Of a stretch of 64,000 bases of DNA, positions 1 through 64,000 are shown in pieces. The position numbers and the translations under genes were made by a program. Source of the stretch: Octopus vulgaris. Its lineage: Eukaryota. The stretch is taken from the NCBI GenBank assembly GCA_951406725.2, contig OX597821.1, positions 54,622,001 through 54,686,000 of the forward strand. Direction: 5' to 3'. The notes under the pieces are model-generated. The model was not told where the DNA came from and made no database searches. It worked only from the letters and a program-made list of their open reading frames with translations. Each line of letters starts with the position of its first letter. Positions within the stretch are counted from its first letter, which is position 1.

Positions 1-132
1 GGCATTCGGAAGGGCATCCAGCCATAGAAACCAAGCCACATCAGACTGAGGTCTGATGCAGACCCTCAGCTTACCAGCCCTGGTCAAACTGTCCAACCCA
101 TGACAGCAGGGACGACGGACGTTAAATGATGA
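1..132 (+). mobile_element. 3' tail fragment of the RTE-type LINE family
   Basis: gaagggcatccagc...aaactgtccaacccatg...ggacgttaaatgatga matches the reverse complement of the 3' UTR of the RTE copy at 13537-13700. Confidence 0.75.
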
Positions 133-1425
133 GAGAGAGAGAAAGAGATGAGAAGGGATATTCTATAGGTTCTTCATCATAATCTGTAACTCTATGAGTA
201 TTAAAAATGCTTAAGTCATATGATGTGGCTGCTTCCACCTGTTTACATCTATGTGAACTGAGACAGCAAGTCTTCAATATTTTGCCCATAAACATTCAGT
301 AGTATGATGATATAATGTGAATTACCAAAGTTTTCCTTAACAGATAGTTGCATTTAGCATCACAGTCTCTGTGCTTTATAAGCAACACAGGGAAGGTATT
401 CTCTTTTTGAATTTAAAATGCTCATGTTAACACAGTTTAGCTGATAATTACTGTCCAGCTACAGTACTTATCATTGTTATTATTCTTTTTATTCCAGTGT
501 ATATGGGAACATATCTTCCAGGCAGTATAACTGATATTGCTGTATGATTAAAAATCATGCTTTGCAAAAATAAAAGATGGGGAAAGAGTTAAGAAAGAGA
601 AATTTACAAACTGTGAAGATAGCAAATAATGAGGACAAACAGTAATGATTCCTTGTGTGTACAAGGAATCATGACCGCTTTTAAATTAGGGGCTAAATTA
701 TTCATAGGAAAAGGTGGTATTGTGTTGTTTCACTTTTTGGAAACATAAAGTGTTTGCATTTTGGTGGCATTATATTTAACCAAGTGTTTGGACTTTGATT
801 GGAAGGAGCCTTTGGATTTATTATGACCTCATATATTTAGCAATATCTGGTGTTTGAGAAATAACTACATAATACCGAGTGACAGTAAGGAAGGTAAAAG
901 CAATCTGTGGAGATTTACAAGGAAAATAATCTGTGGCATATTATAATCCATGCTAAAGGCCATGTATCACATGCATGGATGAAATTGATGGTAAGTATTA
1001 GAGTTACTCTAAACCACATAAATATGTAAATATATACATACATACATATATATATATATATGTGTGTGTATATGTGTGCACATGCATGTGTATGTATCCA
1101 CATGGGTGTGTGCATGCATGTGTGTTGCAACAAAGGATAGTGACAGAATTTAGAATTTTCTTCATGTATTCCAGGCCTTCCCACACATACACATATACAC
1201 AATGCACATTCGTACAAATGTGCATATGTACATACATCTACATATCAACATACATGCATGTAAAAAATTCACTAATTGCTGATGAAGAGCTCTTATGAAC
1301 TCGTGATGAACGACAAGCTCAAAAACAAACAAACACACACACACTCATGCATCTACACATACACATACATACACACAAAGAAATTCAAATATATAAACAA
1401 AGAGTATTCAATACAGAGTAGTGAT

Positions 1426-1471
<46 letters not shown>

Positions 1472-1523
1472 ATAAAGTACTTGTATAGGCTACAAAAACA
1501 TCATTATTTACATATTCATGTGT

Positions 1524-1560
<37 letters not shown>

Positions 1561-1655
1561 TGTGAAATGAGGAGCATAGTTCGATTTGTTTTGCTCCGCC
1601 TCTGTTCTGTTTTGTTTTTCCAACGGATTTCTATTTTCTTCCTGAAGAGAAAGAC

Positions 1656-1690
<35 letters not shown>

Positions 1691-1697
1691 AATGCTA

Positions 1698-1738
<41 letters not shown>

Positions 1739-1974
1739 AGCTTCAAAACACTGACTATTGATAATCCAGATATACCACCTTATCATCAGCTGCTCCTCAA
1801 CATTGGCTGCCCCACAACCAGAAACAAGGTTTCTAACCACCAATGCCTATGCAAACAGCATACTGATTCCACAGCCTTATGCCTCACCTTTAACCTATAC
1901 ATTCACCCCCATAAACGTGGTCTGTGTACCTAAACACATACATGTGCATCTATGTTCACACACACCTATATAGT

Positions 1975-2012
<38 letters not shown>

Positions 2013-2673
2013 GCACATACACACATATTTATGTAGGTAGATTCCTTCCCCTATTCCTTTCCCCCCACATCACTAAATCTTAGTCCAATACTCATTCCTC
2101 ACCAGCAACGCTGTTGCAACTATACTAGCATTCATTTGTCACACCCACATACATAAATACCAAAAGCATTTATATATGTGTGCATGTGTGTGTGTGTGAG
2201 TGTGTATACACACTCACACACACACATTTACATACACACCAGACATAAAAAACACATGCATGTATATATGTTCTTCCAGACAAACAGACACATGCCCATA
2301 CTCTCAGGCACATAAGCAAGAATGTGCATACTTACACATGTACACACACACATACACACACACATGCGAACACACACATCTATGCATGTATAATTCCCCT
2401 CTCTTCCCTCCTCCATCTATGCCACCAAATCTCACTACTGCCCGCCCCCCCCCCCCCTACCCAGCAGTGCAGTTGCAACTACACTAGCATACATACATCA
2501 CACTTGCACACATGAACACAAAAAGCATGACCGATGAAAATACACACATTCTCATCTGTTCTTCCAGTCAAACAGGCACACACTCTTATGTATACAGTTC
2601 TATATTTAAGAGATGAGGAATTATGTACATTATTTACATTTGACAGATATTTGTCCTCATTTAATTTGTTGTT

Positions 2674-2720
2674 AACACAACGTTTCGGCTGATATACCCT
2701 CCAGCCTTCAACAGATGTCT
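2674..2720 (-). ncRNA. Minimal type I hammerhead ribozyme motif (PLE-type)
   Basis: Minus strand agacat-CTGTTGA-A-GGCTG-gagggtatat-CAGCC-GAAACGTT-gtgtt. Stem I, stem II and palindromic ACGT in place of stem III are present. Core A6 is changed to U in this copy. Confidence 0.7.
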
Positions 2721-2997
2721 GGGGAAATTTCAAACCTGGGTTCTCAATCCTGAGGTATTTTTTGATGTTATTGTTGTTGTTATTATTATTAGTACTATTA
2801 TTATCATTATCATTATTATTATTAAGGTCACTGCCTGGAATCAAACTCGGAACCTTGGGGTTAGTAGCCAGTGCTCTTAACCACTACACCATATGCACAT
2901 GAGCATTTGGTGTAGTGGTTAAAAGTGCTGGCTACTAACCCCAAAATTCTGAGTTCAATTCCAGGCAGTGACCTTAATAATGATAACAATGATAATG

Positions 2998-3080
<83 letters not shown>

Positions 3081-3164
3081 AAGAAGAAGAAGAAGAAGAA
3101 GAAGAATAACAGCAACATCGAAAAATACCTTAGGGATGAGAACCCAGGTTCAAAATTTCCCCAA

Positions 3165-3208
3165 CTCATCTGATGAAGGATGGAGGGTGTATCAGCTGAA
3201 ACATGTTA
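3165..3208 (+). ncRNA. Minimal hammerhead motif, degenerate copy
   Basis: cat-CTGATGA-A-GGATG-gagggtgtat-CAGCT-GAAACA-tgtt, homologous to 2674-2720. Confidence 0.6.
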
Positions 3209-3649
3209 ACAACAAACAAGATGAGGACAAATATTCATCAAATGTAAATAATGTAAATAATATTCATATGTATATACACAAATGCATCAACCAATAACTC
3301 CCCATATCCATACAGTTATACATTTCGTATACGCACACTCCTACATACACATTCGCTGCCCCAGTTTCGGTCAGCTCCCGGACACCAAGATGCTATCAGT
3401 TTCCTATCCAGCCACACGATCCTGGAAATTCTCCTTCCTACCAAACCTGATGTTGCTGAATCGCTAATCTTACCCCTAACAACACCATATAATGCATCTT
3501 GACCAATAGCAGCCCATTTTCAATAAGTCATCTTCGATTTCCTGTGTTTCTCTATTCAGCCCAAATGAGAGAGGTTTCTTTTACAAGTCCACAAACCTTT
3601 AGTCACATTGAGCCTAGTCAAGTTGCTTTAAATAATAATAATAATATTG

Positions 3650-3775
3650 ATTTAAAATTTTGGCACAAGGCCAGCAGTTTTGGGTGAGGAGTAAGTCTAT
3701 TACATCTACCCCAGAACTCAAATGGTACTTATTTTGTCAACCCAAAAGGATGAAAGGCAATGTTGATCTCAGTAG
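3650..3775 (-). mobile_element. SINE fragment (Meta/MESC-like central domain family)
   Basis: tggtacttattttgtcaacccaaaaggatgaaaggcaa is the reverse complement of the ctttgcctttcatcc...aataagtacca domain seen at 24790-24830. Confidence 0.6.
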
Positions 3776-4253
3776 CCATGTGTTGAGAGTAATTCTTTGG
3801 GGTTTGAATGATTCACTTTTGAAAACATGAGTGTTTCATTCATCATCCTTAAACCCTCATTCAGGGACCTTTTAAGTGAGATTAGTTACTCAACCTGAAG
3901 AAAATTCTAACTGGGTCCCACCTGGAAGGTCATGTGCTGTTTATCTTGATACAAAGTCACCATGTTGCACACATATGGTTGTGATGCATGTGCTTGGTGT
4001 ACCCTTATCAGACAGGTAGACATGATGGGTATATGGGGGCTTCGTATATTGGTACCCCAGTGTCAACTACATGGCATGCAGAGCTCTCTCACTCAAAAAT
4101 AATAATGCACTTATATATACACACGCACATATACATATACATAATTAACTATATATTTTTTTCTTATTTCTGGTTAAGTTAGAGCCATTGTAAAAATTTG
4201 ATTGCAGTCAAAGCATTTTTGCTTGCTCTTTTCACATACATGCATGCACATAG

Positions 4254-4290
<37 letters not shown>

Positions 4291-4764
4291 CATGCATTCA
4301 TTCATTCTTTCATATACACATATTTGGTGATTTAGTGAAAATAGCATGCAAAATGTAAAGATATATAAATGAACATTAATTTATCTTTTGGAAACATTTT
4401 TAAATAAATAAATTATTTTCATTTTGTTTTATTACACTTTATTTCCATCTTAAACCACTGAATCAGAAATAGAAAATTAAAAGTGAGAAACGTTTTATAG
4501 AATGAGAAATTTTCAATAAAAATAGTCATTAATCCTAAATATCATGATTAGTAAAAGAGATTCTTAGTTAGGTAATCTATCAGTTTTTTGACAGAGCAAG
4601 GTCTTCTGTGGTGGAGATTTCTTTGCTAATCTCATTAACAAATGAATTTCTTGGCCTCTAGCCTTTCTAGCAATCATTTGTTACTTTGTACTAAAATATT
4701 TTCTAGATATAAAAAGTCCTCGTTAAAACATCGATTTTAGATAAAAATAAAATGTTAGACTTAC

Positions 4765-4840
4765 CTGTTGGCATAATACATCTTTTTCTAACCTTTGCAC
4801 TAAATATAATTTCACGAAAAGCAATTTATGAAGCACTTAC
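4765..4840 (-). other. Candidate 76-nt exon beginning with a reconstituted 5' splice site (recursive-splice-type exon or 5' UTR/start exon)
   Basis: Minus strand tttgtttttgtcttttgcag|GTAAGT...CAACAG|gtaagt. Stops occur in all three frames from the exon start; two ATGs lie near the 3' end. Confidence 0.55.
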
Positions 4841-6332
4841 CTGCAAAAGACAAAAACAAACATATTTTGAGTTATATTATTCTTATATTATTTACTAAAT
4901 CATTCATTTATACACACAGTTCCCTCTATTTCTACTTGTGAAATCCTTTCAATAAATTCTTCATTTCTCTTATTACCATTAAAAACTAATTTACTAAGGC
5001 ATCACACATGAGTTCATTACTGGTGTAATGACACTTAATTTTGTATAATTTAGTTTATTTCCCACCATCACCATTAATATCATCATCATCGTTGTTGTTC
5101 TTATTTTATGCTTATTTTTCCCCATTACCTCAATAGGTTGGGCAAGTCTTGCCTCATTTTACCAGTTATGAAAGTCCTTCATTATCTGATGAAGTCTTCC
5201 GGTACAGGTGGTGGGGTGGGAAGGTTGGGCACACTGCGAAATAGCAAAAACTCAGGCTGCTGGTGTGAGAGAATATTGATGATAATAATGAGATAGAATT
5301 GGGCATTTGAAATTCTTAACTAGATCTATAACCAAGAGTTTATCGGTTGGCCAAACTGTGACAAAATTAGATAAATGAATGAACAAGTGACAATAATAAA
5401 TGAGCATGAAAGAGAGGGAGAAAGAGGGGAAGTTGGATCGAGTGAAGGGATCTTAATTTTTTTTTTACCTTTATTACTATTGTTTAGATTTCAGCTAATA
5501 CAATGTGAATTAGAGTGTACTCTAGAATTCAGTAACTTACCGAAATTATGTAATTCCTTTCCCATAGTGGTGGAAGTAGGCATGCTTAACCCCAAAGCTT
5601 CATGCTTAATCTTAATGTCTCTCCAAATTTTTTCACTATCTAGAATAGGCAGGCTATAAAGTAATTGTTTTACTGCATTATACTCACTTCCTTCAACTCT
5701 TATTCTCAGTTTTCAACCTATATTAGATTTTGTACCATTAATTTGTCTAGTTTTACTGAGACTTTAGTATATGTCTGATGGTATCAGTGTTCTGGCAGAA
5801 AATTCCTTCGAAGTATTTCAAAGATCTTTGATAGATATTTTTTTCCCTATTATGGAAAGGTGGATAACAACAGGTAATATTTGCTTTTTGTATTTCTTTT
5901 CTTACTTATCATTATTTTCTTAGCTGGAGATCAGGGCATACCATCGAGATACAAGAAGGTAGATAAAGAGAGATCAAGGAGAGAAAATTAAGAATGGCTA
6001 CGTGGGGTGGTAGGTTTGCAAGAGTGTGAAAGGGGAGTGACAGACCGTAGATATAAGAACAGAAGTGAATGCAGTGAATGTTGAACATGGATGGAGGCAT
6101 GAACAATGGGAAATCTCAGTTTGGAGGAATGTAAGGAAAATAGGAGTGGGTCATGGAAGAGAGGTGGCATGTCATAATACATAAAAAAAATACACCACAC
6201 ACATATATGTGTGCAGTGTGTGTGTGTGAGCATATGCATACATATATACAAATATGTGTGTATATATTTATTTGTATATACATGTACACACATACATCCT
6301 GTTTTATATATACATATGTATATATATATATA

Positions 6333-6375
<43 letters not shown>

Positions 6376-8305
6376 TTATTGCACAACTTGTAACATGTAC
6401 ATGTGTGCATGCATATATGTGAGTGTGTGTAACAAGCTGTGTGATAAGGCAGCAGTGCATGTTTAACTCGCTTTAAGTCACTCAGCTTATTTATCCTCAA
6501 AATATTCTGCTAGATTCAAGCATGAACCTCTGATCACAGTTATTTGTCATCATCAAAGAACATCACATCCCAGTTGATGATGTGTGTTTATAATACACAT
6601 GGATTCATTGATGCAAGGGGCTTTGAGACACCACAGTGTTTTGACCCTACTGCGTGTCTCCTCAGTCAAAGCTACCTTACTGAACCAATGAATCTAAAAA
6701 GAGCACTGGCTCTTGTTTATAAGTATCAGCAAACAAACTATTTGCTGATGTTGGCTGATGTCTACCAAACAGATAATATTATATGAGGTGTATGCAGAAG
6801 AACAGAAACCCTCACAACAACACATCCATTCATCCTTAATAAATTTTGTGAGATATCAAGAATGAATATTTGATCTTTTTTGTTTTTTGTCATCAGAGAA
6901 TATATCTCCTCCCTTCAGAAGTTTTGTAATATTCTCTATAAAAATCTACAGTTCACAAAGTTCAGTGAATTTGGACAACTCAGCAACTTTTATTCAGTAT
7001 AGATTGATTTCAAGGATCTATACTCTTATCCCCATAACTCATCTTTCCACCCCACTTTATTTATATTGTTTCCATATAATCCTTTTAACGTCTTTGTATT
7101 TTCTGTTATTCAGTCACAACATAACAGAGATGATCAGGCTTTATATAAGAAACATCACTATGCTGTTAGGAAGAGAGCTCAGAAAACTTCAGACATTGAT
7201 ACATATATATATATATAAATATATCTTATACATTATGTGTGTGTATATATGTATGTATGCATGTATATATGTATGGATGGATGGATGTAATGTAAGTTAT
7301 GTGTCTGTGAACATATGTGATTATGTATTGGTATTAAGTCATTCAGACTAGCAGTTAATTTTAGTGCTGTTTACTGATGGAAACTGTGAAGGTATTGACT
7401 GGAAATTGAATACATACAACAATGATGAGGATCTTAATCACAATCTCTAGGAAGCAGAAGTGTGAAGCAAGGAATAGTAGATGAATACTTGAGACTGTGG
7501 TGGAAAAACTTCAGACTAACAGTGCATGCCAAGAAATTTAAGTACAAAGATTAAAGCTAATAAGATAAGATAAGAAATAAATAGACAGATAAAGAGTAAA
7601 ATAAAATGAGGAAATACAAATATAAAATAAAAATTATATAAATGATGAATATAAAAAAAGATCAAATAACAAAAGAGAGAAAATTGATATAGAAGTAAGT
7701 AAATATTAGAAAATAAAAAGACATTACATAAACCAATGAATAATAAAATCTGTTATATTTTGGAAAAAGAAATGTTAAGTGAATTAGAAGAAATGTGGTT
7801 GTTTGTTTTGAAAGAGTTAATGAAGTGTGTATAAGTTATAAAGCTATTGTTGTATATCACCTAGAGTCAGCATAGCCTTCACTGTAATAACTAAAACAAG
7901 TTAAAGAACACTCCAGAGATTAGTACTCAGAATGTTGTTATTTAGTAAAATAATTGAATTTGAATTTTCCGTTCAAATATCATAGTTTAATACTTCCTTC
8001 AGGTCCCCATTGGTTCACTTTATTATAAGTAAATTATTCATACATATAACATATCTCTCTCTGTATGTGTGTGTATGTGTAGATGACTATATATGTGTGT
8101 GTGTATATATATATATTACTGATATTAACGGCGGTGCATCAGCATGGCCGCAGCTCTGAGCTGAAACTAGAGAAAAAATATATATATATATATAAAGGGC
8201 AAGACAACAAAAGAATGAAAGAGACCTCGATATTATGTAAATAAAGGAATTTATCTATAAATATTATATGCGACAATTATTCGGCCTTGTCTTGTATGCA
8301 TATAT

Positions 8306-8360
<55 letters not shown>

Positions 8361-8362
<2 letters not shown>

Positions 8363-8777
8363 TAAATCCACCCAAAAAACAAAGAACAAACACAAGAAAA
8401 AACAACAACGTGTGGATGTAGTACATGCACAGTATCAGCAGATGCTCAGGGAAGGAAAGAAAGGTAATTTTTAGATTTCAAGCAGAGCCCTTCATCAGAA
8501 ACAGGAGATGGAGGAAAGGCCAAGAGAAAAGGGAGACAAAGGAAGAAAATCATCAACGATTCACATGTGGCTACATATATATATATATATATAGTTGAAA
8601 TTTATAGAAAAATAAAAGACAAAGACAGGTGTATGAACAACAAGCAGTGTATTAGTTTGACGTTCAGCAAAATGAAAATGTCTTTTACATTTTGAGCCTA
8701 TGCTCTTCAACAGAAAGAAATAAGAGAGAATAAACAAGGAAAGAATGAAAAATCTTGTAGATTTCATCAGTCCAGCA

Positions 8778-8780
<3 letters not shown>
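8361..8780 (-). mobile_element. Two tandem, diverged ~215-nt hammerhead-bearing units between (TA)n tracts
   Basis: Minus strand TTT-CTGATGA-A-GGGC-tct-GCTT-GAAATCT-A-AAA (8468-8501) and TCTTT-CTGTTGA-A-GAGC-atag-GCTC-AAAATGT-A-AAAGA (8681-8718), with homologous flanks. Confidence 0.6.
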
Positions 8781-8810
<30 letters not shown>

Positions 8811-9461
8811 ACAAAATTAGAGAATGGAGAAACATACTTAAATCAATAAAACATCAACTATCCGATGATACTCAATCCATACTTTAATACACCATTACAT
8901 AGGAGTAAAGGCAATATATAAAATGAAATGAGATATACAGTAATAGTAAAAGTAAAAAGATAAAGAGATATAAGTAAAAAATTACAAATACAATATGCAA
9001 ATAAATCAAAACTGACAGCTGTTTCGGCAGTGAGGACAGTCATACCTCATTTAACCTATAAGCCATAAAGGCAGGTATAAATGAGGCATTAACAAAGATG
9101 CCCCACGGCCTCTTCAGAGAATTAAATTAAATTTGTTATAATAGTGAAAAATATTATATAATCATATACATATAAATATAAAAATATAAAAAAGTAAAAT
9201 ATAAAAACTTATACATCATAATGCTACACTTGTATAATATAATACACATTTGTACAAAAAGGAAGGTAACCAGAACAAAATAAAACAAAATATATAACAG
9301 TGTATATATAATATTAATAAGTACCGATATCATACATATTTAGCTAATAGTTTTTTTTATAAAAAAAAGGGCTAACCCATATGGAGATGAAAAATAATAA
9401 TAATTAAATCCGTGGTACAGTTCATAAAATTCTAAAGCTATAAAAGTTAATAAAAATTACT

Positions 9462-9501
<40 letters not shown>

Positions 9502-10430
9502 GTAATAATAATAAAAAATAATAATAATAATAAAAATAGATACAGTTAAGTTATCACCAAGTCCATCCTTCCAAGATCGAAATAACTATTATTATTATTA
9601 TTAATAGTAATTTTTATTAACTTTTATAGCTTTAGAATTTTATGAACTGTACCACGGATTTAATTATTATTATTTTTCATCTCCATATGGGTTAGCCCTT
9701 TTTTTATAAAAAAAACTATTAGCTAAATATGTATGATATCGGTACTTATTAATATTATATATACACTGTTATATATTTTGTTTTATTTTGTTCTGGTTAC
9801 CTTCCTTTTTGTACAAATGTGTATTATATTATACAAGTGTAGCATTATGATGTATAAGTTTTTATATTTTACTTTTTTATATTTTTATATTTATATGTAT
9901 ATGATTATATAATATTTTTCACTATTATAACAAATTTAATTTAATTCTCTGAAGAGGCCGTGGGGCATCTTTGTTAATGCCTCATTTATACCTGCCTTTA
10001 TGGCTTATAGGTTAAATGAGGTATGACTGTCCTCACTGCCGAAACAGCTGTCAGTTTTGATTTATTTGCATATTGTATTTGTAATTTTTTACTTATATCT
10101 CTTTATCTTTTTACTTTTACTATTACTGTATATCTCATTTCATTTTATATATTGCCTTTACTCCTATGTAATGGTGTATTAAAGTATGGATTGAGTATCA
10201 TCGGATAGTTGATGTTTTATTGATTTAAGTATGTTTCTCCATTCTCTAATTTTGTAGTATTAATTTACGGTAATATTATTACCCTTACCCATTTAATACA
10301 ATAGATGAACTGATTGCTTGACAATTTCTAACATCTATGTATTAATTTTGTTGGGTACCTATCTAGCAGTATATTGGATATATATTATCCCATGGTGGGT
10401 TGAATTTTCAACCCCTATCTCATTTTATAA
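8811..10430. mobile_element. Penelope-like non-coding element: ~670-bp near-perfect inverted repeat plus one-sided ~175-nt tail, inserted in (TA)n
   Basis: 8811-~9480 is the reverse complement of ~9587-10255 (identical 61-aa pseudo-ORF on both strands in the track; one 1-nt homopolymer indel noted). The right arm continues to ~10430. A fragment recurs at 30176-30270. Confidence 0.85.
9943..10060 (+). ncRNA. Hammerhead ribozyme motif with greatly extended stem II (inverse copy at ~9006-9123, minus strand)
   Basis: CTGAAGA (9949-9955), then GGCCGTGGGG...CCTCACTGCC enclosing ATGCCTCATTTA/TAAATGAGGTAT, then GAAACAGCTGTC (10041-10052) with palindromic ACAGCTGT stem III and GUC triplet. Confidence 0.7.
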
Positions 10431-10474
10431 TATATATATATACATATATTTACTGGCATATGTATGTCCCTTAT

Positions 10475-10611
10475 ACTCTACTTATTTCAGTGATTGGTTT
10501 GCAGCCCTGCTGGGCCATTACCCCTGAAGGGTTTTGTCAAAGAAATCAAACCTCAGTACTTATTTTGTGTGATACTTATTCTGTCAGTAATGAGAAACAA
10601 ACACAAAGATG

Positions 10612-10646
<35 letters not shown>

Positions 10647-10810
10647 TTGATTGGTTTCGCTCCATTTTTGTTTACCAAACCCACTCACAAGACTGTGGTC
10701 AGCCCTGACTATAGTAAAAGACACTGGATCAAGTTGCACCCCAGTAAGATTCAACCCAAGACTACATGGCTGCATGGTTGAGTTGCTTCTCAACCGCACA
10801 CCCACATCTG
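10475..10810 (-). mobile_element. Old copy of the abundant tRNA-derived SINE (family A)
   Basis: tacttatttcagtgattgg...gccctgctggg and ccaaacccactcacaagac match the reverse complement of family A. Confidence 0.65.
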
Positions 10811-10964
10811 CATCTGTATATATAACATACTTATAATAAAGTGAACCGATATATATGTTTCTCAGAACTTTCTGATCCAAAACACTAAATGTTACTATCT
10901 TTCTACTGTTACTCATGAATGGTCATACATAGACCATCATTGCTTCCTAAGGCCTCTCATACAG

Positions 10965-11245
10965 CATTATTAGGAAATATTATACAGCTTATTATTAGGA
11001 AATATTATACAGCTTCCTTTATTTTCTTAGGAAATATTATATAGCTTCCTTAAATTTTTTAAACATTATTAGGAAATATTATACAGCTTCCTTTATTTTA
11101 TTAGGAAATATTATATACCTTCCTTAAATTTTTTAAACATTATTAGGAAATATTATACAGCTTCCTTTATTTTATTAGGAAATATTATATACCTTCCTTA
11201 AATTTTTTAAACGTTATTAGGCAATAATATACAGCTTCCTTAAAT
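10965..11245. repeat. Minisatellite of attattaggaaatattatacagcttcct units with ~76-bp higher-order period
   Basis: About 8 directly visible tandem copies. Confidence 0.9.
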
Positions 11246-11871
11246 GAAAAGAGTCAATAAAAAACTGCATTATTATGGCTGGAATGTCTTTGATTTTATG
11301 ACTATTCTTTTGGGAATGATTTCTGGGTAAAGAACCACAACAACACATAAATCTACTGCTAGGTAATCTTGAACATTATTCCTTATAATAATAAACAAAA
11401 TGTTTTACATATTTCACTAAATCACTCCAACTCTTCTAAAATCTCTGTTATTTGAAACTTTATTGAATCAGAATGAAACTGATTTTTTTCAAGGAAAGCG
11501 CCGTAAGATTTATATATTTAAATTCCAAGATTTATAGATGTATGATTTACAATAACTGTTAGAGAACCGAATGTAAATTACATGAATTACAAGAAAAAGC
11601 AATTAGAAGATTATTACTATTCTATTCTCGTTAGATGAAGAAATTATCAAAAGTTATTGCTAATGGTAAATATTTCAGTACCATTAAGGATATCAGAAAG
11701 CAGTAATATATTTTATGTCGTTTTAGTAGTAAGTACTTTAACCCCTTACTATTTAAACTGACAATATCCATCTAATAGTTTTATGCTCAAAGTACCAAAT
11801 CTGGCCTGTTTCACAAACCCTACAATGTCATTCTGTAAATAAACAATCACTATTAAATAATGTCCGTAAAG

Positions 11872-12032
11872 GTGCAGGAGTGGCTGTGTGGTAAGTAGCT
11901 TGCTTACCAACCACATGGTTCTGGGTTCAGTCCCACAGTGCGGCACCTTGGGAAAGTATCTTCTACTATAGCTTCAGGCTGACCAAAGCCTTTTGAGTGG
12001 ATTTGGTAGATGGAAACTGAAAGAAGCCCATC

Positions 12033-12081
<49 letters not shown>

Positions 12082-12310
12082 TATTTTTATGTTTGTTTGT
12101 CTGTGTTTGTCCCCCGCCCCCCAACATTGCTTGACAACTGATGCTGGTGTATTTACGTCCCCATCACTTAGTGCTGTGGCAAGAGAGACCGATAGAATAA
12201 GTACTAGGCTTACAAAGAATAAGTCCTGGGGATCGATTTGCTCAACCAAAGACGGTGCTCCAGCATGGCCACAGTCAAATGACTGAAACAAATACAAGAA
12301 TAAAAGAATG
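11872..12310 (+). mobile_element. Full-length tRNA-derived SINE, family A (octopus-type, CORE-like domain, internal microsatellite)
   Basis: tRNA-like head gtggctgtgtggtaag...gggttcagtccc, ccttgggaaagt core, tail gtcaaatgactgaaac-aagaataaaag. Many copies in the window. Confidence 0.85.
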
Positions 12311-12341
12311 ATTCCTCATCTCTTAAATATAGAACTGTATA
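12311..12341 (+). mobile_element. Isolated 3' terminus of the tRNA/hammerhead element
   Basis: attcctcatctcttaaatatagaactgtata is the exact reverse complement of 2591-2621 and of the end at ~40298-40328. Confidence 0.7.
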
Positions 12342-12534
12342 AACAATCATATCAAGGAAATCTCAAAGCTATGTAATAATGTATGATTAATTCAAAACAA
12401 ATATGAATATATAAGCTTTATATTTGAAAGAGTAATCTGAATGTTAAAAGGTAAAAGAATATAAGATACCAACTTATCTTTCGGAAATAATAAAATTATG
12501 ACATGTGCATATTAAGGTTTAGAAACAACAATCC

Positions 12535-12640
12535 AGCCTTAGAAACCAAGCCAAATCAGACTGGAACCTAGTGCACTTCTCCTGCTTGCCAGCTCTGGTC
12601 AAACTGTCCAGCCCATGCCAACATGGAAAACAGATGGTAA

Positions 12641-12691
<51 letters not shown>

Positions 12692-12804
12692 GTGATGGTG
12701 ATGATGGTGATGATGGTGATGATGGTGGTGATGGTGGTGATGATGGTGATGATGGTGATGATGATGGTGATGATGATGAGTGATGATGATGGTGATGATG
12801 ATGG

Positions 12805-12873
<69 letters not shown>

Positions 12874-12895
12874 GGAGGAGGAGGAGGAGGAGGGG
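12535..12895 (+). repeat. RTE 3' tail expanded into a long (GAT)n/(GGT)/(GAG)n microsatellite
   Basis: RTE tail motif aaactgtccagcccatgccaacatggaa followed by ~250 nt of GAT repeats. Confidence 0.85.
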
Positions 12896-13536
12896 CAATT
12901 TGTTGTTGTTGAGCCACACAAAGACATACACACTCTGCAAAGTTAAAGGCATCCTACCTATGACCATACCATTTTTCTAAGGGTATTTAAAGCAAAACTA
13001 TGTAATGTCATTTCCTTTTCTTAAAACAATAAAGTGAGCTTTGGCTGTTGTTTCTAGTATGTGTAACCATTAAAGCTGTCTTGTTTATTTCTTTTACATC
13101 AGTAAGATTGTTGTTGCTTTATGGTTAACCCTAGGTCAGCCTTGATGCAACAGTCCTACGATCACTGTTAATCGTACCATCTCCATTCTATTTCTTCCTT
13201 TGCCCAGGGAATCCAGGATAACATTATTAAACTTCTGCTTTGCAAAGGCAGTAGAGTGTCATTTGAGATAGATTTGGCTGCTATTTCTTGCAACTTCAAG
13301 CAACCATATACAAGCATGCTCATTCGTTTGTCAATATCATAGATTTTGTTCCTCCTGTACCCCTTGGAGCATTGGAGGGCACCTGATCACTATCCCATAC
13401 AATGACAAGCCCTACCATGAGTCTACTCATAGGCCAGGCCCATATCTATCATTCAATAATTGTGTTTGCTTTGTGTATGTGTGTGAGTGTGTGTGTGTAA
13501 ATATATATATATAGAAGGGAGTGAGAGACGTATATA

Positions 13537-14460
13537 TCATCATCATCGTTTAACGTCCGCTTTCCGCGCTAGCACGGGTTGGACGGTTTGACCGGGTCTG
13601 GGAAGCCAGGGGCCGCTCCAGGCTCCAGTCTGAATCTGGCAGAGTTTCTACGGCTGGATGCCCTTCCTAACGCCAACCACTCCGTGAGTGGATTGGGTGC
13701 TTTTTACGTGCCACCTGCACAGGGGCCGGAGGGTCCGGCATCGTCACGATCGGTTCGAGCATTTTAACGTGTCAGCGGCACGGGGGCAACGAGGTCCGGG
13801 GTACTTTGGGGATCGGGGTATTTTGGGGATCCAGGGTACTTTGGGGATCCGGGGTACTTTGGGGATCCGGGGTACTTAGAATGGGTAGGGGGTATGTGGA
13901 ATTGCTGCAGAAAGCAGCCCGGGTCTTTGTAGTCACAGCATATCTCCAGAGATCTCGGTCCTTCGCCATTGCCTCAGTGAGGCCCAATGCTCTGAGGTCA
14001 TGCTTGACCCCCTCATCCCATGTCTTCCTGGGTCTACCTCTCCCCTGATACCTTCAACCGTTTGGGAGTGGCACTTCTTCACACATCTCTCTTCATCCAT
14101 CCGCAGCACATGACCATACCATCGCAAGCGTCGCTCTTGCACACCACATCTGATGCTTCTTATATCCAGCATTTCTCTCAGGATACTTACACTCTGTTTT
14201 GCGTGCACACTGACACTACACATCCAGCGGATCATGCTAGCTTCATTTCTTTCAAGTCTACGCATGTCTTCTGCAGTCACAGCCCATGTTTCATTACCGT
14301 GAAGCATGGCAGTTCGCACACATGCATCATACAATCTACCTTTTGCTCTGAGGGAGAGGCCTTTTGTTGCCAGTAGGGGTAGGAGCTTTCTGAACTTTGC
14401 CCAGGCTATTCGTATTCTAGTGGTGATACTCTCTGTGCATCCACCTCCGCTACTAACTTG

Positions 14461-14463
<3 letters not shown>
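13537..14463 (-). mobile_element. 5'-truncated RTE-clade LINE (RT C-terminus plus 3' UTR), frameshifted, inserted in (TA)n
   Basis: Translation RIRIAWAKFRKLLPLL...LYDACVRTAMLHGNETW...RRLRWYGHVLRM, then GRPRKTW...AKDRDLWR. (GAT)n tail at 13537-13550; 20-bp tandem repeat at 13790-13880. Confidence 0.9.
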
Positions 14464-14540
<77 letters not shown>

Positions 14541-15081
14541 ATGAGGAGGATGTTTCAGTGAATACAACTGAAACAGCATAAAAATGTAAATGGCGTTTGT
14601 GTATTATACTAAATGCATATACATCATATAAAGAAATTGCGTTCTGCTTTTTTTATCTGAGAGAAAATCTCTTCATAGACATGTAGTATTAAAAACACAA
14701 TATATAACAAAGTGAAACAAAATATCATAGCAACATTGACTCGTGGCAATGCTAGACATGTTTCACCCTCCTTGGTGCTTGTCAGTAATATATATCCATT
14801 TGTCACATGTCCGTTTTCCATGCTAGCATGGGTTGTTTATTTTTATGACAAGTTATAAATAAAAATGATTTAAAATTAAACTGGAGGATTACTCAATATT
14901 TTTTTAGTAGAGTACATGTATATTGACTTTTACAAGGTAGTAGATGACAGCAATTCTGAAATTTTGGCTTGTTTGCCTTCAAGTATGATTATCTAAAAAC
15001 ACTTCCCCTTGAATATGTATGTCTTGTTTTTTGTTTGTATGAAACTGCTGTCATATAGGATGAAACAAATCCTGGGGTTCT

Positions 15082-15266
15082 GGTTTTTCTGCAACACAGA
15101 GAAGTTAATGCTAGTAAGTTGTTATATAAAAGTATATTTTGCAGGCAACTTTCCCTGTATGAGTAACATTGGAGGTTTTTCTGCAACACAGAGAAGTTAA
15201 TGATAGTAAGTTGTTATATAAAAGTATATTTTGCAGGCAACTTTCCCTGTATGAGTAACATTGGAG
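15082..15266. repeat. 92-bp tandem duplication
   Basis: ggtttttctgcaacacagagaag...gtaacattggag repeated twice with one mismatch. Confidence 0.9.
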
Positions 15267-16022
15267 TACATAAGAATATTTGGTGGAACAGGATGCAGTT
15301 AGTCAAGTTTTATCTTCCCCTCAATGAAACAACAAAGGTTTCAATTTAGCAAGCCTTCTGTAAGCTTTGCTGTACCAGCAAACATTGACAAAGAGACTCC
15401 GAATTATGTTGGTGAATAACAGACAGGACACCCTAGTCTTGAAAGTCACCAAAATTAAATGTTCATTACTCATCTCTTAACAGACTTGTTCCTAGTTCGA
15501 AACTTTTTCATTTATTTCCCTGTTGTACATATTTGGTTTGGTATCTCAGCATTCAGTTGGTTTGAATTGCTGTAAAAGTTTATATCTCACTATTACTTGC
15601 ATGAAATATTTGTCTGCATATCCTGTCTGTTTGATGATGGTTATCAATTGACACCTGAATATTCACAGACTACTAAAGCTAGCAAGCTACATTTGCTTTG
15701 AAGTAGACTATTCTCTTCTTGAGATACCCTGACCAGTTTGTCATGCGTCACCTATTTTTAATGAAAGCAATTGAATAGAGAAGAGAGAGAGAAAGAGAGA
15801 GAGAGAGGGGAGAAAGAAAGAAAGAAAAAAAAGAAACAAAGATTGCATTGCAATGAAGTAAAGAGAAAGTAAAAGTGTGTGCGTGGGGAGGGGGGAAACA
15901 TTGAAATCATTGTCGACCACTTTCTAATAAAAGATTGTGAGCGTGTGTATGTGTGTGTGTATTTGTGCAGACATGAGCGTGAGTGAAGACAGATGTTTTA
16001 ATTTCCAGATGTAATCTTGTAT

Positions 16023-16382
16023 TTAGCCTTTTAACATTTAATCAGTCCAAATCCATCACAAATTTTTGGCCTCTTATACCTAGCCTACAATGTCATTACA
16101 AAAATAAATAAGCTCATCATTGAAGTCTCAAAGTTACAAGATAATGCCTGATTAATTCAAAACAATGGAAATAAATAAGCAAGCATTTAACATATCTGAC
16201 AGAGTAATTTGAATACGAAATGCACAAACATGGCCGGGGAAGGGGTCAGAGGCGGGATCCGCCATGCATGACACTCCTATGGGGGCAGCAATATCCCTTT
16301 TTCTGTAGGGGCCCAGGGGCAGCAAAATGAAAGGCTGCCCTGGGTGGTACACCCTAGCTATGCTAGTGGCTAAAAGGTTAAA
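16023..16382 (+). mobile_element. piggyBac-type MITE copy with nested GC-rich hAT-like MITE fragment (~16230-16368)
   Basis: Shares internal sequence with the 11738/36987 copies and ends aaaggttaa. The nested piece ends ccctagctatgctagtg. Confidence 0.5.
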
Positions 16383-16448
16383 GAAATTAGAGGTGATGAC
16401 CAATTCTAGATCTTGTTAAGCATTTTATAACTTAACAAAGTATATATG

Positions 16449-16508
<60 letters not shown>

Positions 16509-16614
16509 GTCTTGTTTCATTTTTTTTTACTTTTTGATGCCAACATTGGACTTGCAGATATTCAAGATGATTACCATCTATATTAATCTTCCTAGTCAGG
16601 AATTGCTAGTTTAC

Positions 16615-17215
16615 ACACACACACATATATGAGAGGCTTCTTTCAGTTTCTGTCTACCAAATCCACTCACAGGGCTTTGGTCAGCCAGAGGCTATAGTAT
16701 AAGACACTTGCCAAAGGTGCCATGCTGTGGGACTGAACCCAGAACCATGTGGTTGGGAAGCAAGCTTCTTGTCACAATCACACCTTTGATTACTGAACAA
16801 AATTATTTTTCTTGTATACAGGCAGGCATAGCACTGTGGTTAAGAAGTTCACTTTATAACTGTCACCTTGAGTTCAATTCCACCGCATACACCTTGAGAA
16901 GGTGTCTTCAATTATAGCCTTGGGTCAACTTATGCCATGTAAGTGGAATTTGGTAGACAGAAGTCAAGTAAAACTGCATGTGTTCTGTATATGTGTTTGA
17001 GTACATGTGTGAGTTTGTACTTTCATCTGTTTTACCTTCAATCTTTTACTTGTTTCAATCATTAGGTTACGACCATGCTGGGGCACCACTTCAAAGAATG
17101 TTAGTTAAACAAATTGACTCCACCACTTATTTTTTTAAAGCCTGGTACTTATCAGACCCTTTTGCCAAATCACATGGGGATGTAAACACACCAACACACA
17201 CACACATACACACAC
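16615..17215. mobile_element. Cluster of partial family-A SINEs in both orientations
   Basis: Matches at ~16615-16775 (-), ~16820-16980 (+) and ~17040-17200 (-). Confidence 0.7.
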
Positions 17216-17234
17216 ACAATATATATATATATAT

Positions 17235-17562
17235 ATATAAGGATTTTTTGCATAATAAGATAAAAAAACCAAGGTTGTATAGATATTAGAGCATTTATAG
17301 ATAGGTCTTACAGCTGTTTCTAGGATATTAAGACCTTCTATCCATAAATGCTCTAATATCTATACAGCCTTGGTTTTTAATCTTATTACACAAAAAATTC
17401 TTATATACACACACTGACATAGAACCAACATTGAACCCTTTATTCACAATATTACCGAATCTGGAACTTAACTATGGTCTGTCTATAGCACTTATTCAGT
17501 ATTACCTGACACCTTTGGGTCTCAATGACACCATTATCTCTTATAACCTCAACTTCTCGCTT
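17235..17562. mobile_element. Penelope-like hairpin-plus-tail insertion in (TA)n with half-hammerhead in the loop
   Basis: Arms ~17235-17310 / ~17329-17406. Loop reads GAAACAGCTGTA on the minus strand (17309-17320). About 150-nt unpaired tail. Confidence 0.7.
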
Positions 17563-17600
17563 ATATATATATATATATATACATTATGTATGTATGTATA

Positions 17601-18440
17601 TGAGATGGCATCAAAAAGTTCTCAAACTAGTTATGTTTAATAAAAAATAACTTATTTACCAAAGTTTTAACATTTTCTCCTTTGAAATAGTCCCATTGTG
17701 CAGCAATACAACATTCCCAGCATTCCTCCCACTCTTGGAATCCAGCCTGGAAGTTGTTTTCTGAGAGTCAAGGACCTTCTGTGATTCACTCTTGATCTCA
17801 ACAACAGAGTTAAAACAGTGACCTTTGAGCTGCATTTTCCCCTTGGGGAAGAGATGAAAGTCTGCAGCTGCTAACTCTGGCAAATAGCGGGTGTGCAGAA
17901 GCAATACCATGTTGCTTCTGGTGAGAAAGTAATAAGTAAGGAGAGCTCAGTGACAGGATGCCTTGTTGTCATAAAGAAGCCAATTCTTTATGAGATCCAA
18001 TCACTTTTGCCAAATATCCTCCCTCGAATGCTTCAAAACGTTATAGTAGAACTCTCAATGGACAGCCTGGCCCTGGGGGACAAATTCTTGATGCATAATA
18101 CAGTGGATGTTGAAAAAACAATGAGCATACTCTTGATTGAGCTGTGACAACTACTGTTTTATCTTTGAAGCATGCTCAATGTCTCTATAGCAGACTTCCT
18201 GAGTTTAAAGTAAAAGTTCATGTTGGCTCTTTGTTCCTATCCATAGCAAAAATCACCGACTACGGCATACATGTGTTCACAGAAACACAAATTTCACAAC
18301 ATGTGAAGTAAACACAGTGATGTCGCTCAGCACACTGCCTCATAAAGGTCACTGCTAGCTCTCACTGCACACACTATTGTGTGCTGCCATCTGTTGGCAC
18401 ACTACAGAACTAGTTCGAGAAGTTGTTGATACCACCTTCA
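17601..18440 (-). mobile_element. Internally deleted mariner transposon relic
   Basis: TIRs tgagatggcatcaaaaagttctcaaactagt / actagttcgagaagttgttgataccaccttca. ORF 17656-17910 LLHTRYLPELAAADFHLFPKGKMQLKGHCFNSVVEIK matches the mariner YSPDLAPxDFHLF motif. Confidence 0.85.
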
Positions 18441-19971
18441 AAGGTGCCATGCAGCATGACTAATCCAAAGACAATGTGGTTAGGAAATAAATTTCCTAAC
18501 ACACTATATTTCTTAACCTTGTCAATTGACAAGAGATACAGATAAAATAAATAATAAATTAAAAAATAAGAGTTAGGTTCAATATAATTGACTAATCCCT
18601 TGAAGGTAGTTCAACGACATGGTTACAGTCCAATGACTGAGATTAATAAAAGAATAAAAGAAAATGTATTAAATGACAAAAACAAATACAATAGAATCAA
18701 AAATGTGAAAGATATTAATTTTTTAACCATACTTTAAGAACAACAAAACTTTTGAGATTCATGGAACAATGAAGCTCAAAATAACTTGAGAGAATGTCTG
18801 TAAAAGGAGGAACTAGAAAATACAGTGTCATTTCAAAACAGAAATCACTAAATATCAGAGCCTAAAGCTCTTGTTCGATATCTTTTTAGTAATGGCATTT
18901 TATCAAATATTCTTCTTCCAGCTTGATTACCATTTTCTCCAGAGAATACAAGGAAAACAACATTGTATTGCCCATGGAAAACATTTAACTTATAGATTAT
19001 TCCAATATTTTATTTCTCACTATATTTCTTCCTCCTTTAATTATTCAGCTCTTAGCTTTATGTGAGAATTTGTAGAATTTCCAAGAAACAGTCTCTAAGG
19101 AGTTTTGTTTTGTGTAAACTAAAGAGAATTTATATCTTATTTTTAGAAAAATGTAAATACTACCAAATATTTAAGACCATTTTGTTATATGACTTATTCA
19201 GTTTTACTGTTGTAGCTCATATTACAGATTTAAAATTTAATTAATATTTCATTAATATTCAACAATGAGATCCTCTTTTCAACATGAATATAAATAGAAG
19301 ATACTGTGCTTATATATTCAAGTGTTATAGGGCAGGACCTATCATTTTTAACTTTCAATTATAAACATCGAGTGCTATTTTGCTTATGTTTTGTCACTAA
19401 ATAATTGACTCCACAGATATTTCTGCATACTTTTCTGTTCCTCATTCTTAATTAATTCTTAGAAGCTGAGACATATTTTCAGGATGTAAGTGTATGTAAA
19501 CAGACTTATATATTCTGCATCTGCTGGGTATTTTACATAATGAATCACATCTTATGAACACATACCATTTAAAGCCAGGAGATGTTCTATAATGATAAAC
19601 AATAGCAGTTAATATATTCACATTTGAATCTGCCAAGATGCTTCCAGAATAAACAGAAATGTTATTGCTCAGATCCCAACTGTCCTATGTGCATCTCAAG
19701 AATTATAGAAAACAATTTTCACCTATCACTAAAATAATTATTCTTATTCTAGAAATTATTTCACATTGATAGTAAAATTACAAACTAAATCCCTTACAAA
19801 CTAAATCCAACCAAAAACTTGGTATTTAACAATCCCCATTTTTTTTGTCTCTTCTATTAAAGATCATTCACTGGTTTTCTGACAGCTTTGCTTCAAAAGC
19901 CATTTAGAAGGAGAAGTATCATTGATTTTATCAACCCTGTTAAAGGCAAATATTGGGTCTATTCCCCATCA

Positions 19972-19974
<3 letters not shown>

Positions 19975-20025
<51 letters not shown>

Positions 20026-20140
20026 CCTATCTATCTGTCTATCTATCTGTTTGTCTGCCTGTCTGTCTGCCTGTCCGTCCGTCTGTCTCACTCTCTGTCT
20101 GTCTGTCTCTCTCTATCTCTCTACCTGTCTATCTCTTTGT
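19975..20140. repeat. (CT)n/(CTGT/CTAT)n microsatellite
   Basis: Direct inspection. Confidence 0.9.
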
Positions 20141-20382
20141 TTCTTAGAAAAGATTATGTAATACCTTTGATATTACCAGAATTCTTAATGTACCAATCTA
20201 AGCTGGTGGGTGCAGGCACATGGAAGTATGTTTATGGATATATATGCTGGTGTATCTGTGTATGTTCTATGTTGCAAGCTACAATTTTGCACTAAGGTAA
20301 CTAAAATTTTGCATAGAGGCAAAAATTTATGTGCTTCTCCTTCGCAAGAAGTTTATAGATTATATGACTTGTTCATAGATTA

Positions 20383-22728
20383 CACTGATCAACAAAATTA
20401 AATGTATTACACTCATTATGAATGCAAACCAACATTTTAAGACTAATTTTTCATACTGATTTCAAAATTTCACTGTTTGTATGCAGTATATATCAGTTTT
20501 TCAGTAGATATGTATTTGTATATATGAAATCATTAATGTAGCTAATAAGTACATATCGTTTTAAGAAAGTAAATGAGTTTATTGGATTAAAAATCATCAC
20601 TCATTCTATAAAGAATGAATACACACAAAAATGGGTCAGACAAAAAACAGACAAAGTTAGAACAACAGAGTTAGAAACATTGTGATTTGGATTTCCTGCA
20701 GTGTTCCTGATTTGGTTGATTATGGTAAAGTGTCCAGCAATAGTCAGCCTGCATAATGTCATTCCAGAAGCCTTGATACTGCTTCTCCATAGCACTAATG
20801 TCCTGGTGAAATCTTTCACTATGTTCATCAGACACTGCTCCAAGGTTATCTGTGAAGAAATCCAGATGGGAGTCTAAGAAGAGAACTTTCAGTGACATAC
20901 GAAGAATATTTCAGAAGATTCTTGATGCCATCCTTGTAGTTCATTGCCTTCTTATTGCCAAAGAAATTCTCACAGATCCAATTGAAAGCATTGCAGGCAG
21001 CTCCAGTTCATCCAGTGCTGTCTTGAAGCTAACGTCTTTGTCGAACTCCAAATTAGAGAAGTACTCAAAGATACTCTCTTTCAACTTCGTCTGTGTGATT
21101 TTGAGAAACTTTTCTACAATATACTCAAACCCTCTGGCATTTCTCTTCCCTAGTGTCTTTACAAGCTGTTTCATCAGTCCAAGCTTTATGTGCAAAGGAG
21201 GCAACAGAGCATTATATGGATCTACAAGAAGTGTATTCTTGATGCTGGACAGTCCTATCTGGTACGATATTCTTGTCTGCCAATTTGATTCTGAATAATG
21301 CCTGTCAGTTGCCCGACAATCTCACAGACATAAGAAACAACAGTATTTTGTGAAATCTAACTGCATTCCCATTAAAATTCCAATGACTTTTAAATCTTCA
21401 CATATTTTCCATGAGTATCTTTCATAGGTAATGGCATGAAGTAAAGTTCCATATTCTCATGGTTCATGAAGATGAGCGAAATGTGCAACAGGAATGGAGG
21501 ACTTCAAATTACCATTATGGATAAGTACAGCTTTTAAACTTCGTTTTGAAGAGTCAATAAACAAACGCCAGTCTGCAGAACCATGATTTTGTGATAAACA
21601 TTCAAAAAGACAATCGATGCTACTGCAAAAGCAAAGGGGGCCTTTAACAGTAAAACGTGTTTGTAGAACCACATTTCTGTGCCAAAAATAGGTTATACAA
21701 GCACTGTGCTCTAGAAGATATTTCTCCTTAAGTCTTGATGTCAACAGTTCTGCTTTATCTTTTGAGAGGGATAGGTCTCTGACAAGTTCATTCAGTTCAG
21801 CTTGGGAAAATTTCTGAGGTTCAAAGCTATCGTCATCAACCACATAATCTTCCTCAGCAGCACTAACATGACAGTTAGCATCATCATCTGACGTTTCAAT
21901 ACCATCATCTGGTGGAACTGGAATTGGCAGGCTTCCATTGTGAGGCACAGGTTTCATTGTAGAATCCAAATTGGGATACACAATTTTGTATTTATTCTTC
22001 ATAAAAAATCTTGTGACACTTACTTTGCAAAATTAACAGTCATTAAAACTGCCTTTCAGTTCCCTCCATATCATTGGAGTGGCAAAAGGCATGGACTTCT
22101 TATAATTGAACCAGTTATGTATGCCATTTGAACAAGCTGAGCAGATTAAATGTGGTGCCCATAACTTTTCCTGATCTACAAGAGGTCAGTCAAAGTATTG
22201 CTTATAAATTTCTTGATCTCTGGTGTTATTGTACATTTTTGAGCTTTCACAATAAATTGTCCACAGACATAGCAAAACACCTCAGGATGATTACTATATT
22301 GTCTTGATATTGTTAATACTATAAAACAAGTAAGGAAATAAATACAAACGGTTATACTCATATTGAATTTGAGATGAGGAAATATTTCATCAGACCAATT
22401 ATGACTGGACAAGTTGAGATGTTGAAATACCTATTTCCTCAGACAAAATTTGATTGGTTAATTTAAGATGATGAAATAATACATAATAATGCAGCAATGA
22501 ATAATGTAGTTTATTTTAAAGGTATGTTTCAATGAGGTAAATGAAATACATGCGTACACTTCATTACTTGGAATTTCTGTATAATGCATGAGCTAAAACC
22601 AAAAAACTTTCTCATCTTGAAAAAAGTACGGGACGTCAAAATACTAATTGTATATTTGAAATCAGCATTAAAAACTACACTAAGTACACCTTGACATATG
22701 CTTGATAAAAAATACTTATTGATAGGTG
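20383..22728 (-). mobile_element. Chapaev3-type (CMC) DNA transposon, near full length, transposase disrupted
   Basis: ORF pieces HPEVFCYVCG, YPNLDSTMKPVPH, FSQAELNELVRDLSLSKDKAELL, WRLFIDSSKRSLKAVL, PPLHIKLGLMKQ, VSDEHSERFHQDI. CAC...GTG termini, TTA flanking both sides (TWA-type TSD), subterminal gatttcaaa/tttgaaatc. Confidence 0.88.
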
Positions 22729-24694
22729 TTATCTGACTAGATTATCTGATTTTATGCATTGCCTATGAAACTCAACTTCAACCATTTTCTGAATTACATG
22801 GATTCAAAACTGCTCAACTAGCAGAAGACTATCAACATTATTCTTATAACAAATTTATTCCAAATATAGTGAATTCATGATTATATTTATTTTAGGTGTT
22901 AATGAATCTAAGCAAGATAAAGTACACCTGCTAGAATTTCAGATAACATGCATGGTTTGTTCAGACATTTTTAATACATTAGTCAACTCTACAAAAACAA
23001 AAACCGAGCATGGATTTCACATACTATTGTAATTAACCAACAGGATGGAAGCAACAAGTGAAAGAACTTACTGAATAATTTATACCTTTTACTAAATTGT
23101 TCATTTTAAAGAAAGAAAATAAAACCCAGAACAGTGGGAATTATTTTAATCTTTATTTTTCATAAGCCTAATGTATTTTGGTAAAAGAATTCTAAGATGT
23201 GAGGATAACTCCAACATTTAAAGAAAATAATATTCTAATTATTGCATGTAGGCAGGTAAGGATAGTTGAGAATCAGTTCCTGGAGCAAAATCATTCATAT
23301 AATTGTGTAACTTATAATCTGAACAGATCTAAAGATTTTATAAAAATCTCTAATGGATCTAGAAGCAACACGTGCTGAGCTGTTTCTTTGTCATATCATA
23401 ATATATATTAATAATATTCTTCCTCAACATTTTTTTTTTCTCCAGCATTGCATTCAATCCACCCCAGGTATATTTCATGTATTGGAGTATCTTTTTTACA
23501 TACTTTTAACATTTCTTCTAGCTGTCAGCTTGTATTTATTTATCTTGAAAATATGAAATGTGGATGGAAAAAAACAGTGTTTAACAAATGACTTGTCATG
23601 CAAAGGTGATAGAAAACTTTTTCTTTTATTAAGATCTCACCTCTGTTAAGTGTGGGTGCCACCTTTAATAGAATATTGCTGTAATATAATGGCAGGAATA
23701 TATTTGAATAAGAGTTGCTGCCGGCATTATCAGTAGGCTGCCAGCCTAAACTTAATGGTGATGGTTTGCATCATATCCATACAGTTGTAGTCACAGAGTG
23801 GATACTGCACTAGACTACTTAAACGTTTATTGTGAGTTCAAGCCAGTTCAAAGTCTTTTTTGGTTTTTGCATTTTTCATGCAGTTCACATAAATTTACAT
23901 AACGGTTGATGAGTGTATGACAATCATCAGTGTTTTTTATTGCACATTTTATCATAATTATAAAATCTAACAAAAATTTAACTATGTAATTTCTTTTTGG
24001 AAATTTCAACAAATCCTAAACAGACTCAATTTTAACATCACCAACCCATATATTCCGTTTTTCTAGCTTGCTCCATAAATTCTGACCTGGTACTCTCAAT
24101 CACCACATTACTCAGAAACTTGCCCAATGGTTTTATCAACAGAAGGAACCTCACGGGTCCATTCCACACAATATGACTGTAATGCAGATGCTCAACATGT
24201 TTTTAAGAAACAACAAAAAATGTTGTACTGTAAACTAATATTCAAGCCATTCAATCTATAAAAACAGGGAATAAAAACCAGAATCTTTATTATTCTCAAC
24301 AGTGTTGCATGTGGACATGTTCTTTCAACCAACTCTTCTAAATTTATATTTATGAAAGCTGTCCAAACCTCTATAAAACATACACATAGTCTCAGAATGC
24401 GATGGCACCACTGTCATATTACATAAACTCACTCAGACAGTTACACAACTTCTTCAAACCTGCATAAATTCCTTACACTCTTGGGTCCAAACAAATAAGC
24501 TAGAATTAAAATCAATGAAACCCTCCATCTTATTCTTTATCAACATCTTTAGAAAATAAATACAACTAACCATCATACTAACAACAAAAGTGGAAAAGAG
24601 GAAGAATACTAAAGAATTATTTGATGTATCTCCTCAATCTACCTTTTCTTCAGATACTACTCTGCTCCTCCCACACAGTGAATGGTATATACCA

Positions 24695-24930
24695 GGCAGC
24701 GAGCTGGCAGAAACGTTAGCACGCTGGGCGAAATGTTTAGCAGTATTTCGTCTGCCGCTACGTTCTGAGTTCAAATTCCGCCGAGGTCGACTTTGCCTTT
24801 CATCCTTTCGGGGTCGATTAAATAAGTACCAGTTACGCACTGGGGTCGATATAATTGACTTAATCCGTTTGTCTGCCCTTGTTTGTCCTCTTTGTGTTTA
24901 GCCCCTTGTGGGTAGTAAAGAAATAGGTAT
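24695..24930 (+). mobile_element. tRNA-derived SINE family B (Meta/MESC-like domain) with Tx1-like tail
   Basis: ggcagcgagctggcagaaacg...gagttcaaattcc...gactttgcctttcatcctttcggggtcga...tttagccccttgtgggtagtaaagaaa. Confidence 0.85.
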
Positions 24931-25839
24931 ATACTATTCACCCAGGGTACTTAGCATCTCCTCTCATCATCAAACTGTAGTGTCTCAACCACTAGTAAAC
25001 ATCGCTGCACACACTGACCAAATAATCCCTCTCCTCAACCCATATTTAAAACTCAATGGGATTCCAGCTCTCTGCTTTCATTTCTCAAGAGATATCACTA
25101 TATCTGTTTTAATTAAACAGAAGTTCACATATCTATGTTTGGTTTAACTTTTTATCTGCAAAATTAATAGAATTGATATTTTCTGCACATTGCATTTCCT
25201 CCATAAACTTAATATATCTCAACAGAGGATGGTTTCCAACACAACAGTCCTCAACAAGAGATAAATTGGTATATAAAACTGCTTTCTGCTGTTAAAAGAG
25301 CAATTAAATTTCAAGTGGACATATCTGATTTCTGCAGTGAAAGGGTTGAACAAATTACGCAACCTTTTTAGAGAAGCTTTCTGAAAAATACACATTATAC
25401 TCATTAATAATAAACTAATCAGGTGTAATGAGATTTAACAAAAATGCCAATCCTCCCATGGATAGGGGCCCATGGTGAATATAGATTCAGCAGTGCTATG
25501 TACACACAACATCCCTTACATCGTTGATTATCTCTTATGAAACCAAAGTCATCAAAAATGAAATAATGAAGTTAAACTTACTAAACCTTCATATCACTAA
25601 TTAAGAAGTTTCATGAAAAAACATTGGTGCTGCCCCTTCTGCTGTTATTTCTACCCTTTCCCATCTAATACTCTACAGTAGACAGATTAATAAACACACA
25701 CACACAGCAGCAGCAGTAGTAGTGGTAGTGTGGTATTGATGTCTCCCATAACCTGGCATAAAGCTACCTCCCCCTAATATACAGCCCTCCTGTGTGTATT
25801 GTTGTAGGGTGTTGTCACACCTGTAATACTGTGGCTTCG

Positions 25840-26022
25840 TTGGTGCTGGTGCCAAGTAAAAAACACTTGGTACACTCTGTAAAGTGGTTGGCATTAGAAA
25901 GGGCATCCAGCAATAGAAACCATGCCAAAGCAGACATTAGATTTTGATGCTGTCATCAGGCTTACCTGTTCCTGTCAAACCATCCAACCCATGCCAACAT
26001 AGAAGATGGATATTAATGATGA
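25840..26022 (+). mobile_element. RTE 3' UTR fragment
   Basis: gtggttggcattagaaagggcatccagc...ccaacccatgccaac...atgatga. Confidence 0.7.
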
Positions 26023-27084
26023 GATGCACAAATATACAGGTAGAGTTTCGTACAATCTATTTAGTGAAAACTAGAAATGACATCAATCGAATAACATGCA
26101 CCTGATACCACAACTGCGATATCTAAATTCAACATTAGTTTGTGAAATATCTCTTTGAATGTAGCAACAGAGTATCACCCCTACATTAACTAAACCAATA
26201 TAAATAAAACAAGCATCTTCTTAATGTCCTGTTATCATATTCCACATATTGTTATTATACTCAATAATAAGATTTACTGAAATTATCATCTGCCATAACA
26301 CTGACTGATACTTCTAAGCTATCTTATCGTTTCCTCATATTTTATAATCAGCAAAATGATATTTTTTCAAAACCTATGATTCTTTTATTTGATAACAGTT
26401 ACTTCGCTATGTCACTATATTTAGACAAGTAGCTAGTTATCTAATGCTTCTATCAAAGGGAAATAATGAGCAGGATGTAAAAGGAAACCAGTATATAAGG
26501 AGGTAAAAAATCAGTTTATTTCTGCGGTACTGAATATAATTTTTTGTTGTGGTTTGAAACTCTTGAAATATATTTTCTTTGAAAAAATTTTATTGTTTTC
26601 ATCATACAGATATGGTTTACATATATGTGTATGTCTATGTAGTGTGCATGTATGTATGCATAAATGTTTTACTGTAAATATGTACATGTATTTTGCATGC
26701 ATGTTCAACAATGGGATAAATGGAAAGTTGAATGAATGAGAAGAATACTCTTTCATTTTTGATTCATCATCTGTTTATTGTTAAAAGCAAGTATTCACCA
26801 CAACAGTCCAGCAGAAAAAAGAAAAAACAACAGGGTAATATCAGAAAATTCTGTTCATAGTAATGACTTGCTTGGATAGTTTCTATGGTTGTGTATATAA
26901 GAGATATTGAGAGAGAAGGAGAGAGATAGGGTGAGTAAATGAATATAAGCATCGGCTGCCTTTCTATAACCCTATGCTGGTAGGATCTCTGTCACTTCAT
27001 TTTGTAGATTTTTTATATTTGGCAGTTTTGTCCATTCACATCAACAGATTGTGAATAGTATCTGGGGTGAATACATATCTGTAT

Positions 27085-27610
27085 TCTTGGACACTAAACT
27101 GCTTGTGAAGACCGGTTGGAGCAAGTAAAATCAAAATTGAACCAAATTCGATGACTGGCACCCGTGCCAGTGGAGCACTAACAGCTCCATCCGAGCAGGA
27201 TCACTGCCAGAGCAGCTGTCTGGCTTCTGTGCCGGTGGGCACATAAAAAGCACCATTTGAGCGTGATCATTACCAGTGTCGCCTTACTGGCACTTGTGCA
27301 GGTGGCACATAAACAAAACATTCGAGCGAGGTCATTGCCAGTGCAGCAGGACTGACTCTTGTGCAGGTGGCACTTAAAAAACACCATTTCGAGCATGGAT
27401 GTTGCCAGTACCACCAGACTGGCCCTCGTGCCGGTGGCATGTAAAAGCACCCACTACACTCTCAGAGTGGTTGGCATTAGGAAGGGCATCCAGCTGTAGA
27501 AACTCTGCCAGATCAGATCGGAGCCTGGTGCATCCATCTGGCTCGCCAGTCCTCAGTCAAATCGTCCAACCCATCCTAGCATGGAAAGCGGACGTTAAAG
27601 GATGATGATT
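27085..27610 (+). mobile_element. RTE 3' UTR copy with ~60-bp tandem subrepeats
   Basis: Five gtgc(c/a)(g/a)gtgg(c)ac..aaaa units, then the canonical tail ggacgttaaaggatgatga. Confidence 0.75.
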
Positions 27611-28189
27611 CTGTTCTCTCTGATGTGAAACTTACCTCTCTATTTGTTATTTATTTCTATTTGTTGATTATTCTTATTTGGGACTGTCTGTCTGTCATAC
27701 ACTTCTATCTTTTGCACTGTCAATTTGCATATTTAAATCTAAAAATCTTGTCTTTTTTAATACAGTTTAGAACAAATCTGATTAGACACATCTGTAGTGA
27801 CATCATCACTTGAAAACCTAAGAAATGTTTACAAAGAATGTTACTGGCCAGGTTTTTACTTACATCATTACTCAATCTGCCTAGACTCTGGATATTGTTA
27901 CAAAAAATGTTTGATAGCAAGCACCTTAACAGTTTTAAATTGATTGTGGTCACCAACTGGAATGGCGGAAATTGATTAGTAAACATTATTATATGTTGAT
28001 GTTGAAGTCAGCAGTTGTGATGATAAGAGTTTGTTATTAAAACGGCATATCAAACTCTGTTCACTTTTTGTTCTCTATACTTGCCACTTATTTCATGAAG
28101 CTAACTATTTTCCTGCACTCAGATCCCGAGATCATACTCACCTCTATATGTATATATATATATTTATTATCTATCTATCTATCAATCTA

Positions 28190-28232
<43 letters not shown>

Positions 28233-28236
<4 letters not shown>

Positions 28237-28444
28237 TCGTTTAACGTCCGCTTTCCATGCTACCATGGGTTGGACGATTTGACTGAGGTCTGGCAAACCA
28301 GATGGCTGCACCAGACTCTAATTTGAGCTGTAGAAAGTCTGCCAGATCAGATTGGAGCCTGGTGCAGCCACTGGTTCACCAGACTTCACTCAAATCGTCC
28401 AACCCATGCTAGCATGGAAAGCGGATGTTAAACAATGATGATGA
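28233..28444. mobile_element. Two RTE 3' ends joined head-to-head within (TA)n
   Basis: catcgtttaacgtccgctttccatgct... and ...agcatggaaagcggatgttaaacaatgatg form ~95-bp inverted arms. Confidence 0.8.
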
Positions 28445-28456
28445 TATATATATATA

Positions 28457-28690
28457 CAGGGTTGGCCAAAGGTCACCCGACAGTAAATCAAACTTCCATA
28501 AATACTATTTGTAATTCTGTATTGACTTGAATGGAAAAATGAGTCACTGAAGAAAGACTTCAGTTTGAACAATTTTCCTGATGCTTCATATTTAGATGCT
28601 TTTTATTAAATTCATTCAGTTATTAAATATAAAAAACCTTGGAAATAATTGGTTTTGATTTACTGTCAGGTGACTTTTGGGCAAATCTAG
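28457..28690. mobile_element. Tc1/mariner-type MITE
   Basis: TA-cagggttggccaaaggtcacccgacagtaaatcaaa ... tttgatttactgtcaggtgacttttgggcaa TIRs. Confidence 0.7.
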
Positions 28691-29485
28691 AAATATGATA
28701 GGCTTCCACACAGTGGTACTGAACCGGAAACCACATGATTACAAAGAAAGTTTATTAAGCACTCAGCCATGCCTGCACATTCACACACACACACACACAA
28801 ACACACACACATACAAACATCTATATAATACATACACTTTTCTGTTTTTTACAAGTGAGAGAATGATTATATCAGGCAACCTAACCACTAGGCTACATAT
28901 GTATGCAAGTGTATATATGTGTACACACACACACACACACACACACACATATGCAGAGGATACAACATCCACAATTTATTGTATCTATTAAAGTTGAGAT
29001 CCATCAATCAACTTCTTTGCATACGAAACCCATGTGGAAGTGTTCTGATGTTTCTAATAAAACTTTTATTCATTTACATATGTTTTCCAATAAACCTCTG
29101 CAGAGTTATCCTTATTTTTCATTTCTTTCTGTATTTTTCAAATTGTAAAAATTGTTTATGGACACCCAGTATATACTCCTGTATCTATCATTCATCATCA
29201 TTATTCAAATGTCTCCCATTCCACGCTTGCATAAGCCACAGGAGACTACAATGCTGCAGAATATTCTACGACTGGATACTCTCCTGACAGTAACCCTGGA
29301 TGTGATTATGCAGGAAACTAGAAACGAATAACACAATATTAAATGAGATTATGTTTTACAAAGATCACACCATTTCAAGACATAAGGACAAGGTAAAGAC
29401 AAACTCATTCGCACAAACACACACATGCACAAAGAGTGCGCCTGAACATTGTATACACTATGTTCATTACTATATACACACACTG

Positions 29486-29523
<38 letters not shown>

Positions 29524-29539
29524 ATGTGTTAATTTTTTG

Positions 29540-29922
29540 GCTCTTTTACTTGTTTCAGTCATTAGACTGCAGCCATGCTGGAGCACTGCCTTGAAGAATT
29601 TTAGCCAAACAATTTGATCCAAATACTTACTTTTTTTTATTTTTTACACTTGATATTTATTCTATCATTCGCTTTTACCAAAGTTTTAAGTTATGGAGAC
29701 ATAAACACACCAACAGCAGTTTTCATGTAGTGATGGGATACAAACACAGAAACATGCACACACATTTCTTCTTTCAGTTTCTGTCCACCAAATCCACTGA
29801 TTAATCTTTGATTGACCCAAGGCTATAATAGAAGACACTTGCCCAAGGTACCACACAGTGGAACTGAACCTAGAACCATGTGGTTGGGAAGCAAATATCT
29901 TCCCACACAGCCACACCAGTGC
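29540..29922 (-). mobile_element. Family A SINE
   Basis: Tail ctcttttacttgtttcagtcatt through head cacacagccacacc. Confidence 0.8.
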
Positions 29923-29929
29923 CTATATA

Positions 29930-30162
29930 TATATATTAGAAGAAATGAGGTAATCAGAAGATCGGATGGTTTATATTTACAGATATTTATTTATATATTA
30001 TATTTTTTACATATATATCATATCATTTAGATCTAAATGATATGATATATATGTAAAAAATGTAATATATAAATAAATATCTGTAAATATAAACCATCCG
30101 ATCTTCTGATTACCTCATTTCTTCTAATATATAATACCTGTACATCATCTCCAAACCTTCCA
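29930..30162. mobile_element. ~100-bp-arm near-perfect palindrome plus ~30-nt tail in (TA)n (Penelope-like hairpin-plus-tail)
   Basis: Symmetry centre aga|tct at 30031/30032, no spacer. Unpaired tail atacctgtacatcatctccaaaccttcc. Confidence 0.75.
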
Positions 30163-30175
30163 ATATATATATATA

Positions 30176-30270
30176 TGTAATGGTGTATTAAAGTATGGAT
30201 TGAGTATCATCGGATAGTTGATGTTTTACTGATTTAAGTATGTTTCTCCATTCTCTAATTTTGTAGTATA
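30176..30270 (+). mobile_element. Fragment of the 8811-10430 element family
   Basis: Near-identical to 10167-10260. Confidence 0.85.
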
Positions 30271-30859
30271 TATATATATATATATCTATATATATACACA
30301 CACACAAACACACACAGACAGACAGATAGATGGATTGATGAACAGATAGATAGACAGACAGGTAGATAGATAAACACACACAACAGGTTGCTTTCATTTT
30401 CCAGTATCAAATTCACTCAGTACAATGGTAGCAGGAACTTATCCAAGGTGTAATACAGTAGAACTGAACTTGTAACCAGATGGTTGAAAAGTGATCCCAT
30501 TAAGAGCTATGAATTATATAGGTTGACAACAGAATTGGTTAAGTATCAAGCAATATGAATTATTGTATGTTTGTTAAATTCTATGTTCAGACTTCAAATA
30601 GTTTGATTTTACTTTTCATACCATGGAAGGCAATAAAGCAAGTAGCAATCATGTATTTTAAATACTGAGATCAATATAACTAGTTATTCTTTCTTGAAGG
30701 CATGTCCCAGTATGGCTAAAGTTCAGTTAATGGAACCAATAAAAGACAAAAAAAGCAAAGTTTTACTGTTAATAATTCATTTAAGTAACTGTTTAACCTA
30801 AAGTATAAATGCATACATAATTATACACATGCATACATACATATTTGCATATACATACG

Positions 30860-31120
30860 TATAGATAGATAGATAGACAGACAGACAGGCAGGCAGAGAC
30901 AGACAGACAGATAGATCGATAGAGGGATGGATGGAGAGACAGATAGACAGACAGATGAATAGACAGATAAATAGATGGTTGGTTAGATAGGTAAATAGAC
31001 AGACAGACAGATAAACAGATAGACAAAGACAGACAGATAGATAGATAGATGGAAAGAGAGATAGACAGAGTGAGAGACATAGACAGGCTGCATAGATAGA
31101 CAAATAAAGAGATAGATAGC
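30860..31120. repeat. (GATA/GACA)n microsatellite
   Basis: Direct inspection. Confidence 0.9.
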
Positions 31121-31562
31121 TATATACTTCAATGTTTAGTTACATATACATAAACATATCTATGTCTCCTTATACAATGAAATAAATGACACCTAATTTG
31201 AGTATTTGGTGTTATTTGACTAGAGTTTCAATGATTTGATCTTGTTACAGATAATGTAGGCCTTTTAATTAAATAATTTTGTATAAAAAAGTGAAGTGTT
31301 AAGCTAGGCACCCAATTTTCAAAAGATGTCAATGAAATGTAAAGAAAAATAGTTTTGGAAAAAATATATATAGGAAAATTTTATATAACAAAATTGATAT
31401 ACTGGCACAGGCATGGCTGTGGGGTTAAGAGAGTTACTTTGCAAACATGTTGTTCAGGGTGTAGACCCATTGCTCAGCACCTTGTGAATATGTTTTCAAA
31501 TGTAGCCCCAAATCAACCCAATTCTTTGTGAGAGTAGTTGATTGGCAGAAACTGTGCGAAGA

Positions 31563-31978
31563 AGGCAGCAAGCTGGCAGAAACATTAGCACGCTGGGTGA
31601 AATGCTTAGCGGTATTTCGTCTGCCGCTACATTCTGAGTTCAAATTCCGCCGAGGTCGACTTTGCCTTTCATCCTTTTGGAGTCGATAAATTAAGTACCA
31701 GTTATGCACTGGGGTCGAGGTAATCGATTTAATCCGTTTGTCTGACCTTGTTCGTCTCCTTTGTGTTTAACCCCTTGTGGGTAGTAAAGAAGTAGGTATT
31801 TCATCTACCGTTATGTTCTGAGTTCAAATTCCGCTGAGGTCGACTTTGCCTTTCATCTTCTCAGGGTCGATAGATTAAGTACCAGTTATACGCCGGGGTC
31901 GATGTAATCGACTTAATCCCCTTGTCTGTCCTTTTTTGTCCCTTCTATGTTTAGCCCCTTGTGGGCAATAAAGAAATA
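31563..31978 (+). mobile_element. Tandem dimer of family B SINE inserted into an older family A-like SINE
   Basis: Two Meta-like domains and two tails. TSD agaaactgtgcg at 31547-31558 and 31979-31990. Confidence 0.8.
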
Positions 31979-32640
31979 AGAAACTGTGCGGAAGCTCATT
32001 ATATATATATATATCTGCTTATTCATATGTGAGAGTACATGCATGCATGTGTGTGAGTGTGAGTGTGTGTATGCATATGTGTATGTGTGTGAGTGTATGC
32101 ATTTGTGTGTAAGTAAAAAGGCAGATAAGCACAAGCAGGGTGATCTGTGAGAGTTGGTTTGTATCTGTTTTATTTAGTATCTACTTATCTGACTAACACT
32201 GTTTACTGCTGATGGCTTTCTTGTTATTGTCTACACTTGGGTAGAAAATCTTGTTACTCTCCCACTATTATAATAGACCTCATCTCTCCTTCCTCTGGTT
32301 TTCATCACTCTATTCTCTGTAAAACCTTTATATCTGTAAACAGTACTGTGAAATATACATTTTCACAATATTCTTCAAATGAAGGTGATTTGGCTTTGCT
32401 GGAAGGATCCATACATAAACACACACAAAAATATAAATATTTCCTAAATTTTCTACATTCTATAATTTATTTCTCTTTTAATTTTACTTTATGTCTCTCT
32501 TTGTAATATAGCTAATTAACAAATTTGTAAGTTAAATCATGCTGAAGATTACTAAAAAAGGATGAAATAGTACTAAATATGATTACCACTAACAGGAAGT
32601 TGTAAGAATTTTTGCCATAAAATTTAAATTATATATCTAT

Positions 32641-33280
32641 GAGCCAAATACCCCGTCATTGCCAGGCAATTCTATAATAGAATGTCTTTCATAAATTTTT
32701 ATTTATTCCATATCAGACCATCCCTTCCTCAAAAGATAAACCTCTTGATCAGGACAGATTTGTGCAATTTTCACAAAAAACTTCGTTGAGGATTTTTTTC
32801 CTTTTTAAACTATTTACATATCTGTTTGACCATTCCACATGTCTAATTTATTAAAACTTATTAAAATTCAAAAACTCGAACAACTTTGGTCATCATAATG
32901 TTTTTCTTTTGTTTGTTTAATAAAAATTTCTCTCATAATGATTTTGCTTTCATTTTGTGATAGATAACTATCACATTGCCAGCTTCCAAATACTGTTTTC
33001 TGATTAGGTAAAACTGATTAAACTTTAAACCTAAGTAATATTTTTATACAATTTTTCTGGGACAAATAAACAACAAAATAAGATTTAATACCGAAAATTA
33101 TTTCAATATACCAAATTTGAAAATGTTCATGTAATTTTAAAATTTCACAATATGTGACAGCAACAGGGAAGACCTGACAAAATTAGAGGGACAGACAGTT
33201 ATAGGACGTCACATATACACACACACATATTTACAAATGTAGACACAGGTATTCACGACTTTAAAATGGTGTATAGTAGA
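32641..33280 (+). mobile_element. Helentron-associated (HINE/DINE-1-like) element
   Basis: 5' taccccgtcattgccagg, internal ccaaatttga, microsatellite, 3' end tatagtaga. Confidence 0.45.
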
Positions 33281-34825
33281 CATATGTATGTACATATATG
33301 AGTATATATATGTATGTATGTGTATCTGTGTGTGAGTATTTCTTTGTGATGGGCATCAGAAAAACCACCTACCCCTCTCTCCTTAAAGATGCATATTCCG
33401 CACACCCACCTTTCTTTCTTTTCTTCAGCATTTTAAAAGTTACTTATGACAGCTGCATTAACATTTTCATCCCATTGCCACTCAATATTTGTCACTTACA
33501 CAACACTATTTTCCCCTTCCCTGATATCAGCCACACTCATTATGCCACCACATTTCTGTCATACTAACACTCATTGCACCCTTCTCTTTTTATCAAATAA
33601 AATCTTTGTAGGACTGGTTTAGGGAGGAGGATGGTGTAGTGACTATAGCAGACTGACATGTACTGATAAACTGACACATTAGTCTTACCAACCAATTTTA
33701 TTAATACAGATATATGTCAACACTTCATATCCTTGATTTCAAATTTCTAATCCCACTTTCTATTGTTACCTCCTTTTGTACTAACAGATATCCAGAGTGC
33801 CACACATGTTTGAAGAACCATTTTTATAGCTTCATAAAAATCCATTTTAACATCTGGTATTAGAGAACATTAATTTATGAATAGAAGCTTATTTGACTAC
33901 AGGACTATTATAGATGATAACAGCAGGGAAAAGATATCTACACCTAAGCAAGTATTATGAAGGCTTGTAAAACCATTTGTAACTAATATTGTAAATATTG
34001 ACTACCCTAAAACACTTTCACAAGTTAGAAAGTTTCCTGGTGACTGCTATTACTCAACATTTAATCACTATAAATATTTTCTTAAACTTACAACATTCTA
34101 TGAAGAAAAGGATTTCAAATTTCTATGAACTTCTTCCAGTCTATGATTAATTTCATCTTTAATTATATTCTAATGCCTCTCTTTGCAATACATCTTATAT
34201 CAGTAAGGTTAAATCATGCTGATGATTCTTAAAAAGGATGAAATTTTACTTTATATGTTACTACGAGTAGGAAATTGCAAGAACTTTATGATAGATAATA
34301 ATAAAAAGAAAAGAATTTAAATTAAATTATATTTATACCTGTGAACTCTGTATCCTTTTATAGTCCTTGATTTCAAATTTAAGTTCCTATTTCTGCCTGA
34401 CATTGTAAGGAGATAGCTACCTCTCATTATATCAACAGCCATTGTAAAATGTCTAATGAATAAGCCACATGTTATTTTATGCTCACAATTTCTAAAACAA
34501 TGAACTAGTTCTATATACCAATGACCAGTGACTAGAAATTGGATGAACTTTGTAATAAGTAAACAAAACAAAAACAATTTAATACATAAATCTTGTACAC
34601 ATTTTCCCATTTAATTCTCACATTTTAAATTCAAATTTTATATCCTGCCTTGTTTTTGAGGAAATAATTATCTCCCTTGCTTTATCTGCTTTCACTAGAG
34701 TGAACCTCGTGTGTGTGCATCTGTATATGTGTGTGTGTGTACGTGCATGTATATGTGTGTCTATTCCACCTCTTATTTTATTAATACTGTTACTATACAT
34801 ACACATATATACATATACACATACA

Positions 34826-34860
<35 letters not shown>

Positions 34861-35089
34861 GCATTTATGTATGTATGTATGTAAATATGCTCATATATAT
34901 GCATACCAACATATATTTTCATATACATATATATCAGTTTTAATCAAGAAAAAAGAAGAAAAAATGCACTTTAGATGCATTTAGTTAAGTTAAGTTTATC
35001 ACTAAAAATATCTGTCTGTGTGTCACTGAGGAAGATAGAAATCAAAATATCAGTATTTCAGTATTTTATTTCCTGTCTTCTTCGTTAAA

Positions 35090-35107
35090 TATGTATAGAT
35101 ACATACG

Positions 35108-35149
<42 letters not shown>

Positions 35150-35327
35150 CATATATATATACATATATATACATACATATATACATATATATATATACAT
35201 ATATATATATATACATATATACATATATATATATACACATATATATATACATATATATATACATATATATATACACATATATATACATATATATATACAT
35301 ATATATATACATATATATATATATACA

Positions 35328-35378
<51 letters not shown>

Positions 35379-35620
35379 TATATACATATATACATATATA
35401 TACACATATATATATACATATATATATACATATATATACACACATATATATACATATATATATATACATATATGTATATAAATATATATATATACATATA
35501 TATACATATATGTATATACGTATATATATACATATATATATACGTATATATATACATATATATACATATATATACATATATATATATATGTATTTATATA
35601 TATATATATTTATTTATACA
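35090..35620. repeat. Long (TA)n/(CATATA)n microsatellite
   Basis: Direct inspection; source of spurious IY-rich ORFs. Confidence 0.95.
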
Positions 35621-36169
35621 ACATGCACACATATTGCGAAGTAGATAGGTACAACAATAATACATTGAACATGTGGTTGACTTTACGTTTACAAATAATA
35701 ATAATAGTAATAATGATAATAATAATAATAATAATAATTATAACAACAACAGCAACAACAATGGCATAATACATAATATAAATACGAAGTGAGTGTAGAA
35801 AAATACTTAAAAAATCTGAATAAATATTTAATTTTCCTTGGCCAACAAGAAAGCAGTTGGAAATAGAGATACTTTTTGATTAGTAGACAGAGATTCTGGA
35901 AGGTTTGTGAAACCATTCTAATGGATCTTCCATTAATATTTCTTAGCTTTTCTGTTCTTTATATCTTATGAAACAAAAAAAATAATAAAATAAATAAAGA
36001 TTAAGAAAAATATTAATGCAGAACCTTAGGATTGGATAGCTGCAGTGTTTCAAAAAAGATTTCTAAAACATGCTGCAAGTATTGACTTCATTATTATTAT
36101 CATCAATTTTTTTCTCTTTTGCTCTCTACCATTTTTCTGTGGATTTTTTGCAGGACTGGCAATGCACAA

Positions 36170-36225
36170 TGCGTGTGTGTGTGTGTGTGTGTGCATGTAT
36201 CTCTATACATATATATATATGTATG

Positions 36226-36275
<50 letters not shown>

Positions 36276-36280
36276 CATGC

Positions 36281-36362
<82 letters not shown>

Positions 36363-36545
36363 ATATATATATATATATGTGCATGCATATTATATATATA
36401 TATATATATGTGTGTATATATATGTATATATGTGTGTGTGTGCGTATATATATATATATATATATTATGCATGTTTGCACATAAGTAGCATGAAAAAGCA
36501 AGAGAAAAATGAATGAAAAACACACACACACACACATACACGTGT
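36170..36545. repeat. Compound (TG)/(TA) microsatellite
   Basis: Direct inspection. Confidence 0.9.
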
Positions 36546-36986
36546 ATCTGTACGTGTTTAATGCAGATATCTTATAGCAATGTTTTGTTGTTCATTACAC
36601 ACTTCTTTTGCTTTTGTGTGTGTGTGTGTGTGTTTTTTTTGTTAAGTAAAATATATATACATTAGGTGAATTATGAGAAATCCCATGAACTCTGCTACAA
36701 GAGTCAGTAGATATATTTTAAGTGTATGCAGATAAATCTTAGGTAGTGTGGTATTTATATCACAAGGATTTAGATTTACTCTTTACCTGTAAGGAAATAA
36801 AATATTCACAACACGTGGGAAGAGGACAAGAAAAGTGAAAATTCAAAAAATCTGCTGCACATTTGATGATGTATAGCATTCAATGTATGATGCATTGTTT
36901 TTGTATGTAGTGAAGTGTTGGCATCACAGGCCTTATCGGCTGTGACACAAGTATATACTGGGAAGTTATAATGACTAATATTTCAA

Positions 36987-37602
36987 TTAACTCTTTAGTA
37001 TTTAAACTGGCCACACCCAGCCAAAATATTCTATTTGTTTTATGTTCGAAGAGGCCAGATCTGGCCTCTCCCACTTACCCTACAATGTTGTTCAAAAAAA
37101 TAAACAATCACGTTATTGAAATTTTGAAGCTATGCTGATACTCTTTTACTTGTTTCAGTCATTTGACTGCAGCCATGCTGGAGCAATGCCTTTAGTCGTG
37201 CAAATCGACCCCAGAACTTATTCTTTGTAAGCCTAGTACTTATTCTATCTGTCTCTTTTGCCGAACCGCTAAGTTACGAGGACGTAAACACTCCAGCATC
37301 AGTTGTCAAATGATGTTGGGGGGACAAACACAGACATACAAACACACACACATATATATACACATAGATATATATACGACGGGCTTCTTTCAGTTTCCAT
37401 CTACCAAATCCACTCAGAAGGCTTTGGTTGGCCTGAGGCTATAGTAGAAGACACTTGCCCAAGGTGCCATGCAGAGGGACTGAACCCGGAACTATGTGGT
37501 TGGTAAGCAAGCTACTTACCACACAGCCACTCAATTAATTCAAAACAACGTGAATATTTTAGCGTTGTATTTGACAGTGTAATCTGAATGTTAAAAGGCT
37601 TA
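36987..37602 (+). mobile_element. piggyBac-type MITE interrupted by a family A SINE (37138-37531, minus)
   Basis: ttaactctttagtattta ... gtaatctgaatgttaaaaggctta with a full SINE inside. Confidence 0.7.
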
Positions 37603-38122
37603 CAAAAGCTATCCTACTTAGACTAAAAATGCTACTGCTGCACTGTAATCAAATATGCTTTTGGAGCAAAGTCCTTAAATTCCCAAAGGCCTCATTAGTT
37701 GCTACTTATAGGAACTCTATTACTCTATATTAACTACTTAAATCCTTCTCTCTCTCCTTCTCCTCACTCTGTCTCCTTCCCTCTATCTCCCCCTCTCTCT
37801 GTATCATTATTACTGTGTTTCCAATATCAACGAGGGAACAAGTGATCTTGTAATAGTCTGTCAACTTATTAAAAATAGCAACTAAATTTCCTTCAAATAA
37901 CACTCTAGTATATTAAATAAAGAAAGTTACTTTGAATAATGTAATCCCTAACATACAAAAATATGGGATCCTCAAAGATGGAATACAAGACGGGATAGTC
38001 ATGGATGGAATACAAAAAGATCTGATGATTATGGGTCTACAGAACCAGAACCAACACAAGACTAAACAACAGCGCCACTAACAACAACGACTTCAATTTC
38101 TCTAATTCTTTTATTTACTTCT

Positions 38123-38521
38123 TGCAGGAGTGGCTGTGTGGTAAGTAGCTTGCTTACCAACCACATGGTTCCGGGTTCAGTCCTACTGCATGACACCTTG
38201 GACAAGTGTCTTCTACTATAGCCTCAAGCCGACCAAAGCCTTGTGAGTGGATTTGGTAGACGGAAACTGAAAGAAGACCGTCGTATATATATGTGTGTGT
38301 CTGTGTGTGTGTGTATGTTGTGTATCTGTGGCTGTCCCCCCAACATCGCTTGACAACCGATGTTGGTGTGTTTAGGTCCCCATAACTTAGCGGTTCGGCA
38401 AAAGAGACCGATAGAATAAGTACTAGGCTTACAAAGAATAAGTCCTGGGGTCGATTTGATTTGACTAAAGATGGTGCTCCAGCATGGCTGTAGTCAAATG
38501 ACTGAAACAATTAAAAGAGTA
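38123..38521 (+). mobile_element. Full-length family A SINE
   Basis: High similarity to 11872-12310. Confidence 0.88.
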
Positions 38522-38766
38522 ACTATGGATGCAAGAATGGCTGAGTGGTTAAGAAGTCTGTCTTTACAATCATAAAATCCTGGAGTCAGTTCTACTGTAT
38601 GCTACATCAAGCAAGTGAATCTTAGCATAGTTTTGTGTTTAGCCTAGCCTTATGAGTGACACTGAGAAGACAGAATCTGGGAAGGTCTTTAGATTAACTG
38701 TATTTGAAATTCAAAGTTTTACCTTGTCACAAATTGAGTCAAACTGATTTAGTTTGAGAATTATGT

Positions 38767-38988
38767 TAACCCTTTTGTTACTGTATTTATTTTGAGATGC
38801 TCTGTGTTTCTTTCAATTACTTTAAATATAACAAAGAATCTAGTAAAATAATTTGGTTATCATTAAGCTAGTATTAGGAACATAAATTTTGACAAAGGTT
38901 TGGTGGAAGATTTTAATTCAAAACTTTTGAAAACAAGACATTTGTACCCAGAGCCAGAGCCGGTTTCAGCCAGGTTGGTAACGAAAGG
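38767..38988. mobile_element. Second piggyBac-type MITE family
   Basis: ttaacccttttgttac ... ggtaacgaaagg inverted ends. Confidence 0.5.
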
Positions 38989-39627
38989 CGATTTGCTCGA
39001 CTAAAGGCAGTGCTCCAGCATGGCCACAGTCAAAATGACTGAAACAAGTAAAAGAGTAAAAGAGTTGTTATTGCTTTTGTTGTTGCTTAGATAAAATTTC
39101 ACTCTGCTTGAGCTGAGACAACATTGTCTGTATAAGACAAAGGCGATTTCGAAGATTTGGCAACTATTTCTAGCAAGTCATATGACGACCATTTAGAGTC
39201 TCTCTTGTTTGCTCATGTTGTTATTGCTATGCAATGTACTCTCCTTATTTAAGATGATTTGACTACTAACCCTCTACAAAGCTCAGGTAAGATCCCCCAA
39301 TGGTGTATTAATTCTACATCTGGGATGCTGCTGCTTAGGAAGCTTCCAGAGAAAGGACACTCAACTGGTTGGCATTAAACTACTTAATATGCACATTTCA
39401 GTCTCTGACCCATAGACCTGATGCCCCTTTCATTTGCCCTTACTATCACTACTGCAGTAGCCACCATTCCTCAGTGATGGATGGTCATGTACTGTCCCCA
39501 TGCAAACGCTCTCAATTCCTTTGTCTGTTCTCCCCATATTTTAGGTGTCTCTGGGCCCAGCTGCTTTACCAAAGAAGCAGATCCCACTCTCATCAAAATA
39601 TGATAACAATATATTAATAATGAACCC

Positions 39628-39937
39628 CAGGCGAAGGTATGTGACTTAGTGGTTAGGGTATTCAGTCCATGATCATAAGGTCACAAGTTCAAATCTCAGC
39701 GATGTGTTGTGTCCATGAGCAAGATGCTTTATTTCACATTGTTCTAGTCCACTCAGCTGGCAAAAATGAGTAGTACCTGCATTTCAAAGGGCCAGCCTTG
39801 TCACATTCTGTCACACTGAATCGCCCTGAGAACTACATTAATGGTACATGTGTCTGTGGAGTGCTCAACCACTTGCATGTTAATTTCACAAGCAGCTTAT
39901 TCTGAAACAGTCATCATCATAACCAATGGAGTGCCAC
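39628..39937 (+). mobile_element. CORE-type tRNA SINE (family C) with TSD
   Basis: tRNA head, gtgtccatgagcaagatgcttt...ccactcagctggcaaaaatgagta core. TSD taatgaaccc at 39618-39627 / 39938-39947. Confidence 0.75.
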
Positions 39938-40301
39938 TAATGAACCCATTGGCCTCTTAACACTTATATTGCTGCACATATAGCACCTACCTTGAGATGA
40001 CACTATCCACAACACTTAGTCTTTTTTACCCAGGACATCAACCCTCTGGAATCACAAATCACTTCCCTTATTTGTCCTGGAGTCAACAATTTTCAAACAA
40101 CTCAAAATGAATATTAACTATGGTTGTCTCACCAGCCTTGGAAGAAGAGTCACAGTTAATGTTCTCTCCATTCCATACAATAACATGACTCATGATTCCA
40201 GAACTTCTAAATGGTTCAATAGAACATACTTTACTAGTTTTCTACTAGCGAACTCTGAACAAATCAATATGGAAATGATCCAGCAAGAAACCCTCTATAT
40301 A

Positions 40302-40797
40302 CAGTTCTATATTTAAGAGATGAGGAATTATGTACTTTATTTATATTATTTGTATTTGACAGATATTTGTCATCATCTTGTTTGTTGTTAACACAACACT
40401 TTGGCTGATATACCCTCCAACCTTCATCAAGTGTCTTGGGGAAATTTTGAACCTAAAGTATTTTTCGATGTTGTTGTTGTTGTTAATAACAATAGCAACA
40501 ACAACAACATCATATTCTTCCTAATATTAGATTTATAAGCCATAAAATTCACCCCATAATTGCCCACAGGCATATGGCGTAGTGGTTAAGAGTGCAGGCT
40601 CTAAACCGAAGATTCCAAGTTCGAATAATAATAATAATAACAGCAACAACAACAATAATGAAAAATACCTTAGGAATGAGAACCCAGGTTCGAAATTTCC
40701 CCAAAACACCTGATGAAGGCTGGAGGGTATATTAGCTGAAACATTATGTTAACAACAAACGAGATGAGGACAAATATCCATCTAATGTAAATATCGT
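40302..40797. mobile_element. Second inverted dimer of the tRNA/hammerhead element
   Basis: Minus arm 40302-~40490, plus arm ~40569-40797 with tRNA head and ACAC-CTGATGA-A-GGCTG..TAGCT-GAAACATT-ATGTT (40706-40750). TSD accctcta(t/c)ata at 40290-40301 / 40798-40809. Confidence 0.8.
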
Positions 40798-41137
40798 ACC
40801 CTCTACATAGTTGATTGATCTGATTGAAATAACAGCTATGAATCCTTCCTAACCACTCTCTGCCACCTTAAAAAAAATAAAGAGAGATACACTGATTGTT
40901 AGCAAGAAAAGGAATTAACAAGTGAGACTCTATATGGTCGCATGATTTGCTAGAAATAGTAGTGAAATCTTCTTCAAAATTACTTGCTATTATCTTAAAT
41001 AAGAAGTCTTAGATCAGAGTTGTATTGTTTCTAAACAACAACAATAAAACTTATCAAAAGAAAAACTTGCTTCATGAAAAGTCTCTGAAGTTAATATAAG
41101 ATATTTAGAATCAGAAATTGAGATAAAACTCTGTATA

Positions 41138-42453
41138 TGAGGGGGTCCCCAAAAGACAGAAATTTTGCATTATTTTATTCTCTTAGTTTTACATGTTTAC
41201 ACTTTTATTGCCTTCAAAGTATTCTCCATTTGAAGCAATGTATCAGTCCAGATATGTTTTCCACTATTTGAAGCCATCCCGAAACTCTTGTGAAGTGATG
41301 TTTTTTAATGCCTCCATTGTTTTTTTCTTCACCTTTTCCACATCTGCAAAACGTTCTCCTCTAAGGACTATTTTCATTCAGGGGAACAAAAAAAATGTCA
41401 CAGGGAGCAAGATCAGGCTAATAGGGAGGGTGGGTAAGTGAGGTCATGCCATTTTTGGAAAAAAATGTCACACACTCAAGTCAGTGTGCACAGGTGCATT
41501 GTCATGAAGAAACTACCACTCTCCACTTTGCTAAAGGTCAAATAATAAAATCACTCTCCACTTTGCTAAAGGTCAGGACATTTTCATTTGCACCATGTCT
41601 CACAAATGCTTCAGAACTGCCAAATAAAATGTCTAGTTAGCAGTTTGACCAGGAGGAGCAAATTCTGTGTGGACATTTCATTTTGCATCAATGAAACAAA
41701 TCAGCATTATTTTGACATTGGACTTCATTTGACATGCTTTTGGGTGGGGTGTGGTAACATTGAATGCTTCCATTGACTTGATTGCTGCTTTGTTTCCAAA
41801 TCATAGCCCTAGCACCAGCTTTCATCACAAGTGATGACCTTTGGAAAACAGCTCGGATTAACTTCCTACTGTTCTTTCAGTTCACGACACACATTCAGTC
41901 ATGAATGCTTTTGTTCTTCTGTGAGTGAGTGAGGTACAAATTTTGCAGCAGTTCTTTTCATTTGTAATTCCTCTCTCAAAATTCGTTGGCAAGAGCTCCA
42001 ATATACACCAGTCATAACAACAAGTTCGTCAATTGTTTGGGCGATGATCCTCTGAGATCAGTTAATTTTCGTGATGTTTTCATTTGTTCAGGAGGTTGAC
42101 AGATGCCCTGAATGAGGTTGGTTTACAAGTGACCATTTTTAAAGTGTGAAAACCACTAGTAAACTTGTGTTTTACTCATAGTAGTGTCCTTGTAATCTGT
42201 TTAAAGCATGACAACTGTTTCAGCCACTGTTTTCCCCAGCAGAAAACAGAAATTCACAGAAGCACAAATTGCTGAACAGGGCAGAAGCACTTCAAAACAA
42301 AACACACCATGTGGCGGTACAACTTCACTCAATGCAACCGGTTGGCAGACTGATGCCTGAGGGTAGCATCAAGTGGCTTCTTGCAGTGGAAGCCTGAACT
42401 ACAATGAGCTTGTCCACAGAGAACGTTTCTGGTTACTTTTGGGTATCCCCTTG
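41138..42453 (-). mobile_element. Full-length (~1.3 kb) decayed mariner
   Basis: TA-flanked TIRs tgagggggtccccaaaag / cttttgggtatccccttg. Minus-strand LTHPPY*PDLAPCD and LRGERFADVE around 41330-41440. Confidence 0.85.
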
Positions 42454-44134
42454 TATACTGCCATGCTTTCATTTATGTCATCCGTCTACTATCCTTTTTC
42501 GAGTACTCACTATAATTTCACTCTAACAGGTGAAATTACCATACTCAACCTTTAAATAGTTTCATCATGATTCCTGTAACATTTATCAAGACACAACTCA
42601 CAAATTCTGATATCTTTTATCCTTCCCTTTACTATTTTGCCGATGTAGTATATACCTGAGCACTTACTTGCCAGTTGCTATTTAAACAGAATACAAAATT
42701 GGTTCCCACTGTCTTTTGTTAGGATTTGTTATAAGACACCATTTTGTTGCCTAGATACAAACAAGTGTTTGTACTAGAGATGATTGGGCACTTAGTACAT
42801 AAAGAACTGCAACAAATGCTGTGTATCATTTTGTCCAAAACTCTAATGATTCTTCCAGTTCACTGCCTAATTCAGATACGTGATTGTGTGGGTGTGTGTT
42901 TATATATCTATATCTCTGTGTGTGTGTATATATATATTTATAGTGAGAGAGAGAGTGATGTATAAATATAAATTGCCATAAAAGGATTCTCATAATTTCA
43001 TCCTTCCTTTTTCTTTCTTCATTCTCTCTTGTCTTTTATCTTCTAAACTTCTCCCCTTTACTTTTTAATTTCTTCCTCTCTTTTTCTTCTTTTTCCAATT
43101 TATTTTCTTCCTGTCTTCTATCTCTCCAAATATCCTCTTTGATGCGTTTTACCTCCTATGAGGCATTATATTTATGACCTTTGCCCAAGATACTTTCAAT
43201 CAAGCATTAACATCACCTTGTTCTGACTCTATGCATGGTCTGAAAATCACATTTTTAGGACCACTTTTAGAACAGTTTCCAGAACAATTTTCAAATCCTT
43301 TTGTTTCTTTATCTTAGTAGCACAGGGGAAATATTTACAGCTATATATAATTTATAGAGTTATGATCTATGATCCATGAAATTCTTCTTAAAATTGAAAT
43401 AAGCTTGCTCTTATATTTTGCTCAGACTTTCTCATCTTACACAAGACTTCACAAAGTAGTTTTAAAAAAAAAACAACTGGGTTCCTCACCCAATTGTCTC
43501 TTCAAGATATCTCTGCCACCCACCATCTAACCACAGTATTCTGCTGCTGCAATTGAATATTAGCAGATCTGCAAACTTCACCAACTTTTCACTGATACCA
43601 CTTATTTTTCACTCAAAATCTTATCCTTCATTCATAATACTATCTTCTTCATCCATATTTTACATTGATCATCCTCTTGAACCATCAAGTTATCTCTCCT
43701 TCTCCATCACATCTATTATGCCCGCCTCTCCCACAGCACTCTTCCAACCTACCCAACTTTCACCTCTTCCCTTTTCTCTCTCTCCCCTTTCTCTTTACCC
43801 CCCTCTCTCTGACACCCTCTCATCCTTCCTATGTCTACTGTATCATTATTACAAATCTGCTTCTCTTCTTCATCCCATTTTTCTGCTCTCAACTTGAGTG
43901 TTCCCTCATACAGAGTATTACACATTTAACTTGAGTGTGCCTTGAAAGGAAATATACTCAACTTATATTGTTTATGCTTAGTTGTCAAATAACAGTTAAG
44001 CAGGTCTAGGATCAAAGGTGTTCCAACCATGAACATCCAGTAGTTATATGTAGAATTATATTATTCAATGTCTTTTCCTTAGTTACAATGATACATGTGA
44101 TTGCAGAGGAATTTCGACCCATAAGCCTACTATT

Positions 44135-46490
44135 CAGATAGTATCAATATCTGTCAGTGGTCTACTTATTCAGAGAAAGTCTTACTCTTCAGGTAGTGGT
44201 GAAAAAATATGGAAGCCTACCTCTCCAGATAATACCAAGACCCATCAGAGATCTAGCACTCCAGCGTGTCAACATCCATCAGAGATCTACCACTTCAGAC
44301 CACATCAATACCCATCAGAGATCTGTCTCTTTGGATAGTGTTGCTAAATTTCACATGTCTACCACTCTGGATAATATCAAATATATATCTTGTCAAATAT
44401 TTAACTCATCAGATAATGTTGACAACCAGTAGACATCTACATTTGAGACAGTGCAGATGATCATATTATACCTCAGATAGTGCTGACATCCTTCAAAGAT
44501 CTATCTCTTCAGAAAGTGTTGACACCTTTCAAATGTCTACTTTTTTGACAAACATCAGACATCTACCCTTCAAAGTATTGCATTCTATCCAAGGTTTACC
44601 TTCTTCAGAGAGAGTTAATACACATGAAATATCTACTTATTCCAATAGTGTCAGCACAACTCAGAGTGGTATCTCTTCAGATTGTGTCAACAACCGTCAG
44701 ATACTTCATAAGATAATGTCAACACATATCAGAAGTCCACTTCTCTAGATACTGTTGACATTTATCAAAGGTCTACCTCTTTAGCTAGTATCAGTACCCA
44801 TTACTGAGTAATACTTCAAATATAGATGATGCTCAACAAAGGACCACCTGTTCCTATAGTGTTAATAACTATGAGAGTTCTACCCCTGATAGTATCAAAT
44901 AATCAACCACTTCAGATAATGTTGACAAATATCAGAAGCCTCCAAAAACAAAATCAAATGTCATTCCCAAGCCATAGGCTCATAAGACCAGTTTCCTTGA
45001 TTCTGTAGTGTATATAATACCAACTGGCCAGGATGTCAGTCCATACAGGAGAACTCAATTTTGCTACCTGACTAAATGGCGCAACATGAACTGTTTTACT
45101 CAAGACAACACAGCATTTCCTGATCCATAATTTAAGCTGCAATCTTGCAATGATAAGTGCAATACCCTAACCACTAAGCCATGTGTCTTTGTATCAGAGG
45201 CTTTACTCTACAGATTTTAAGGTGTGGCTCTTCGGTGTCAACATCTCTCAGACATGTTCAGTTAATTTCAACACTCCTCAGACAATATTGACAACACATC
45301 AGGAATTTAATTGTTTTAATAGTCCTAAAACCCATCAGAAATCTACCATCTACCTTTATCCATAACATAGCCACCCATCAAAGGTGGTCTGCGTATATAA
45401 ATAATGCTGACAATGCCAGATGGTGTCTACACATTAGATGATGTCAACAGCCATCGTTTACTTCTTCACTTAGACTCCAGTCAGGCACCTTAGAAGGTGT
45501 TGATGGCCATCAGAAACCTCCTCCTTCAGATAGTGTAGACACTCATCAGAAGTCTGCCTGTTTAAAATACCAGTCAGAGGTATATTTTTTCTGATAGTGT
45601 CAACACACATTAGAAGAGGTCTAGCTCTTGAAACAGATAACCACTTGCATCAAAGATTTACCCTTACTTGTATTGCTGATGCCAAAACATTCAAATAGAG
45701 TAGGAACCCATCAGAGGTTTTACACAAGATAGTATTAAAATACAACAGAGGTGTACCTCTTCAGAGAACACTGACACCTATCTTAGAACTACCTCTTCAG
45801 ATAGAGCTGGTGCCCATTATAGATGGTCTACTACTTTGGATAATGTCGATATGTATCAAAGTTATATTTCTTCAGGTTTATAGTTACTTTGGTACTAATC
45901 AGAATTATAGCACTTCTGTTCAGATAGTATCAAAACCCATCAGAGTTTTATGTTCCTATGTAGTATCTACATCCATCAGTGATCTACCTCTTGAGATAGT
46001 GCCTACACCCACCAGAGCTCTGCTTCCTGAGAAAATGTTGACTCCCATGCAAGGCTTGCCTCTTCAAATATTCTTGGTACCCATCAGACGAGGTCTTCTT
46101 CTTCAGATTATCATCACACCCCAGAGTACTACTTCTCCAGGTATCATCATCATCTCCCAAGTTAGTATTGACACCCAATGGAGATGAACTGCTTCAAACA
46201 GTATTAGCATCCATCAGAGGCCTACTTACCTTTTCAGAAAGTGCTAACATCCAGCTGAAGTCTACCTCTTCAGATCAAGGCAACACCCATCAAAGGCCTA
46301 CTTGTACAGAGTGTGTTAACATCCATCAAAAATGTACTTCCTTAAATGATGTCAATATCTTTTAAAGTTTTACCTCTTCAGAGGGCTACTTTATCAGATA
46401 GTGTCAATACCCACCAGAGATATATATAACCCTTCAGATAGTGTTGTCACCCACGAAAAGTCAAATCTTAAGATAGTATTGATGTCTGCT
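44135..46490. repeat. Ancient decayed ~36-bp tandem array (consensus ~tcagatagtgtcaacacccatcagaggtctacctct), interrupted by a SINE at ~44950-45190
   Basis: Recurrent cagatagt.., acccatcaga and tctacctcttcag at ~36-nt spacing. Confidence 0.8.
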
Positions 46491-46761
46491 AAAAGAGTTC
46501 TACTTCTTGGTTTAGTGTACAGTCCATACTTATCAAAGCATATCTTTACAATATAAACATTCATTATAAACGAAACATTGATTCCTAAATACTGACAGTG
46601 TAACAGATTTTGTGAGTGGAAACTGACCTCAGTAATCCATTGGTGGTTGCCTAGATATATTGTGCATGGAAATTAATTTGGGAGGGTTACAACTGGAATA
46701 CCTTTGATGATTGGTTTACTTAATCTAGGCTGACTTTGAATTAAACAGATTGTTACATATC

Positions 46762-46998
46762 TGTTTCTTTATTACCCACAAGGGGCTAAACATAGAGGGG
46801 ACAAACAAAGACAAACAAACGGATTAAGTCGATTACATCGACCCCAGTGCGTAACTGGTATTTAATTTATCGACCCCGAAAGGATGAAAGGCAAAGTCTA
46901 CCTCGGCGGAATTTGAACTCAGAACGTAGCGGGCAGACGAAATATCGCTTAGCATTTCGCTCGGCGTGCTAACGTTTCTGCCAGCTCGCCGCCGTGGC
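46762..46998 (-). mobile_element. Young family B SINE with TSD
   Basis: Reverse complement of 24695-24930. TSD gattg(t/c)tacatatc at 46748-46761 / 46999-47012. Confidence 0.88.
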
Positions 46999-47229
46999 GA
47001 TTGCTACATATCATCTAGTTTGACACCAGCTCCTCTCCCTTGGTGGTTCACTTGTTGGACCAGGTGTCTGATTACATGATAATTTCCTGAACCCTTTCTG
47101 AGCTACCAGTCACAGAGTCCCTGATAAAACATACTGAAGCTGCTCTTCCTCTTGTGAGGGCAACAATTTTTTATTTCCACATATAGCAATATTCTTTAAT
47201 AAATGAACTGACGTAATTCTTTTCCTTTT

Positions 47230-47885
47230 TATTTATTTCAGTCATTGGACTGCGGCCATGTGGGAGCACCTCGTCGAAGGGTTCAGTCAAACAAAGCTAC
47301 CTCAAGTACTTATTTTTGAAGCTTGTACTTACTCTATAGGTCACTTTTGCTAACATAAACAAACTAACTGAAGCTCCGGCGTCTGGCGACGGACTTGGTA
47401 AACACCCACAAAGTTATCAACCACCTCACCAACAACAACACTGAACACCTTTTTGATCTCCATGTGTCCAACACACGTGGACATGCCTACAAAGTCAGAA
47501 AACAACACAGCTCCCATGACTTTCGGAAACATTTTTTCACGCTCAGAGTTGCTGAAGCATGGAATAAACTGCCTGCGTCAGTTGTTGACTGCCATGGCAC
47601 TGCATCCTTTAAGGCCCTCATGCTTTCCGAAATCCGCCGAAACTACACCTGATTATATATACACTTTAGATGAGTTGTAGTGCACCTGAGCACTGTACAC
47701 AATTATTATTATTATAACACAGGTTGTCAAGTGGTGGTGGAGGACACACACACACAACACACATAAATGAGCGCGCACGGTGGGCTTCTTTCAGTTTTCT
47801 TCAACCAAATCCACAAGGCTTCAGTCGATCTGAAGCTGTAGTAGAAGTCACTTGCCCAAGGTGCCGCACGGTGGAATTGAACTAA
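47230..47885 (-). mobile_element. Family A SINE interrupted by a CR1 fragment
   Basis: SINE halves at ~47230-47368 and ~47715-47885. Confidence 0.7.
47369..47714 (+). mobile_element. 5'-truncated CR1/L2-group LINE 3' end
   Basis: LRRLATDLVNTHKVI...NTRGHAYKVRK...RKHFFTLRVAEAWNKLP..VV...FK, then (ATT)n tail. Confidence 0.88.
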
Positions 47886-47959
47886 TAACAAACAAATACA
47901 TTTGCAATTATTATATTTTTTAAAATTTTTAATTACTATAAAATTATTATATTTTTCAG

Positions 47960-48110
47960 TACGGTAAATATCGCGTTTTTTGCCCATTATAATACGGAAT
48001 CACCATGGCGACTTATGTTAGCTCCCACTCCGAAGTCAATGTGAAGTGTAAGGGAAATAACTCCTTAGATTTTGGTTTCCAATTCACTGTGTTAAACGTA
48101 AGGTGAATTC
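47960..48110. promoter_or_regulatory. Candidate promoter / first-exon region at the edge of a CpG-richer domain
   Basis: Non-repeat CpG-containing sequence with YY1-like CCATGGCG, minus-strand GTCGCCATG|GTGATT (48003) and motif AAGGGAAATAACTC (also at ~51896). Confidence 0.3.
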
Positions 48111-48784
48111 CCTCAACATTTTAGCTGACGAACTGGCAAATTTGCGAATGTGTCGAACAGAAGAATAGGTAATATTTCTACAGCTTTCTGAGGTCAAATA
48201 CTGACATGGTCAACTTCGTCTTTCATTTTCCTGGGTGTTCATAAATATAATAGCAATCGTGTAGTGCACCAACTCCTTTCTCTCACTCTCTGTCTCTATC
48301 TCTCTTTTCTTCCAACCCTCTCTGTCTCTCTCTTGGGGCTGGATACATAGCGCTGAGAAAAATTAAAGGGAAACCACTCACACTTTCTTTTTATTTTTAC
48401 TCTATAAATAATGAAGTTGGAGGGAGCGATTTCAAATTGCCCCACCAGCGTACACTCCCGATTACTTGAATTCGATATCAGAGTACTGGAGTGGGTAGGA
48501 TGAAATCGATTTCAGATTACCGTCGGAATTAATCTGAAATCGATTTCATTCACACGTCTGTGATTTGAGATTCACCGCCTCAAACGCATGCTCAAATGTT
48601 CCTCACCCTAGTGGTAAATAAACGAATTATGATGTTTGTCCGTATCATTGTTATAATTATTTTTATCTGTAACTTATAGTAACTATCAATAAGTGTATAA
48701 ATAGTTTGTTTCGTGTATAAATATATATCGTTTGATTTTTAAGCGAATAAATATTATTTCCTTTTGCATATATATACTCATTGT

Positions 48785-49180
48785 GGATCTTTTCGGTTTG
48801 AACGGCAGTTTTTTAAAATAATTTCCGCGTAACTAAACACTTTTAAACTTCGTATACTGGTAGAATGTGTTTCTCTTGACTTTATTGAGAAAATTCTATA
48901 GTTTGTAAGATATTTGTTGTTGTTTTCTTCAATTTCTGCAATTTCAACCAATCAATGACGTCTATTGAGGTGAAAACATTCTGTGCCGTATGAATACGTC
49001 CCTCGTTTAAGAAACAGATTGGGTTTATCTACATTTCTGAAGAAAAAAAGATACCCTTTCCCCCACCTCTAACCCTAAAACAGATTGAAATGCAATAGAT
49101 CGATACTAGGGTCATAATTATGGGTGACAATTTCATATGACACAGCTAGAAAAAAACTGCCGTTCAAACCGAAAAGATCC
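48785..49180. mobile_element. MITE with ~30-bp perfect TIRs and probable 8-bp TSD
   Basis: ggatcttttcggtttgaacggcagtttttt / aaaaaactgccgttcaaaccgaaaagatcc. Flanks ctcattgt / ctcagtgc. Confidence 0.88.
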
Positions 49181-49849
49181 CTCAGTGCTACATATGGGAC
49201 ATTGTGTAAATATGCAGGAAGTTTTTAGCGCAAATATCCTAAGTTGGCAGCTCGTGTGTTGGGAGTTCAGTTATCTGTCTGGAAAGAGGTGAGTCATGTG
49301 AAGAAGTCGGCCGCTCTCAGCGCTCTGCAATGAGTTTAGGTGCCAAACGGTATTTTATGGAGTGAAAAGAGGTTAGAATTTTGGCTATCAAAGAAACCAT
49401 ATCACACCACAGTTACATGCTGATTAGTCGATTTATTGACCAATCACGTGAAACTGTGGTGACTCCCGCGTGACACCTAACCGAGTATTTAGTAGTTAGG
49501 ATTCGAATCACCAAGCTATGAACATAAGTTGTAAGCGTTAGAACTTATCATTTTAGTGAAATTAGATATGGAATAATACAGATAGTGAAATGGTACTTTG
49601 CAAGCGGGTTCAAGTTGCCCCCAGGGGAAATCTGAAATCGATTTCAGATCACCGGAGGGGAAACTTGAACTGGGTGGAGATAACTTGAAGTAATTGTCTA
49701 CACCAGGAGAAACCAGCAGCTTCATGTCAGAGAAAAGCTGATATGTCACTGAAACTGTTGTAGGATTGTCCAATTAGGGGAGTATCACAAAGAACAAATA
49801 GTCGAGAATTTAATAATCTGAATTTCTAAAATTTATCTATTTATACTTG

Positions 49850-50660
49850 TCTCAGATTTTAGCACAAGGCTAGCAATTTAGGGGGCAGGGGCTAGTCGAT
49901 TGCATCAACACCAGGGCTCAACTGGTACTTATTTTATCAACCTTGGAAAAATGAAAGGCAAAATCGACCTCAGCGGAATATGAAATCAAGACATAAAGAC
50001 GGATGAAATGCCGCTAAGCATTTTGCCTTGCTTGCAAACGATTCTGTCAGCTCACTGCTTTTTTTTTTTTTTTTTTATCTATTTTCATTGTATTTACTGC
50101 ATCAGCAGAGATTCTGCTACATGTATCATTTAATCTGTTATTCTTTTTTTATTTAAGGGGCACCACATTTAAGGGTTTTAGACGAACAAATAGACCCCAG
50201 GATATTTTTAAAGCCTGGTACTTATTTTATCGATCTGTTTTGCTCAAACCAGTGGTTCGGAAAAAGAGATCGATTTGATGGAGAGAGTATGCTAAAGAAC
50301 AGCACGTACATATGATCACTATAAACAAATCGTTTGTGCAGGTCGTTCGGTAAAAGCTGAGCACCCATACGTCATCTTCGACGGAAGAGTCCATCATCAT
50401 CATCATTATCATCACCATCTTCATCATTATCATTGTTAAGGCAGCGAGTTGGCAGAATCATTAGCATGCCGGGCAAAATGCTTAGCAGCATTTCGTCCAT
50501 CTTTACGTTCTGAGTTCAAATTCCGCCGAGGTCGACTTTGCCTTTCATCTTTTCGAGGTTTAAGGAATAAGTACCAGTCACACACTTGGGTCGACGTAAT
50601 CCACTGGTCCTTCTCCCCAAATTTTAGGCCTTGAACATATAATAGAAAGGATTATTACTA
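49850..50660. mobile_element. Oppositely oriented family B SINEs (49850-50060 minus; 50440-50660 plus) with the alternative short tail
   Basis: Shared head and Meta-like domain; tail ccccaaattttaggccttg..agaaaggattatta. Confidence 0.75.
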
Positions 50661-50774
50661 TTATTATTATTATTATTGTTAGGATTCAGCTGATAGTAGG
50701 ATTCATGTGAGACAGATCTAACTATCAGCTTAATCCACCGTGAAGATCACCCCACCATCTTCTTTTAACCGGAA

Positions 50775-51170
50775 TGTGCAGGCGGTTTTTATATATGTGG
50801 TGGCCATGGAAAAAGATGACGCGATTGAAGGGGCTCGAGACAAACACCTATCTTTTTTAACCAATCACTCATCAACATCTTGAAGAAGAAAATAAAAGTG
50901 GAGCGGGAAGTGTTACCTTTCAGCCACTTTGTTGAAAGGTTAATAAGAGTGGCGAGCATGGGTCGAGTGAACGGGACTACCCTGAGCAAACCCCTCTGTA
51001 AATTGGAGATAAAGAAATGAGAGAAGCCGCTTGCCCTAGAAGTCGGAGCACCTGTGGTTTTATGAAGTTTTTCCATGAGTAACCCATGAACGTTTTCTTT
51101 ATGTCGAGGAATTCTCATCGTTAAAATGCTATTGATGCCGCCTTTTTTTTTCTTTTTCATTATTGTTAAA
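50775..51170 (+). mobile_element. 3' end of a Tx1/L1-like LINE ORF2
   Basis: Plus-strand LINILKKKIKVEREVLPFSHFVERLIRVASMGRVNG resembles the Tx1-clade ORF2 C-terminus. Confidence 0.45.
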
Positions 51171-51239
51171 TCTGTTTACACGCAAAACCCAAACACTAAT
51201 TTCGCACAAATACAAACACACTCAATATTTTGTCCTACG

Positions 51240-51423
51240 CATTTCGTCCGTCTTTATAGATCTGAGTTCAAATTCTGGCGAGTTCCATTTTATCTTTCAT
51301 GCTTTCGGGGTCGATTAAATATGTACCAGGGTCGATGTAATGGACTTAATACCTTACCCCCGATTTGAGGTCTTGTGCTTCCAGGAGAAAGAATTATTAT
51401 CATTATTATCATTATTATTATTA

Positions 51424-51476
<53 letters not shown>

Positions 51477-51719
51477 GTTATTATTAATAGCTGGCAAAAA
51501 CGTTAGCACGCCGGGCGAAGTGCTTCGCGGTATTTCGTCGCAGCTACGTTCTGAGTTCAAATTCCGCCGAGGTCGAGGTCGACTTTGCCTTTCATCCTTT
51601 TGGGGTCGATAAATTATGTATCAGTTACGCACTGGGTTCGATGTAATCGACTTAATCCGTTTGTCTTTCCTTGTTTGTCCCCTCTATGTTTTGCCCCTTG
51701 TGGGTAATAAAGAAACAAA

Positions 51720-51720
<1 letters not shown>
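51240..51720 (+). mobile_element. Two family B SINE copies separated by (ATT)n
   Basis: gagttcaaattc..ctttcat..ggggtcgat twice; the second copy has the Tx1-like tail. Confidence 0.75.
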
Positions 51721-51752
<32 letters not shown>

Positions 51753-52016
51753 GAGGCACGCAGTTTCTGTCTTATTTGAACTTTGGTATAAAATTAGGCA
51801 TATGGAAAGAATGAAAGTAAACTAATGTACTTAAATACGATGTTAAATTGTCGGACACAGTAACTGGAAATTGTAGGTAAAAAGTTTAACTTTACAAGGG
51901 AAATAACTCTAGAAAAAGCAAGAGTAACTTCCCTTAAAATCTGTCGCGTTGAAAAATCTATTGTTTATATTAATATAAAAGGTTGTTAGGCTGCAAGCTG
52001 GCTGAAACGCCAGCAC

Positions 52017-53682
52017 GGTTCCGGTGTTTTTTGAGGTGTGCGGTCCTTTTCACAATGTTAACATCGTTTTGTTTTGTGTCAGTGTTTTTTTAAAACACAT
52101 TGCTAATTGTTTTTGTGCTGCTTTGCAGCAATATGTTTGCGCTTTCTCTCCTTTTTAAGGTGAGTTAGCAATGGAGGAAAATAAGTCGATGTTTTTTTCA
52201 AACCTTAGTGGGTCTGAACTATCGTCGTTAGAAGAAGAACTGCTTAGAACAGTAGGAAAAATAGATGAAATAATTAAGAAATATGAAAAAAAAAAGGAGA
52301 ACTTCGCGGAAGTGACAAGACAAGAGGAAGAGGAGATTGATTAGGAGAATCAGTAATTTTAAAAATTTGACCTGTAGAGAGGGGTACAACTCGGAGTTGT
52401 ATCCCGCCAAAGGAAATGTTGGAAGGAATCAGAAAGAAAACAGTTACATACAAAACATTCTCAACGAAAGCAGGCAGGATTGAAAACATAAATACCAGCC
52501 TAATAGAAAAAGTACTAAGGTCCATGTGGCAGGATATAGTCTTTGTAAGGAGAAGAACGAGATTTGTTACAGGGGAGGTGAGGTTCGCAAAAGAACAAAA
52601 CGCAAAGAAACAGGCAGCAAAAACAATAAAGGACGAAGTGGTGCTGTTGCCCACTTATATTGGCAGAAGTATTAAAGTTGAAGATATTCCACCCGAAATA
52701 AATGTGGACTGGGTAGCGGCCGCAGTTCTCAAAGGAAGTGAGGACGATATAGCAGTGCTCCAGGGTACGGGAACAGATGCAGATGTGAGATGACTGTGCA
52801 GGCATCAGCGTAATCCTTGGAAAAGATAGCAGAGATGGTCTTGATTGATGAAACAGAGATGAGGGTCAAGGTACAGGGCAGACTTCCAACATACTACAAA
52901 TGTAGTCTAAAGGGCCACAGAGTGGATTGCTCTTCACCGCCCGAGAAAAAAGTGGAAGAACGATCAAAGAAAGCAAAGGAACCTGCAGGGATAAAAGATA
53001 AAGAGGAGGAGAAACTAACAGAAGAAGCATGGAAAGTGATAGGCGGGGGGAAAAAAAGAAAGAAGGCAAGTAATTTGAACTCTGAACCTCAACCCACACC
53101 AACCCATACCTACTCCACCCATACCCTCTCAGACCCACCCTTCCCTCACAGACACCGAGCCTACCTATTCCCCTCCGACACGAAAACAAAAAGAAACATA
53201 CACACGCAATCTCAAACTCCCTCCCCCTAGACGAAAAAGACATTTCTAGTAATCATGATTGGCAATTCAGACGAGGATTTGTGTAAGTAGGATGACTCTA
53301 AGGGGTTGAGAACTGAAGGGTTTGATAATGTTCAGACGCTGCACCGTTCTGTGCTACCTACAGAGAAACAGTTGGAAAGAGTACTGAAACATAAAAGTGG
53401 ATATAGGTGGTGGGAGATAGAGATGGATAGGAAGGAGCTACCGGGATTTTCGACGTACGAGGAGATACTAGAACTATATGGGGTTGACATTCTAGAAGGA
53501 ACGAGGTACAAGAGGTGATAAAGGGTCGAAATGGAGTCGCCCAGAAGTGAGACTCAGTAGCCCCATTCCATTAATTCATTTTCATGTTATCATTCATCTT
53601 TGTCCTACGTTTGTTTTTTTGATTTGTCGTTCTATGTCCCCACATGTGATGTGTTGGCCCCCTGGTGGGCAATAAAGAATCA
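52017..53682 (+). mobile_element. ORF1-only (HAL1-like) non-autonomous Tx1/L1-type retroelement, decayed, inserted in a family B SINE head
   Basis: Broken ORF from ATG 52171 to ~53518 with RRM-like region and degenerate zinc knuckle GRLPT(Y)YKCSLKGHRVDC. No RT. T-rich 3' UTR ends gcccctggtgggcaataaagaa. TSD gaaacgccagcac (52004-52016) / gaaatgttagcac (53683-53695). Confidence 0.72.
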
Positions 53683-54209
53683 AGAAATGTTAGCACACCA
53701 GGCGAAATGCTTAGCAGCATTTCGTCTATCTTTATGTTCTGAGTTCAGATTCCACAGCAGCTATAGTAAATTGTATGCGCACAGCTCCACCTGGACTAAT
53801 TCACTTCTGCACTCAAATTTTTCATCTTTTAATTTCTCCCATTCATGCAAAGCCACATATTCGAGTTCAAGTCCTTCATACATTTTATACTAATTGCTAT
53901 TTTATCTTTTAATTGTTATATTACGATTTAATTACCATTTTAATAAAATAAAATATATTTAATTACTACTTACTAAACGTCGGGTTTTTTGCCTGTTCTG
54001 TAGATATAAATGAATATATGAATATATGTATGTGTTTGATCTTTCTGTGGATTTTGTAGTGCTCTTGTAGTTGCTGCTCGCATTGCCTCCCCTCGGATTA
54101 AAAAGTGTATACAGCTCATTTGAGCACTACTATTCCAGTCTGTTATATATTTTGAGCGTTGTTGTCACTAACGATCTCAAGATATAACTTTATATTTTGT
54201 AATATATAT

Positions 54210-54612
54210 ACATACAATAGAGAGATGTTTTTGTTTCACTTTTAACACGTAATACTGAAATAGTGGAGAAAATATGATATTGCTGTGGGCTCGCTCTAGG
54301 CAAGAAGTTAAACATTTTTTTTCGCCCATGACACTACATGAACCCTAAGTAAGGCATGTGTAAAATTTGAATGAAATTGGTTGTGTAGTTCTCAAGTTTT
54401 AGGGAATCAGAGTGGAGAAGATATGATATTGCTGTGGGCTCGCTCTAGGCAAAATGTTAAACATTTTTTTAGCCGATGACACTCCCCGGACCCCAAGAAA
54501 GACATGTGTGAAATTTGAATGAAATTGGTTGTGTAGTTCTTAAGTTTTAGGGAAACACACAGACAGACAGACAGACAGACACACACACATTCTCAGTTTT
54601 ATATATAGAGAG
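54210..54612 (+). mobile_element. HINE/DINE-1-like element with two ~150-bp internal direct repeats
   Basis: agtggagaa..aaatttgaatgaaattggttgtgtagttct..ttttagggaa twice, (ACAG)n, then ttttatatatagag end. Confidence 0.65.
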
Positions 54613-54679
54613 ATTACGTGTTCTATTTTAAAGACTGTAGCGTCTTAAACTATGCTGTCCTGTGTTCCACTAATTTGCA

Positions 54680-55430
54680 GTTTGCTGCACTATATTGCGC
54701 TGCGCTGAACAAGTAGCACTACAATGCTACATGGTATTGCACCATACTGGATTTCGATACTTAGCTGCAGTATGATGCATCAGTTTAATATGAAGCATCA
54801 TAGTGTTGCACATAATTACGCCATACTGCACAGGTTTGCACTAGTATATTTTCAGTATGTTACATTGAGCAATGCTATTACTGCCCTACACTACACTCTA
54901 CTGTGCGGTGTTGTTCTGCTCTACACAGTAGAGCTGTTTACTGCCCTGTTGCTTTACACTGCAATATTTTAAACTATATTGTTCATTAAATTGTACAATA
55001 TGCACTATGCTAAATTAAGTTATGCTGGGCCCATACTATACCTATTTCTTTACTACCCACAAGGGGCTAAACACAGAGGTGGCAAACAAGGACAGACAAA
55101 CGGATTAAGACGATTACATCGAATCCAGTGCGTAACTGGTACTTATTTAATCGACCCCGAAAGGATGAAAGGCAAAGTCGACTTCGGCGGAATTTGAACT
55201 CAGAACGTAACGGCAACCATACCACATTACATGCTCTATATGCGCTGCATTACAATACAGCTGAGGGCATCTTAATACACTTAAGCATACTGCATTATTG
55301 TGCATGTCAGTAGAAGTCATTACTGTACGATGCACGATAGTGCAACGTGTAACAGTACAACGCACGTCTGCATGGTTTTACTCAATGTAACACAGTGCAT
55401 CACAGCGCAACACAATGTAACAGTGTAACG
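54680..55430. repeat. Decayed pentameric (CTGCA/CTACA-like) satellite with a family B SINE inserted (55044-55215, minus)
   Basis: Recurrent actgc/ctaca/tgcac 5-mers; the SINE matches 46762-46930. Confidence 0.55.
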
Positions 55431-56494
55431 GTGGTGGTGACTTGCACTTCGCTGCTTCCATGTGTATCAGGGGAGGTAACTTACCCAATACTATGTAGTG
55501 GAAAAGGTATTTTCAAAACAGAACTTCTATATTTTACTTTCAATGTCAGACATGATGACATTGGAAGAATATAGTTTCGGTTCTTTTCCTATTGAAGATC
55601 TGTAAAAGTATGTTCCCTGCAAAACAAAAAGCTCTCTCTCTCTCTATTTGTATATCTCTCCCTGCCACCTAATCCTTCATCACTCCTTCAATGCTCATAT
55701 ATAAAAAGAAAAACGATTATACAGTTGATATTAGATAACATACACAGGATGTTTAAATCTTATCTAAGGGACATAACTGTAATGAACTTCAAGGGCAGAG
55801 TCTTTTTTTTTTTAGTTACTTTTATTTCTGAATCAGTTCCCAATTTTCCCATTACTGAGATTCGTAAATCGGATGTAGTGTTTTCAGACGTCAGTTAATA
55901 AAAAGAGCCCCGGTTATTCTCTTCCATTTAATCATTTCCGGTTACTGAATTTACCTTTCTACTCTGGGAAGGTTCTTTAACACAGAATACTTCAGTAAAA
56001 CGAATCCCCCGTTATAAAAATAAATACATAACGTTGTATAACTAACCTTAGAAAAATAATTCCAAGAACTTAAAATTATTTTACTTGAAATCCAATAACA
56101 GTTAGTTTAATCAATAACATAATAGAGCGTGCAAACCGATAGACATCCAAGAACTAGGAAAATCAAGAAAACCCCACTGATACATTTAAAACTTTACCTT
56201 ATATATCAACTAACACTCTAAGTAACATGGACGCATAAAACTTCATCCATAAGACTATATCCCTTTTGATGAACAACCTGTGAGTGAAAAAAATCCACAT
56301 AAAAAGCATAAAATTATAAAAAGTAAAAGACAACTTAAGTCTCCAAAGAGGCTATTTACTAGTGACAAACTACCCACCAAGAATACTACCCCAGCAGTCC
56401 AAAAACTGTAACCATGTTAATTGCAGAATCTGCATCAATCTTATGGAATGTTAAGCAAAGGAATTCAAGTCAGGACCCATATGAATTCAAGTTG

Positions 56495-56812
56495 TGTCCA
56501 GTTTCACTGTGCAGTACCTTGAGCAAGTGTCTTCTACTAAGGCCTTGGGCCAACCAAAGCCTTGTGAGTGAATTTGGTAGGTAGAAACTGAAAAAAGCCC
56601 ATAGTGTGTGTGTGTCTTTGCTTCCCACAACCACTTGACAACTGGTGTTGGTGTGTTTACATCACTGTAACATAGTAGTTCAGCAAAAACACTGATACAA
56701 TAAGTACCAGGTTTAAGAGAAAAATAAGTACTGGTGCTCATTTCTTTGATAAAAGTTTTTAATGCAGTGCCCCAGAATGGCCATTCTGATGGCTAAAACA
56801 AGTAAAAGAAAA
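56495..56812 (+). mobile_element. Old family A SINE
   Basis: ccttgagcaagtgtcttctacta...aaacaagtaaaaga. Confidence 0.7.
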
Positions 56813-57029
56813 GGAGGAAGATATATGAATGTATATGTATATATGTATTTGTATAAATGAATGTATATATTTATCTTTTATTTTTAACTGGTTTCACCCA
56901 AAAGTTGAGGCCATCCTGGGGCACTACCTTTCAGTGTGATTAGTTTTCTTTCCTGTTTTGTTTCTGTGAAGTTGCAGCTAAGATAGAACTGTTCTTCTTT
57001 GTGCTTCCTGTCACAATGGGGGGTTCATC

Positions 57030-57270
57030 TGGTATCTCAGATAAAAATTTGTCCAGACATTATTTGAAGACTTCTGCATCTAACCATCTGAAATCTCTGT
57101 CTACTATTTTGCAGAATGTTAAATAGTTGTGGACCCTTAAAACCCAAGCACTTACAGTAGTGGGTCCTTATTTGAGATGGAGAAGATGAGATCATTAGTA
57201 CTATGCAGTACCTTCCAGATCAGTTAGGAGCTATACTTTCCAGGATCTTCTATAAATATATCACAACATA
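57030..57270 (-). mobile_element. CR1-like LINE 3' remnant
   Basis: Minus-strand LGFKGPQLFNIL and FK*CLDK. Confidence 0.55.
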
Positions 57271-57271
57271 T

Positions 57272-57438
57272 CTGGAGGCCGTGGTTGAAGCTAATGGCAA
57301 TTTTATTGAATGAATTTAATTTTAAGATTTTCAAGATATTTTTATGTAATTTTGGTAAATATATCTCTTAAAATGAGATGTCAGTGTTATTTTCATTTTT
57401 GCATAATTTAGACAACAATATATTCACTGCACCCTGTA
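57272..57438 (+). mobile_element. Tc1/mariner 3' end fragment
   Basis: LEAVVEANGNFIE* followed by TIR end caccctg-TA. Confidence 0.65.
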
Positions 57439-58027
57439 TGTGTGTGTGCGTGTGTGTGTGTATATATGTTTCTTTTTATGTTTAGCTATAATGAAAATAG
57501 TTTTACATTAATCTGAGGGGTTACTCTATACTTTTGTAGAGTGCAAATTTATTCTTAAACAAGAATTTTGTTGACAGTGACTTTTAAGTTTAGGCCAGAT
57601 AAGCCATTATCAGACTACTGTGTATTAGAGTTAATCTAGACTTCCTACAGTCTTTGTTGGGTTAAAGTCTTCCTTGAGTGAGCAGGTTTGAGTGTGGTGG
57701 TAATTAGGTTTTTAGAGTGGGTTGTTCTGAAGCGGTGTTTTTGAGAAATTTCATTCATTAAATTTGGGGTTATGTTCGTGTTTAGAATTTATTCAGGCAC
57801 GTAAAAGCTTTGTAACCAAGTGTGTAAGTTTAGGTATATCTCTTTTGTTAGGTAAGTACAAGATGTATTAGTAGTTTAGTTATTTTTGGTCACATTTGAT
57901 TTAATCTTTTGCTTTAACAATGTAAAGGTTAAAGGTACAAAGTTCAGTATTTAGAAACTTAATAACTTGGTGTCTTAGCTTTTTTTGTAATGAAATTTTT
58001 TAGTGGGGTTCACATGTGTGTGTTATG

Positions 58028-58029
<2 letters not shown>

Positions 58030-58126
<97 letters not shown>

Positions 58127-58375
58127 GTATACATGCATGTATGTATGTATGTATGTATGTATGTATGTATGCATGTATATATATGTATGCATGTATGTAT
58201 GTATGTATGTATGTATGCATGTATATATATGTATGTATGCATGTATATATGCATGTATGTATGCATGTATGTCTGCATGTATATATACATGTATGTATGC
58301 ATGTATATATGCATGGATGGATGCATGTATATATGTATGGATGTATGCATGTATATATGCATGTATTATGTACGT
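58030..58375. repeat. (CT)n-(TA)n-(TATG/CATG)n compound microsatellite
   Basis: Direct inspection. Confidence 0.92.
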
Positions 58376-58676
58376 ATCTACCACATGGTAGAAAGTTTAA
58401 TTTTATTTGTCTGACCAGTTGTCCATAATGCTTTGGCTCTCATGGATATGAAGCCTTTGGTAACTCTATGACCAGAATTTAATATTTTGTTTTAATAATT
58501 GCTGCTCTATTCTTTAGAGTGGGCTTCTTTTCTGATATATATTTTATTAACTATATGTATATAAGTGTGTGTGTGTGTATGTATGTGTGCATATAGATGT
58601 ATAATATATATGTGTGTATGTATGTGCATGTGTGTATGCACAGAGACACAGCTAAGGGAGAAACAGACATACAGAC

Positions 58677-58726
<50 letters not shown>

Positions 58727-59008
58727 GCAGATAGATAGACAGATAGACAGACGGACGGACAGAAAAATGAACTGAGTATATTCCGGAGAAACCTTTTAGT
58801 CCTTTTAGGATTTAACCATAGGAAGAAGGACAATGTTCCCAACCATTTTGTAGGTATCTTAGTAGCTGGTTTATGTGTGTGTGTGTGTGTAGGGGGGGAG
58901 ACAGGCAGATGTTGGTTCAGTCTAACACCAGAGACCTGGTCTGAATCACTACAGAACCCCAGTAAAGGCATCCAAAGTTCATGTGGTGATGTTAAATTAG
59001 GCGAAAAG

Positions 59009-59240
59009 TTAACTCTTTTGCATTCAGATTATTCTGTGAAATGAAATGTTTATTTATTCACATTATTTTGAGTTAATCATGTATTATCTCATAGTTTCGA
59101 GATTTCAATGATGTGATTGTATATTTTTACAATGAAATTTTTAGGTCAGTTTGAGAGACCAGATCTATCCAGTTTTAACATAAAACAGGTAGAAAATTTG
59201 GTGCGTGATGTGGCCAGTTTAAATGCTAAAAAAGGGTTAA
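59009..59240 (-). mobile_element. Uninterrupted piggyBac-type MITE
   Basis: ttaactcttttgcatt ... aatgctaaaaaagggttaa, TTAA at both ends. Confidence 0.7.
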
Positions 59241-59335
59241 TCAACAACAATCAAGAAGAGTTATGGTTCGTACAGCAAACTTCAACATAGTTTTTGTCTA
59301 AACTTTGTGTTGAGCTAAGGTTATAGTAAAGAGAA

Positions 59336-59729
59336 GGCGCAATGGCCCAGTGGTTAGGGCAGTGGACTCGCAGTCATAGGATCGCAGTTTTGATTCCCAG
59401 ACCGGGCGTTGTGAGTGTTTATTGAGCGAAAACACCTAAAGCTCCACGAGGCTCCGGCAGGGGATGGTGGTGATCCCTGCTGTACTCTTTCACCACAACT
59501 TTCTCTCACTCTTACTTCCCGTTTCTGTTGTACCTGTATTTCAAAGGGCCGGCCTTGTCACTCTCTGTGTCACGCTGAATATCCCCAAGAACTACGTTAA
59601 GGGTACACGTGTCTGTGGAGTGCTCAGCTACTTACACGTTAATTTCATGAGCAGGCTGTTCCGTTGATTCGGATCAACCGGAACCCTCGTCGTCGTAACA
59701 AACGGAGTGCTTCCAAAAAAAAAAAAAAA
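59336..59729 (+). mobile_element. Young poly(A)-tailed tRNA SINE sharing the family C 3' half
   Basis: Head tggcccagtggttagg..gattccc, CpG retained, A16 tail, perfect TSD atagtaaagagaa at 59323-59335 / 59730-59742. Confidence 0.9.
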
Positions 59730-60628
59730 ATAGTAAAGAGAATATATCTATCAAAAGTATTACACAATGATATTGAACCTGCAGCCAGGGGATTGTAAAG
59801 CAAAATTCTTAACCGCTCAGACTTTCAGTTTGTCATGATCACCTCAACTCAACCCCTATGTCAGTAACCTTTCTCTTATTATTGCCTGCAGAAATTTTAT
59901 TCATCAGTGAAATGTGGCTTTTTACACAGAGGTTAGAAATGAAGGCATTCTTTCTGATATCTTCTCCATTGCATTGTATCTCTGAATTCAAATACTATTT
60001 GTGTTAATAAATAACTGCCAGTCATTTGCTTCTTTTCTGATTGTCCAATGTAACAGAGATACTTGCTACAAGTGAAGAAAATTCATATATGTATTCTGTT
60101 CATGCTTTTAGGATCTATTCGAGAAAATTTTCTTTAGAGAGTGTCAGAAACAGTAAAGTATTGGATAAAACACCATGAGGTATTTCTTTGAAATATTTAC
60201 TAATTCTAATCTTGCTGATGTCAACTTTATCCTTTGTTACTGTGGTGTTGATAGGCTAAAGTACCTGTCAAGAACTCAGGGCAAGACATCTGACTAAACC
60301 CTTCCACTGAAAACGACTAATCTCAAACCTCTAAATTAGAAACATTAAAAAGATGGCAAGGTGGTAGACTTGTTACAGCCTTGCATAAAAATGCTTTGTG
60401 ATATTTCATCCAGCTCTTTACATTCTGTGGTCAAATTCCACCACGAACGACTTTGCTTTTGATCTTTTTGCAAGAGATAAAATAAAGTACCACTCAATTA
60501 CTGACCTTGTGCCAAATTTTGAAACCATTATTATTATTATAGTTGTTATTATGAAGGTTGGTAGAGTGGCAATACCATTACAGCATTTCTTGTGACTCAA
60601 CATTCTGAGCTGAAATACTGTCATGGAC

Positions 60629-61040
60629 TCTCTTTTACTCTTTACTCTCTTTACTTGTTTCAGTCATTTGACTGCGGCCATGCTGGAGCACCGCTTTTTG
60701 TCGAGCAAATTGACCCCGAGACTTATTCTTTGTAAGCCCAGTACTTATTCTATCGGTCTCTTTTGCCGAACTGCTAAGTGACGGGGACGTAAACACACCA
60801 GCATCGGTTGTCAAGCAATGCTAGGGGGACAAACACAGACACACAAATATATACACACACATACATATATATATAAATACATATATACGATAGGCTTATT
60901 TCAGTTTCCGTCTACCAAATCCACTCACAAGGCATTGGTCGGCCCGAGGCTATAGCAGAAGACACTTGCCCAAGATGCCACGCAGTGGGACTGAACTCGG
61001 AACCATGTGGTTGGTAAGCAAGCTACTTACCACACAGCCA
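60629..61040 (-). mobile_element. Young full-length family A SINE
   Basis: (ctctttta)n tail, CpG-rich body, head ttaccacacagcca. Confidence 0.9.
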
Positions 61041-61738
61041 ATTGTTTTGTTTTTTTTTCTTTCAGGGTTGATTAAATATAGTCCCAGTCAAGAACTGAGG
61101 CCAAGGCATTGACTAGTCTTTCTACTCGAAATTGCTGATCAGGAACCATTGATTTCATAGTGAATAGCTTCAGTAAATCAGCTTTTGTTGCTAATGTACT
61201 GGAAAGAGAGAAGAACAAATTCTCTGTTTTGTCCTCTGCTGATATCATTCTCATAACTAATTTATTTAAAATAAATAGTCATGTTTAAAAATATGTGAGC
61301 AGGTAGACTGGAGCATGTAGAAGCTGTGTAAGTTGTCAAGTCTTCTGAAATTCTCTTACAAAATCTACAGGCAGCTAACTAATAAGCCAGGTGAAAATGA
61401 TGGCAGCAGTGAGAGCAACAGAGACAATGGCATTTGCAGCACTGGCAGCTACAGTTACAGTAGCAGTGGTGGTAGTTAATTCTATAAAGTTTGCTCTCAG
61501 CTTGTCAATCTATTGCAAATGTTCACATACAAGGGTTCAAGAGGAACAAAATTGACAACAATCTTAATATAGGAAGGCCTGCAAGAACCATGGACATTGT
61601 CCCTTCCTCTAGATCCAGCAAGTAAAAAGAAAACTGCTTCATATAATATGTATGATATACATAAAGTACTATAGATTTCAGCTAATGCTACAACTATAAA
61701 TTAAACTTATTTAAATAAGATATACTATATATTATAAG

Positions 61739-62040
61739 CGTAGGAGTGGTTGTGTCGTAAGTAGCTTGCTTACCAACCACATGGTTCCAGGTTCAGTCCC
61801 ATTGTGTGGCACCTTGGGCAAGTGTCTTCTACTATAGCTTCAGGCCGACCAAAACCTTGTAAGTGGATTTGGTAGACGGAAACTGAAAGAAGCCTATCTA
61901 TATGTGTGTGTATATGTTTGTTCCCCCAACATCGCTTGACAACCGATGCTGGTGTGTTTATGTCCCCCATAATTTAGCAGTTCGGCAAAAGAGACCAATA
62001 GAATAAGTACTAGGCTTACAAAGAATAAGTCCTGGGGTCA
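61739..62040 (+). mobile_element. 3'-truncated family A SINE
   Basis: Matches 38123-38450. Confidence 0.85.
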
Positions 62041-62199
62041 ATAAAATGAAGTACAATTCATGTACTGGTGGGGTCAATGAAATTGACTAACCAACTCCTC
62101 TTAAAATTGTTGGCCTTATGCAAAAATCTGAAAACATTATCATTATTATCATATAATTGTTCAATATTTGGTAGTTTGGGGCAAATTTCTACTGTATCA

Positions 62200-63330
62200 C
62201 TCACTACCCCAACTTTTTCTTCTGCAGATTTTCACTCAAGGGAATCATCCCAGCACAAATATCAGTGGGAATACACTGTCCTTCCTTGAAGATTTCTCTC
62301 CTAATTTTTCATTTCTCCTAACACCTGATTCCCTTCTGTCAATTCAGTTCTCTAACATTTCATACTGTTCCATATAAGGCATCTCACGTTTTCTGCTACT
62401 CCATACATATATATCCATAGTTCTTGTTATCCAAGAGCATGGTATCATATTGTATGCTTTATGATAATCAATCCATGCCATGCTTAGATTTGCGTGCCTT
62501 CTCTTGCATTTTCTTGCTCAATAAGTATTTTTGTTCAATAAATAGCAGCCCTCTTTTTTCTAAGTATCAATACAATTCACCACCCGACACACCTAGTAGA
62601 AAACATGTTACTGGTTGGATACACTGTTGCCTTTTTTCAATATCCTTGATATATAACAATGCCTCTCCTTTTGTCATCCAGGTAGTGAGCCTTCCTGCAA
62701 TCACCTGTCCAGTTGTTCTGCTAGCCTTTCATGGAGCCCTCTCAATGTCTTCATCCAATGACCTTGGACACCATCTGGCCCTGAGCTCTTCCATACTGCA
62801 GTTTTATTTATCTGTCTTTTTATCTTTTCTATATTTATTTTTATGTTGTTTTGAACTTGTGTATTTGTTAACCTACCTTGGATTTCAGTCAGCCACTCTG
62901 TATTATCTTTACAGGTTGATCCCAAATTCTTCCCCAGAATGCCCTTTCATCTGCATCTGTTAGGTGTAATTGCCCATATAGTTCCTTAAACAGTTTTTTC
63001 CAGTTGACTTTAAGCAATATCCCCTGCCTGAATTGTTTTGTTCCATTGTCATATATTTCCCATTTTGCCATGATTGCTACTGCACTTTTATGTTCTATAT
63101 GTTCTTTCCAGTTTTATTCTTATGCTTTCATTTTGAAATTCCCTTCTTTCCAATCTGTTGACTTGTCCCAAGTGTCTTCTTAATTTTGCTTCTCACAAAT
63201 TAATCTACGCTAATATGGTTCTTTACATATTGTTTGTTCTCTTCTTTTGTATCTAACTCTTTCTGCGGTAACCCTAGCTACATCACTGATAATCTAGTTA
63301 ATTTCAGTAATATTTCCCATCTGAAATAGC
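62200..63330 (-). mobile_element. Decayed R4/Dong-like (RLE-group) non-LTR reverse transcriptase fragment
   Basis: Minus-strand WKSSGPDGVQGHWMKTLRGLHERLAEQL, KGN..PVTC and AWIDYHKAYNMIPCSWI (RT domain motifs). Confidence 0.75.
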
Positions 63331-63409
63331 CCAAGATTAGAATCTGTCTTTTTGGTTTGTGCTGCTGCTGCTACTGTTGTTGTTGATGCTGCTGTTGTTG
63401 TTATTAAAG

Positions 63410-63625
63410 CAGTAAGCCTGCAGAATTATTAGCATGCCTGGAAAGATGCTTTGTGGCATTTTGTCCATCTCTAAGTTCCAAGTTCAAATTCCACAAGGTT
63501 GATTTTACCATCTTTTTTGAGGATCAATAAAATAAGTACCAGTTGAGCACTGGGGTCGATTTAATCATCTTGTTCTCCCCACCAAAACTGCCAGCCTTAT
63601 ACCAAAATTTGAAACCATTATCATT
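63410..63625 (+). mobile_element. Old family B SINE, short-tail type
   Basis: agttcaaattcc..aaataagtaccagttgagcactggggtcgat. Confidence 0.65.
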
Positions 63626-63714
63626 ATCATCATAATTATAATTATTCTTATTATTATAAAAATTCACCTCCATATAAAAGGTTACTGTGCAAAAATATAT
63701 GAAGTAGTGGGTAT

Positions 63715-63747
<33 letters not shown>

Positions 63748-64000
63748 ATATTTATGTGTGTGTGTGTGTGTTTAGAGAAAGAGAGAGAGAGAGAGAGAAG
63801 CATTTCAATACTTAATATTTTGAAGAACAGAGAAAATTTAGACTTGTGTTATTGATAAACAATTTTAGCAAATTTTGATAATTTTTTTATAATTTTCAAA
63901 ATAAAATTTTTAAAAAAACCGCATATTTTTTAATACTTTTGCATTTCTATTAATTTACTTTCTATTAATTTAATTTCAAGTTGAAAACTTTTCTTCTTTT

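Follow-up and report, generated by a model that had tools for sequence, protein, structure and literature searches.

Within the window, by which we mean the whole 64-kb stretch of Octopus vulgaris DNA that was analysed, positions 9949-10052 hold a type I hammerhead motif that is real and not a product of chance. The motif and the insertion that carries it comprise the following features.

9949..10052, + strand: type I hammerhead motif (C3 at 9949, C17 at 10052), read from the sequence; in full-length copies it has the orientation of the ORF
9941..9948, + strand: 5' strand of helix I, partner of 10053-10060; 2 bp adjoin the core and U-U mismatches follow
9949-9955, + strand: core CUGAAGA, from the sequence
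9956..10040, + strand: helix II, an irregular hairpin of 85 nt, from RNAfold, shuffles and covariation
10041-10043, + strand: core GAA, from the sequence
10044..10051, + strand: helix III palindrome ACAGCUGU, which reaches 8 bp only in a dimer, from folding and variants in relatives
10052, + strand: C17, with the predicted cut at 10052/10053, from the sequence
10053..10060, + strand: 3' strand of helix I, partner of 9941..9948
9014..9117, - strand: identical second copy of the motif, on the inverted arm (arms 673/675 identical)
9587..10430, + strand: direct, 5'-truncated 3' end (pLTR) of a Penelope-like element (PLE), ending at (TA)n; blastn to L031 7022-7899, 97.7%
8806..9589, - strand: inverted, 5'-truncated pLTR copy beside (TA)n; blastn to L031 6929-7703, 96.6%

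Anatomy of the motif and of the window insertion

CUGANGA, GAAA and UH follow one another in this order with an open helix I (9949-9955, 10041-10044 and 10051-10052), and three helices surround the core. Helix II is strong. It pairs GGCCGTGGGG (9956-9965) with CCTCACTGCC (10031-10040) and ATGCCTCATTTA (9977-9988) with TAAATGAGGTAT (10013-10024), with ACCT/AGGT and GCC/GGC in addition. A preliminary description of this DNA, made from the sequence, had named these pairings as a long foldable hairpin behind CUGAAGA; all of them are present, and RNAfold recovers the same hairpin at -44.1 kcal/mol (z -4.0), with 1 of 200 shuffled sequences equally good. For the inner helix II, z was -5.5 and none of 200 shuffles was as good. 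Helix I was rightly called weak, as it consists of 2 bp next to the core, a 2x2 U-U loop and four weak distal pairs. The 8-bp palindromic stem III of the same description stands in part: the 8 nt are self-complementary, and the full 8 bp form only between two molecules, a monomer being limited to 2 bp and a 4-nt loop.

Standard motif searches had been expected to miss such a variant, and Rfam returned no hammerhead match at the gathering score in the 64-kb window nor, in positions 8900-10200, any hammerhead at E<=10. The missing match is likely a consequence of the long arm, and a library match is not what defines the fold. A bacterial promoter scan, not applicable to such DNA, gave chance-level results.

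By blastn, window positions 9587-10452 correspond to the last part of the full-length copy L031, and 8806-9589 match it in inverted orientation. The motif sits inside a 1.46-kb palindrome, and the last ~170 nt of the direct arm (10261-10430), referred to here as the tail, are missing from the inverted arm. The insertion holds no same-sense hammerhead partner, has no ORF and is 5'-truncated; this 5'-truncated, inverted, (TA)n-flanked arrangement is the layout given for PLEs in PMC8557442. In a read-through transcript of the locus, the two copies are predicted by folding to pair into one long 675-bp duplex. On this model, the window copy would be a dead, ORF-less insertion that stays silent in read-through RNA.

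Several other features of the window were recorded. At 30174-30269 (equivalent to 10165-10260), 96 bp of the same element, 5'-truncated and lacking the hammerhead, lie between (TA)n runs. Further short palindromic insertions occur at 29930-30133 (99% arm identity), 28218-28456 (86%), 17234-17407 (82%) and 2768-3034 (86%); the first of these has TA runs at its sides and might represent the terminus of a different PLE family. Three open frames gave no Pfam match, namely 13936-14652 (-), which we take to resemble a non-LTR RT remnant, 21460-22032 (-), presumably a possible transposase remnant, and 45699-46184 (+), which we assume to be a repetitive frame.

The parent element and its abundance

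In L031, direct repeats (1588-2291 and 7181-7884) surround ORFs for RT and endonuclease. Each repeat contains one hammerhead, located in the pLTR and in sense orientation to the RT ORF. Between the two, which are 5.6 kb apart, runs an ORF with motifs of an RT and, at its C-terminal end, of an endonuclease. An uninterrupted frame of 962 aa in L069 has RWR, DKT, YRDD, CxCX5C (CNCRNKNKC) and YIG, and CSLC and CIH are present in the frames of L031 and L032. The Hydra clade is diagnosed by an RT followed by a C-terminal GIY-YIG-type endonuclease, by RWK, DKT and a CxCX5C linker, and by CxxC and CxH in place of CCHH (the clade description in PMC8557442). The motifs of the parent agree with this diagnosis, RWK being changed to RWR (K to R), and the L069 protein (P0001) resembles by eye the Hydra proteins shown in the supplement of that paper. 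Pfam and PDB sequence searches with the parent ORF yielded no RT or GIY-YIG match. Insertions are found at (TA)n, and both tandem and inverted truncated copies exist. Judged by these sequence features, the parent is a young, abundant Hydra-clade Penelope-like retrotransposon of 5.6 kb. The RT tree covers the loci of this genome and database proteins; the named database relatives come from Argonauta and Octopus, which points to an octopod host.

Two other parents were considered. The Naiad clade was rejected on the C-terminal position of the endonuclease. A non-LTR retrozyme was likewise rejected, as the motif is part of a 5.6-kb coding unit and the window copy is an inverted pair, not a series of short non-coding tandem units.

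The element shares with the Hydra-clade PLEs described in PMC8557442 a sense type I motif near its 3' end, (TA)n targets and the RT motifs. Those elements are reported there as shorter than 3 kb with a tail of 30-40 bp, whereas ours measures 5.6 kb with a tail of ~170-180 nt. Family 3' ends fall in one of two places in 74 of 75 alignment rows (overlapping loci counted), separated by this ~170-180-nt tail; in L031 the tail occupies 7703-7884. The ORFs P0001 and P0002 (962 and 1090 aa) contain long Asn-rich linkers between the RT thumb and the endonuclease and are unrecognised by Pfam; their database relatives are mostly ~700 aa. A second PLE type (L036:3-982), with a GIY-YIG Pfam match and a CxxC linker, lies ~1 kb from a copy of the window's PLE family.

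A pattern for the window's lineage, consisting of the core, 74-98 nt and GAAACAGCTGTH, gave 1,815 matches in the genome, and the reversed pattern gave 0. A search of the 2.8-Gb genome returned 721 candidates, and all 40 scored matches were 100% identical over 146 nt. Exact matches of the youngest subfamily that run across the cut site number 625. For 65 of them on contig 1, neighbouring copies form 16 inverted and 4 direct pairs, the latter with a spacing of 5,573-5,603 bp; in tandem pLTR-ORF-pLTR copies, two same-strand motifs lie 5.6 kb from each other.

Helices II and III across RT lineages

Forty loci with related RTs (RT identity ~45% to 100%) were scanned, and an element-linked hammerhead was found in 26 of them; in the other 14, it was absent or unlinked. 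Helix II measures 51-100 nt in every linked hammerhead (up to 102 nt among relatives), with 85-100 nt (to 102) in the window's lineage and 57-61, 51 and 55 nt in three others, the four RT lineages being ~50% identical to each other. Helix III is an 8-mer in 26/26 and self-complementary in 25/26, the exception (L070) being a single-change copy; one of the underlying scans left helix III free except for its end letters, and two partly required symmetry. Seven versions of helix III occur, with the centres AGCU, GAUC, GAUU, AAUU, AUAU, ACGU and AUGU, two of which use G-U pairs. The first pair of helix I also varies by lineage (U-A, G-C or C-G). Dimer cleavage is supported because a self-complementary 8-mer has been kept in seven versions. 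Together with the folding predictions described below, these 8-mers in related families are consistent with the earlier proposal that the palindrome permits a dimeric ribozyme.

A short-armed Hydra family (L080, helix II of 14 nt) was also a candidate and was rejected, since its motif belongs to a separate 352-bp tandem repeat; L080 was therefore kept out of the linked count, and its label in the tree is wrong.

Covariation across genomic copies, which the preliminary description had put forward as a check, revealed compensatory changes in helix II. Alignment A2 holds 19 subfamily representatives of 80 distinct motifs in 20 clusters, all chosen by an intact core, and the core identity of 100% against 51-52% in the flanks is by construction, as rows were picked by core. 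Outside its base, helix II is 64-69% identical. In A2, 89.3% of helix II cells are paired, compared with 35-45% when the rows are slid. Both sides change in 8 of 27 pairs (8 of the 22 tested in helix II), four of them proximal and four distal (4/10 in the distal helix), and one helix II pair appears as A-U, G-U and G-C across subfamilies. The covariation score exceeded 500/500 shuffles and the pair count all but 5, in rows that are related to each other and from which the structure itself was derived. Inner arms fold better than the shuffled mean in 18 of the 19 representatives (z -1.8 to -7.0) and not in the remaining one. Run on A2, RNAalifold found helix II only in part and preferred a fold in which CUG pairs with CAG.

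The published comparisons bear mostly on arm length. In 26 rows of File S2 of PMC8557442, helix II plus loop of Hydra-clade PLE hammerheads measures 10-24 nt (22 nt in O. bimaculoides), and the core search described there allowed 7-17 nt. The window motif begins helix III with AC, ends it with GU and has self-complementary halves, as do those hammerheads; it departs from the listed rows, mostly with a helix III of 9-10 nt, in its 8-nt palindrome and 85-nt helix II. The preliminary description had called the motif an atypical PLE hammerhead, and with a Hydra-clade parent and these listed arm lengths we agree. The metazoan PLE hammerheads of Cervera and De la Pena (2014, PMC4209133) resemble it, as described there, in dimer-dependent architecture, in escaping descriptors, in the shortness of helix I (D. 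virilis has 2 bp) and in opposite-strand pairs in truncated copies. The helix II called large in that paper has 6-8 bp, in contrast to ~30 bp in stacked segments here, and the 'long helix II' mentioned in PMC13725137 has 6 bp. The deviating Selaginella PLE-X1 entry of File S2 (PMC8557442) also has a long helix II plus loop, ~53 nt there, yet it belongs to an unrelated plant lineage with a shorter arm and a different helix III. Among the freely accessible papers that we searched, none was found to describe a long helix II in cephalopod PLEs.

By these sequence tests, the motif would be a dimeric PLE hammerhead whose new feature is the length of its arm, palindromic helix III and dimer cleavage having already been described for PLE hammerheads (PMC4209133). 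Compared with the listed Hydra relatives, it extends the natural size range of hammerhead helix II about fourfold. Hammerhead chemistry and PLE classification are unchanged by the finding. In one genome, at least 1,815 motifs escape searches that are limited in length, and some reports of retroelements with no hammerhead may accordingly be search artefacts.

Proposed dimer model and possible role of the long arm

In the folded monomer, helix III has a pairing probability of 0.002 and the base of helix II one of 0.99. The minimum is an inactive fold in which CUG of the core pairs with CAG of the palindrome, and the active fold lies 5.2 kcal/mol above it. With two tandem copies, the gap between a double-hammerhead fold and the free minimum is 1.6 kcal/mol. 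It amounts to 0-14 kcal/mol in 11 other motifs (4-14 in 9/11), all dimer energies being nearest-neighbour values for a short linker that omit Mg and tertiary terms. Efficient cutting as a monomer, with the long arm giving the missing stability, would draw on the nearly always formed helix II base; given the rarity of helix III and the height of the active fold, and since conserving a palindrome would be of use only if copies pair with each other, we consider it very improbable.

Traces of cutting were sought in the genome. Eight copies lack C17, and 6 of them begin exactly at 10053; a seventh arm is found in L213/L214. Insertion 5' ends also occur at control positions, with 3 at 10049 (6 of 6 matches inspected), 6 at 10060 (11 of 11 inspected) and at least 5 at 10070 (30 of 38 inspected), and the 6/8 starts at the cut were rejected as a genomic fossil of cleavage on account of these three controls. 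The absence of a 5'-end excess at the cut implies that cut linear RNA is not the usual insertion template; religated circles would leave the same picture. It is also in line with the anole PLE hammerhead, which according to PMC11167929 depends on a protein and can be missing without preventing insertion in vitro.

The lack of such an excess could also be expected if the ribozyme of the young subfamily were a relic that no longer cuts and simply travels with the pLTR, and the monomer fold, which sequesters the core, points the same way. Relative to the older subfamilies L151, L071 and L178, the third pair of helix I has moreover been lost (AGA to AGU after the cut). What speaks against a relic is an intact core, along with the first two pairs of helix I, which 19/19 representatives (rows picked by core) retain. 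The change from AGA to AGU also weakens the competing fold, so that the dimer of the young subfamily lies nearer its minimum (+1.6) than those of its relatives (+7 to +8). We regard a relic as improbable.

What the arm does is the second question. It might be a working module that switches cleavage, as a binding site for the RT/endonuclease or a host dsRNA factor or as a tertiary brace. A long arm accompanies 26/26 linked hammerheads over four RT lineages that are ~50% identical, compensatory changes reach the distal helix (4/10 pairs), and in the anole PLE cleavage by the hammerhead requires the protein of the element (PMC11167929). This proposal is weakened by the difference in helix II length and sequence between lineages and by a 352-bp tandem repeat of the same genome, in which the same 8-nt helix III type goes with a 14-nt helix II. 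For a loop 1-loop 2 tertiary contact, no convincing or conserved helix I partner was seen by eye in A2. An ADAR-type footprint in helix II was not clearly raised either (A>G at 13/1696 A against T>C at 9/2194 T). By eye, no arm sequence is common to the four RT lineages. A helix II that is folded with an unshared sequence fits an arm that needs to stay folded better than a fixed binding site, and we consider the working module unlikely. Its most specific form, in which octopod Hydra-clade elements bear a 50-100-nt regulatory arm that is bound by their own RT/endonuclease or a host dsRNA enzyme and gates dimer cleavage, is a similarly doubtful prospect; if true, it would amount to a natural protein-switched hammerhead in thousands of copies unseen by Rfam.

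We favour, with moderate confidence, a type I hammerhead in the pLTR of a young Hydra-clade PLE that likely cuts after 10052 only as a double hammerhead, and whose helix II, at 85 nt, is probably an extension that is tolerated and kept folded by selection. The arm is taken to be tolerated rather than specific because its length ranges from 51 to 102 nt and no sequence common to the four RT lineages is seen. Under the favoured dimer model, two same-sense copies would pair through ACAGCUGU to form the double hammerhead, and the transcript of a tandem copy would bring both pLTR motifs together. Slow, perhaps protein-assisted cutting at both pLTRs might then release a unit-length RNA of ~5.6 kb; dimer cleavage at low rates is described for metazoan PLE hammerheads (PMC4209133, PMC6765202). 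The folded arm may matter mainly by presenting the base of helix II and by preventing its 85 nt from pairing wrongly with core nucleotides.

The Poseidon element PAc of Anolis (Frangieh et al. 2024, PMC11167929) offers a parallel, as there too, in the account cited, the hammerhead lies in the pLTR, genomic copies extend across the cut, and two 3' ends define a tail. PAc belongs to a different clade, its hammerhead overlaps the start codon, and protein assistance has been shown biochemically for it; the octopus motif is a prediction from sequence and folding. The family series, with a helix II of 51-102 nt and seven palindromes, forms a test set for the role of PLE hammerheads and their need for partner RNA or protein.

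Two further groups of hammerheads were noted in the genome. The 352-bp tandem repeat (L080:2885-2917 (-), G000:C2:14086399-14089421), with its 14-nt-arm hammerhead and helix III ACUCGAGU, probably represents a family of retrozymes whose insertions are inverted in the manner of PLEs. Hammerhead-like motifs unlinked to the studied RTs occur at L079:7572-7662, L086:2460-2538, L133:9643-9714, L141:6470-6521, L024:699-748 and L135:1774-1837. In these six, helix II measures 31-68 nt, and helix III is self-complementary and 8-12 nt long, which indicates that long arms are not limited to the window's lineage.

Follow-up and report, generated by a model that had tools for sequence, protein, structure and literature searches.

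The question raised by this locus is whether the head-to-head insertion at 17234-17560 of the window (the whole 64,000-nt stretch that was analysed) records the activity of a ribozyme during retrotransposition. The original prediction was that hammerhead cleavage had set the 5' end of the reverse-transcribed RNA, and that the inverted copy had then been added from an uncleaved template. We observed that the insertion is that of a Penelope-like element with a Hydra-like endonuclease in a (TA)n tract, and that it consists of two back-to-back 5'-truncated stubs; the locus itself is ordinary. Family positions are counted here from the base immediately 3' of the predicted hammerhead cut (GTA/AGACC), which is 0, with negative numbers upstream. 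The left (TA)n target lies at 17219-17239 and the right one at 17561-17582, and no target-site duplication could be resolved in the (TA)n flank. The inverted arm (17234-17331, minus strand) extends from -23..-20 to +77, through the predicted cut; it lacks 3 nt at +4..+6 (window 17302-17305), and at its 3' end, the inner fixed start site, it fades into (TA)n. The portion of the sense arm in common with it (17329-17407, plus strand; -2..+1 to about +77) is followed by a one-sided tail (17408-17560, plus strand), which stops at an outer fixed start site, +228. The arms form inverted repeats at 17264-17304/17338-17378 (95%) and 17234-17267/17374-17407 (88%).

As had been noted, the left arm on the minus strand reads GAAACAGCTGTA followed by AGACC (17309-17320). 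With at most one mismatch, GAAACAGCTGTA occurs elsewhere in the window only in the arms of a 10-kb element, at 9014-9025 (minus strand) and 10041-10052 (plus strand), which makes three matches against 0.36 expected by chance. It belongs to the 3' half of a minimal type I hammerhead motif (17305-17331, minus strand) that is complete in longer copies: the 3' strand of stem II, GAAAC, the palindromic stem III ACAGCTGT, GTA and then AGAC, the 3' strand of stem I, with the predicted cut between 17309 and 17308. The catalytic 5' strand (the CUGAUGA strand) is absent from the window copy, and an Rfam search of the 64-kb window gave no match at the gathering score.

The junction reads GGATAT(TAA)GACC, where arm-end calling placed the bracketed TAA (17329-17331), common to both arms, across the predicted cut position of the right arm. 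The left arm accordingly ends at -23..-20 and the right arm starts at -2..+1. The tailed arm had been claimed to begin essentially at the GUA cut, and it does so within an ambiguity of 3 nt; since the microhomology blurs the position, the start is compatible with the cut but not pinned to it. One copy is also weak evidence, because the rate of arm ends per nucleotide is about 0.7% outside the hot zone described below and about 2% inside it. In our judgement, it is rather unlikely that the right arm of this copy began at a cleaved RNA end.

We therefore turned to the family as a whole, in a genome of 2.8 Gb in 227 contigs. The window stretch had 3694 first-look candidate matches, and a 27-base tail word of the family had 474 exact matches. 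In long copies the end of an ORF lies about 1.1 kb upstream of the repeat, and among 12 loci fetched by this ORF end, 11 carried the repeat, 9 an endonuclease match and 4 a reverse transcriptase (RT) match, as scored against the proteins of the window's 10-kb family. Long copies thus link a C-terminal GIY-YIG endonuclease and RT remnants to the repeat, in the order known for endonuclease-bearing (EN+) Penelope-like elements. Two further matches were weak (GIY-YIG PDB chains at E 0.2, and an Atlas cluster with 11% PF01541), and a Pfam search of the ORFs of the second, 10-kb family gave no match. Inspection of the ORFs by eye showed that the family endonuclease has a CxCx5C linker, no CCHH, and CxxC and CxH near the C-terminus. 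These features, together with the (TA)n targets, are among those of the Hydra clade, and we classify the main family, on predicted proteins, as a Hydra-like EN+ Penelope-like element. Its RT and endonuclease align with those of the 10-kb family at about 29-42% over the longer matches, and the RT of the latter has RWR and DKT motifs at its N-terminus. The two elements had been described as sharing stem III and otherwise unrelated; the shared stem III was borne out and the window copy has no DNA-level match to the 10-kb element, but at the protein level the two families align.

The terminal repeat has what is expected of an EN+ Penelope-like element, namely a hammerhead motif, an inverted truncated copy and a tail on one side. 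A non-LTR retrozyme does not fit, as each arm holds a single truncated copy and the upstream sequence runs to the ORF. Among inverted arms, the 3' end at +77 was by far the commonest (118 arms); the sense arms of 313 copies ended at +213 in 121 and otherwise mostly at +217..+228, with 33 at +228. An inverted 5'-truncated copy with a one-sided tail is an already-known layout in EN+ elements (Craig et al. 2021, PMC8557442; Arkhipova et al. 2013, PMC3846280), and what is new here is the family member. Like the elements described in those papers, it has head-to-head arms, a tail on one arm only, microsatellite targets, palindromic or microhomology junctions and a terminal-repeat hammerhead; its tail is longer (135-150 nt versus 30-40 in the described elements). 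The features described for the Hydra clade (CxCx5C, absence of CCHH, CxxC/CxH beside conserved E and N, a C-terminal GIY-YIG and (TA)n targets; PMC8557442) are also shared. In the anole Poseidon element PAc, both target strands are extended and two internal start sites define the tail (Frangieh et al. 2024, PMC11167929); the two fixed 3' ends of our family match these two sites of the anole element in vitro.

The complete motif in long copies is GTCT-CCGATGA-A-stem II-A-GAAAC-AGCT-GTA/AGAC. Scoring of 166 arms (out of 183) gave the core CCGATGA in 104, CTGATGA in 21 and CCAATGA in 16, and the C4 core was also present in six of seven ORF-linked motifs. As CTG and CCA look like CpG decay, the source core would be CCGAUGA (U4C). 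The family thus departs from the canonical core C3 U4 G5 A6 N7 G8 A9 at position 4, while G12 A13 A14 A15.1, U16.1, H17 and stem III are present, and the GTA triplet is kept in 156/164 arms. A G10.1-C11.1 pair closes stem II in the canonical hammerhead consensus; this pair is missing here, and the 9-bp stem II has an additional A on one side and an additional A or G on the other. Stem I has 4 bp, and stem III has 2 bp in the monomer and 8 bp in the predicted dimer. The predicted co-fold of two copies into a double hammerhead had -32.7 kcal/mol, against -9.5 per monomer. Taken together, the motif is a predicted ribozyme with a weakened variant of the canonical core. The Hydra hammerheads, in contrast, are described as canonical (PMC8557442). 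U4C 'considerably decreases activity in vitro', yet viroid infectivity was retained (PMC3088659), so that function in vivo can survive such a change in a viroid. Short-stem-III hammerheads act as dimers, and the minimal type I hammerheads of amphibian retrozymes, which are dimeric, share with our family a short palindromic stem III and a predicted double-hammerhead fold (Cervera and de la Pena 2020, PMC7229834); those retrozymes are tandem repeats of 170-400 nt, whereas ours is an ORF-bearing element whose hammerhead is predicted.

We carried out a census of arm ends, an arm end being the 5'-most element base, or an interval where microhomology blurs it (weighted evenly over the interval). Copies were sampled by tail words at least 127 nt downstream of the cut, which makes the selection blind to the junction. 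The matches sampled (90/474, 90/90, 32/39, 88/90 and 23/23 for the tail words) gave 323 loci; exclusion of four without an anchor, four with a poor anchor and two duplicates left 313 copies, comprising 195 inverted, 108 solo and 10 long. The first 30 loci, which had been picked by junction likeness, were left out of the sample. On 900 simulated junctions the caller was exact in 60% and at most 2 nt off in 85%; the ratio of called to true ends was 0.97 at 0..+10, and 15 ends were called against 16 true at position 0. A spike at -60 was rejected because the caller itself produces it at a T run (43.6 ends called versus 13 true in simulation).

The arm ends of the 313 copies, whose plot against the cut had been proposed as the test, were not uniformly distributed. 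At 0..+10 the hazard was 1.91% per nt for sense and 2.15% for inverted arms, about three times that of the flanks (0.69-1.03 at +11..+20, 1.01-1.37 at -11..-1 and 0.35-0.70 at -33..-12). The hazard ratio of 0..+10 was 1.74 (95% 1.19-2.67) to -11..-1, 3.01 to +11..+40 and 3.71 to -44..-12. The excess came to about 49/337 arms, or some 15% of the arms that reach +10. The predicted peak at the cleavage triplet was seen in part: position 0 was the highest single position (10.0 arms versus a local background of 2.1, p=8e-5), but it did not exceed +1..+10 (6.5 per nt, p=0.12). The hot zone along the hammerhead's 3' border (-7..+10) is real, and it is a plateau and not a spike. In a literature search that took in few subscription papers and no supplements, we found no published breakpoint census relative to a hammerhead, and the passages of PMC8557442 and PMC3846280 on EN+ elements hold none. 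A second hot zone, distant from the cut, was present at -67..-88 (1.1-1.9% per nt), and a further cluster of arm ends was seen at about -346..-354.

We considered that a minority of templates had been cut by the hammerhead, the RT having run off at 0 and joining having removed 0-10 nt; the -7 ends would then be a separate palindrome effect and the right arm of the window copy a cleavage product. The raised hazard with its three ratios, and the position-0 maximum, which had been predicted beforehand, are as expected from such cleavage. The excess is neither a caller artefact, given the called-to-true ratio, nor accounted for by microhomology, since a microhomology-weighted null on 137 junctions predicted about 11.5 ends per arm class where 34.8 and 29.0 were seen. 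The ends at 0..+10 were concentrated in symmetric junctions (48/112 arm ends), a pattern that two cDNAs running into a single RNA end would give, and in one copy (L349) both arms end exactly at 0. However, only 15/508 arms are compatible with position 0, asymmetric junctions had 21.8 arm ends at 0..+10 versus 14-19 in neighbouring bins, and solo truncations showed little excess (5/108). The weak core, the missing closing pair and the 4-bp stem I also speak against cutting. By inspection, the excess lay on both sides of every diagnostic subfamily allele, with no clear difference. No main-family fragment with its 3' end at the cut was found among 183 motif hits (the 24 inspected were other families or later ends). 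For PAc too, no RNA reads ending at the cut are described in PMC11167929; our family differs in having a genomic hot zone beside it. We regard cleavage of a minority of templates as a serious possibility, though less likely than not.

Read-through bears directly on this point. Arms ending upstream of the cut numbered 153/313 sense and 109/195 inverted, that is 262/508. As about half of the arms pass through the cut, the pile-up is more likely a copying stall than a proven cut. In a single-edge model the best edge was at -7 in 716/1000 bootstraps and at 0 or -1 in 130 (AIC 970.3 at -7 and 989.3 at 0), and cutting cannot place an end at -7. Twelve arms end exactly there, just after the AGCT loop of stem III (L162 was excluded as a mis-call), and three junctions are a perfect 8-bp palindrome. 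Hairpin-opening nucleases cut 2 nt past the axis of a palindrome, which is where the -7 end sits. The architecture is a known one, and our preferred reading, which we put at roughly 0.45, is that the hot zone mainly reflects RT stalling or re-alignment, or palindrome joining, on uncut RNA. The read-through arms and the -7 edge lend it tentative support, as do the near-symmetric junctions that need bases 5' of the cut (18/53). On the other side, a three-level model (high at -7..-5 and 0..+10, with a dip at -4..-1) gave the best fit (AIC 961.9), although it was selected post hoc; its second edge at 0 tells against stalling, and a dip such as that at -4..-1 would be predicted from cleavage. The claim that cleavage had set the RNA 5' end thus gains from the zone at 0..+10 and its maximum at 0, and loses from the plateau, the -7 edge, the read-through and the weak core.

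The junctions themselves pointed to two cDNAs. In 31/195 inversions the sense arm starts at or past +72, clear of the inverted arm. Where the two arms do overlap, the inverted arm extends upstream of the tailed arm by more than 10 nt in 66/164 cases. Since fold-back of the tailed cDNA can make neither, these junctions require two primed cDNAs, whereas palindromes are explained by self-priming in PMC3846280. Microhomology of at least 2 nt was present in 59/113 insert-free junctions versus 59/363 simulated ones. Paired arm ends were correlated (rho 0.48), with 56/164 within 10 nt against a permutation mean of 22.7. In the stalling model, two target-primed cDNAs, one from each target strand, would start at the fixed sites +77 and +213/+228 and be joined head to head by microhomology. 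A paired double-hammerhead RNA would stop both enzymes near one place, and the -7 ends would arise when cDNAs joined at the stem-III palindrome are then opened and trimmed. That the enzymes stall, that the RNA dimerizes and that hairpins are opened are steps that we infer for this family, and we hold them with less than even confidence.

A 3-nt deletion at +4..+6, as in the window copy, was present in 39/244 arms covering the site (16%). It recurs independently and far above other non-homopolymer per-arm indels. In arm pairs it was found in both arms once, in one arm 12 times and in neither 38 times, while a source-level deletion at -30 was found in both arms six times, in one arm once and in neither 28 times. 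This discordance, unlike the pattern at -30, suggests slippage at +4..+6 on uncut RNA, though the deletion could also postdate insertion. Subfamily alleles agreed between paired arms in 86-95% at 9/11 columns; the two columns adjoining the TA end agreed in 77-78%, and random pairing gave 47-83%. Such sharing fits one RNA as well as two RNAs from one source, so that the proposed combination of a cut and an uncut template is possible without being favoured. A transposed hairpin master behind repeated junctions was rejected, as copies with the same junction differ, on inspection, in their subfamily alleles.

Local sequence might by itself produce the zone, if the TCTA repeats and the AU-rich stretch at +4..+15 cause slipping, stopping or fold-back and the zone lies beside the cut by chance. 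The second hot zone far from the cut fits this, as does the location of the +4..+6 deletion within a short direct repeat. The microhomology null fails, however, and in a family of unrelated sequence (F2, below) the arm ends likewise gather downstream of the cut, so we consider local sequence an improbable cause. A transcription start at about -7..+10 that sets the RNA 5' end appears very improbable. No cap-like extra G preceded arm ends at 0 (0/7), as cleavage would have it, and no G excess preceded those at -11..+10 (6/47). Upstream of -110, G precedes 19/57 arm ends, possibly a weak cap signature.

We also evaluated four other hammerhead families (F2-F5) found in the fetched DNA, in small samples. 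F2 is the family of the 10-kb element, whose head-to-head insertion at 8799-10420 belongs, by sequence comparison, to a second, younger family; it has a complete CUGAAGA hammerhead at 9949-10056 (plus strand), and both its arms pass through their own cut. F2 copies are mostly 95-100% alike, with 216 exact matches to a 26-base word, and the unit is about 5.6 kb with an inner start site at +207, some 130 nt further from the cut than that of the main family. In one unit-length copy (L414:582-3462), RT, linker and endonuclease are spread over three reading frames that overlap. Among 73 F2 arms (L382 dropped), 10 end at 0..+35 and 2 at -36..-1, which favours cleavage; the nearest is at +5 and none is at 0, and five near-symmetric junctions lie wholly inside +5..+35, which tells against the stalling model.

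The samples of F3, F4 and F5 had 29, 29 and 30 copies after two seed copies were dropped. Downstream and upstream arm ends were 6 versus 5, 0 versus 1 and 9.8 versus 9.2, respectively, so that these families with canonical cores showed no combined excess 3' of the cut (15.8 versus 15.2). Pooling F2-F5 gave 25.8 versus 17.2 (p=0.24), with 2/199 arms compatible with position 0. The downstream excess was therefore repeated in one of four families and missing in three, which counts against cleavage and is in keeping with a local-sequence effect. As F3-F5 have folded hammerheads with a palindromic stem III, their lack of excess weakens the case for a general stall no less than the case for cleavage. 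Recurrent indels adjoining the cut were absent in all four families. In one F3 locus (L463), the 3' end (GTA) of a hammerhead 5' fragment is joined straight to about +65, which looks like a jump of the enzyme to the end of a cleaved RNA; this was the sole case among 181 motif hits of the four families.

What the hammerhead does in EN+ Penelope-like elements is described as unclear (PMC8557442), and in PAc cleavage is protein-assisted and dispensable in vitro, with dead-ribozyme mutants inserting normally (PMC11167929). With a hot zone of breakpoints linked to the motif, the question can be tested from a genomic read-out, although the signal failed to repeat in three of the four other families. 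We find it doubtful, though worth stating, that the hammerhead shapes integration in vivo, with a stem-III dimer aligning templates head-to-head and stopping both RTs while a minority is cut. If so, the genome would record both the dimer axis (the -7 ends) and the cut (the edge at 0), and a motif dispensable in vitro would have a function.

The same TA tracts also hold head-to-head pairs of many unrelated hammerhead families (L018, L113, L132, L150, L174, L269, L336 and L342), and several such pairs are nested directly against the main family. Within the window, decayed CTGATGAAGG...GAAA motifs at 3170 and 40710 (plus strand) and 8498 (minus strand) resemble an older hammerhead-bearing repeat. 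A tandem array with a 74-nt (32+42) period lies at 10965-11241, immediately to the right of the 10-kb element.

Follow-up and report, generated by a model that had tools for sequence, protein, structure and literature searches.

An insertion at 40290-40809 of the window (the whole 64,000-nucleotide stretch of Octopus vulgaris DNA that was analysed) consists of a tailed arm on the minus strand and a tailless arm on the plus strand within a single target duplication. We consider it probable that two copies of one short non-coding element stand head to head here. The element is likely a Pol III SINE whose 3' end is that of a Penelope-like element (PLE), and a PLE protein likely placed both copies in a single event. 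The inversion most likely formed at integration, as the first-pass annotation had proposed, because one duplication brackets both arms in two of two insertions, inverted arms of many lengths in other copies join the same head position, and the layout is the one published for PLEs. That annotation had the structure right but missed the hammerhead motif, the tRNA-type boxes and the PLE connection, and so took a known architecture as unexplained.

Table 1. Features of the two insertions and of the tail-only stub, in window coordinates
Feature	Position	Strand	Basis or remark
First insertion, full-length tailed arm (tail 2591-2625)	2591-2898	-	duplication TATGTATA at 2587-2594
First insertion, full-length tailless arm, head-to-head join	2901-3260	+	duplication TATGTATA at 3267-3274
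Tail-only stub adjoining 3' end of an unrelated SINE-like family	12311-12341	+	31/31 identical to last 31 nt of tail
Left target duplication copy	40290-40301		40290-40297 perfect 8-mer; 40298-40301 common to element 3' end
35-nt 3' tail, this arm only; distal fixed end	40298-40332	-	alignment; loose-end pile at 40298-40302
Tailed-arm body, 5'-truncated inside (AAC)n; 14-nt internal deletion	40333-40484	-	blastn; four-arm alignment
Minimal type I hammerhead motif, decayed, with mutations in its core	40390-40435	-	motif scans
27-nt (AAT/AAC)-type piece	40485-40511	+	truncated-arm fold-back or the leader's own microsatellite; masked as repeat in contig mapping
5' leader (the earlier 'filler')	40512-40567	+	40524-40564 multi-copy in contig mapping
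Near-palindrome over head start; 5-bp arms, 2-nt centre	40561-40572		perfect with majority G at 40568
tRNA-like head	40568-40626	+	A box 40575-40585, B box 40619-40626, spacing 44 nt; no cloverleaf called
Plus-arm (AAT)n/(AAC)n microsatellite	40624-40659	+	sequence
Minimal type I hammerhead motif	40705-40750	+	CTGATGA and GAAAC boxes intact, cleavage triplet decayed
Remainder of tailless arm to proximal fixed end	40751-40797	+	alignment; loose-end pile behind 40793
Right target duplication copy	40798-40809		first 2 nt fit the element too

A blastn search of the window with 40250-40850 returned 2591-3268 and matches of 31-44 nt at 12299-12341. The arms at 40298-40488 and 40623-40799 aligned to 2591-2785, 2625-2799 and 3083-3250 with 75-84% identity (E 1e-30 to 1e-50), which bears out the earlier assignment of both insertions to one family. 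The element is about 300 nt long and non-coding, and an arm runs 5' to 3' from a head with A and B boxes through an (AAT)n/(AAC)n stretch, a spacer of about 45 nt and a hammerhead motif, followed by 53 nt to the tailless end and then the 35-nt tail. In the four-arm alignment of the two insertions, both minus arms continue through the tail and both plus arms lack it, again as first described, and the tail at 40298-40332 is identical to 2591-2625 at 35 of 35 positions.

In the available text of PMC8557442, PLE insertions have at their 5' end an adjoining copy that is inverted and 5'-truncated, as well as a tail of 30-40 bp that is often present at one end only; their target duplications are variable and their targets biased to (TA)n. 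Here the inverted 5'-truncated copy adjoining the 5' end was found by blastn, in the alignment and in the joints described below, and the tail of 35 nt is confined to one arm in two of two insertions; the one-tailed inverted architecture is thus the known PLE signature. The element is also short, non-coding, abundant and bracketed by a target duplication, as a SINE is.

The target duplication at 40290-40809 reads ACCCTCTATATA at 40290 and ACCCTCTACATA at 40798 and matches at 11 of 12 positions, or at 8 of 8 if the last four bases are counted as those of the element. Because 40298-40301 are also the element end, the 12 bp with one mismatch first reported, although recovered, are indistinguishable from a perfect 8 bp plus a 3/4 match to that end. 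In a control with two 30-nt windows placed 508 nt apart, where a match need not abut the element ends, 3 of 1152 random pairs free of low complexity gave a 12-mer with at most one mismatch (9 of 1500 when all pairs are counted), and 17 of 1145 such pairs gave a perfect 8-mer. The left duplication copy of the first insertion likewise ends in the last four bases of the element, so that both targets match these bases, 4/4 at 2584-3274 and 3/4 at 40290-40809, which suggests pairing at priming or merely a taste for TA-rich DNA. This match counts against our reading in one respect, as it is unlike the anole PLE, for which the available text of PMC11167929 reports no homology between the cut DNA and the start site. 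The same text states that the anole PLE does not need ribozyme cleavage.

Divergence between the arms of one insertion was 13.8% in one case and 18.8% in the other, compared with 10.8-15.2% between insertions; arms of the same insertion are thus no closer to each other, which counts against our reading. A 9-nt duplication before the tail also differs between the arms of one insertion. Such differences would fit two template RNAs, or else an old insertion with slippage. The tail showed no difference in 70 nt (101 nt with the stub), against 30 of 503 non-CpG sites in the body (Fisher p 0.005 with the stub, in a post hoc test in which the stub itself had been found through its tail match). The body rate is approximately 5-6% per copy, or about 5% if three columns that probably also reflect CpG decay are dropped. 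Identity of the tail would fit a constraint on it in the source copies. A target duplication was looked for around the stub at 12311-12341 and not found.

Contigs of four out of 24 sequencing runs (X1, X2, X5 and X7, one per coded organism) were placed on 39950-41150 at 80% likeness. Between 18,328 and 29,696 contigs were placed per run, and summed depth was about 30-56 on the left flank (none over most of it in X5) and mostly 1e5-6e6 on the arms, neither figure being a copy number. The family is very abundant. Loose ends of the tail, with unrelated AT-rich flanks, lay at 40298-40302 (at least 624, 679, 610 and 623 in X1, X2, X5 and X7, respectively), and proximal loose ends lay behind 40793 (at least 148, 186, 170 and 166), where about 14 more family letters are followed by unrelated sequence. 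As both piles occur in four of four runs, the family has two fixed 3' ends with a tail of about 35 nt between them. Two earlier claims are modified accordingly. The common 3' end holds for the stub, which is tail throughout, whereas the family-wide end is fixed within about 4 nt and not to one base; and the fixed ends support defined priming, although at two sites, the tail being the stretch between them, and not at a single tail.

Ten of the 15 joints listed (out of 327) link the minus arm, cut at 40323-40397, to the head start at 40560-40571, and in a second junction listing 8 of the 12 listed rows reach 40560-40571 from the minus arm, whose departure points over both listings span 40323-40425. 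The other joints among the 15 comprise two between two truncated arms, two that switch strand at homologous places and one internal skip. Exact joint positions are soft, given sides of only 20-41 nt and several cut points that fall where this copy is itself mismatched. A pile of joints at 40394-40397, the predicted ribozyme cut, was considered as cleavage evidence and set aside, as it coincides with mismatches of this copy at 40398-40402.

These joints bear on whether the pair arose from two separate insertions or from a later fold-back rearrangement, either of which we regard as very improbable. PLEs do have a tendency to land within or next to copies already present (PMC6765202, in the text available), the two arms differ by the 18.8% given above and in the 9-nt duplication, and no flank-to-flank joint, such as an empty site would give, was present among the 15 joints and 12 rows listed. 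However, one duplication brackets both arms in each insertion, with none between them, and many other copies carry the same join; a recent fold-back would, moreover, have left the arms nearly identical. Still less credible, and already largely refuted, is the movement of a preformed palindrome as a fold-back DNA transposon (MITE). It would account for the overall inverted-repeat shape and the AT-rich targets, but not for unequal ends with a one-sided tail, a centre that varies between copies, a duplication that differs in length and sequence, or the existence of a tail-only stub.

At this locus, the left junction is crossed by contigs of X1, X2 and X7, which enter the tail by 18-26 nt, and the right junction by contigs of X1, X2 and X5, which pass it by 25-28 nt. 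Both overlaps fall below the 31 nt set as the bridging criterion and give only a hint that the insertion is common to organism D, where the flank is about 6.5% different. Contigs of X1 and X2 agree fully with the left flank. The right flank (40811-41128) differs from the X1, X2 and X5 contigs at 14-16 letters plus 19-24 gap letters, a mismatch attributable to another haplotype, a paralogous flank or an assembly error.

The A and B boxes of the head are 44-45 nt apart in three of three heads, and no other such pair occurs in the window under the pattern used, which was written with the heads already known. The head may resemble tRNA-Arg. Rfam returned neither a tRNA in the head nor a hammerhead, queries of 701, 851, 82 and 81 nt giving only hairpin-type matches below the gathering score, and ARAGORN found no tRNA gene in the whole window. 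A single call from a relaxed ARAGORN run (65%, with a different fold) was rejected as tRNA evidence, given that 46 of 300 shuffles reached that level. A blastn search of the head against phages gave two chance matches only.

Between the end of the truncated tailed arm at about 40484 and the head at 40568 lies a gap of 83 nt, made up of 27 nt of microsatellite and 56 nt of other sequence. The first-pass annotation had placed a filler of about 70 nt here; the 5' truncation stands, while the filler is longer and largely a multi-copy 5' leader, not a locus-specific sequence. Summed depth over 40524-40564 was 4e4-5e5, against about 30-56 in the flank, and position 40553 was covered by 103-118 contigs per run at 0.42-0.58 of the depth at 40568. 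Within the window there is no second copy of the leader beyond a 13-nt match to the element at 8806-10260, which was taken as chance and not as homology. The idea that the leader is a decayed inverted head was discarded, no high-depth gap being listed there in the contig mapping. At 40568, 72-86% of the contig depth is G, and with G the segment 40561-40572 becomes a palindrome with 5-bp arms over the head start. The centre of the first insertion (2897-2902) is compatible with a join at this head palindrome after decay.

That about half of the head depth continues into the leader is not predicted by a plain SINE and counts against our reading. It keeps alive a rather unlikely alternative in which a longer PLE, autonomous or not, once took up a tRNA-like piece in its repeat and the arms are its 5'-truncated pseudo-LTRs, so that the head marks a hairpin stop of the reverse transcriptase (RT) and not a Pol III start; the insertion mechanism would be the same and the element would not be a SINE. 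Apart from a multi-copy leader at 42-58% of head depth, the palindrome at the head start would be able to stall an RT, and short non-autonomous PLEs are known (PMC8557442 and PMC6685494, in the text available). On the other hand, the junctions cluster within 12 nt at the expected tRNA gene start, 7 nt before the A box, the spacing of the boxes is kept in all three heads, and no ORF-bearing extension was found. We retain the Pol III SINE with a PLE 3' end as the preferred reading.

Minimal hammerheads of PLEs, as given in the available text of PMC4209133, have a 5-bp helix I, a 6-bp helix II starting from G-C, one unpaired base before helix II and a palindromic C-G in place of helix III, and can occur in pairs, one motif per strand, at a distance of 100-700 bp. 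The majority sequence of the four arms has CTGATGA, then a single unpaired A, a 6-bp helix II that begins with G-C, GAAAC with GTT directly after it, and a 5-bp helix I; it shows all four of these traits, including the palindromic C-G that replaces helix III. Every single arm has lost part of the motif, so that the intact form exists in the majority only; a strict scan for an intact ribozyme gave no match in any single arm and one match in 30 shuffles, and free folding of single arms was no better than that of shuffles (z -1.0 to +1.1). An intact ribozyme in the majority only, together with the Rfam and ARAGORN negatives, counts against the preferred reading.

Twin priming of the L1 type inverts the 5' part of a single copy, without duplicating its 3' end. 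An ordinary LINE-dependent SINE inverted in this manner would have the tRNA-type head seen here and likewise one duplication around the inversion, and SINEs and LINEs abound in octopus genomes (PMC13282606, in the text available). This origin is nonetheless highly improbable for the present pair, in which both arms hold the 3' body, the 3' end is unique and followed by unrelated flanks with no poly(A) or simple repeat, and a PLE-type hammerhead motif and a one-sided tail are present.

A fuller reading, which we put forward tentatively, is that the element is a SINE of a type not yet described, which has a tRNA promoter, parasitises PLEs and not LINEs and has reached a very high copy number in octopuses. 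Two separate RNAs of it would be copied by a PLE dimer, with priming on both strands of the target from two start sites, and the element would rebuild its own head-to-head dimer at every insertion by means of its self-complementary 5' end. Of the preferred reading, the anatomy, the abundance, both fixed 3' ends and the concentration of junctions near the head have been observed. For the anole PLE, the available text of PMC11167929 describes a protein, predicted to be a dimer, that cuts and extends both strands and prefers AT-rich DNA, and an RT that starts at two adjacent internal sites downstream of the hammerhead with the tail between them, sites to which the two fixed ends of the octopus family correspond; the insertion steps after priming are described there as unvalidated.

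In the preferred reading of the octopus element, Pol III would transcribe outward from the tRNA-type head, with some templates starting further upstream and taking in the leader, as the plus arm at 40290-40809 may have done. A PLE protein with RT and GIY-YIG endonuclease would bind the hammerhead-to-tail region and nick each strand of an AT-rich target at sites 8-12 nt apart. One nick would prime at the distal site, the tail end, and yield the tailed arm, and the other would prime at the proximal site and yield the tailless arm. The two cDNAs would grow towards each other and join head to head, at the short head palindrome if both are complete (as may have happened at 2584-3274) or wherever one stopped early (at 40290-40809, presumably inside the microsatellite), and gap filling would create the target duplication. 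A distal cDNA that halts at the proximal site could leave a tail-only stub such as 12311-12341.

An autonomous partner was sought through the proteins related to the element and none was found, which counts against the preferred reading. An ORF with RT and GIY-YIG endonuclease is absent from either insertion, none of six window ORFs tested was recognised as a PLE ORF, Pfam matched none of nine queries, and exact-pattern scans of metagenome, viral and prokaryote collections returned nothing. In several copies, the segment from hammerhead to tail (2593-2766, minus strand; P0001) can be read as an open frame of 40-58 codons, and UniRef lists it as an uncharacterised Octopus bimaculoides protein. 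The hammerhead-tail translation matched this 51-aa protein with 73% identity (E 2e-13), which places the family in octopuses. The 22 protein matches to the frame (51-179 aa) included no RT and read as translations of this or related repeats, and no longer proteins matching it were found. This frame is probably spurious and possibly a remnant of the start of a partner's ORF. Ten of the predicted proteins (P0003, P0005-P0009, P0012, P0013, P0019 and P0021) contain a unit of about 40 residues, related to the segment from the hammerhead to the end, in 2-3 head-to-tail copies; those whose source was traced come from ENA contigs. They suggest that another genome holds tandem arrays of a related element.

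Inverted architecture is common across the window, an AT-rich piece of animal DNA with many microsatellites: at least four further inverted insertions lie in (TA)n, one of them with a different hammerhead motif. A younger one, at 8806-10260, is 96% self-complementary with 572-nt arms at 99%, has a hammerhead-like motif at 9949 (+) and 9117 (-) with a long helix II and a palindromic helix III, has its left end in (TA)n and may carry a tail on the right arm; a 3' fragment of the same family lies in (TA)n at 30177-30267. At 29930-30133, a 204-nt palindrome, 99% perfect and in (TA)n, has about 29 extra nt on the right side only, in the manner of a tail, and a further family is represented by an 82% palindromic insertion in (TA)n at 17234-17407. 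An inverted pair (86%) of another SINE-like family at 28218-28456, which has a single copy at 27509-27606, has (ATC)n ends that point outward into (TA)n, and a relaxed scan found no hammerhead in it. The abundant SINE-like family found just before the stub at 12311 also forms inverted pairs, at 37139-38521 and 60709-62042, whose copies stand 600-700 nt apart. ORF remnants at 13933-14652 (-), 47368-47652 (+) and 20941-22032 (-), without a Pfam match, we take to resemble LINE reverse transcriptase ends and a transposase.

The architecture is already known and the tRNA-headed PLE passenger is probably new. A short and very abundant passenger, which assembles more easily than full PLEs, offers thousands of natural end products of insertion, in which the tail side, the truncation points, the microhomology at junctions and the duplication length are countable and would test priming on both strands and the use of one RNA or two. 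The SINE concept would extend from LINE to PLE partners if the Pol III head works. For annotation, translations of this element are already in protein databases, and inverted pairs, if transcribed, would form double-stranded RNA.

Three tRNA-derived SINEs of octopus were reportedly described by Ohshima and Okada in 1994 and, by description alone, share the tRNA-type head and the host group. The present family could be one of these three, or a Repbase or Dfam entry, with the PLE link unnoted, and SINEBase or the octopus repeat libraries may already contain it. An element with a tRNA-type head, a PLE tail and an inverted insertion was not found in the literature searched, and the available text of PMC13282606, PMC8967140, PMC4824008, PMC8969392, PMC3899998, PMC3681739 and PMC5786205 holds no such element. 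Within the same limits, OR1 is a CORE-SINE (PMC4824008), and active octopus SINE families are mostly unclassified (893 of 900; PMC13282606, Table 1).

GIY-YIG PLEs (Penelope/Poseidon and Neptune), as portrayed in the available text of PMC8557442 and PMC11167929, are alike in the inverted truncated copy, the one-end tail, a minimal hammerhead upstream of two fixed 3' ends, the variable duplication and the AT-rich targets. The octopus element differs from them in its length of about 300 nt, without RT or endonuclease, in its tRNA-type A and B boxes and in having no head-to-tail partial tandem in the window. Non-autonomous PLEs, namely the Chlamys-type MRC1 of Chlamydomonas (PMC8557442) and a short Penelope of Heliconius (PMC6685494), are likewise short and non-coding with PLE 3' features, whereas the text available from these two sources describes no tRNA-derived head for either; MRC1-type elements form head-to-tail arrays, and most Chlamys elements are without hammerheads (PMC8557442, same text). 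In the SINE-like SM-alpha and Sj-alpha elements of Schistosoma and the metazoan retrozymes, a Pol III-type promoter is likewise followed by a hammerhead (PMC6765202 and PMC7761336, in part), and PLEs have been proposed as the mobilisers of metazoan retrozymes (PMC7761336, in part). As far as the same two sources extend, these elements form tandems in head-to-tail order, have active ribozymes and require a pair of units for propagation, whereas the octopus element is arranged head to head and combines a minimal PLE-type motif with a PLE tail.
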